Assembly: GCA_947629595.1 (NCBI GenBank)
Contig: CANREI010000002.1
Location: 1 to 35,042, forward strand
From: an uncultured Alphaproteobacteria bacterium
GTDB taxonomy: Bacteria > Pseudomonadota > Alphaproteobacteria > CAAHEQ01 > UBA3637
Direction: 5' to 3'
DNA length: 35,042 nucleotides
Shown here: positions 1 to 35,042 of the stretch, one piece after another
How the letters are laid out: each line of letters begins with the position of its first letter
How positions within the stretch are numbered: position 1 is the stretch's first letter
Notes under the pieces: model-generated
Told to the model about the DNA's origin: nothing
What the model saw: the letters and a program-made list of their open reading frames with translations, nothing else
Database searches by the model: none
Made by a program: the position numbers and the translations under genes

Positions 1-326
1 CCTTTTTGTCCGACGCCTTCCAACTGCCGGGAAAAAACAACATCATAGCCGTAATCATTGCCGATGGCCGTTAAGTTCGATGTATCCGTTGTTAATGAAA
101 GGGCATTCATTGCCGGCCGATTGATTTTATAGCGTCCGACCAACTCTGCCGCCAAATGTTGCGATTGTGATGCCGATCCGCCGTTGCCGCAAAACAAAAT
201 TTTATGTCCGTTTTTTAACGCTTCAATGCAAACGGCGGCAATTTCATTGATTTTGAATGACATTTTTTGCAATTCATTTAATTCGGTTGCCAATTCGTGC
301 AGCTGATTTTCAATATATTTCTGCAT
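1..326 (-). CDS. gmhA: D-sedoheptulose-7-phosphate isomerase (SIS domain), N-terminal 108 aa only; the gene runs off the window start
   Basis: Not in the ORF track. My own minus-strand translation from the ATG at 326 gives [109 protein letters not shown]. The CGNGGS...AEL.GRY...RP...GND.G....FSR motifs match GmhA. It lies immediately downstream of hldE. Confidence 0.8.
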
Positions 327-329
327 TTG

Positions 330-1805
330 TTATCCTTTCATTTTTTGTATTAAATTCGTGGTGGAATAGCCTTCCAATCGCTTTAATATAATTGCCTTGC
401 CGCCATAGGCCATAACCCGTTGCCCTTCCGGCCAGTTTTCAAGCGCATATCCTTCTTTGGCAATCATATCGGGTTTTAATTTTTCCACAATTTCCATCGG
501 TGTTTTATCATCAAAGACAATCACATAATCAACAAATACCAATGATGCCAACAACATTGCCCTTGTTTTTTCATCTTGTATCGGTCGAAGCGGCCCCTTG
601 TTCCCGCGCACCGATTCATCGGAATTCACACCGACAATTAACACATCGCATAATTTTTTTGCCTCCATCAGCGAATGCAAATGCCCTAAATGACAGCAAT
701 CAAAACAGCCGTTTGTAAAACCGATTATTTGATGATTTTCGCGCGCCGCCTTCACCATTTCTTCGGCCTGCCCGAGCGTGATTATTTTGCGTTTTTGTTG
801 CCAGCCGTCCGGTGCCGATTGATGAATCGATAAAGCGTTTTCCAACTCTTTGGCACTCACCGTTGCCGTCCCCAACTTTCCGACCGCAATTCCCGCCGCC
901 AGATTGGCCAGTTTCATTGCCTCTTTTACCGGCGCTCCGGCCCCTAACGCCGCGCCGATTGTTGCCAAGGACGTATCACCCGCACCCGACACATCATAAA
1001 CTTCTTTCGCTTCGGTGGGTATTTGCAATAAATCATCGGCCGCATCAATATGAATCATTCCGTATTCGCTTAACGTGATAATTAAATGTTCGATATGATA
1101 TTTTTGAAATAAAGCTTTGGCTTTTTGTTGAATCTGCTGTTGAAAATCCGCGCTTGTCGGATTGTATTGACAGCCCGTTGCCTGAGAAAATTCTTTTAAA
1201 TTCGGTTTAATGAGCGTTGCGCCGATATATTTTGAATAATCGGCTCCTTTCGGATCAACAATCACTTTTTTATGATAATTGTGACACGTTTGTATAATCA
1301 TTGGTGTGGTAACACTTGTTAAAAGCCCTTTGTTATAATCAGATACCAACACAATATCCGCATTTTTAACCGCCTGATTTAAAATGCGTTGATATCGGGG
1401 CAACAAGCCTTCAATAACGGGCAATATTTCTTCCTGATCAACCCGCGTTAAATGATTATTTCCCGCAATCAGCCGCGTTTTGACAATCGTTTGATACTCT
1501 TTTAATTTTAACAAGTGAACATGCGCGCCGATTTCCTTTAATTGCTTTGCTATTTTCTCGCCGCTTTCATCGCGCCCGATAATGCCGATAAACTTAACCA
1601 TACAGCCCATTTTTGCTAAATTAGCCACAACATTGCCCGCACCGCCCAACATTTCTTTTTCCGATTTATATTTGAACACGGGAACCGGCGCTTCCGGCGA
1701 TATGCGTTCCACATTGCCGTATATAAATCGATCCAGCATAATATCTCCGATAACCAAGATACGCACTTGCTTAAATTTCTCGATATATGTTTTCAACAGC
1801 GGCAT
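330..1805 (-). CDS. hldE: Bifunctional D-beta-D-heptose-7-phosphate kinase / D-beta-D-heptose-1-phosphate adenylyltransferase
   Basis: 491-aa ORF. The N-terminal part is a pfkB-type sugar kinase (VIGDIMLDRFIYG, DVSGAGDT). The C-terminal part is a cytidylyltransferase (GFTNGCFDCCHLGHLHSL). This is the classic RfaE/HldE two-domain layout. Confidence 0.9.
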   Translation of the reverse strand: MPLLKTYIEKFKQVRILVIGDIMLDRFIYGNVERISPEAPVPVFKYKSEKEMLGGAGNVVANLAKMGCMVKFIGIIGRDESGEKIAKQLKEIGAHVHLLKLKEYQTIVKTRLIAGNNHLTRVDQEEILPVIEGLLPRYQRILNQAVKNADIVLVSDYNKGLLTSVTTPMIIQTCHNYHKKVIVDPKGADYSKYIGATLIKPNLKEFSQATGCQYNPTSADFQQQIQQKAKALFQKYHIEHLIITLSEYGMIHIDAADDLLQIPTEAKEVYDVSGAGDTSLATIGAALGAGAPVKEAMKLANLAAGIAVGKLGTATVSAKELENALSIHQSAPDGWQQKRKIITLGQAEEMVKAARENHQIIGFTNGCFDCCHLGHLHSLMEAKKLCDVLIVGVNSDESVRGNKGPLRPIQDEKTRAMLLASLVFVDYVIVFDDKTPMEIVEKLKPDMIAKEGYALENWPEGQRVMAYGGKAIILKRLEGYSTTNLIQKMKG

Positions 1806-1828
1806 TTTTTATCCTTTGCTTCCTGATT

Positions 1829-3001
1829 TCATTTAACGAACAATCGGCTCTCTTGAATGGATTGAAACACAAGTTCCGGTGTTATGTTTCTCATACAAAC
1901 ACCTTCTTTTTCTCCCGTTTTAACACATTTTTCATACCACGAACGCATCAACCACTCACACCCGGGACAAACATTGGCCGAAATATTGATATTTTCCGAA
2001 AATCCGAAAAAGTTTTTGTTCGTCGGACCGAATAAAATAACCGATGATCCGCCCTGTATAAAATGCCGACAAATGGCATATCCTCCTTCCTGCGCAATTA
2101 AAAGCTTTGCATTCTTTAACAAAACAAGCATTTCCGTTAAGCTTGTTTTTCCCAATAAATTCCGATCTGTTCCCTTTATGCTCCTTTGATAACTTTCTCC
2201 GGCCTGTATAATTTGATAATCGGGATATTTTTGTTTCAGCATTTCTGCCAACCGCGTGTAATATTCCACCGGCCATCGCCGAACATCATTTGTGTCTTTA
2301 AAATGATATCCGGCACCGGTTTGCATGACGATAAACTTGTTTTTCTTTAAATGATATTTTTTTAATACCGCTGTTTCATTTTCGTTAATTTGAAGTGAAA
2401 ATTTTTCGTGTTTCATTCCCAGATAATCATTGATATCCGCTTGATTTTCTCTTGTCCGTCCGGACAAATACGAATATTCTCTCCCCAAAAAATCATTTTC
2501 ATAAAAGGGCATATTTTCCCGATAAAAATTTTTAATCATTTTTATATATTCCGTTAACTTCTTTACCCGGAAAGAAGATAATCTTGTCCAATCACAAAAC
2601 ATCAACCTCGGGAAACGAATAATCTGAATTTGGGCATCATATTGTTCTTGTGTTTTAAAAAAAATATGCCCCATACATTTTTGTGCCTGATATAAAGGCA
2701 ATAACTCTTTGTTTTCCTCGGGCATTAAAATATCGGCAACGACAACATCAGAAAACTGCTTCAAAAAACAACTGTAATATTTTAAAAAGAAAAAATGATC
2801 CCCTATTCCGCCCATCGGTTTAAATAAAACATGAAATTTTTCATCTTTAAAAGAAGAATATTCCCCGTCAGTTAACTTAAACAGATGCTTTAAATTCCAA
2901 AATATCAGCTTTAACGCCATTTTCTTATAATGCCCGTTATAAAGACACCCGTATCGTTTTATCCTGCAATTGAGTCGTTCGATATATGTGTTAAAATTCA
3001 T
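1829..3001 (-). CDS. Glycosyltransferase family 9 (ADP-heptose:LPS heptosyltransferase-like)
   Basis: The C-terminal half carries the GT9 pattern: RRWPVEYYTRLAEMLKQKYPDYQIIQAG...LLGKTSLTEMLVLLKNAKLLIAQEGGYAICRHF...VILFGPT. The ORF track starts at 3037. I prefer the ATG at 3001 (MNFNTY), which overlaps the upstream stop codon as ATGA. Confidence 0.65.
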   Translation of the reverse strand: MNFNTYIERLNCRIKRYGCLYNGHYKKMALKLIFWNLKHLFKLTDGEYSSFKDEKFHVLFKPMGGIGDHFFFLKYYSCFLKQFSDVVVADILMPEENKELLPLYQAQKCMGHIFFKTQEQYDAQIQIIRFPRLMFCDWTRLSSFRVKKLTEYIKMIKNFYRENMPFYENDFLGREYSYLSGRTRENQADINDYLGMKHEKFSLQINENETAVLKKYHLKKNKFIVMQTGAGYHFKDTNDVRRWPVEYYTRLAEMLKQKYPDYQIIQAGESYQRSIKGTDRNLLGKTSLTEMLVLLKNAKLLIAQEGGYAICRHFIQGGSSVILFGPTNKNFFGFSENINISANVCPGCEWLMRSWYEKCVKTGEKEGVCMRNITPELVFQSIQESRLFVK

Positions 3002-3633
3002 CTGAAACACTCCTCTTTTGCTTGCCTTGAAACACATCTTTTTTCTTGCTTTTGAGGCGCGTGCTTTTTGTTTCGACTTAACTGCAATTCTTTCACTTTG
3101 TTGATTACGGTTTGCTTATGACAGTGAAAAAGAGCCGCCATTTCCTGATATGTTTTGCCTTCATTAAAAGCTTTTAAAAACAAATTTAAATCAATTTTCT
3201 TCTTGCGATACGGATTCGTTTCCTGCCAGCCCATTTGCTCCAATTTATTGAATAACGCCTCCCGACTCACGCCCAATTCTCGCGCAATCGCCACTTTTGT
3301 AACGCCGGCATTTAATTTTTGCAAAATATATTCTTCCTTTTTATATAATTTACTGCGCACTTTAATCCGTTGATATTTTTCCGGCATTAAAAAAGGATGT
3401 TTTTTTAAGTAATAATGCACATTAGATATACTAACTTGCATTTCAGCGGCAATATAACTCATCGGCATATTTTGTTTAAGTAATTGTATTATTTCTTCTT
3501 TTTTGCTATCCAAAGAGAACTGCCCTTTACGTGCGCCGATCGGACGCCCGGGTTTTAAGGCATTTTTGCGCCATCGGTGTCTTTTTTCAAGACATTGATT
3601 TCTTTCACTTTTTATGCCTCTCTTTGTTTGCAT
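2998..3633 (-). CDS. DNA-binding protein with three tandem helix-turn-helix modules and a basic N-terminus
   Basis: 211-aa ORF with three internally similar segments: EEIIQLLKQNMPMSYIAAEMQVSISNVHYYLKK, EEYILQKLNAGVTKVAIARELGVSREALFNKLEQ and LFLKAFNEGKTYQEMAALFHCHKQTVINKVKEL. Each fits a generic HTH pattern. No catalytic domain is present. Confidence 0.55.
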   Translation of the reverse strand: MQTKRGIKSERNQCLEKRHRWRKNALKPGRPIGARKGQFSLDSKKEEIIQLLKQNMPMSYIAAEMQVSISNVHYYLKKHPFLMPEKYQRIKVRSKLYKKEEYILQKLNAGVTKVAIARELGVSREALFNKLEQMGWQETNPYRKKKIDLNLFLKAFNEGKTYQEMAALFHCHKQTVINKVKELQLSRNKKHAPQKQEKRCVSRQAKEECFR

Positions 3634-3956
3634 TAAACCTCCGTTTAATTTGATGCATGATTTTCACAGTATATAAAACCAAATAGAATATGTCAAGATA
3701 TTTTTATGAAAGCATATATAATATATAATAATCAATATGTTATTTGATAATTAAAAAGCTTACTCAATTGCTTTGGCTGCTTGAATTTTTTTGCACCCAT
3801 TAAACAAAAGGGGGGGTGGGTACTGTTTTTTTACAAATGCATTAAAAAATTTTGTTTTGAATATAAATTATAATTGTTCAAAACACCAAAAACGCAACAC
3901 GTTTTATCAGGCAAAAGCCCGACTTAAATAATACTTGATAACAAAGTTATTTTTAT

Positions 3957-5228
3957 TTAACTTTTCCAATTCATCAAAACATCTAACCCGTCTACATCAA
4001 ACACGGGAATATGATGCTTTATATATACCGCATGCCTTTCATGATAGGAATTATCTATAAAGACAGCTTTCTTCGGTGAAATATAATCGGCTTTATTATC
4101 ATTCGGTTTAATGTGTATTATGTCATCAAAAATGTTTTTGTGAATATGATAATATTCCATACTGTCAAAAATTTCTTTTTCGTGTTTTGTCAGTAAAATA
4201 ACTTTTTTATTATTATTTTGACACTGATATAAAAACCAAACGGCCTTTAAATTAACCTTATCACGCACAATCAGCGTATCATCAAAATCAAAATAAACCG
4301 TATCATAGTCATAATCAATTTTATAACGTCTGATTAAAGAACTATCCATTTTTACGTAATATGAGTTAGGTTCAACGGTAATATCGTAACCCATCACCGT
4401 ATAAACAGTCAACAACGGTAAATTAACACCGCATGCTCGGGTTAAAGCCATCGTTCCGGCACACCTGACGGAAACTTCCATCAGTTTCCAATGTTCATTT
4501 TTATCTTGCTTGATTTGAAACCACCACAATCCTAAAAATGAGAGCTTTTGATTTAAGAATTGAGCTATTTTTTGAATTTCCGGTGTTAATTTTTCAATTT
4601 GTCCGGCAACCGAAACACCCGCCATCACTCTTTGACGCGATCGGGGAGAAACCCATCTTAATTGTCCGTCTTTATCCGTCAGACAATCAACCGTATATTC
4701 CTTGCCCGGTAAATATTCACAAATAACATACGCATTTAAATTAACGTTCGGAATATCCTTCGGTGAATTGACTAACCGGGCACCAACGCCTCCTTGTCCT
4801 TCTTTCGGTTTAATAAAAACGGGATATTCCGTTATTTTCGAATATATCTTCGGTAAAAAATCAGCCCCGCTTAATGCTTTATATGTTTTTTCTTTATCAC
4901 GACAAATAACAGCGGTTTTTTGACAGGAACAAGCCAATTTGGCATGTATTTTTTTGGAATTTTCGGCCAAAACCATGGCAACCGAATCATGGGTCGGAAA
5001 AACAACATCAATTTTATTTTTATCTAAAAACAAATTAAAGCGCTCCAAAAAATCAGGCGCGGTTATCATCGGCAAGTCAGCCGTGTAGTTTTCAAAAATA
5101 TATGATCCGTGTCTGTCAACGGAAGAAGCTCCGAAAACATTGATATTTACACAACCGCATAAAGCATCATGTAATTCAACGGAATTTATTTCGCCGGCAG
5201 GAAAAACAAGAACGTTAATTTTTTGCAT
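3957..5228 (-). CDS. ATP-grasp enzyme fused to a C-terminal HAD-like domain
   Basis: 423-aa ORF. Residues about 100-290 look ATP-grasp-like (YPVFIKPKEGQGGVGARLV, ICEYLPGKEYTVDC). The C-terminal ~110 aa starts with the HAD motif I, VYFDFDDTLI (DxDxT). Candidate motifs II-IV follow (ILLTKH, NKADYI, VFIDNS). Confidence 0.6.
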   Translation of the reverse strand: MQKINVLVFPAGEINSVELHDALCGCVNINVFGASSVDRHGSYIFENYTADLPMITAPDFLERFNLFLDKNKIDVVFPTHDSVAMVLAENSKKIHAKLACSCQKTAVICRDKEKTYKALSGADFLPKIYSKITEYPVFIKPKEGQGGVGARLVNSPKDIPNVNLNAYVICEYLPGKEYTVDCLTDKDGQLRWVSPRSRQRVMAGVSVAGQIEKLTPEIQKIAQFLNQKLSFLGLWWFQIKQDKNEHWKLMEVSVRCAGTMALTRACGVNLPLLTVYTVMGYDITVEPNSYYVKMDSSLIRRYKIDYDYDTVYFDFDDTLIVRDKVNLKAVWFLYQCQNNNKKVILLTKHEKEIFDSMEYYHIHKNIFDDIIHIKPNDNKADYISPKKAVFIDNSYHERHAVYIKHHIPVFDVDGLDVLMNWKS

Positions 5229-6177
5229 TTTCTAAAAACTCCAAAATCAATTTCATATCCTTTAACCCGTATCGCTGATCCAGAGGCAAAGGAATAATTG
5301 TATGCGCCAATTCTTGGGCTTTTTGTGAAGACATACAAGAACAATTTTCTGCCCGAGGCCAATATTTCGCAATGTAGATTTTATTTTGAATCAGCTGTTG
5401 TCTTAAACCGAAATGATTCGTTTTAAAGGGATAGACCATCGGTACATCTTCCGGAGATAAATCTATTTTTAATTGATTTCTTTTTTTTAATGTTTCATGC
5501 AAAAAATTAAAATTTTCCAACCGAATTTTTTTGACTCGTTCATAATCAATATTTCCCATAAGTGCTCGGGTCAATTTTGACATATACTCTATGGGACGAT
5601 TTACCAAAGCATCATTATTTTTTTGAAAATCCGAATACCCGTCAGATGCGCTTAAATCCCATCTTTTTAATAAATGTGAACATAAATTATATGATACGGA
5701 TTGTTTAAAATTTTCCGTTATTTTTTGATTGCAAAGAAGAATGCCGCCATCAGGCACGCCAAAAAATTTTCGGGGGCTGTAAAAAGAAGCCAATCCCATT
5801 TTAGGATAATAAAAACTTTGGGCATTATCCACAATCAGATTCGGATAGATTTTCGCTAATTTTTGAACATTCTTTCCGCAAATTCCAAAATAATTATTGT
5901 ATAAGATAAAATCCTGCGAATCAATTTTTTTCAACGGCATAAAATAATGATCCGTATCGTAAGGAATGATGTGACAATTTTCTGAAGCAACGGCTTGCCA
6001 AACAACGGGACAGGTATAGTAAGGAACATGTAAGTTTTGAATATGATATGTTCTGATAATACAACGAAGAGCATTCCCGGCCGAATTTAATAAAATACCG
6101 TTTTTATGATAGGGTATGTTTCGAGCACATTCCAACTCAAAATAACCGCCGATTTCTTTATATAAGTTCGTATTCAT
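5215..6177 (-). CDS. Short DegT/WecE-like PLP-fold protein (aminotransferase-like)
   Basis: 320-aa ORF. The GGYFELE start, NALRCII, IVDNAQSF and SFYSPRKFFGVPDGG segments resemble the sF..tK....geGG lysine region of the DegT family. It is shorter than canonical members. Confidence 0.45.
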   Translation of the reverse strand: MNTNLYKEIGGYFELECARNIPYHKNGILLNSAGNALRCIIRTYHIQNLHVPYYTCPVVWQAVASENCHIIPYDTDHYFMPLKKIDSQDFILYNNYFGICGKNVQKLAKIYPNLIVDNAQSFYYPKMGLASFYSPRKFFGVPDGGILLCNQKITENFKQSVSYNLCSHLLKRWDLSASDGYSDFQKNNDALVNRPIEYMSKLTRALMGNIDYERVKKIRLENFNFLHETLKKRNQLKIDLSPEDVPMVYPFKTNHFGLRQQLIQNKIYIAKYWPRAENCSCMSSQKAQELAHTIIPLPLDQRYGLKDMKLILEFLENAKN

Positions 6178-6856
6178 TCAAGAGTTTCCTTATCTCTTCG
6201 GGGCTGTTAAACATAAGAATATCAATCATCGACAGACCCGGAACAAAATCATTTTTAAATTGTTTATAAGAAGAAAAACGTGTTTTCAGAAACCGTAAAT
6301 CAATTCCTTGTTTTTCAAAATCCGTTTTAGAATAGAGTTCCTGTCCGCCTATGGCATTTATATATTCCGTTCCGCCTAAAATACGGCAAATATGTAATAC
6401 TTTTTCTTGGGCTTTTAAATCGTTATTTTTTTCAAGTTCAGATGATAAAATCAATTCGGTTTTAATATCCAGATAATTGCATACCCGATGAAACTGTTTT
6501 TCCAATGCTTTTGATATTAAACAGCTTTCTTCTGTTATAACATCTTGAATAATCGGAAAAATTTTTTCAAAATACGGTGCTTTTTTATAGGCTTGCTCAA
6601 TTGTTTTTAATAACTTATTTTTTTCTTTAATTTGTGAAGTTATTTTAATTTTATTGATGGGCAGAAATGAGGAGGCGCCTTCCAATGGTACGGTTAACAA
6701 ATGTGATTTGCCGTTGAGCAATATGTTATTTCTGTTTATCCAACCGTTTTTAATATAATTGACATCATCATAAATAACATATTTATCTACGGCATTTAAT
6801 AATTGCCAATAGCCCAAATACGGGAAAAAATAGGGTTGCATAATACCGATTTTCAC
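6158..6856 (-). CDS. WbqC family protein
   Basis: 232-aa ORF beginning (GTG)-KIGIMQPYFFPYLGYWQLLNAVDKYVIYDDVNYIKNGWINRN, the characteristic WbqC N-terminus. The GTG start overlaps the upstream stop codon (GTGA). Confidence 0.75.
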   Translation of the reverse strand: MKIGIMQPYFFPYLGYWQLLNAVDKYVIYDDVNYIKNGWINRNNILLNGKSHLLTVPLEGASSFLPINKIKITSQIKEKNKLLKTIEQAYKKAPYFEKIFPIIQDVITEESCLISKALEKQFHRVCNYLDIKTELILSSELEKNNDLKAQEKVLHICRILGGTEYINAIGGQELYSKTDFEKQGIDLRFLKTRFSSYKQFKNDFVPGLSMIDILMFNSPEEIRKLLNEYELI

Positions 6857-7839
6857 TTTAAACTCCCAATAAAAATAACAAAAATCACAATCAGAAGTAA
6901 AGAAAGTTTAAGCTCTGCTTTTAATCGATTCATTTTCCTTTGTAACCGTTCTGTTTCATCTGACAAATTTAACTGCTCCCATAAATTTGAAAACTCCGAA
7001 GCAATTGCTTCCAATTCTTTAAATTTTTTGTTTTTTAAAAAACAACGAATGGTTTTATTCAACAAATAAAGCATATCTTTTGTTTTATCCGCATGAAATT
7101 TTTCCGATACCGCGCGATAAAACCGTAAATGAGAAACAGCATATTTTTCAAACCAGGCATCTGATTGCAGAACGCCTGTCCAAACACCGCCGGAATTTCG
7201 ACGATAAACACTCATTACATCAGGAATAAATCCGATTTTTGCCGATTGAGTTTGCAATAAATGCATCATATAATCTTGCGGCAAAAAATTACTTTCAGGC
7301 CACTCTTTTGAAATATTATGCCAGCGGTACATTACCGAATTTGTTTGAATAAAATTTCTTTGTAATAAATCTTGTAAAGATAAAACCTTTTTATTAAATC
7401 TGTATTTTGCGGAGGGAAAAACAACCTCTTTTTCTCTCTTATCTTCCCAAATAACTTTTACGGGATGAAAACAAACGTTAAAATCGGGATGAGAATCCAA
7501 AAAATCTGCCTGTTTTTGAAGTTTATTCTCATCTGTCCAATAGTCATCACCCTCGTTAACGGCGACATAGGTTCCTTTAATTCTGCCCCATTGATATTTA
7601 CGAGAAACATTTATTCCTTTGCTCCATTGATTTTCTTTTTGATAAACGGCTTTAATAATTTTCGGATATTTCTTTTCATATTCACGAATAATATCAGCCG
7701 TTTTATCCGTTGAAGCATCATCATGAATCAAAACTTCAAACGGGAAGTTTGTTTTTTGCATCAGAAAGCCGTCTAAAGCCTGACGAATAAATTTTTCGTG
7801 ATTATAAGTTAAACATAAAATTGACACTTTCGGTTTCAT
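6853..7839 (-). CDS. Glycosyltransferase family 2 with a C-terminal membrane anchor
   Basis: Carries KVSILCLTYNHEKFIRQALDGFLMQKT..FEVLIHDDASTD and NEGDDYW motifs. The C-terminus is hydrophobic (LSLLLIVIFVIFIGSL). The preferred start is the ATG at 7839 (MKPKVSIL), in an ATGA overlap; the ORF track starts at 7863. Confidence 0.8.
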   Translation of the reverse strand: MKPKVSILCLTYNHEKFIRQALDGFLMQKTNFPFEVLIHDDASTDKTADIIREYEKKYPKIIKAVYQKENQWSKGINVSRKYQWGRIKGTYVAVNEGDDYWTDENKLQKQADFLDSHPDFNVCFHPVKVIWEDKREKEVVFPSAKYRFNKKVLSLQDLLQRNFIQTNSVMYRWHNISKEWPESNFLPQDYMMHLLQTQSAKIGFIPDVMSVYRRNSGGVWTGVLQSDAWFEKYAVSHLRFYRAVSEKFHADKTKDMLYLLNKTIRCFLKNKKFKELEAIASEFSNLWEQLNLSDETERLQRKMNRLKAELKLSLLLIVIFVIFIGSLK

Positions 7840-8909
7840 ATTTCTTCCTTCAAAATTTGACAAATTTCCGACACTTTTTCATCGGTTAAATCCGGATATA
7901 AGGGCAAGCAGGCTATTCGAGAACAAATATCTTCCGAAATTTCACAACGCCCATTCAACAAATAGGGAAGTTTATTCAAACTGGGATAAAAATAGCGACG
8001 GGCAAAAATATCGGCTTTTTCCAAAGCTTTAAACACTCTTAAAAGTTCACTTTCATTTTTAAAAATAACCGGATAATAAGCATAATTATACTCTAAATTC
8101 TTTTGAAGCTTCGGGCGTTGCACAAAACCCGATAATTCTTTGTCATACAAATCAGAAACACGTTTCCGTTCCGAAATACATTTTTGAATAAAGCCGAAAT
8201 TTGCCAATCCCATCGCCGCATGAAATTCAGATTGTTTTGCATTTATTCCCAAACAAAAATGATTATCTCCATTATGTCCGAAACGTTTTTGCAATTCCAA
8301 TTTATCGGATACATTTTTCTCTTTTACAATAATGCCTCCGCCCTCTATTGTGTGAAAAAGCTTTGTGGCATGAAAAGAACAAGTACTGATATCACCATAA
8401 GAAAGAAGTGATTTTCCCTTATAGATTGAACCGAAGGCATGAGCGCCGTCATAAATAACTTTCAAATGATATTTATCGGCAATTTCTTGAATTTTATCCG
8501 TATCACAAGCATAACCGAACACATGCACGGCCATAACGGCCTTGGTTTTCGGTGTAACGGCTTCTTCAATTTTATTCGCATCAATGGTAAAATTGTTTGG
8601 TTCTATATCAACAAAAACCGGGGTGCATCTTTGCCATAAAATACTGCTGATTGTTGCCACATAAGAAAAGGGCGTTGTAATAACTTCCTCACCGTCAATA
8701 TCCAAAGCGTGTAATGCCAGTTGTAAAGCAACTGTTCCGTTTGTCACATAATGAAAATTTTTCACGCCCAAAAACTCGGAAAGTTTTTCAGACAATTCCG
8801 AAACACAAGGACCTTGATTTGTTAAAATACCTCTTTTGAAAATTTGTTCGACATATTTTTGATATTCTTCAATCGGCGGCATAAAGGATTTTGTAACATA
8901 TACACTCAT
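7836..8909 (-). CDS. DegT/DnrJ/EryC1/StrS-family sugar aminotransferase (acts on a dTDP-4-keto-6-deoxyhexose)
   Basis: Carries the NGTVALQLAL, IYDGAHAFGS and SFHATKLFHTIEGGGIIV (PLP lysine) motifs. The preferred start is at 8909 (MSVYVTK), in an ATGA overlap; the track starts at 8924. Confidence 0.8.
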   Translation of the reverse strand: MSVYVTKSFMPPIEEYQKYVEQIFKRGILTNQGPCVSELSEKLSEFLGVKNFHYVTNGTVALQLALHALDIDGEEVITTPFSYVATISSILWQRCTPVFVDIEPNNFTIDANKIEEAVTPKTKAVMAVHVFGYACDTDKIQEIADKYHLKVIYDGAHAFGSIYKGKSLLSYGDISTCSFHATKLFHTIEGGGIIVKEKNVSDKLELQKRFGHNGDNHFCLGINAKQSEFHAAMGLANFGFIQKCISERKRVSDLYDKELSGFVQRPKLQKNLEYNYAYYPVIFKNESELLRVFKALEKADIFARRYFYPSLNKLPYLLNGRCEISEDICSRIACLPLYPDLTDEKVSEICQILKEEI

Positions 8910-9739
8910 AATTTTTTTCTCCATAAAATCATTTTAAAAATTTTAATCAATAAAACATTATTTTTAGTCACTTTTTTCCTGTATACAAAAAACAACAGTT
9001 TTCTGAAAAAAAGACAATCAAAAATTGACTTTTTGTTCAGAATATCTTTAATTTCATATCCTTGATTTAACACCAAACACCCGAATACTCTTTCCATCAC
9101 ATGCGCTAATCCGACTTGTTGATGCGTTGAATCCGACAGTTCAAAATCCGCCATTTTCAAATTTAATTTTTTAAGCGGCTTTAAAATATTTGCCCGCACA
9201 ATAAATTGCGTTCCCGCCACATAACCGAATCGTTTTGCTTCAATTTCACACTTTTTTAAAAGCGCAACGGCTTTTTGTGCCGCCTCATCCGTTTCTTTTC
9301 CCGCAATGAGATGATAATTATCAATCATACCGATTTTCGGATTATTTTCCAATGCCCTCAAAACAGCTTTAAAATTATTTTTTGTTTTGATAAACTCTTG
9401 GGCATATTTTCTCCATTTGTTTTTACTCATATCATAATAATGACACACAGCCCCTATCGGCATATTTCTCTTGGTATGCAATTTAACAACATATCGATAA
9501 TGATTTAAATTCACTTTATTTAAAACATGCAGAAACGGTCCGACATCAAACCCTTTGTTTTCCACAATTTCAAAATGAGCGTTTTTGTTAAAATTGAATA
9601 TATCTTTTGCAATTCTTTTATTTTTTTCAACGGTTGTCACATATAAATCATACGGAACGGCAATATTTTTAAGACAGCTTATCAATTCTGCCGACAGTTC
9701 CGAATAATATATGTGCATAACAACCAGAATCGGTTTCAT
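8906..9739 (-). CDS. Rhamnan synthesis protein F (RgpF)-like polysaccharide biosynthesis protein
   Basis: The PILVVMHIYYSELSAELISCLKNIAVPYDLYVTT N-terminus is typical of the RgpF family. The preferred start is at 9739 (MKPILVV), in an ATGA overlap. Confidence 0.6.
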   Translation of the reverse strand: MKPILVVMHIYYSELSAELISCLKNIAVPYDLYVTTVEKNKRIAKDIFNFNKNAHFEIVENKGFDVGPFLHVLNKVNLNHYRYVVKLHTKRNMPIGAVCHYYDMSKNKWRKYAQEFIKTKNNFKAVLRALENNPKIGMIDNYHLIAGKETDEAAQKAVALLKKCEIEAKRFGYVAGTQFIVRANILKPLKKLNLKMADFELSDSTHQQVGLAHVMERVFGCLVLNQGYEIKDILNKKSIFDCLFFRKLLFFVYRKKVTKNNVLLIKIFKMILWRKKL

Positions 9740-10743
9740 TTTAAATACCACGCTATTGTTTTGATGATTCCCGTATCAAATGTTTCATCGGCATGCCAAC
9801 CGAGCTCGTTTTCCAATTTTGTCGCATCAATCGCATAGCGAAAATCGTGACCGGCTCTGTCTTGAACAAATGTAATTAAATCGGCATATTTAAGCCCGTT
9901 CGAACGGGGTTTCTTTTCATCTAAAACAGCACAGATTGTTTTCACGATTGTTAAATTATTTCGTTCGTTATGCCCGCCGATATTATATGTTTCGCCCGAT
10001 TTTCCTTTATGAAAAATCAAGTCAACGGCTTTACAGTGATCAAGCACATACAGCCAATCGCGCACATTTTCACCTTTGCCGTAAATCGGTAACGGTTGTT
10101 CGGCCAAAGCCTGTTTGATTATATGAGGAATTAACTTTTCATCATGTTGTTTCGGCCCGTAGTTATTTGAACAATTCGAGGTTGTGACATTCATACCGAA
10201 CGTGTGATGATAAGCCCGTACGATAAAATCGGAACTTGCTTTGCTGGCCGAATAGGGACTGTTGGGGGCATAGGGTGTTTTTTCCGTAAAAAATCCTTCT
10301 TTTCCCAAAGCGCCATACACTTCATCGGTTGAAATGTGATGAAAACGACAATCTTCATACCCTTTTTTCACCTTATTCGGCCCGTCCATCCAATAACGAA
10401 AAGCCACATCAATTAAAGTAAAAGTGCCTTCTATGTTTGTTTTAATAAAAGCACCCGGATTTTTAATGGAATTATCCACATGACTTTCCGCCGCAAAATG
10501 AATAACACCGCGAATATCATTTTCTTCAAATAATTTTTCAATGAAATCCCGATTGCAAATATCGCCTTGAACAAAAGTGTAATTTGACAAACCGACACAT
10601 TCTTTTAAGTTGTTCAGGTTGCCGGCATAAGTGAGCTTATCTACATTGATGAGATGATACGCGGGATATTTTTGTGCAAAATAAGGCACAAAGTTAGATC
10701 CGATAAACCCGGCTCCGCCCGTTACCAAAATTGACTTTTTCAT
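9736..10743 (-). CDS. rfbB: dTDP-glucose 4,6-dehydratase
   Basis: Has the SILVTGGAGFIGSNF Rossmann motif, the YSASKASSD catalytic YxxxK and HISTDEVYG. The preferred start is at 10743 (MKKSILV), in an ATGA overlap with the rfbD stop codon. Confidence 0.9.
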   Translation of the reverse strand: MKKSILVTGGAGFIGSNFVPYFAQKYPAYHLINVDKLTYAGNLNNLKECVGLSNYTFVQGDICNRDFIEKLFEENDIRGVIHFAAESHVDNSIKNPGAFIKTNIEGTFTLIDVAFRYWMDGPNKVKKGYEDCRFHHISTDEVYGALGKEGFFTEKTPYAPNSPYSASKASSDFIVRAYHHTFGMNVTTSNCSNNYGPKQHDEKLIPHIIKQALAEQPLPIYGKGENVRDWLYVLDHCKAVDLIFHKGKSGETYNIGGHNERNNLTIVKTICAVLDEKKPRSNGLKYADLITFVQDRAGHDFRYAIDATKLENELGWHADETFDTGIIKTIAWYLK

Positions 10744-11582
10744 TTGTTTTCCTCCAACAATTTGATGCATCTTTTTAACCCGTTTGTCCAATGGGGAATT
10801 TGAATACCGAAATCTTTTTTAATATGTTCCTTACTCAACACGCTGTAAAACGGACGCTTTGCTTTGGTCGGATAATCGGCCGATAAAATCGGCTGCACAC
10901 AACATTTTAAATGCGACATTTCCATAATTTCACGAGCAAAATCATACCAAGAACAAACGCCTTCATCGGTATAGTGATAAATTTTGTTTTGATATGCATC
11001 CGGACGGGGAAGAATTTGAACAATCGCCGCGGCTAAATCTGCCGCATAAGTGGGGCTTCCGATTTGATCGCATACCACATTCAATGTTTCACGCTCCGCC
11101 CCCAATCGCCGCATTGTTTTGACAAAGTTATTTCCATGAGAGGAATACAACCACGCCGTTCGAATAATAAGAGCCCGCGTGCTTTGCATAAGAACAGCTT
11201 CTTCTCCTAATCTTTTTGTTTTCCCGTAAACGGAAAGCGGGTGCGTTTTATCGGCGGGCGTATAGGGTTGAAACCCCGTTCCGTCAAAAACATAATCCGT
11301 GGAGATATGAATCATACGACAACCGGTACCGGCCAAATGGGCAGGCCCCGTTACATTGACGGCTCTTGCTTTTTCTTCATCTTCTTCGGCTTTATCAACG
11401 TTTGTGTAAGCGGCACAGTTGATAACGGTTTCAATTTTGTGTTCCTTCACAAACCTGTTGACCGCTTCTTTGTTTGTAATATCCAACTCCGGCATATCGG
11501 TTAAAACAGCATCAGGCAACAGATGCGCCAATTCGGTTCCCAATTGCCCCTTTGCACCGGTAATTAAAATTTTACTTCCCAT
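10740..11582 (-). CDS. rfbD: dTDP-4-dehydrorhamnose reductase
   Basis: 280 aa with ILITGAKGQLG, HISTDYVFDG and YGKTKRLGE motifs. It lies between rfbC and rfbB. Confidence 0.88.
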   Translation of the reverse strand: MGSKILITGAKGQLGTELAHLLPDAVLTDMPELDITNKEAVNRFVKEHKIETVINCAAYTNVDKAEEDEEKARAVNVTGPAHLAGTGCRMIHISTDYVFDGTGFQPYTPADKTHPLSVYGKTKRLGEEAVLMQSTRALIIRTAWLYSSHGNNFVKTMRRLGAERETLNVVCDQIGSPTYAADLAAAIVQILPRPDAYQNKIYHYTDEGVCSWYDFAREIMEMSHLKCCVQPILSADYPTKAKRPFYSVLSKEHIKKDFGIQIPHWTNGLKRCIKLLEENK

Positions 11583-12135
11583 ACATTTTCTCCCGCCTGA
11601 TTAAATCCGTTAACTTGTCGGCTGTTTTGTCTTTATCCGACGTGATAATTTTATCCGCGGGAATTTTCCAATCCACATTGATTTCGGGATCATCATATCG
11701 AATGCCGCATTCGGATTCTTTACAATAAAAGTTATCGACTTTATAAGCAAAAACAGCCTCATCGCTCAACACGGAAAATCCATGTAAAAAATGGCGCGGA
11801 ATAAACAACTGACGTTGATTTTCATCGGAAAGTTCCACGGCAACATATTTTCCGAACGTACGCGAACCGGGACGAACATCTACGGCCACATCAAGCACTT
11901 TCCCTTTTAAAACGCGAACAAGTTTGGCTTGACTGTGTTCTCCCAGCTGACAATGTAACCCGCGCACAACCCCGTAGGAAGATTTACTTTGATTATCCTG
12001 CACAAAATGATTGGGAATACCGTTTCGGGTAAATTCTTCCTCATTATAACTTTCAAAGAAATAGCCCCGTTGATCTTTAAAAATCTTGGGTTCAACTATC
12101 ATAACCCCCTCTATGTTTGTTTTAATAAAGTTCAT
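11572..12135 (-). CDS. rfbC: dTDP-4-dehydrorhamnose 3,5-epimerase
   Basis: MNFIKTNIEGVMIVEPKIFKDQRGYFFES...RGLHCQ...KLVRVLKGKVLDVAVD matches the RmlC cupin. The start is chosen at MNFIKT (12135); the track starts at 12147. Confidence 0.88.
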   Translation of the reverse strand: MNFIKTNIEGVMIVEPKIFKDQRGYFFESYNEEEFTRNGIPNHFVQDNQSKSSYGVVRGLHCQLGEHSQAKLVRVLKGKVLDVAVDVRPGSRTFGKYVAVELSDENQRQLFIPRHFLHGFSVLSDEAVFAYKVDNFYCKESECGIRYDDPEINVDWKIPADKIITSDKDKTADKLTDLIRREKMYGK

Positions 12136-13009
12136 GCTTTTCCTCATATACCTTTTGTAAATAAGAACGATATGTTCCCGGTTTTAATTCGTTGATTAAA
12201 GCGAGCATTTGCGCATCAGTGATAAAATTTCGTTTATAGGCCAGCTCCTCAATACATCCGATTTTCAATCCTTGCCGTTTTTCAATAATCGATACGAACA
12301 TACCGCTTTCCATAAGACTTTCCGGCGTTCCGGCATCAAGCCAGGCATTACCCCGTCTCATCGGCACAACACTCATACGCCCTTCTTGAAGATACAGATT
12401 ATTTAAATCCGTAATTTCCAATTCCCCGCGGGCCGACGGGCGAAGTCTGCGCGCTTTTTCCACAACATCAGCCGGATAAAAGTAAAGCCCGACCGATGCA
12501 TAATTTGATTTGGGATGTTCGGGCTTTTCCTCAATGGATACGGCTTTATGATTTTCATCAAACGCAACAACACCGAATCTTTCGGGATCCGCAACGTGAT
12601 AGGCAAAAATTGTAGCGGATTTTCCTTCATTTTCAGCCACTTCCTTTTTAAAAGTATCTAACTGATCGCCCATATAGAAAATATTATCGCCCAAAATTAA
12701 ACAAACATCGTCCTGTCCGATAAAATCGGCACCTATGGTAAAGGCTTGCGCGATGCCTTTGGGCTCCTCCTGAACGGCATATTGAACGGACATTCCTAAT
12801 TTGGAACCGTCTCCGAACAACTCTTCAATATCGGGCGTATCCTTCGGCGTGGATATGATTAAAATCTCTTTAATTCCGAACAACATTAACGTTGAAAGGG
12901 GATAATAAATCATGGGCTTATCATAAACGGGCAAAAGCTGTTTTGATGTTGTTTTCGTTAACGGATAAAGCCGTGAACCGCTGCCGCCGGCTAAAATAAT
13001 GCCTTTCAT
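12122..13009 (-). CDS. rfbA: Glucose-1-phosphate thymidylyltransferase
   Basis: MKGIILAGGSGSRLYPLTKTTSKQLLPVYDKPMIYYPL is the canonical RmlA N-terminus. 295 aa. Confidence 0.92.
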   Translation of the reverse strand: MKGIILAGGSGSRLYPLTKTTSKQLLPVYDKPMIYYPLSTLMLFGIKEILIISTPKDTPDIEELFGDGSKLGMSVQYAVQEEPKGIAQAFTIGADFIGQDDVCLILGDNIFYMGDQLDTFKKEVAENEGKSATIFAYHVADPERFGVVAFDENHKAVSIEEKPEHPKSNYASVGLYFYPADVVEKARRLRPSARGELEITDLNNLYLQEGRMSVVPMRRGNAWLDAGTPESLMESGMFVSIIEKRQGLKIGCIEELAYKRNFITDAQMLALINELKPGTYRSYLQKVYEEKHELY

Positions 13010-13896
13010 TTTGATGATGCCTCCTTTATTTTAACGGTTGTTTTACATTTAATAACGGGAAACACGCCGAATAAGTAGCAGGTTGATCGCATTTCCCGTG
13101 TTACGATTTTTAAAACAGGCAAGCCCAGAAAGTTAATTTGTCGAATACGCTTTGCTTTATACAAAAATTCTTCATACAAAGCCGGATTTTCTATCTTCAT
13201 GAAAGAGTAAATCGCATAACTTTTATTTTTCATTTTTTCCAATTGCTTATGCGATGTATTTCCCGCGTGATCACGATACAAAAACAATAATTCGTCTAAA
13301 TTATGGAATTTTGTAAAAGGTATCAGTCGACACCAAAGCGCATAATCTTCCGCCGGAGAAAATTCTTCTTCATAGCGTATATTATTCTCAATCAATACCG
13401 ATTTTCTGATCATTGCCGAGGGGTGTGCAATGGCACATCCGTGCATTAACGCCAGTTTAATATCATGATTATCCGTTAAAACAGAGGAAATTTGCCCTGA
13501 TATTGTTCTTTTCTTTGTTCCGACAACGCCCACATCAGGGTGCTCATCCAAATAGGCAACTTGTTTTTCAAACCGTTCGGGTAAAGAAATATCATCATGA
13601 TCCATGACGGCCAGATATTCGCCTTCGGCTAAATCAATCAACTTATTGCGACTTTTTGAAATACCGAGATTTTTTTCATTTTGAATATATTTAATCCGTT
13701 TATCTTTAAATGAACGAATAATCATTTCCAAGCGCGTATTTTCCGGACTGTCGTTTAAAATTAAAAACTCGAAATCTTTAAATGTTTGAGAAAGTATGCT
13801 TTGAACAGCCTCACGCAGAAATTCTTCTTTTGTATTGTAAACGGGCATTAAAACCGAAACTTTGGGTGCTTGCATCATTTTATCCTTTTTGTTCAA
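13006..13896 (-). CDS. Glycosyltransferase family 2; first gene of the minus-strand polysaccharide operon
   Basis: Carries KVSVLMPVYNTKEEFLREAVQSILSQTFKDFEFLILNDSP and MDHDDIS (the DxD motif). Confidence 0.8.
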   Translation of the reverse strand: MNKKDKMMQAPKVSVLMPVYNTKEEFLREAVQSILSQTFKDFEFLILNDSPENTRLEMIIRSFKDKRIKYIQNEKNLGISKSRNKLIDLAEGEYLAVMDHDDISLPERFEKQVAYLDEHPDVGVVGTKKRTISGQISSVLTDNHDIKLALMHGCAIAHPSAMIRKSVLIENNIRYEEEFSPAEDYALWCRLIPFTKFHNLDELLFLYRDHAGNTSHKQLEKMKNKSYAIYSFMKIENPALYEEFLYKAKRIRQINFLGLPVLKIVTREMRSTCYLFGVFPVIKCKTTVKIKEASSK

Positions 13897-14081
13897 ACAG
13901 ACTTAAAATTTTTGCGTTTCCTAAACAGCACATTTATGATGATAATTTATGAAACCCCGTTTTTTCTTATCAAAAAAACATCGGTTTTCAAAGCACTGTT
14001 TATAAACAATCGGACTATATCATATTTATTTTAATAAAACAAGCATAAAAAAACCTTGTTGAAATTTTAACATTATTTTTC

Positions 14082-14110
14082 TTGAAATGAGGCATAAAAT
14101 CGTGTATAAT
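14082..14110 (+). promoter_or_regulatory. Sigma-70-type promoter of the 570-aa gene
   Basis: TTGAAA (14082-14087), a 17-bp spacer, then TATAAT (14105-14110). A GGGAGA Shine-Dalgarno lies at 14130-14135 and the ATG at 14140. Confidence 0.55.
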
Positions 14111-14139
14111 AACAAAATCATATCTTATCGGGAGAACTG

Positions 14140-15852
14140 ATGATGGCAGTAAATAACAACGAAACCGCACAAGAAATACCTGCGCAGAATTACGGTCAAA
14201 AATTAAAAAAAGTTTTGAAAGAAGCCGAAGAAGTTTTAAAAACAGAAAATGTACAGAAAATTTTTAAAACCGTTATGCCTTCTGTTTATGGAGCCGTTCA
14301 GGCACTCAATACGGCTGATGATTTGCTTTTAAAAAAATCAGAAGCCTCTTCAAACCGTCAGACCTCTTCGCCCTCTCCTGCCAAAAAAGAACTGGCCGTT
14401 TATAAAACGCTTTCCGAAAAAGAATGGCAACAATATTTCGGTTTGATTGATACAACACAGTTAAGTCAGGAACAATCAAAACGATTAAGAACCTATTTAA
14501 AAGACAATGCCGAAAAAGAACCTTATTTACGTCGTTTGGTGCGAGAAACCATTCAACACGGCAAGCCTATCACCGTTTCATCAACCCCCGATGATTGGGA
14601 AAAATTAAAAAATGATAATGCCACAGGCGTTACCGACTGGAAATCAAGGAATATCAGTTTATTACCGGAAGAACTGGTCACGCCTGCCATGTTTCATGAA
14701 ATTCTTCATATCGGACAAGGTGATGACGGACTGGGAGAAGAATCAACCGCCTGTTCGCGTGAAGTGATTCAAAAACAACGTAAACTCATTGAAGCAGAAG
14801 CCATGTCTGTTGACTATTTATGCTATTATGCTCTCAATAATACGCAGGATACCCTTTCCGATGAGCTTGCCAACGGAAAAAATGCTTATGAACCTGATTA
14901 TTTTCGCAAGCTGGTTGAAAAAAACAAAAAAGAACTTCATCAAAAACAAAAAGATATTCCTGCCGATTTAACCGACGAAGAAAAAGAACTTTTTATTCAC
15001 ACGCAAGCCGTTAATCACGCCATGGGGGCATCAATTCATATTTTAATGCAGCCGGAAGGCAAAAAAACGCAAGAAGCAGCTGCTGCTTACGATATTGAAT
15101 TAACAGATAAAGATCTTTGTTTCGTGAACTGGTGGAAACAATTCTATAACAACGATCATAAAAAGTGGATCTGCGGTATTTATTCAAAGGAAGAAGATGA
15201 ACCGACAAATCGTGTTTTTAATTTGAAAAAAATGCAATTTATTCAAAATTATATGACCAATCGTTATCCCGACTTAAAGGGAAAAGATTTTCTGGTTACC
15301 GGCTTAACCGATGCCGAACAAAAATCATGGGATATTCGCGAAAAGGGTCTCTATTACAGTGATTTGTTCTCCGATGAACAAATTAAAGCCATCAATCTTT
15401 ATTACCAAAGCGAAGAAAGAAATATACCATATACATTTTCAAAAGAAGCAGATACGAATCAACCAAAAACACTGCCGCTCACAAATGAAGAAATGAACTA
15501 TTTACAACAACTGGATGAAATTCAAGCCGGCAAAAAAAACGAAACGGATATGGCTATGCCCGCCTCATTAAAAAATTTAATTGAGACACAAGAAAAAACT
15601 TTACAATATCACTCACAAGACAAAGAGCTTGCCGCATTTCAAAAATTGGAAGCTTCCAGAAAGGAATTATTTGAAAAGGAAAATCAACAACCCGATTTAG
15701 CTGCCGCAATCAAACAAAATGCGCAAAAATGTGGTTCATTTATGGGACACGAATTAGAAAGTTTAACTGCCGCAATCAATGCCGCGCAAGAATACAAGGA
15801 AAATGATAACACTTCTTCAACCGCTTCGCGGGAATCGGGAAAAGAGAGGTAA
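14140..15852 (+). CDS. Orphan 570-aa protein with an HExxH zincin-like motif, no signal peptide, and a K/E/Q-rich, probably helical sequence
   Basis: Long ORF behind a consensus promoter and RBS. HEILH lies at residues 186-190 (nt 14695-14709), in the context TPAMFHEILHIGQGDDGLGEES. I recognise no other domain. Confidence 0.6.
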   Translation: MMAVNNNETAQEIPAQNYGQKLKKVLKEAEEVLKTENVQKIFKTVMPSVYGAVQALNTADDLLLKKSEASSNRQTSSPSPAKKELAVYKTLSEKEWQQYFGLIDTTQLSQEQSKRLRTYLKDNAEKEPYLRRLVRETIQHGKPITVSSTPDDWEKLKNDNATGVTDWKSRNISLLPEELVTPAMFHEILHIGQGDDGLGEESTACSREVIQKQRKLIEAEAMSVDYLCYYALNNTQDTLSDELANGKNAYEPDYFRKLVEKNKKELHQKQKDIPADLTDEEKELFIHTQAVNHAMGASIHILMQPEGKKTQEAAAAYDIELTDKDLCFVNWWKQFYNNDHKKWICGIYSKEEDEPTNRVFNLKKMQFIQNYMTNRYPDLKGKDFLVTGLTDAEQKSWDIREKGLYYSDLFSDEQIKAINLYYQSEERNIPYTFSKEADTNQPKTLPLTNEEMNYLQQLDEIQAGKKNETDMAMPASLKNLIETQEKTLQYHSQDKELAAFQKLEASRKELFEKENQQPDLAAAIKQNAQKCGSFMGHELESLTAAINAAQEYKENDNTSSTASRESGKER

Positions 15853-15944
15853 ATAATTTCGGATACATTATTAAGATCAATTTTTACGACTTAAAAAATT
15901 TGTGAAAGTGCATATTTTAAAAGGAAATAAGAATGATTACCCAA

Positions 15945-16430
15945 AAGAAGAACTCAATGATAATACGTCGTGCAACACCGGAAGATGCTCCATTCGTTAA
16001 AAAGGTTCAAGTGGAAACTTATCAAAGTTGTTATCGCGGTTATCTGCCTGATGACGCGTTAGATGCACTGGTTGTCAATGAGGATTATATTCAACGCACT
16101 GCCGCCTATATTCAAAAGACAGAGTGTTGGGTTGCACAAACAGATCATCAGATTATCGGTTTTTCATATATAACCTATCCCGAACCGAATACTTTTGAAA
16201 TCAATGCCTTATATATTCATCCCGATTTTCAACTCAAAGGAATAGGCTCCATGTGGGTATCCGAACTGTGCGCCGAAAAAAAAGAAAAAGGGTTTCAAAA
16301 GCTGGTTGTTTGGACGTTAAAAAACGGTCCGTCTATCGGTTTTTATCAAAAAATGGGATTAACTCAAATTGCCGAAGAAGAGAAAATATGGAAACCTTAT
16401 AATCTCCCCATTATTCGGTTTGAAAAGAAA
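15945..16430 (+). repeat. Direct repeat A (about 486 bp), paired with 19383-19868
   Basis: Aligns without gaps at a fixed offset of 3438 nt. By eye I count about 14 mismatches across the 480-nt GNAT coding part. Confidence 0.9.
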
Positions 16431-16436
16431 TTATAA
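15957..16436 (+). CDS. GNAT-family N-acetyltransferase, copy 1
   Basis: MIIRRATPEDAPFV..., IGFSYI and ALYIHPDFQLKGIGS (the acetyl-CoA Q/RxxGxG motif). The track ORF starts at 15933 (MITQKKNS-). The start shared with copy 2 is 15957. Confidence 0.8.
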   Translation: MIIRRATPEDAPFVKKVQVETYQSCYRGYLPDDALDALVVNEDYIQRTAAYIQKTECWVAQTDHQIIGFSYITYPEPNTFEINALYIHPDFQLKGIGSMWVSELCAEKKEKGFQKLVVWTLKNGPSIGFYQKMGLTQIAEEEKIWKPYNLPIIRFEKKL

Positions 16437-16527
16437 CATGCCGATACCGAATATTAACGAACCGATTTATGCCGGTAAAACAACAAATTCGAAAATTTGC
16501 GTGTAAAAAAAATATCTGACACCGTTT

Positions 16528-17493
16528 TTATGAAAGCTGCTCATTTGATGCGTGACTCGGAAAAATCACGGTCACATGGTTGCCCCATGTGTAAAGATGC
16601 CAATCCATTTCCATACGACCGCCGCAACGAAAACGCACCGTCAGTGTGCCATCGGGATTTTTGCGCATACTTTGAGACGGATGAAATATATAATGAGACG
16701 CTTCATCAGCTGTTTCTTTATCAAAAAGCCATTCCACATCAATCGGATCCTCCTGAAAAACGCCGAAGGATTGTTCCGCATATTTTTGAAGTGAAAAATC
16801 AGTCGGATATACAAATACATCGGGCAAAATTTTAACTTCTTTTACGTTCATTAAAATAAAGTTATGCGGCAAACCGTTTCCAAAGCCGTCGGAATGAATG
16901 GCAACCAGATAGTGATTTCTTTCACCATATAAAAAGCCCAACGGATTAAGCGTATTATAACTGGTTTTTTTGCTGTTTTTATTTTGATACGTGATTCGAA
17001 TTTGATGACAAGACAAAATAGCCTCACGAATAGCGTTTAAAACAGCCTCATCAATTTTAATTTTCGGCCCCGGACGACAGGCAATGCCTTCCGCACGCAT
17101 CAGCTCTTCCGCATCCGGCTCAATTCTGCGAAAAGTTTCCGCCTTTATGGAAGCTTTGATTTTCTTGATAATGCCGTCCAATTGATCGGCTTTTTCATGC
17201 AAATGACTTTTTTGCAAAGCTTCCTTTGCTATATTAAGGCAAGATAACTCATCGGCACTAAATTGAATAATATCGCGCAAGGTTCCCTGCGGAATATACC
17301 ACCGCTTTTCCCGCGTTCCCGAGTCCGTTTCAAGAGCCTGCGGAAAGCGCAATAAAATTAAATCACGCATTCGATCTGCCGTCCGTTTGGAAACACCGAA
17401 ACGATTCATAATATCTTTTAAACTGACGCCTTCACGAGAAGATTGCATCCATACGGCCAGATCAAGCAATTGTTCTGTTTTTTCATAAGACAT
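16528..17493 (-). CDS. WYL-domain transcriptional regulator with BrxR/CapW/YafY-like architecture (wHTH-WYL-WCX)
   Basis: N-terminal wHTH: GVSLKDIMNRFGVSKRTADRMRDLI. Central WYL-type core: HQIRITYQNKNSKKTSYNTLNPLGFLYGERNHYLVAIH...FILMNVKEVKIL. C-terminal region: IDVEWLF...IFHPSQSMRKNPDGTLTVRF...WGNHVTVIFPS. I prefer the start at 17493 (MSYEKTEQ), which has an AGAGAGG RBS. The track start at 17517 would lie upstream of the predicted transcription start site. Confidence 0.8.
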   Translation of the reverse strand: MSYEKTEQLLDLAVWMQSSREGVSLKDIMNRFGVSKRTADRMRDLILLRFPQALETDSGTREKRWYIPQGTLRDIIQFSADELSCLNIAKEALQKSHLHEKADQLDGIIKKIKASIKAETFRRIEPDAEELMRAEGIACRPGPKIKIDEAVLNAIREAILSCHQIRITYQNKNSKKTSYNTLNPLGFLYGERNHYLVAIHSDGFGNGLPHNFILMNVKEVKILPDVFVYPTDFSLQKYAEQSFGVFQEDPIDVEWLFDKETADEASHYIFHPSQSMRKNPDGTLTVRFRCGGRMEMDWHLYTWGNHVTVIFPSHASNEQLS

Positions 17494-17515
17494 GGAACCT
17501 CTCTTTCGAAAATAC

Positions 17516-17544
17516 ATTTTACGAAATTTTCTTTAAAAAGACAA
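17516..17544 (-). promoter_or_regulatory. Putative promoter of the WYL regulator gene
   Basis: Minus-strand TTGTCT (17544-17539), a 17-bp spacer, then TAAAAT (17521-17516). Confidence 0.35.
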
Positions 17545-17589
17545 GAAAAATACGTCAATATCTGACAACATTTTGTTTTATTTTATTTC

Positions 17590-17619
17590 TTGACAACCTT
17601 ACAATTGTATTTTAATAAT
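17590..17619 (+). promoter_or_regulatory. Putative promoter of the PD-(D/E)XK gene
   Basis: Consensus -35 TTGACA (17590-17595), an 18-bp spacer, then AATAAT (17614-17619). AAGGAG lies at 17628-17633, 7 nt before the ATG at 17641. The TTG that the ORF track treats as a start codon is this -35 element. Confidence 0.45.
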
Positions 17620-17640
17620 TATCAGAAAAGGAGCATACTT

Positions 17641-18666
17641 ATGAAACCAACGGAAAACCCGAATATTTTTGATTTTGCCACCAGTGAACTGTCGCAAGAT
17701 GCGTTTATTTGTTATATGCTCAATTTTGATGCGCCTGCCAAACTTTTTTTGGAAAAGTGTAACATTACAGGCGAAAAAATTGTTAATATAAAACGACAAT
17801 ATTCGGCTAACACGCCCAAATGTAAAGGACATATTGATATTTTGGTTGAAACAGAAAAACATTACTTGATTATTGAAGATAAAACCGGAACAAATGAACA
17901 CGGTAATCAAATTCAAAGATATTGTGATGCCCTTTTAAAGGATTCATCTTCAGATAAAAACAAACCAATTCATGCTTGTTATGTTAAAACAGATTATCTG
18001 TCAGAGCAGGAAAAAAATGACCTGAAGGAAAAGCATCCTATTTCCTTTATCTGTTTAAAAGACTTATTAGACTGTTGTGTGACACAACAATTCAAAGATA
18101 ACTCTATTGCCAAACAATGGTATGAACATTTTGTGAAGAACTACAATTTCATGCAGGAAGAATTAACCAAAGAGTTGAGTTACAAAACACAAAACGACAA
18201 ACGTATTTATCTTGATCGATTAACAACCAAAATCAAAAAGGAAACCGACAATTTATATAAAGATGCGTGGTGGTTCCTAGCTTCCGGTGCTGACAAAACA
18301 CCTCATATTGAGCTTTGCTGGCCTGAAAGAAAAAAAGTAACCAACCATTGGGGGCAACCGGCTTTCTACGTGATGCCGGAAAACAAAGAAAAACCCTTAC
18401 GACTTGTTGTAAAATATCATTTCTATGACGCCGAAAAAGGAGGAAGTCGTATCAAAACGCCTTATTCCGACGTTGACAAAGAAAAATTAGAAGAAATCAG
18501 AAAAAATCTACCTCAACCGGAGGGCTGGAAAGTTAAAAATGTCAAGAAAAAAGACCTTTTAATGCTTATAGAGAAAGAAGTGAAAGAAGAAGATTTGATA
18601 AACACGCTCAAAGCCGAAAAAAAGAATATTGAAAAAATTTTCGCTGCGATTGAGGCAATCAACTAA
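17641..18666 (+). CDS. PD-(D/E)XK nuclease-family protein (341 aa) with an uncharacterised C-terminal domain
   Basis: The N-terminus NIFDFATSELSQDAFICYML, followed by GHIDILVETEKHYLIIEDKTGTNEHGNQIQRY, gives D66-x12-E79-x-K81 plus a QxxRY helix. That is the PD-(D/E)XK signature. Residues about 170-341 show no motif I recognise. Confidence 0.7.
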   Translation: MKPTENPNIFDFATSELSQDAFICYMLNFDAPAKLFLEKCNITGEKIVNIKRQYSANTPKCKGHIDILVETEKHYLIIEDKTGTNEHGNQIQRYCDALLKDSSSDKNKPIHACYVKTDYLSEQEKNDLKEKHPISFICLKDLLDCCVTQQFKDNSIAKQWYEHFVKNYNFMQEELTKELSYKTQNDKRIYLDRLTTKIKKETDNLYKDAWWFLASGADKTPHIELCWPERKKVTNHWGQPAFYVMPENKEKPLRLVVKYHFYDAEKGGSRIKTPYSDVDKEKLEEIRKNLPQPEGWKVKNVKKKDLLMLIEKEVKEEDLINTLKAEKKNIEKIFAAIEAIN

Positions 18667-18685
18667 CCCTGTCATCATTTGACAT

Positions 18686-18724
18686 ACCTCCTTTTTATAC
18701 TGTCCGTATTGAAAGGAGGTTTTT
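18686..18724 (+). terminator. Strong hairpin plus U-tract between the nuclease gene and the 145-aa gene; its 3' arm contains the downstream Shine-Dalgarno
   Basis: ACCTCCTTT (18686-18694) pairs with AAAGGAGGT (18712-18720). An inner ATAC/GTAT stem extends it, with a 5-nt loop. TTTT follows at 18721-18724 and the ATG at 18725. Confidence 0.5.
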
Positions 18725-19162
18725 ATGAAAAATTTATTTGCTTATATACCCGATAACCGGATTATTCCGCTCATTGAAAACATAAATCTGCCGCAAGGGA
18801 TTCGTCCCGTTGAGATAAATGACTTATGTTACTTTCCTTATCAAACTGTTGAAAACTGCATTATTCTTTTGAGTCTGACCGGGCGGGAAGTTCTGCGCGA
18901 AAAAGAAACAAAGCTGATACAAGCCGTTTTAAACGCTCCCAAAACAACCGTTTTTTTGCTTTTAACGCCTTTTAATTTTGAAACCGAAACGAATTTAAAT
19001 CGGGTTTATGAACAATTAAAAATGCTTTATGAACATCAAGTCAATTTTGAAGAATTGGTATTGAACGAAAAACCTTATTTGACTTATGAACAAGCTTTTC
19101 AAGAAATTCGACAAGTGATCGAGTTAATTGCTCAAGCGATCTTTAAAACATTTAACGGTTAA
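18725..19162 (+). CDS. Orphan 145-aa protein of unknown function, co-oriented with the nuclease gene
   Basis: ORF with a strong SD (AAAGGAGG) 5 nt upstream. There is no signal peptide, no transmembrane segment and no recognisable motif. Confidence 0.55.
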   Translation: MKNLFAYIPDNRIIPLIENINLPQGIRPVEINDLCYFPYQTVENCIILLSLTGREVLREKETKLIQAVLNAPKTTVFLLLTPFNFETETNLNRVYEQLKMLYEHQVNFEELVLNEKPYLTYEQAFQEIRQVIELIAQAIFKTFNG

Positions 19163-19185
19163 ACAGTGCGGAAAATACATTTTTC

Positions 19186-19214
19186 TTGAAATAAGGTATA
19201 AAATCGTGTATAAT
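19186..19214 (+). promoter_or_regulatory. Second copy of the 570-aa-gene promoter
   Basis: TTGAAA (19186-19191), a 17-bp spacer, then TATAAT (19209-19214). The 36-nt block 19179-19214 matches 14075-14110 with 2 mismatches. Confidence 0.5.
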
Positions 19215-19234
19215 GGCATTGGGAATGGTATGAA

Positions 19235-19394
19235 TCTGTTCCTGGAACCGTTCAGGCAATCAATACGGCTGAGAATTTATTTGTAAAAAAATCAGAAGCA
19301 GCCAGAAAGGAATTATTTGAAAACAAAAATCAACAACCCAATTTAGCTGCTACAATCAAACAAAACGCACAAGAATATTCGGAAGAAGAACTCA
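19235..19394 (+). pseudogene. Internally deleted remnant of a paralogue of the 570-aa HExxH gene
   Basis: 19235-19300 aligns with 14281-14346 (the SVYGAVQALNTADDLLLKKSEA region). 19302-19372 aligns with 15656-15726 (the RKELFEKENQQPDLAAAIKQNAQ region). The ancestral reading frame is still open across both pieces, but it has no start codon after the upstream TAA. Confidence 0.7.
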
Positions 19395-19868
19395 ATGATA
19401 ATACGTCGTGCAACACCGGAAGATGCTCCATTCGTTAAAAAGGTTCAAGTGGAAACTTATCAAAGTTGTTATCGCGGTTATCTGCCTGATGAGGCGTTAG
19501 ATGCACTTGTTGTCAATGAGGATTATATTCAACGCACTGCTGCCTATATTCAAAAGACAGAGTGTTGGGTTGCACAAACAGATAATCAGATTATCGGTTT
19601 TTCATATATAACCTATCCCGAACCGGATACTTTTGAAATCAATGCATTATATATTCATCCCGATTTTCAACTCAAAGGAATAGGTTCAATGTGGGTATCC
19701 GAACTGTGCGCCGAAAAAAAAGAGAAAGGGTTTCAAAAGCTGGTTGTTTGGACGTTAAAAAACGGTCCGTCTATCGGCTTTTATCAAAAAATGGGATTAA
19801 CTCAAATTGCCGAAGAAGAGAAAATATGGAAACCTTACAATCTTCCCATTATTCGGTTTGAAAAGGAA
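19383..19868 (+). repeat. Direct repeat B, paired with 15945-16430
   Basis: Same alignment as repeat A. Confidence 0.9.
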
Positions 19869-19874
19869 TTGTAA
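19395..19874 (+). CDS. GNAT-family N-acetyltransferase, copy 2
   Basis: 159 aa, differing from copy 1 at 4 residues (D32E, H64N, N77D, K157E). Confidence 0.8.
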   Translation: MIIRRATPEDAPFVKKVQVETYQSCYRGYLPDEALDALVVNEDYIQRTAAYIQKTECWVAQTDNQIIGFSYITYPEPDTFEINALYIHPDFQLKGIGSMWVSELCAEKKEKGFQKLVVWTLKNGPSIGFYQKMGLTQIAEEEKIWKPYNLPIIRFEKEL

Positions 19875-19907
19875 AGAGCTTTAAAGATGCCCTTAAAATA
19901 CAAAAAA

Positions 19908-19933
19908 AGAGGAAAATGTTTTCCTCTTTTTTT
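19908..19933. terminator. Bidirectional rho-independent terminator between GNAT copy 2 and tRNA-Met
   Basis: AGAGGAAA-ATGT-TTTCCTCT hairpin. An A-run precedes it and TTTTTT follows it. Confidence 0.65.
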
Positions 19934-19937
19934 GTTT

Positions 19938-20014
19938 TGGTGGGTCCGGAGGGACTCGAACCCCCGACCAGACCGTTATGAGCGGCCAGCTCTAACCAAC
20001 TGCGCTACAGACCC
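19938..20014 (-). tRNA. tRNA with a CAU anticodon: elongator Met, or Ile2 if lysidinylated. CCA end is encoded.
   Basis: The reverse complement GGGTCTGTAGCGCAGTTGGTTAGAGCTGGCCGCTCATAACGGTCTGGTCGGGGGTTCGAGTCCCTCCGGACCCACCA folds as a cloverleaf. It has a 7-bp acceptor stem, a CT-CAT-AA anticodon loop and a GGTTCGAGTCC T-arm. Confidence 0.9.
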
Positions 20015-20027
20015 GTCGTTAAGCGTT

Positions 20028-20056
20028 ATTCTACCAAAATTCTTTTTAAAATGCAA
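20028..20056 (-). promoter_or_regulatory. Putative tRNA-Met promoter
   Basis: Minus-strand TTGCAT (20056-20051), a 17-bp spacer, then TAGAAT (20033-20028). It lies about 13 nt upstream of the mature tRNA 5' end. Confidence 0.4.
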
Positions 20057-20137
20057 GATTTTTTTCATCATCTTAAAAATATTCTTTTCAACCGACTTTT
20101 TTCCGTTCTTTTTTTTACAAAAAAACTCTTTTTTTAT

Positions 20138-20165
20138 TTGAAATTTTTTAATTTTGTGCTATACT
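20138..20165 (+). promoter_or_regulatory. Putative carD promoter
   Basis: TTGAAA (20138-20143), a 16-bp spacer ending in TGC (extended -10 like), then TATACT (20160-20165). An AAGGAGA SD precedes the ATG at 20199. Confidence 0.4.
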
Positions 20166-20198
20166 CCTTTTATGACTTGAAAAAAGGAGATAACCTCA

Positions 20199-20723
20199 AT
20201 GGAAAATGATGAATATATGTTTAATCCCGGGGATTTTGTGGTTTATCCCACAAGAGGTGTCGGGCAAATTACGGAAATTAAATCGGAAAATATTTGCGGT
20301 CAAAATTTAGAATTCGTTTCCGTCAGTTTTAATAAAGATAAAGCTACCGTTAAAATTCCCGTTGCAAAAATCAAAAAAGAAAATACGGCTTTGCGTCAGC
20401 TGGCTTCCGATTCGGTAATGGATACGGCCGTTCGCGTTTTGCATTCCAAAGCTAAAATCAAACGTGTGCAATGGAGCCGACGCTCTCAGGAATATATGGA
20501 AAAAATTAAATCCAACAATCCCATTGCGTTGGCGGAAGTGTTGCGTGATTTATATAAAGATCCCGAAAAACATGAGCAAACATACAGCGAGCGGCAAATC
20601 TATGATCAGGCGTTCGGATTGTTTGTTCCCGAATATGCGTTGGTGCATAAAATTAAGGAAGATGAAGCTTCGGCACAACTTTCTTCCATTTTAAAGAACA
20701 GAAATACATCAACCGAATCATAA
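20199..20723 (+). CDS. carD: CarD/CdnL-family RNA-polymerase-binding transcription factor
   Basis: The GDFVVYPTRGVGQITEI N-terminal Tudor-like motif and the C-terminal helical part (RRSQEY...LRDLY) are typical of CarD_CdnL_TRCF. Confidence 0.85.
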   Translation: MENDEYMFNPGDFVVYPTRGVGQITEIKSENICGQNLEFVSVSFNKDKATVKIPVAKIKKENTALRQLASDSVMDTAVRVLHSKAKIKRVQWSRRSQEYMEKIKSNNPIALAEVLRDLYKDPEKHEQTYSERQIYDQAFGLFVPEYALVHKIKEDEASAQLSSILKNRNTSTES

Positions 20724-21070
20724 TGTATTCTCAGTATCAAAAAATTGCGCTCATTTGTTTGTCGGCGGCCGTTTTTTCGCTCTCGGCCTGTATGCCGTTT
20801 GTTGATGCGCGCCGTGAAGCCGGTGTTGTTAAATCCGTCGGTTCATCAACCGATAAGAATCCGACCGTTTGTTACGGTCTTTTCGGCTCGCAAGAAGAAA
20901 TTTATGCGCTGGCGGCCAACGAATGTGCCAAAACGGGGAAAAAGGCTGTTTTTAAGCGAAAAGAAAACTTTGCCTGCTATTTATTTACACCGCAAAAAGC
21001 CGTTTATGAATGCCAAAAAACAACCGAGCCCGTGCCACCTTATAAACCGGCTTGCCCGATTGCCCGTTAA
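20723..21070 (+). CDS. Small Cys-rich lipoprotein of unknown function
   Basis: Has a signal peptide with a lipobox (LICLSAAVFSLSAC). The ATG overlaps the carD stop codon (TAATG). Confidence 0.55.
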   Translation: MYSQYQKIALICLSAAVFSLSACMPFVDARREAGVVKSVGSSTDKNPTVCYGLFGSQEEIYALAANECAKTGKKAVFKRKENFACYLFTPQKAVYECQKTTEPVPPYKPACPIAR

Positions 21071-21176
21071 AGCTTGTTTGATGGCCCGTTAAATAAATAC
21101 TTTAAAAACAGAAGTTTTTTTACTCCCTTTTTTGCCGTGTTCTCGTGCGGTTTGTTTATCCCTCCCTGTCCCAAGG

Positions 21177-21273
21177 CCGAAACAGGGAAAATACCGTTAT
21201 TTTTGTACCATTCTCGCCACATAGCGGAACGGCACAAGCACCGAAACAGGGAAAAATATCGTCATTTTTGTAC
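21177..21273. repeat. Two copies of a ~33-bp direct repeat separated by 31 bp
   Basis: CCGAAACAGGGAAAATACCGTTATTTTTGTAC (starting at 21177) versus CCGAAACAGGGAAAAATATCGTCATTTTTGTAC (starting at 21241). They differ by 2 substitutions and a 1-nt indel, with a 64-bp period. Confidence 0.6.
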
Positions 21274-21330
21274 GCATTGTTAATAACCGCTTTATTTTGT
21301 TATCGGTGTTGTTCTTCGGCGAATTAACGA

Positions 21331-21357
21331 AAAAAGCCTTCCTTTTCGGGAAGGCTT
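21331..21357 (-). terminator. Rho-independent terminator of the rpoBC operon
   Basis: Minus-strand AAGCCTTCC-CGAAAA-GGAAGGCTT followed by a T-run. It lies about 25 nt after the rpoC stop codon. Confidence 0.7.
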
Positions 21358-21381
21358 TTCGGGGGGAGTAAAAACACAAAA

Positions 21382-24300
21382 CTATTGCGCTTGCGTTTCT
21401 TTGTTGCGCGCTTCCAAAATTTCTTTGTCGCGTGCGGCAGCCAATTGACGATACCGTTGCGTTTGCGCACCCGTTCCGGCCGGAATTAACCGACCGACAA
21501 TCACGTTTTCTTTCAAACCCAACAGCTTGTCGCGACGCCCTGCCGTTGCCGCTTCCGTTAACACACGTGTTGTTTCTTGGAAGGATGCTGCCGAAATGAA
21601 AGAGCTTGTTTGCAAACTCGCCTTGGTAATACCCAACAAAACCGGTGCAACTTTGGCTTCGCGTCCGCCGGATTTAACGGCTTTGGCGTTTTCGGCTGCC
21701 AATTCGTCTCTTTCGACTTGCTCACCGACCAACAATGTGGTATCACCCGGATCTTTGACTTCCAGTTTCTGCATCATCTGACGGACAATCACTTCAATGT
21801 GCTTATCATTGATTTTCACACCTTGTAAACGATAAACCGCCTGCACTTCTTTGATTAAGTATTTTGCCAATTCTTCAATACCTAAAACGCGTAAAATATC
21901 GTGCGGATCTTTCGCGCCTTCGACAATCATTTCACCCTTTTCGATGATATCGCCTTCATGAACGGCAACCGTCCGTCCTTTCGGAATTAAATATTCACGA
22001 GTTTCCTGACCGTCTGCGGACGTAACAATCACGCGCCGTTTTGTCTTAAAGTCGGCACCGTAATCCACCCGACCGGCAATTTCCGACAAAATGGCCGGAT
22101 CTTTCGGACAACGGGCTTCAAACAACTCGGCAACCCGCGGCAAACCACCGGTAATATCACGCGTTTTGGAGCTTTCACGCGGTAACCGTGCCAACACGTC
22201 ACCGGCTTTCACTTCCTGACCGTTTTCAACGGCAACAACGGCGTCAACCGGCAAATAATACCGCGCTTCGGAACCGCTGGCAGATTTATAAACTTTGCCT
22301 TTGGCATCTAACAAAACAAGGTTCGGACGCCGTTCCGCTTTTGAAGAAACGGGGCGTGTAATCACTTTTGATGTTAAGCCCGTTGCCTCATCAACAACTT
22401 CACGGACAGTTTCACCTTCAATCAAATCTTCATATTTGACTTTACCGTTTTTATCAACAATAATCGGCGTTGTAAACGGATCCCATTCGGCAATACGGGC
22501 ACCCTTTGAAACCGAATCACCGTCGGCAACCATTAACTTGGCACCGTACGGTAATTTATGACGGGCTTTTTCCCGATCATGCACATCACGCAGCGATACT
22601 TCGCAATTTCGTGACAACACAATTTTTTCGCCTTTGGAATTTTCAATCATATTACCGTTTAACACCTTCACTTTGGCATCAAATCCGATATCAATGCTTG
22701 ATTGTTCGGCACCTTTTTGCGCCGTACCGCCAATGTGGAACGTCCGCATGGTTAACTGCGTACCCGGTTCACCGATGGACTGCGCGGCAATAATACCCAC
22801 AACCTCACCAATGTTCACCGGCGTTCCGCGTGCCAAGTCACGCCCGTAACAAGCGGCGCAAATGCCGTTTTCGGCTTCACAGGTTAAGACCGAACGAATT
22901 TTAACGCTTTCAATGCCGAGCGTGTCAATCAATTCAACATCGTTTTCATCGATGAGCTTGTTTTTCGGAACAACAATTTCATCCGTTTTCGGATTTCTGA
23001 TATCTTCCGCTGCCGTTCGGCCTAAAATCCGTTCACCGGTTGTGGCAATAATATCACCGCCTTCAATAATCGGCTCAATGGTAATACCGTTTTCCGTACC
23101 GCAATCTTCCATGGTGATAATGGCATCTTGCGCCACATCAACCAACCGACGGGTTAAATAACCGGAGTTTGCCGTTTTTAAAGCCGTATCCGCCAAACCT
23201 TTACGAGCACCGTGCGTGGAGTTAAAGTATTCCATAACCGTTAAGCCCTCTTTAAAGTTTGAAGTAATCGGCGTTTCAATAATTTCACCGTTCGGCTTGG
23301 CCATAAGACCGCGCATACCGGCCAACTGACGCATTTGCGTTGTGGATCCGCGCGCGCCGGAATGAGCCATCATATAAACGGAGTTAATCGGCTCGCCCGG
23401 AACGGCTTTTGAAATTTCTTTCATCATGGCATCGGAAATATCATCGGTACATTTTGCCCAGGCATCGACCACTTTGTTGTATTTTTCCAACCGCGTAATC
23501 AACCCTTCCTGATATTGCCGTTCATATTCGTTTGTTTTGGCTTTTGTTTCTTCCAACAACGTTTTTTTGGCTGCCGGAATAATCAAATCGTCTTTACCGA
23601 AAGAAATACCCGACAAAGCGGCTTGACGATAGCCCAAATTCATCACGCGATCGGCAAAAATACACGTTTCTTTCTGCCCGCAATAGCGATAAACGGCATC
23701 AATAATTTCCGAAACTTCTTTTTTCCGAATCAAGCGATTCATCAAGCTGAACGGTATTTTGCTGTTATCCGGCAAAATGGAAGCCAATTGCACCCGTCCC
23801 GGCGTGGTATCAACAATATGCGTTCGTTTTTCGCCGTCATCGTCCATAACGGTTAAACGCACTTTAATTTTGGCATGTAACGACACTTTTTTCTCAAACA
23901 ACGCGTGTTCAATTTCCTGCGGACCCGAGAAAATCATACCTTCGCCCTGTTCGCCTTCGCGTTCCATGGATAAATAGTACAAACCCAAAATAATATCTTG
24001 CGTCGGCACAATAATCGGCTTACCGCTTGCCGGCGATAAAATATTATTTGTGGACATCATTAACACCCGGGCTTCCAATTGCGCTTCCGTTGACAACGGA
24101 ACGTGAACAGCCATCTGGTCACCGTCGAAGTCGGCGTTAAAGGCGGTACAAACCAGCGGATGCAATTGAATGGCTTTGCCTTCAATCAATACCGGCTCAA
24201 AAGCTTGAATACCCAAGCGGTGCAATGTGGGCGCCCGGTTTAACAACACCGGATGTTCGCGAATAACTTCCGACAAAATATCCCACACCTCCGGCTTTTC

Positions 24301-25512
24301 TTTTTCAACCATTTTCTTAGCCGCTTTAATGGTGGTAGCCAAGCCTCTTAACTCTAATTTTGAGTAAATAAACGGCTTAAACAATTCCAATGCCATCCGT
24401 TTCGGCAAGCCGCACTGATGCAACATCAATTCCGGACCCACGGTAATCACGGAACGCCCCGAATAGTCCACCCGTTTACCCAACAAGTTTTGACGGAAAC
24501 GTCCTTGCTTACCTTTTAACATATCGGCCAACGATTTCAGCGGTCGTTTATTGATACCGGCAACGGCACGCCCGCGCCGACCGTTATCAAACAAGGCATC
24601 AACCGCTTCTTGCAGCATGCGTTTTTCGTTGCGAATAATAATTTCCGGCGCCCGTAACTCCAACAATCTTTTCAACCGATTGTTGCGGTTAATAACCCGA
24701 CGATATAAATCGTTTAAATCAGACGTGGCAAACCGACCACCGTCTAACGGCACCAACGGACGCAATTCCGGCGGAATAACCGGTAACACGTCTAACACCA
24801 TCCATTCGGGACGAGAACCCGATTCCAAGAAAGCTTCAACCAGCTTTAATTTCTTGACAATTTTTTTCCGTCTGGCATCAGACTTTGTTTCAATTAACTC
24901 CGCCCGCAATTTTGCCGCTTCTGCCGCCAAATCAATTTGCGACAACATTTCTTTAATGGCTTCGGCACCGATTCCGACACGGAAAGCATCTTCACCATAG
25001 GCTTCCAACGCTTCCTGATATTGCTCTTCCGTTAACAAATCGTGTTGTTTTAACGGTGTTAAACCCGGCTCGATCACAATGTATTTTTCAAAATACAAAA
25101 CCGATTCCAAATTTTTAAGCATCATATCCAATAACGTGCCGATTCGGCTGGGCAATGACTTTAAAAACCAAATATGCGTAACGGGACAAGCCAATTCAAT
25201 ATGCCCCATTCTTTCACGCCGCACTTTGGAAAGCGTGACTTCAACGCCGCACTTTTCACAGGTAATTCCCCGATATTTCATTCGTTTATACTTACCGCAC
25301 AAACATTCGTAATCTTTCACGGGGCCGAAAATTTTCGCACAGAACAAACCGTCTTTTTCCGGCTTAAATGTGCGATAGTTAATTGTTTCCGGGCGCGTGA
25401 CTTCGCCGAACGACCATTCCCGAATTTTTTCGGGAGAGGCGATGGAAATACGAATGTCATCAAAAGACTGCGGGGACGGAACCTGTCCGAATGTATTTAT
25501 TAACTCATTCAT
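21382..25512 (-). CDS. rpoC: DNA-directed RNA polymerase subunit beta'
   Basis: 1376 aa with the Zn finger [23 protein letters not shown] and the catalytic [12 protein letters not shown] motif. Confidence 0.98.
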
Positions 25513-25539
25513 TTTTTTACCTCACTTCTTGAATTGAGA

Positions 25540-28500
25540 TTATCGTTCATTCTGATTTAATTCAATGTCCAAGCCCAAAGAACGAATTTCTTTGACCAAC
25601 ACGTTGAAAGATTCGGGAATACCGGCTTCAAAGTTATTATCACCGCGAATAATGGTTTCATAAGCTTTGATACGACCGGAAACGTCATCGGACTTAATCG
25701 TTAACATTTCCTGCAACGTATAAGCCGCACCGTAAGCCTCCAAAGCCCACACTTCCATTTCACCGAACCGCTGACCGCCGAATTGCGCTTTACCGCCTAA
25801 CGGTTGTTGCGTAACCAAGCTGTAAGGTCCGATGGAACGCGCGTGAATCTTTTCATCGACCAAGTGGTGTAATTTTAACATATACATATAGCCGATGGTA
25901 ACTTTTCGATCAAACGGTTCACCCGTTAAGCCGTCATACAACGTTACTTGTCCCGATGAATCCAAACCGGCTTTCTTTAACATATTGTCAATATCGTCTT
26001 GATGCGCACCGTCAAAAACCGGCGTGGCAATCGGCACACCTTTTTTCAAGTTTTCACTCATTGCCAACAAGGTTTTGTCATCCATATCGGCAATTTGACG
26101 CGCATATTCGCGATCGCCGTAAACATCTTTAAGCTTCGCACGCAATTCATCAATTTGAGCCTTTTGCGCCTTCACGGCATCAACAATTTCACCGATTTGA
26201 CGACCCAACTCATGACAAGCATAACCCAAGTGCGTTTCCAAAATCTGTCCCACGTTCATACGCGAGGGAACGCCTAACGGATTGAGCACAATATCCATGG
26301 GTGTACCGTCTGCCGTGTAAGGCATATCTTCAATCGGCAACACGCGCGAAACAACACCCTTGTTTCCGTGACGACCCGACATTTTATCACCCGGTTGCAA
26401 TTTCCGTTTCGTGGCAATGAACACTTTAACCTTCTTCAACTCACCGGCCATCATTTCATCGCCGCGTTGCAATTTGCCGACCCGATTTTCGAATTTTTCC
26501 TGCAATTCCTGCTCGGCCTGATTGAGGGTTTCAATCAATTCTTCAATTTTGCGCATCACGCCGTCATCGGCAACACTGATTTTGCGCAAATTGTAATCGG
26601 CAACCGTGCTTAAATTTTCTTCGGTCAATGTTGTACCGGCCGAAAAATCTTCGGCATTTGCCACTTTCTGCCCAATCATTAACGCCCGAATCCGTTCATA
26701 GAAACTCTTTTGCAAAATGGCTTTTTCATCATCACGATCTTTTGCCAACCGATTGATTTCGGCTTGCTCGATTGCCTGCGCCCGCTCATCTTTTTCAATG
26801 CCGCGCCGCGTGAAAACACGCACATCAATCACCGTTCCGAACACTCCCGGCGGCACCCGTAAAGAAGAATCCCGCACATCGGCTGCCTTTTCGCCGAAAA
26901 TGGTTCGCAAAAGTTTTTCTTCCGGTGTCATAATCGTTTCACCTTTCGGGGTGACTTTACCGACCAAAATATCGCCGGCTTTTACTTCCGCACCAATGTA
27001 AACGATACCGGTTTCATCCAGATTTTTCAGGCCCTCTTCACCGACGTTCGGAATATCACGCGTGATTTCCTCCTGTCCGAGCTTGGTATCGCGCGCCACC
27101 ACTTCAAATTCTTCCAAGTGAATGGACGTAAACACATCATCGCGGGCAATACGTTCGGAAATTAACACCGAGTCTTCATAGTTATACCCGTTCCACGGCA
27201 TAAATGCCACCAAAACGTTGCGACCCAAAGCCAATTCGCCTAATTCCGTACACGGTCCGTCGGCAATAATTTCTCCTTTTTCCACTTTATCACCGGTATG
27301 CACCAACGGTTGTTGCGTCATACACGTTCCCGTGTTGGAGCGTTGGAATTTTTCCAGCGTATAAATATCAACACCCGATGAGGTTGTTGTGAGTTCATCG
27401 GTTGCCCGAATAACAATACGGGAAGAATCCACCTGCGTGACCACACCGGCCCGACGCGCGGCAACGGCTGCCCGTGAATCTTTGGCAACGGCCGCCTCCA
27501 TACCCGTTCCGACGAGCGGTGCTTCGTTATGCAGCAAAGGCACGCCTTGCCGTTGCATGTTCGAGCCCATTAACGCACGGTTCGCGTCATCGTTTTCCAA
27601 GAACGGAATTAAAGAAGCCGCCACCGACACAACCTGTTTCGGCGAAACGTCAATCAAATCAATTTCTTCGGGTTTGGCAAGCACCACTTCACCCGCATGA
27701 CGCGCCGTTACCAAATCTTCCGTAAATTCACCTTTATCGTTTAATTTGGCATTGGCTTGCGCGATGGTATGTTTAGCTTCCTCCATGGCCGACAAATAAA
27801 CAACTTCGTCGGAAACATGCCCGTCAATAATTTTCCGATACGGGGTTTCGATAAAGCCGTATTTATTGACTTTGGCATAAGTGGAAAGCGAGTTAATTAA
27901 CCCGATGTTCTGTCCTTCCGGCGACTCAATCGGACAAATTCGTCCGTAATGTGTGGGATGAACGTCACGCACTTCCATACCGGCTCTGTCACGAGTTAAA
28001 CCGCCCGGGCCCAAGGCCGACAACCGCCGTTTATGCGTAATTTCCGACAACGGATTGTTCTGATCCATAAATTGCGATAATTGCGATGAAGCAAAGAACT
28101 CGCGCACGGCACCCGATAACGGTTTGGCATTGATTAAATCATACGGCATCACCGAATCGATTTCGCTTGACGTCATTTTTTCGCGAATCATTCTTTCCAT
28201 ACGCAACAAGCCCAACCGATATTGATTTTCCATCAACTCGCCCACGGAACGCACCCGCCGGTTGCCCAAGTTATCAATATCATCAACCTGTCCGTTACCG
28301 TCTTTAATTTCAACCAACGTTTTAATGATTTTTAAAATATCTTCTTTGCGCAACACCCGAACGGAATCCGGCACTTCGGCATTGTCAAAGCCTAAACGGG
28401 CGTTCATTTTCACCCGACCGACTGCCGACAAATCGTATCTTTCCAAATCGAAGAACATACCGTTAAACAAATTGGCAGCCGTTTCCACAACCGGTAATTC

Positions 28501-29718
28501 GCCCGGACGCATAATTTTATAAATATCAATTAACGCTTCTTCACGCGTGGTGTTTTTATCAGCCAACAACGTATCGCGAATATACGACCCCACATTGACA
28601 TGATCAATGTGCAATACCGGAATTTCTTTGATTTTTAACTCGTTTAACTTGTCAATATCATCTTCCGTGATTTCATCGCCGGCTTCCATGACCACTTCAC
28701 CCGTTTTTTCATCAACAAAATCGGTTGCGACAAAACGACCCAGTAAATCTTCCGTTGTTAAACGAATTTCATCCAATCCGTCCCGTTTTAACTTGTTCAC
28801 CCGTCCCAAATTTAACTTTTCACCGGCTTCGGCCACCGTTTTGCCCGTGGCGGCATTGATTAAGGGGTGCGTTAACTTAACCCCTTTCATTAACGACGGA
28901 ATAAATTCTGTTTTCCAAGCTTTTTTATCTTTCTTAATCAGAATGGTTTCATAAAAATAATTTAAGATTTCTTCTTTGCTCATACCTTCAATTTCGGAAG
29001 CGGGCAATTCTTGTCCCTGCTCGGCTGCTTCTTTCCGCCGTTTTTCCGTTTCGGCGCTGTCTAAGGCATATAACAACGACGTAACCGGTAATTTCCGACG
29101 TCTGTCAATGCGAACATACAACAAATCTTTGGCATCAAACTCAAAATCAACCCATGAACCGCGATACGGAATAATACGCGCGGCAAACAAAAATTTACCC
29201 GATGAATGGGTTTCGCCGTTGTCGTGATCAAAAAACACACCCGGGGAGCGATGCATTTGAGAAACAACAACCCGTTCCGTTCCGTTGACGATAAACGTTC
29301 CTTTTTCCGTCATTAACGGCAAATCACCGATATAAACGTCTTGTTCTTTAATATCCCGAATGGAACGCGTACCCGTTGCGGCATCAACGTCCCACACAAC
29401 CAGCCGCAATGTTGCCCGAACGGGAGCGGCATAAGTTAAACCGCGTTTTAAACATTCGTCAACATCAAACTTCGGTGTATCCAATTCATATTTAATAAAT
29501 TCCAAGTCACCGCGACCGGCAAAATCATGAATCGGAAAAATAGACTTAAAAACTTCCTGTAAACCCGTATCAGTCCGCTTCTCAACGGGAATACCCCATT
29601 GCAAAAAATCTTTGTATGAGCTGATTTGAACGTCAATTAAATTCGGCATTTCAACGGCCGCATCAATTTTGCCGAAGTTTTTACGAACTCTTCTGCGATT
29701 GGTTTCGGTTTTAATCAT
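25540..29718 (-). CDS. rpoB: DNA-directed RNA polymerase subunit beta
   Basis: 1392 aa with [11 protein letters not shown]...[25 protein letters not shown] and [20 protein letters not shown]. Confidence 0.98.
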
Positions 29719-29786
29719 TTGTTTTCCCCATAAAAAATAAAACTCTTCCGGCTAAAAGGAACCGGATCCTTTTTTTGACTTCAATA

Positions 29787-29823
29787 GGGTCGACACCAAT
29801 TTTAAGAGAAATTGATGCGACCC
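29787..29823 (-). promoter_or_regulatory. Imperfect stem-loop in the rplL-rpoB spacer; a possible attenuator or processing site
   Basis: GGGTCG..CAATTT / AAATTG..CGACCC inverted repeat. By analogy, the enterobacterial rplL-rpoB spacer holds an attenuator and an RNase III site. Confidence 0.25.
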
Positions 29824-29845
29824 ATTGAACAAGATTGAACCAAAA

Positions 29846-30223
29846 TTATTTCAATTCAACTTTGGCGCCGGCAGCTTCCAATTGCTTTTTAATCTTTTCG
29901 GCTTCTTCTTTGCTGACGCCTTTCTTTATTTCTTTCGGAGCGCCTTCAACCAAGTCTTTGGCTTCTTTTAAGCCCAAGCCCGTGATGGTACGCACTTCCT
30001 TAATGGCGTTAATTTTGTTGGCACCGCCTTCAACCAGAATAACATCGAATTCTGTTTTTTCTTCGGCAGCACCGGCGGCACCGGCAGCAGCAACGGCAAC
30101 CGGAGCAGCAGCTGACACGCCCCATTTTTCTTCCAACATTTTAGCCAATTCGGCAGCTTCCATCACTGTCAAACCGGATAATTCTTCTACAATTTTATTT
30201 AAATCTGTCATTTTGTTCTCCAT
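29846..30223 (-). CDS. rplL: 50S ribosomal protein L7/L12
   Basis: 125 aa with an Ala-rich hinge ([19 protein letters not shown]) and C-terminal [16 protein letters not shown]...AGAKVELK. Confidence 0.97.
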
Positions 30224-30250
30224 AAATAATAAAAGTTTAATTCAAAAAAA

Positions 30251-30739
30251 TTATGCCGCAGCCTGTTCCTTTTCGGAATAAGCTTTTGCAACCCGAGCCA
30301 ATTGTCCGGCCGGCGCTTGTAACAAGCCCACCAGTTTGCCGCGCAGTTCGTCCAAAGACGGCAATGCCGCAATGGATTGAACGGTTTTGGCATCAATGCG
30401 TTTGCCGTTCATAATACCGCCTGCGATTTCAAACTTTTCGCTTGCTTTGGCTAATTTGCAAACGGCTCTGGCGGCGGAAATTTCATCTTCCGAATAGGCC
30501 AATGCCGTCGGACCGACCAGCAAGTCGGCCATAGCTTCACAAGGTGTTCCGGCGAGAGCCAATTTTGCCAAACGGTTTTTAACGACACGATAGCCTGCTC
30601 CGTCTTGACGAACGTTTCTGCGTAACTCCGTTGTTTCGGCCATTGTAATACCGTTGTTAATGGCAACAACAACCAAAGCAGACTGATTGAAAACGTCCTT
30701 CATTTCGGAAATGACTTGTTGTTTTTCTTCACGTTTCAC
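30251..30739 (-). CDS. rplJ: 50S ribosomal protein L10
   Basis: 162 aa with an L10-type sequence (LRRNVRQDGAGYRVVKNRLAKLAL). It lies directly upstream of rplL. Confidence 0.93.
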   Translation of the reverse strand: MKREEKQQVISEMKDVFNQSALVVVAINNGITMAETTELRRNVRQDGAGYRVVKNRLAKLALAGTPCEAMADLLVGPTALAYSEDEISAARAVCKLAKASEKFEIAGGIMNGKRIDAKTVQSIAALPSLDELRGKLVGLLQAPAGQLARVAKAYSEKEQAAA

Positions 30740-30988
30740 GATTTTGTCTCCGCTACTTTAAAAACGGTTTCCCGTTTTTGGTTTTCTACATAAAGCCTCT
30801 TTGAAAGAGACTTCCCTTATTTCCTGTCCAGAAACATCATCTTTTTTCCTTATGGACAACCGATTTGTTTTCTGTCTATTGCCGGCGGAATGCTTTCCCT
30901 TAAATCTTATCCCATGATAAGCACCGACAGTCTGGGACAGGTATTTGCCCTCTTGAAAAAACTTCTCAAAAGGGCAAACAAACTCTTT
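30740..30988 (-). promoter_or_regulatory. 249-nt rplJ 5' leader, the expected site of L10(L12)4 autoregulation
   Basis: A long untranslated gap between rplA and rplJ. The assignment rests on position only; I did not fold it. Confidence 0.3.
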
Positions 30989-31678
30989 TTACGCCATACT
31001 TGAAATATTGACTTTCACACCCACGCCCTGCGTTGTGCTTAAAGCCACCTGTTTCAAATAAACGCCTTTGGAAGAAGCCGGTTTTAAAGCCGTTAACGCC
31101 TTCACAAAAGCAATAGCGTTTTCTTTAATCTTCTCTGCCTCAAAGCTGGCCTTCCCGATTCCGGCATGCACAATTCCCGCCGCATCGACACGGAATTGAA
31201 CTTGTCCGGCTTTGGAAGCCTGAACGGCCGTTGCCACATCCATGGTAACCGTTCCGAGCTTCGGATTCGGCATTAAGCCTTTCGGACCCAAAACTTTACC
31301 CAAACGACCGACAATGCCCATCATATCCGGTGTGGCAATTAAGCGCTGGAAGTTGATTTTACCGCCTAAAATATCGTTCATCAAATCTTCGTCGCCCACA
31401 ATATCGGCACCGGCTTTTTTGGCTTCTTCGGCTTTCGGCCCTTTGGCAAACACGGCAACCGTTAATGTTTTACCGGTTCCGGCCGGCAAAGAAACGGCAC
31501 CGCGCACCATTTGATCGGATTGGCGCGGATCAACGCCCAACGAAACGGCAATATCAACCGTTTCATCAAACTTGGCCTTTGCATTTTCTTTAATCAGTTT
31601 AACCGCTTCGTCAATGTCATAGACTTTGCTCTTATCAACGGTTTCGTAAGCTTGTTTTAATCTTTTTCCGTATTTCAT
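30989..31678 (-). CDS. rplA: 50S ribosomal protein L1
   Basis: [15 protein letters not shown]... is a typical L1 start, so the start is trimmed from the track's 31747 to 31678. Confidence 0.95.
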
Positions 31679-31682
31679 ATTC

Positions 31683-32111
31683 TTACTCCACAACTTCGAT
31701 TCCCATTGAGCGAGCTTGTCCCGCCACCATTTCCATTGCCGCTTCAACCGTATGACAGTTTAAATCCGGCATTTTTTCCGTTGCAATGGCTTTCACCTGT
31801 TCTTTGGTGATTTTAGCCACTTTTTTCCGCCCCGGTTCTTTGGAAGCGCTTTTTACGTTTGCTGCTTTTTTAATTAAATAGCTGACCGGCGGTAATTTTG
31901 TAATAAACGAAAACGTTCTGTCGGCATAAGCCGTGATAATAACGGGAATCGGTGCACCCGGTTCCATTTTTTGCGTTTTTGCATTAAATGCTTTACAGAA
32001 TTCCATAATATTCAAACCCCGCTGACCCAAGGCCGGTCCGACCGGAGGCGACGGGTTTGCTTTACCTGCTTCAATTTGAAGTTTGATAAAGCCGATTACT
32101 TTTTTTGCCAT
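31683..32111 (-). CDS. rplK: 50S ribosomal protein L11
   Basis: [43 protein letters not shown]. The start is trimmed from 32138 to 32111. Confidence 0.95.
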
Positions 32112-32186
32112 TTTTTGACTCCTCAAAATATTTTCCAATCCATTTTTTGAAGTTTGTGGTTCGATAATGGCTTATCTGCCACAAGT

Positions 32187-32217
32187 AAAGGAAATACGGA
32201 TTGTTTTTATTTCCTTT
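32187..32217 (-). promoter_or_regulatory. Perfect 10-bp stem hairpin in the nusG-rplK spacer
   Basis: AAAGGAAATA (32187-32196) pairs with TATTTCCTTT (32208-32217). No clear U-tract follows on the minus strand. It may be a partial terminator or part of the rplK leader. Confidence 0.3.
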
Positions 32218-32234
32218 AAAACTTTTTAAATACG

Positions 32235-32762
32235 TTATGCTTTCTTAACCTGCGTGTAATTTAACTCTAACGGTGTTTGACGCCCGAAAATGGAAACCGA
32301 TACTTTCAACCGCTCTTTTTCGGCATCAACATCTTCCACAACACCCGTGAAAGAAGCAAACGGCCCGTCACACACGATAACTTGTTCTCCTGTTTCATAA
32401 ACAATGGTTGATTTAGGTCTTTCAACACCTTCTTTCACCTGTTGCAAAATTCTGTCGGCTTCCGCCTGCGTCATCGGCACGGGCTTTTTACCGCCCAAAA
32501 AGCCGGTTACTTTCGGCGTACTGCTGACCAAATGCCACGTTTCGGGTGTCATTTCCATTTTCACAAGCACATACCCCGGGAAAAATTTACGCTCTTTTTC
32601 CACTTTGGCACCCTTTTGAATACTGATAACATTTTCGGTGGGAACCAAAACCTCTTCAATTAAAGCGGCAAACCCTTTTTTCTCCGCCTGCTCTTTGATA
32701 AACGCCGCGATTTTGTTTTCAAATCCCGAATACGTATGAACAATATACCAACGAACGGCCAT
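32235..32762 (-). CDS. nusG: Transcription termination/antitermination factor NusG
   Basis: 175 aa with the NGN domain (WYIVHTYSGFENK) and the KOW motif (GEQVIVCDGPFASFTGVVEDVD). Confidence 0.95.
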   Translation of the reverse strand: MAVRWYIVHTYSGFENKIAAFIKEQAEKKGFAALIEEVLVPTENVISIQKGAKVEKERKFFPGYVLVKMEMTPETWHLVSSTPKVTGFLGGKKPVPMTQAEADRILQQVKEGVERPKSTIVYETGEQVIVCDGPFASFTGVVEDVDAEKERLKVSVSIFGRQTPLELNYTQVKKA

Positions 32763-32765
32763 TCA

Positions 32766-32954
32766 TTAACCTCCCAACACAACACGGATGATTCCGGCAA
32801 AAAACATATCAACAATAAACAAAAACGCCGCCAAAGCAATGCTCATCAAAATAACGACAATCGTTCCTTGCGTTGCCGCCGAACGAGTTGGCCATGTAAT
32901 TTTGGAAACTTCCTGTTTCACTTGACGAACAAATTGTGCCGGTGTTGTTTTCAT
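32766..32954 (-). CDS. secE: Preprotein translocase subunit SecE
   Basis: 62 aa with VKQEVSKITWPTR followed by a single transmembrane helix. It lies between tRNA-Trp and nusG. Confidence 0.9.
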   Translation of the reverse strand: MKTTPAQFVRQVKQEVSKITWPTRSAATQGTIVVILMSIALAAFLFIVDMFFAGIIRVVLGG

Positions 32955-32971
32955 TTTCTCCTCTTTTCCAT

Positions 32972-33047
32972 TGGCAGGGGCGGCAGGGATCGAACCCGCG
33001 ACCTTCGGTTTTGGAGACCGACGCTCTACCAGTTGAGCTACACCCCT
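32972..33047 (-). tRNA. tRNA-Trp (CCA anticodon)
   Basis: The reverse complement is AGGGGTGTAGCTCAACTGGTAGAGCGTCGGTCTCCAAAACCGAAGGTCGCGGGTTCGATCCCTGCCGCCCCTGCCA. The anticodon loop is CT-CCA-AA. The position upstream of secE-nusG is conserved. Confidence 0.92.
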
Positions 33048-33112
33048 TTCTCGCGCACCTTACCGTTTCGGGAAACACCCGTAACGATAGCCTTTATAAA
33101 ATAAGACAGGTA

Positions 33113-33141
33113 ATGTTACAGTTTTTTAAAACATTTGTCAA
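33113..33141 (-). promoter_or_regulatory. Putative promoter for the tRNA-Trp/secE/nusG unit
   Basis: Minus-strand TTGACA (33141-33136), a 17-bp spacer, then TAACAT (33118-33113). Confidence 0.35.
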
Positions 33142-33254
33142 GCACTTTTTGCAACTTTTTTTAATTTTTTGTTAAGATTTATGCAAACAAATACGAAAAT
33201 GCTTCCATGAACCGATTTTTTCCGCAATCGCTTAAAAGAGATGCCTTTTTTGTT

Positions 33255-35042
33255 TTATTCAACCGATTCCAAACGTGATTTCAGCAAAACCAGTTCGGCA
33301 TCAAACACTTTCGGCAACCGCTTTTGTTTTCGAAACGGCTCAAAATAAGCATTTTGCGCTTCAACATCTTTTAAGGCCAAGCTTGAATCAACGTGCATTA
33401 AGGCTTGAAACGCCGTTTCGCTCATTTGCAACCCTTTCCAATTTAAATCTTTGAAAGCGGGCGAATAACCGAAAACCGTTTCCGTTGCGGCGGCCAACCC
33501 TTGCGTGCGTTTGACAATCCACTCCAAAACGCGCATATTTTGACCGAATCCCGGCCACATAAAATGCCCTTCTTCATCTTTTCGGAACCAATTGACACGG
33601 AAAACAAGCGGTTTATGCACAAGTTTTGCGCCTAATTGCAACCAATGCGCCCAATAATCGCCCATATTATACCCGCAAAACGGCAACATGGCCATCGGAT
33701 CTCGCCGAATCTCGCCTGCCGTTCCTTCGGCAGCCGCCGTTTTTTCCGAACCCATGGTACTGGCCAAATAAACGCCGTGTTGCCAATTAAATGATTGATA
33801 AACCAACGGTGCGTTGGTAGCCAACCGTCCGCCGACGATAAACGCATCAATCGGCACGCCTGCCGGATTTTCCCAGTCTTTGTCAATAATCGGACATTGT
33901 GAAGCCGGTGCCGTAAAGCGCGAATTCGGGTGCGCCGCCGGCGTTGGGCTTTGAGGTGTCCAATCATTTCCCTGCCAATCGATTAAGTGCGCCGGTACTT
34001 CATCGGTTAAGCCTTCCCACCACACATCGCCGTCATCGGTTAAGGCCACGTTGGTGAAAATGGTATTTGCCCGACACGATTCGATGGCGTTTCTGTTTGT
34101 TTTGGCCGAAGTACCGGGTGCCACGCCGAAAAAGCCCGCTTCGGGGTTAATGGCATACAATCGCCCGTTTTTCGGCTTAATCCAAGCAATATCGTCACCG
34201 ACGGTTGACACTTTCCAATCGGATAATTCTTTCGGCGGAATAAGCATGGCCAGATTCGTTTTACCGCAGGCACTCGGAAACGCCGCCGTCACATATGTTT
34301 TAATATGCAGCTTTTTATTTTCCAGCCCGACAATCAACATATGTTCGGCAAGCCACCCTTCATCGCGCGCCATGGTGCTGGCAATACGCAACGCCAGACA
34401 TTTTTTGCCCAACAACGCATTTCCGCCGTAACCGCTGCCGAATGAAATAATCTCGCGTGTTTCGGGAAAGTGCGTAATATAGGTATTTTCCGGATTGCAC
34501 GGCCACGGCACGTCTTTTTGGCCTTTTTTCAACGGACTGCCGACCGAATGCAAACATTTAACGAAATCACCGTCTTTCAACACTCCCCACACTTTTTTGC
34601 CCATACGCGTCATAATACGCATATTGGCAACCACATACGGCGAATCGGTAATTTCAATACCGATTTGAGCAATATCCGATCCCAACGGCCCCATGGAAAA
34701 CGGAATCACATACATGGTTCGACCTTTCATACAGCCTTTTAATAATTTGTGCAGTGTTTTTTTCATTTGAGCCGGCGCCGCCCAATTATTCGTGGGACCG
34801 GCATCAATTTTATTTTGACAACAGATAAACGTGCGCGCTTCAACGCGGGCAACATCTTTCGGATTAGAGCGCGCCAAAAAACAATTCGGACGTTTTTTAG
34901 GATTTAAAGGAATAAACGTTTTATTTTCAACCAGTAAATTGTTAACGGCCTGAATTTCCGCTTCACTGCCGTCACACCAATAAACGGCTTCCGGTTCGGT
35001 TAAATCGGCAATTTCATTGACCCAATCGATTACTTTTGTATT
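33255..35042 (-). CDS. pckG: Phosphoenolpyruvate carboxykinase, GTP-dependent type; the N-terminus lies beyond the window end
   Basis: Has the kinase-1a motif [15 protein letters not shown] plus GDDIAWI and FGYNMGDYW-like regions. The frame stays open upstream of the track's Met. My translation of 35042-34878 gives [56 protein letters not shown], which is typical N-terminal PEPCK-GTP sequence. Confidence 0.9.

Follow-up and report, generated by a model that had tools for sequence, protein, structure and literature searches.

The Caulobacter regulator DriD, an activator triggered by single-stranded DNA (ssDNA), switches on bapE, which codes for an endonuclease, together with the operon divergent from its own gene (PMC13004042), and its targets also include didA (PMC13004042, PMC9186387). 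Its consensus site is ATACGAC-N7-GTCGTAT, and the Caulobacter site lies across a -35 element of poor quality (PMC13004042). Among other WYL regulators, CapW is a repressor that senses ssDNA (PMC11662680), and DdaA turns on both damage-response and anti-phage genes (PMC12392091). The nuclease family PF14281 has carried the label of unknown function since 2012 (PMC3424549), and the literature on this family offers nothing beyond "unknown".

The locus described here, located in a 35,042-nt stretch of DNA from an uncultured gut alphaproteobacterium (hereafter the window), places a DriD-like regulator opposite a PF14281 nuclease gene that is followed by an orphan gene. The reading preferred here, held tentatively and with not quite an even chance of being correct, is that this cassette represents an ssDNA- or damage-responsive, WYL-controlled nuclease operon on variable, formerly mobile DNA. 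As judged from its genes and sites, it is plausibly a stress- or phage-triggered nuclease module rather than a proven three-gene defence system.

Locus layout and genomic setting

A check of the window confirmed the ORF coordinates as first given, and both ORFs and domain matches agree with the preliminary description of a wHTH-WYL-WCX gene on the minus strand, a 147-bp spacer and a 341-aa protein on the plus strand. The features of the cassette and its flanks are as follows.

15933-16436, plus strand: GNAT copy 1, flanking and outside the module (Pfam Acetyltransf_1; 98% repeat of copy 2)
16528-17493, minus strand: DriD-family wHTH-3HB-WYL-WCX regulator, 321 aa (Pfam, PADLOC and DriD structure matches)
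17494-17640, no strand: divergent control region, 147 bp (direct reading; blocks in common with L001 and L002)
17516-17544, minus strand: predicted promoter-like site for the WYL gene, TTGTCT-17-TAAAAT (consensus scan 9/12)
17550-17570, no strand: operator-like site 1, ATACGTC-AATATCT-GACAACA (DriD-box likeness, conservation)
17590-17619, plus strand: promoter-like site for the nuclease operon, TTGACA-18-AATAAT (consensus scan 11/12)
17641-18666, plus strand: nuclease, 341 aa (PF14281 PD-(D/E)XK)
17641-18135, plus strand: N-terminal PD-(D/E)XK domain, residues 1-165 (PF14281, invariant catalytic residues)
18136-18666, plus strand: exchangeable C-terminal domain, residues 166-341, and stop codon
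18671-18683, no strand: operator-like site 2, GTCATCATTTGAC, beginning 5 nt past the nuclease stop codon
18686-18724, plus strand: hairpin and U-run, the 3' arm holding the Shine-Dalgarno sequence of the 145-aa gene
18725-19162, plus strand: orphan protein gene, 145 aa (ORF; no family matches)
19179-19874, plus strand: flank, GNAT copy 2 fused to the remains of a 546/598-aa paralogue

The regulator begins with the ATG at 17493, and an alternative longer ORF of 329 aa begins at 17517. Shine-Dalgarno sequences are present for the regulator, nuclease and 145-aa genes. An rml/glycosyltransferase sugar locus lies upstream and a tRNA-Met (19938-20014) adjoins the cassette, in keeping with the position between an O-antigen locus and a tRNA gene noted previously; an Rfam scan returned two tRNAs and nothing else. 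In the downstream flank, the paralogue remnant (19179-19376) consists of a promoter with N- and C-terminal fragments and is followed by GNAT copy 2 (19395-19874), a reading based on the repeats D1-D3 and D5 and on comparison with L094, where the 546- and 598-aa genes are both intact.

The cassette region differs between strains and is surrounded by duplicated paralogues. This variability bears out the accessory character ascribed to the region earlier and counts in favour of the preferred reading, as does within-species purifying selection on all three genes (pN/pS 0.24 for the regulator, 0.03 for the nuclease and 0.12 for the 145-aa gene). A strain comparison yielded no strain with an empty site that would define the insertion boundaries.

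The regulator is related to DriD

The regulator matches the Pfam WYL (7.6e-8) and WCX (4.3e-6) profiles and, weakly, HTH, together with the PADLOC WYL profile (7e-20). In a phmmer search of all PDB chains, its residues 1-313 aligned at E 3e-57 to the DriD structures 9pfq and 8tp8, with 36.9% identity over 306 residues, and these Caulobacter structures are its only solved relatives. BrxR and CapW, whose structures are in the PDB, gave no match at E<=10 in this search, which returned only DriD entries and two chance matches. Judged from these alignments, the regulator is a full-length DriD homologue and a DriD-family WYL regulator. The BrxR/CapW type assigned to it in the preliminary description is therefore not upheld by sequence, and repression of a toxic effector, the idea that accompanied it, is not what would be expected by default, because DriD is an ssDNA-triggered activator.

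Residues with assigned roles in DriD are unevenly retained. R121, R122, P125 and E128, which contact the alpha-CTD of RNA polymerase (PMC13004042), are all kept in the regulator and count in favour of the preferred reading. Against this, the DriD beta-subunit contacts G18 and A20 are replaced by S and R, and large side chains at these positions in DriD abolish its activation. Also counting against the preferred reading, only 2/7 ssDNA-contact residues are identical, Y168 and Y192 being kept and W206F, R204H, K202L, R178N and S172N being substituted.

A nuclease with a conserved core and an exchanged C-terminal domain

The nuclease matches PF14281 (PDDEXK_4) over residues 33-166 (1.3e-10; 42 bits against a gathering cut-off of 22.3), and more than 500 PF14281 relatives were detected. 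The PD-(D/E)XK signature reported previously, D66-x12-E79-x-K81, is present and withstands a conservation check: D66, E79, D80 and K81 are invariant in 120/120 homologues, as are E16, D20, Q53, H87, Q90, Y94 and K116. The AF2 model has pLDDT 86 for the N-terminal domain, and Foldseek with the whole nuclease model gave weak matches, to the nuclease domain only, with restriction-endonuclease-like folds and Card1 or Can2 nuclease domains (E about 0.01-0.06, TM about 0.2). The nuclease profile had no match among PDB sequences at E<=1. Both the invariant residues and the fold class favour a nuclease operon.

Outside this core, the C-terminal ~175 aa have no match in Pfam, NCBIfam, PADLOC, PHROGs or PDB, and the 145-aa protein has no family match in the first four of these, in line with the earlier remark that both match nothing recognized. 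A homology search with the C-terminal domain alone returned nothing, not even the query protein itself; the window type of this domain also occurs in P0002, P0013 and P0019. Between the window and L002, the WYL proteins are 84% identical while the C-terminal domains are of unrelated types (22% identity), and between L001 and L002 the respective values are 95% and 21%, which again favours the preferred reading. On these comparisons, the nuclease C-terminal domain is swapped between near-identical regulators.

Control region and hairpin

Operator-like site 1 contains the core palindrome GTCA-N5-TGAC (17554-17566) and, as a putative site recognized by sequence match, agrees with the DriD consensus at 6/7 positions in its left half and 2/7 in its right half. 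Relatives have better right halves, such as GTCGTAT in L006, and equivalent boxes lie in the WYL-nuclease spacers of L001, L002, L006, L007, L008, L010, L011 and L033. A DriD-like box is kept in all divergent WYL-nuclease spacers examined, which supports the preferred reading. The motif GTCA-N5-TGAC occurs twice in the 35-kb window (0.23 expected), both times at regulatory positions of the cassette, and the second copy, operator-like site 2, is kept in L002, L004 and L005.

The back-to-back promoters described previously are partly substantiated: consensus matches are found, and the plus-strand site is conserved in L001 and L002 as TTGACT-N17-TAAAAT or TATAAT, but promoter-like sites are no more numerous in the region than in shuffled sequence. 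A conserved palindrome, TACAATTGTA (17600-17609), lies between the -35 and -10 hexamers of the plus-strand site. The box ends 20 nt upstream of the consensus TTGACA, with its centre ~66 nt upstream of the likely start. The activator geometry of DriD, a site over the -35 region of a promoter lacking a good -35 element, is therefore not seen at the window locus, and the near-consensus promoter favours constitutive or repressed expression over dependence on an activator. Both points count against the preferred reading. A box that overlaps a TTGACA hexamer is present in L010 and L036.

A hairpin with a U-run, absent from the preliminary description, separates the nuclease gene from the 145-aa gene. 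It folds with -21.5 kcal/mol (z = -6.05, equalled by 0/200 shuffles) and is retained in L002, L004 and L005. A scan found no terminator-like site 3' of the 145-aa gene, as had been noted before.

The 145-aa protein

For the family of the 145-aa protein, a set of 1.84 billion proteins contains only about 10 representative clusters. Foldseek with the AF2 model of the protein (pLDDT 86.6) gave TM values of about 0.5 to CENP-M, flavodoxin-like and Rab folds, and the protein likely adopts a flavodoxin-like or pseudo-GTPase-like alpha/beta fold according to this model. When the family profile was compared with the PDB, FtsZ gave the top matches in one consistent register (E 0.045-1.6). Descent from an FtsZ fragment was considered and retained as a weak lead only, given an hhalign probability of 21%, no Pfam Tubulin match and generic alpha/beta folds in Foldseek. 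The protein carries SLTG where the glycine-rich GTP-binding motif GGGTGTG of FtsZ/tubulin would be expected. In locus L010, the WYL gene and the nuclease are separated by the gene for a 172-aa mini-FtsZ, which matches FtsZ at E 4.6e-4; the 145-aa family has no detectable relationship to this protein.

Recurrence in other genomes

A WYL gene is found within 7 kb at 16/80 surveyed nuclease-family loci from several phyla and directly adjacent at 8/80, in three orientations, in Alpha- and Gammaproteobacteria and Bacteroidales. This linkage counts for the preferred reading, and the lack of a WYL gene within 7 kb at 64/80 loci counts against it. The position of the third gene is taken elsewhere by an unrelated 104-aa repeat protein, a 95-aa protein or, upstream, the mini-FtsZ. 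As far as gene order tells, the conserved unit is the regulator-nuclease pair, and the third gene changes with lineage. Of the three-gene module proposed in the preliminary description, the WYL-nuclease linkage thus recurs across phyla, but the 145-aa gene is narrowly distributed and replaced elsewhere.

The neighbourhood comparison that had been suggested gives a mixed picture. Relatives also lie in a prophage and in elements with integrase, PrimPol-DUF3987 and DnaB_C genes, and some adjoin LmuB, AriA, GmrSD/SspE, PDC-S01 or TIR-type genes, all of which favours the preferred reading, whereas the housekeeping neighbours of others (ribosomal protein, ATP synthase and more) weigh against it. A mainly phage-borne origin is rejected, as viral contigs hold only 2 related loci.

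Proposed mechanism and alternative explanations

By homology, the WYL protein is a homodimeric DriD-family regulator; it may bind the spacer palindrome at 17550-17570 and probably also the second copy at 18671-18683. By analogy to DriD, CapW, PafBC and DdaA, it would sense ssDNA arising from DNA damage or from phage or plasmid replication, and in response alter transcription of the divergent operon; activation via the RNA-polymerase alpha-CTD is favoured because the four contact residues are conserved, with derepression as the alternative. The main product of the operon would be a two-domain enzyme whose N-terminal PD-(D/E)XK domain, seen in both fold and residues, would cut nucleic acid, and whose exchanged C-terminal domain may set target or partner specificity. 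The 145-aa protein could be a lineage-specific accessory and, at a guess, a modulator or inhibitor of the nuclease, with the conserved hairpin possibly gating its gene as a terminator or by masking the ribosome-binding site. The net effect would be a nuclease that is induced by damage or infection and defends against phages or plasmids through abortive infection. Alternatively, the induced nuclease could serve BapE-like self-destruction or repair.

The locus might instead be a self-contained three-gene anti-phage system, in which a BrxR/CapW-type WYL repressor silences the PD-(D/E)XK effector and an obligatory 145-aa partner until infection. This is unlikely, although several observations suit it. 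The near-consensus nuclease promoter would fit repression, as would the conserved TACAATTGTA palindrome between its hexamers and the overlap of box and -35 hexamer in L010 and L036; defence genes near some relatives and the match of the nuclease core to the PADLOC candidate PDC-S26 point in the same direction, and CapW provides the precedent of an ssDNA-sensing repressor (PMC11662680). However, the regulator is a close homologue of DriD while BrxR and CapW structures remain undetected, and the trio is not a conserved system, since the 145-aa gene is limited to a narrow clade and unrelated genes stand in its place elsewhere. The cassette could also be read as a chromosomal DriD-type DNA-damage regulon, consisting of an SOS-independent damage activator, a repair or BapE-like suicide endonuclease and a small checkpoint protein, which might be a division inhibitor descended from FtsZ and comparable to didA. 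The DriD homology with its conserved alpha-CTD contacts, the activation of a divergent operon, bapE and didA by DriD (PMC13004042, PMC9186387), the FtsZ matches of the 145-aa profile and the mini-FtsZ of L010 agree with such a regulon. It is nevertheless improbable: the surroundings of the cassette vary between strains and contain duplicated paralogues, relatives in integrative elements and a prophage are untypical of a core regulon, the FtsZ link of the 145-aa protein is not significant, and its family has no detectable relationship to the L010 mini-FtsZ.

A decayed integrative mobile element, in which the WYL protein acts as a stress switch like a prophage repressor and the nuclease serves the element rather than host defence (in replication, excision or exclusion of competitors), is likewise given little credence. 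The closest relatives carry a DnaB_C-type ATPase gene beside the WYL gene that is missing at the window locus. A DnaB_C helicase-like gene comes after the WYL gene in L001 and L002. The blocks of L006, L008 and L011 extend into genes for a DEDDh exonuclease and DnaB_C, and the nuclease of L013-L017 and L032 has DnaB_C, PrimPol-DUF3987 and a tyrosine integrase as neighbours. The adjoining tRNA-Met and a serine recombinase that occupies the corresponding region in L093 would also fit an element. The window itself, though, holds no integrase, replication gene or recognizable element ends, the nuclease family is rare in viral contigs, and purifying selection on all three genes without an element points to a role that benefits the host or the cassette as such. 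The most novel proposal, and a very improbable one, is that a DriD-type ssDNA sensor on exchangeable DNA drives a two-part checkpoint of infection or damage, composed of a PD-(D/E)XK nuclease with a C-terminal specificity domain shuffled between strains and a degenerate FtsZ-derived pseudo-GTPase that halts division during nuclease action. The pseudo-GTPase would be the 145-aa protein at the window and the overt mini-FtsZ in L010. Such a checkpoint, if real, would parallel the didA/bapE response of Caulobacter in mobile and modular form and serve as abortive-infection immunity.

Under the preferred reading of a WYL-controlled nuclease operon, the recurrent partnership with an ssDNA-sensing WYL regulator would give PF14281, a widespread PD-(D/E)XK family, a testable cue for enzyme production. 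It would also extend the DriD paradigm from the core damage response of one model organism to the accessory DNA of uncultured gut Alphaproteobacteria, and the natural domain-swap variants could be used for working out nuclease targeting. If protective, the cassette would enlarge the defence catalogue by a single-effector system under WYL control and provide PDC-S26 with a functional relative.

Comparison with known systems

The earlier statement that no named defence system fits the cassette agrees with the PADLOC check, which matched only the WYL protein and, by a partial alignment to PDC-S26, the nuclease; the PADLOC HMMs detected no known system (BREX, CBASS and the like) adjacent to it. 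PDC-S26, a single-gene candidate of about 400 aa that receives only passing mention in the literature, has a PF14281-type core in common with the window nuclease. This match (6.9e-9, 33.6 bits) covers only profile positions 70-165 of 413 and counts against the preferred reading. The C-terminal domains are unrelated, and PDC-S26 is defined without a WYL partner and is itself an unvalidated candidate.

BrxR and CapW resemble the window regulator in general architecture and in having a potentially toxic effector adjacent on variable DNA, and CapW senses ssDNA too, but the regulator shows no detectable similarity to their structures and no BREX, CBASS or other named system lies beside it. DdaA (Moraxellaceae) and SiwR (mycobacteria) are WYL activators of damage-response genes upon DNA damage; DdaA also acts on anti-phage genes, and SiwR controls adjacent genes. 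Both belong to other WYL subfamilies, however, and their targets are known repair, restriction-modification and CRISPR genes rather than a PF14281 nuclease. Card1, Can2 and restriction-endonuclease-like effectors share the fold class of the N-terminal nuclease domain (by weak Foldseek scores), whereas the window nuclease lacks a CARF domain or any other known sensor, and its control would be transcriptional and not by cyclic oligonucleotide.

DriD differs from the window regulator in that its divergent operon encodes a protein of unknown function and a TonB-dependent transporter in place of a PF14281 nuclease and an orphan. The window box lies about two helical turns farther upstream, beside a consensus promoter. 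Substitutions affect the beta-subunit contacts and most of the ssDNA contacts, and the window locus is accessory and variable. The likeness to DriD includes full-length homology at 37% identity with the same wHTH-3HB-WYL-WCX layout, divergent genes with a putative ATACGnC-N7-type pseudo-palindromic box in a short common control region, conserved alpha-CTD contacts and, through bapE, a regulon that includes an endonuclease.

Regulator and cassette genes

The ORF listing bears out the three reading frames, and the 147-bp spacer between the WYL gene and the nuclease gene, that the preliminary description had placed here:

16528-17493, minus strand: WYL regulator gene, 321 aa from the ATG at 17493
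17641-18666, plus strand: nuclease gene, 341 aa
18725-19162, plus strand: gene for a 145-aa protein

In the contigs of other conspecific strains, pN/pS is 0.24 for the WYL gene, 0.03 for the nuclease gene and 0.12 for the 145-aa gene, indicating purifying selection on all three.

The regulator matches the Pfam WYL and WCX models and the PADLOC WYL models, and by similarity it belongs to the DriD protein family. When it was searched against all PDB chains, the sole matches were the Caulobacter crescentus DriD entries 9pfq, 8tp8, 9cu3, 7tzv and 7u02 (best E-value 3e-57, covering query residues 1-313, with 36.9% identity over 306 aligned residues). BrxR and CapW structures gave no match in this search even at E<=10, and the regulator is therefore without detectable similarity to either; the earlier comparison with BrxR/CapW-type regulators has to be corrected. 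DriD, a homodimeric activator, first binds ssDNA through its WYL domain and subsequently the site ATACGAC-N7-GTCGTAT (PMC9186387, PMC13004042), and the targets it activates include bapE, which encodes an endonuclease, and the division inhibitor didA (PMC13004042, PMC12340889).

The likeness to DriD is complete at the contacts to the RNA polymerase alpha-CTD (R121, R122, P125 and E128), all four of which are conserved, whereas both beta-subunit contacts and most ssDNA contacts are substituted. G18 and A20 are replaced by S and R, respectively. A G18K/A20K mutant of DriD was tested in PMC13004042, and larger side chains at these positions are predicted to sterically block the beta-subunit contact (preprint, PMC12340889). 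Only two of the seven ssDNA contacts are kept (Y168 and Y192), the others being changed as W206F, R204H, K202L, R178N and S172N.

Control elements

A sequence with the core palindrome GTCA-N5-TGAC lies in the spacer and matches the DriD consensus at 6/7 positions in its left half and 2/7 in its right half. Corresponding putative boxes are present in the WYL-nuclease spacers of related loci, given here after that of the window:

window, 17550-17570: ATACGTC-AATATCT-GACAACA
L001, L002: TGTCA-N5-TGACA
L006, L008, L011: GTGCGCC-ATATTCT-GTCGTAT
L007: GTACGTC-ATATTTT-GTCGTGT
L033: ATGCGTC-ACATTTT-GTCGTGT
L010: ATACGCC-ATTATTT-GACATAG

The 35-kb window has exactly two copies of GTCA-N5-TGAC where 0.23 would be expected, and at least two were found in 4 of 100 shuffled sequences. 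The further elements around the nuclease gene are:

17590-17619, plus strand: best promoter-like site for the nuclease, TTGACA-18-AATAAT, kept in L001 and L002
17600-17609: palindrome TACAATTGTA between the -35 and -10 hexamers, kept as ATAC-N2-GTAT in L001 and L002
18671-18683: second GTCA-N5-TGAC copy, starting 5 nt past the nuclease stop codon and kept in L002, L004 and L005
18686-18719: hairpin followed by UUUUU (whole element 18686-18724), between the nuclease gene and the 145-aa gene

As 17590-17619 is the best promoter-like site, the centre of the spacer box lies about 66 nt upstream of the likely nuclease transcription start. At DriD promoters the site overlaps a poor -35 element (PMC13004042), whereas the box in the window is about two helical turns further upstream, and by sequence comparison the window spacer does not have the DriD geometry. 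At loci L010 and L036, the box overlaps a TTGACA hexamer. Sequence alone points both ways on the direction of regulation: the conserved alpha-CTD contacts favour activation, while the consensus promoter together with the lost beta contacts favours another mode.

The palindrome past the nuclease stop codon may act as a second operator, as a looping partner or as a roadblock. The hairpin that follows it has a predicted energy of -21.5 kcal/mol (z = -6.05), with none of 200 shuffles as stable, and the Shine-Dalgarno sequence of the 145-aa gene forms its 3' arm. L002, L004 and L005 retain the hairpin, chiefly by sequence conservation. This element looks like a putative terminator, attenuator or ribosome-binding-site trap, which would uncouple the 145-aa gene from the nuclease.

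Nuclease

The 341-aa protein matches PF14281 (PDDEXK_4) over residues 33-166 (1.3e-10), and the D66-x12-E79-x-K81 signature read from it earlier proved real: D66, E79 and K81 are invariant in all 120 aligned homologues, together with D80 and also E16, D20, Q53, H87, Q90, Y94 and K116. Foldseek searches with the AlphaFold2 model (pLDDT 86, pTM 0.84) gave weak matches, all to restriction-endonuclease-like folds, including the R.BspD6I small subunit (9.8e-3), the endonuclease domain of the R2 retrotransposon, Card1, Can2, Bax1 and phage 'PD-(D/E)XK' proteins. A search of PDB sequences with the nuclease profile found no match, and in the PADLOC candidate PDC-S26 the catalytic core alone was matched (profile positions 70-165 of 413).

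The C-terminal domain of about 175 residues has no match in Pfam, NCBIfam, PADLOC or PHROGs, nor does the 145-aa protein, so that both are as unrecognisable as first described. This domain (window 18136-18663) is rich in K and E. Among homologues it is of at least two unrelated types. Between the window and L002, identity is 84% in the WYL protein and 64% in the first 110 residues of the nuclease and falls to 22% in the C-terminal domain; between L001 and L002 the corresponding values are 95%, 79% and 21%. In the window and its relatives, sequence conservation resumes at once past the nuclease stop codon. Divergence of the domain between conserved flanks indicates, therefore, that it is exchanged as a cassette, a pattern typical of specificity modules in conflict systems, although not proof of one.

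Recurrence across genomes

Open reading frames were called and searched with component profiles at 80 loci from species-representative genomes encoding relatives of the nuclease. A WYL gene lies within 7 kb at 16 of the 80 loci and adjacent to the nuclease at 8. The adjacent gene is divergent in L006, L007, L008, L011 and L033, and also in L010, where another gene intervenes; it is co-directional in L072 (Bacteroidales), upstream of the nuclease, and in L077 (Pseudomonadales), downstream. L001 and L002, both metagenomic relatives, are arranged divergently, as in the window. Regulator and nuclease are thus paired in several phyla and in different orientations, which is good evidence for a functional link, and we infer that WYL genes are sufficiently rare for this recurrence to exceed chance.

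Of the three-gene module proposed initially, this pair stands and the third gene differs by lineage. Only in near relatives of the window (L002, L004 and L005) does a member of the 145-aa family follow the nuclease. A 104-aa 'MEYYYVDGEIHEDW' repeat protein occupies the third-gene position in L006 (2845-3159), L007, L008 and L011, with its family in six loci, and a 95-aa 'NDKYD...' repeat protein does so in L015 (7968-8255), with its family in eight. These two unrelated small repeat proteins have no family match. The WYL gene of L001 and L002 is followed by a gene for a DnaB_C-type ATPase, which the window lacks.

Recurrent neighbours among the 80 loci are a DEDDh (RNase_T) exonuclease (14), PrimPol-DUF3987 (12), an XRE-type regulator (11), DnaB_C (7) and also tyrosine integrases. 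The DEDDh (RNase_T/DnaQ-like) exonuclease occurs near nuclease and WYL genes in Alphaproteobacteria, Bacteroidales and Verrucomicrobia (L057 10429-10944, L072 10286-10807, L006 4625-5170 and others), and in L057 it overlaps the end of the WYL gene. In L013-L017 and L032 (about 8700-14100), a conserved integrative element of gut Alphaproteobacteria encodes a tyrosine integrase, a 154-aa protein, PrimPol-DUF3987, a DnaB_C-like ATPase and a 117-aa protein; the nuclease is its cargo and lies beside an XRE-type regulator, and in L032 the nuclease also adjoins a 493-aa protein whose N-terminal motif is TIR-like by eye.

In L009 and L012 the nuclease lies within a phage morphogenesis cluster, and in viral contigs the family is rare (2 loci). 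When 148 representative neighbours were scanned in bulk with HMMs, the matches were to LmuB, AriA, SspE/GmrSD, PDC-S01, HEC-05 and mad3, as well as to ribosomal protein S2, EF-Ts and ATP synthase.

The 145-aa protein

Close relatives of the 145-aa protein numbered only 12 in a word-index search, and an exhaustive profile search gave 10 clusters among 1.84 billion representative proteins. Its model (pLDDT 86.6) has a three-layer alpha/beta fold, with likenesses at TM ~0.5 to CENP-M (a pseudo-GTPase), flavodoxin-like and receiver-like domains and Rab GTPases. A relation to FtsZ is a weak lead. The best matches of the family profile in the PDB were to FtsZ (5 of 8), at E-values of only 0.045-1.6 and in one register, with family residues ~72-137 against FtsZ ~117-196 depending on species. 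Alignment to E. coli FtsZ with hhalign gave a probability of 21%, and no family member matches Pfam Tubulin. In L010, the gene between the DriD-like WYL gene and the nuclease (3963-4481), which overlaps the nuclease start codon, encodes a 172-aa truncated FtsZ-like protein with the GTPase domain only (FtsZ E 4.6e-4, Pfam Tubulin 0.0088); relatedness between it and the 145-aa family is not detectable.

Genomic setting

As originally noted, the cassette lies between a sugar locus (rml/glycosyltransferase) and a tRNA gene, here tRNA-Met, followed by CarD and rpoC. It sits within a paralogous array of 546-598-aa proteins (window 14140-15852 and 19179-19376; 2968-6520 in L094, from another strain), which are 54-69% identical to the 570-aa copy, all have HExxH at residue 186 and are accompanied by GNAT genes. 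The 570-aa paralogue of the window has no match in Pfam, PHROG, PADLOC or NCBIfam; one possibility is that these proteins are secreted, metalloprotease-like effectors whose copy number is in flux. At 19179-19376, recombination has left a paralogue remnant, consisting of the promoter and N- and C-terminal fragments fused to the second GNAT copy (98% identical). Other strains have intact 546- and 598-aa genes after the 145-aa gene, and the cassette region differs between strains.

No integrase or element boundary was found in the window. In L093, from another strain, genes for a serine recombinase (Resolvase) and a DUF2924 protein (172-851) lie just upstream of CarD, in the position of GNAT copy 2 and tRNA-Met in the window, another sign of the site taking up mobile DNA.

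Comparison with known systems

The best-supported reading is that a DriD-family, probably ssDNA-responsive regulator would control a divergent PF14281 nuclease operon, and that the module combines an exchangeable nuclease C-terminal domain with a lineage-specific accessory gene on variable, formerly mobile DNA. Its role may be in defence, in a damage response like that of BapE or in a mobile element. The cassette does not belong to any named defence system. By analogy, it would work like the class formed by DriD, DdaA and CapW, and the likeness lies in the feature that these share, the control of damage or immunity genes by a WYL protein.
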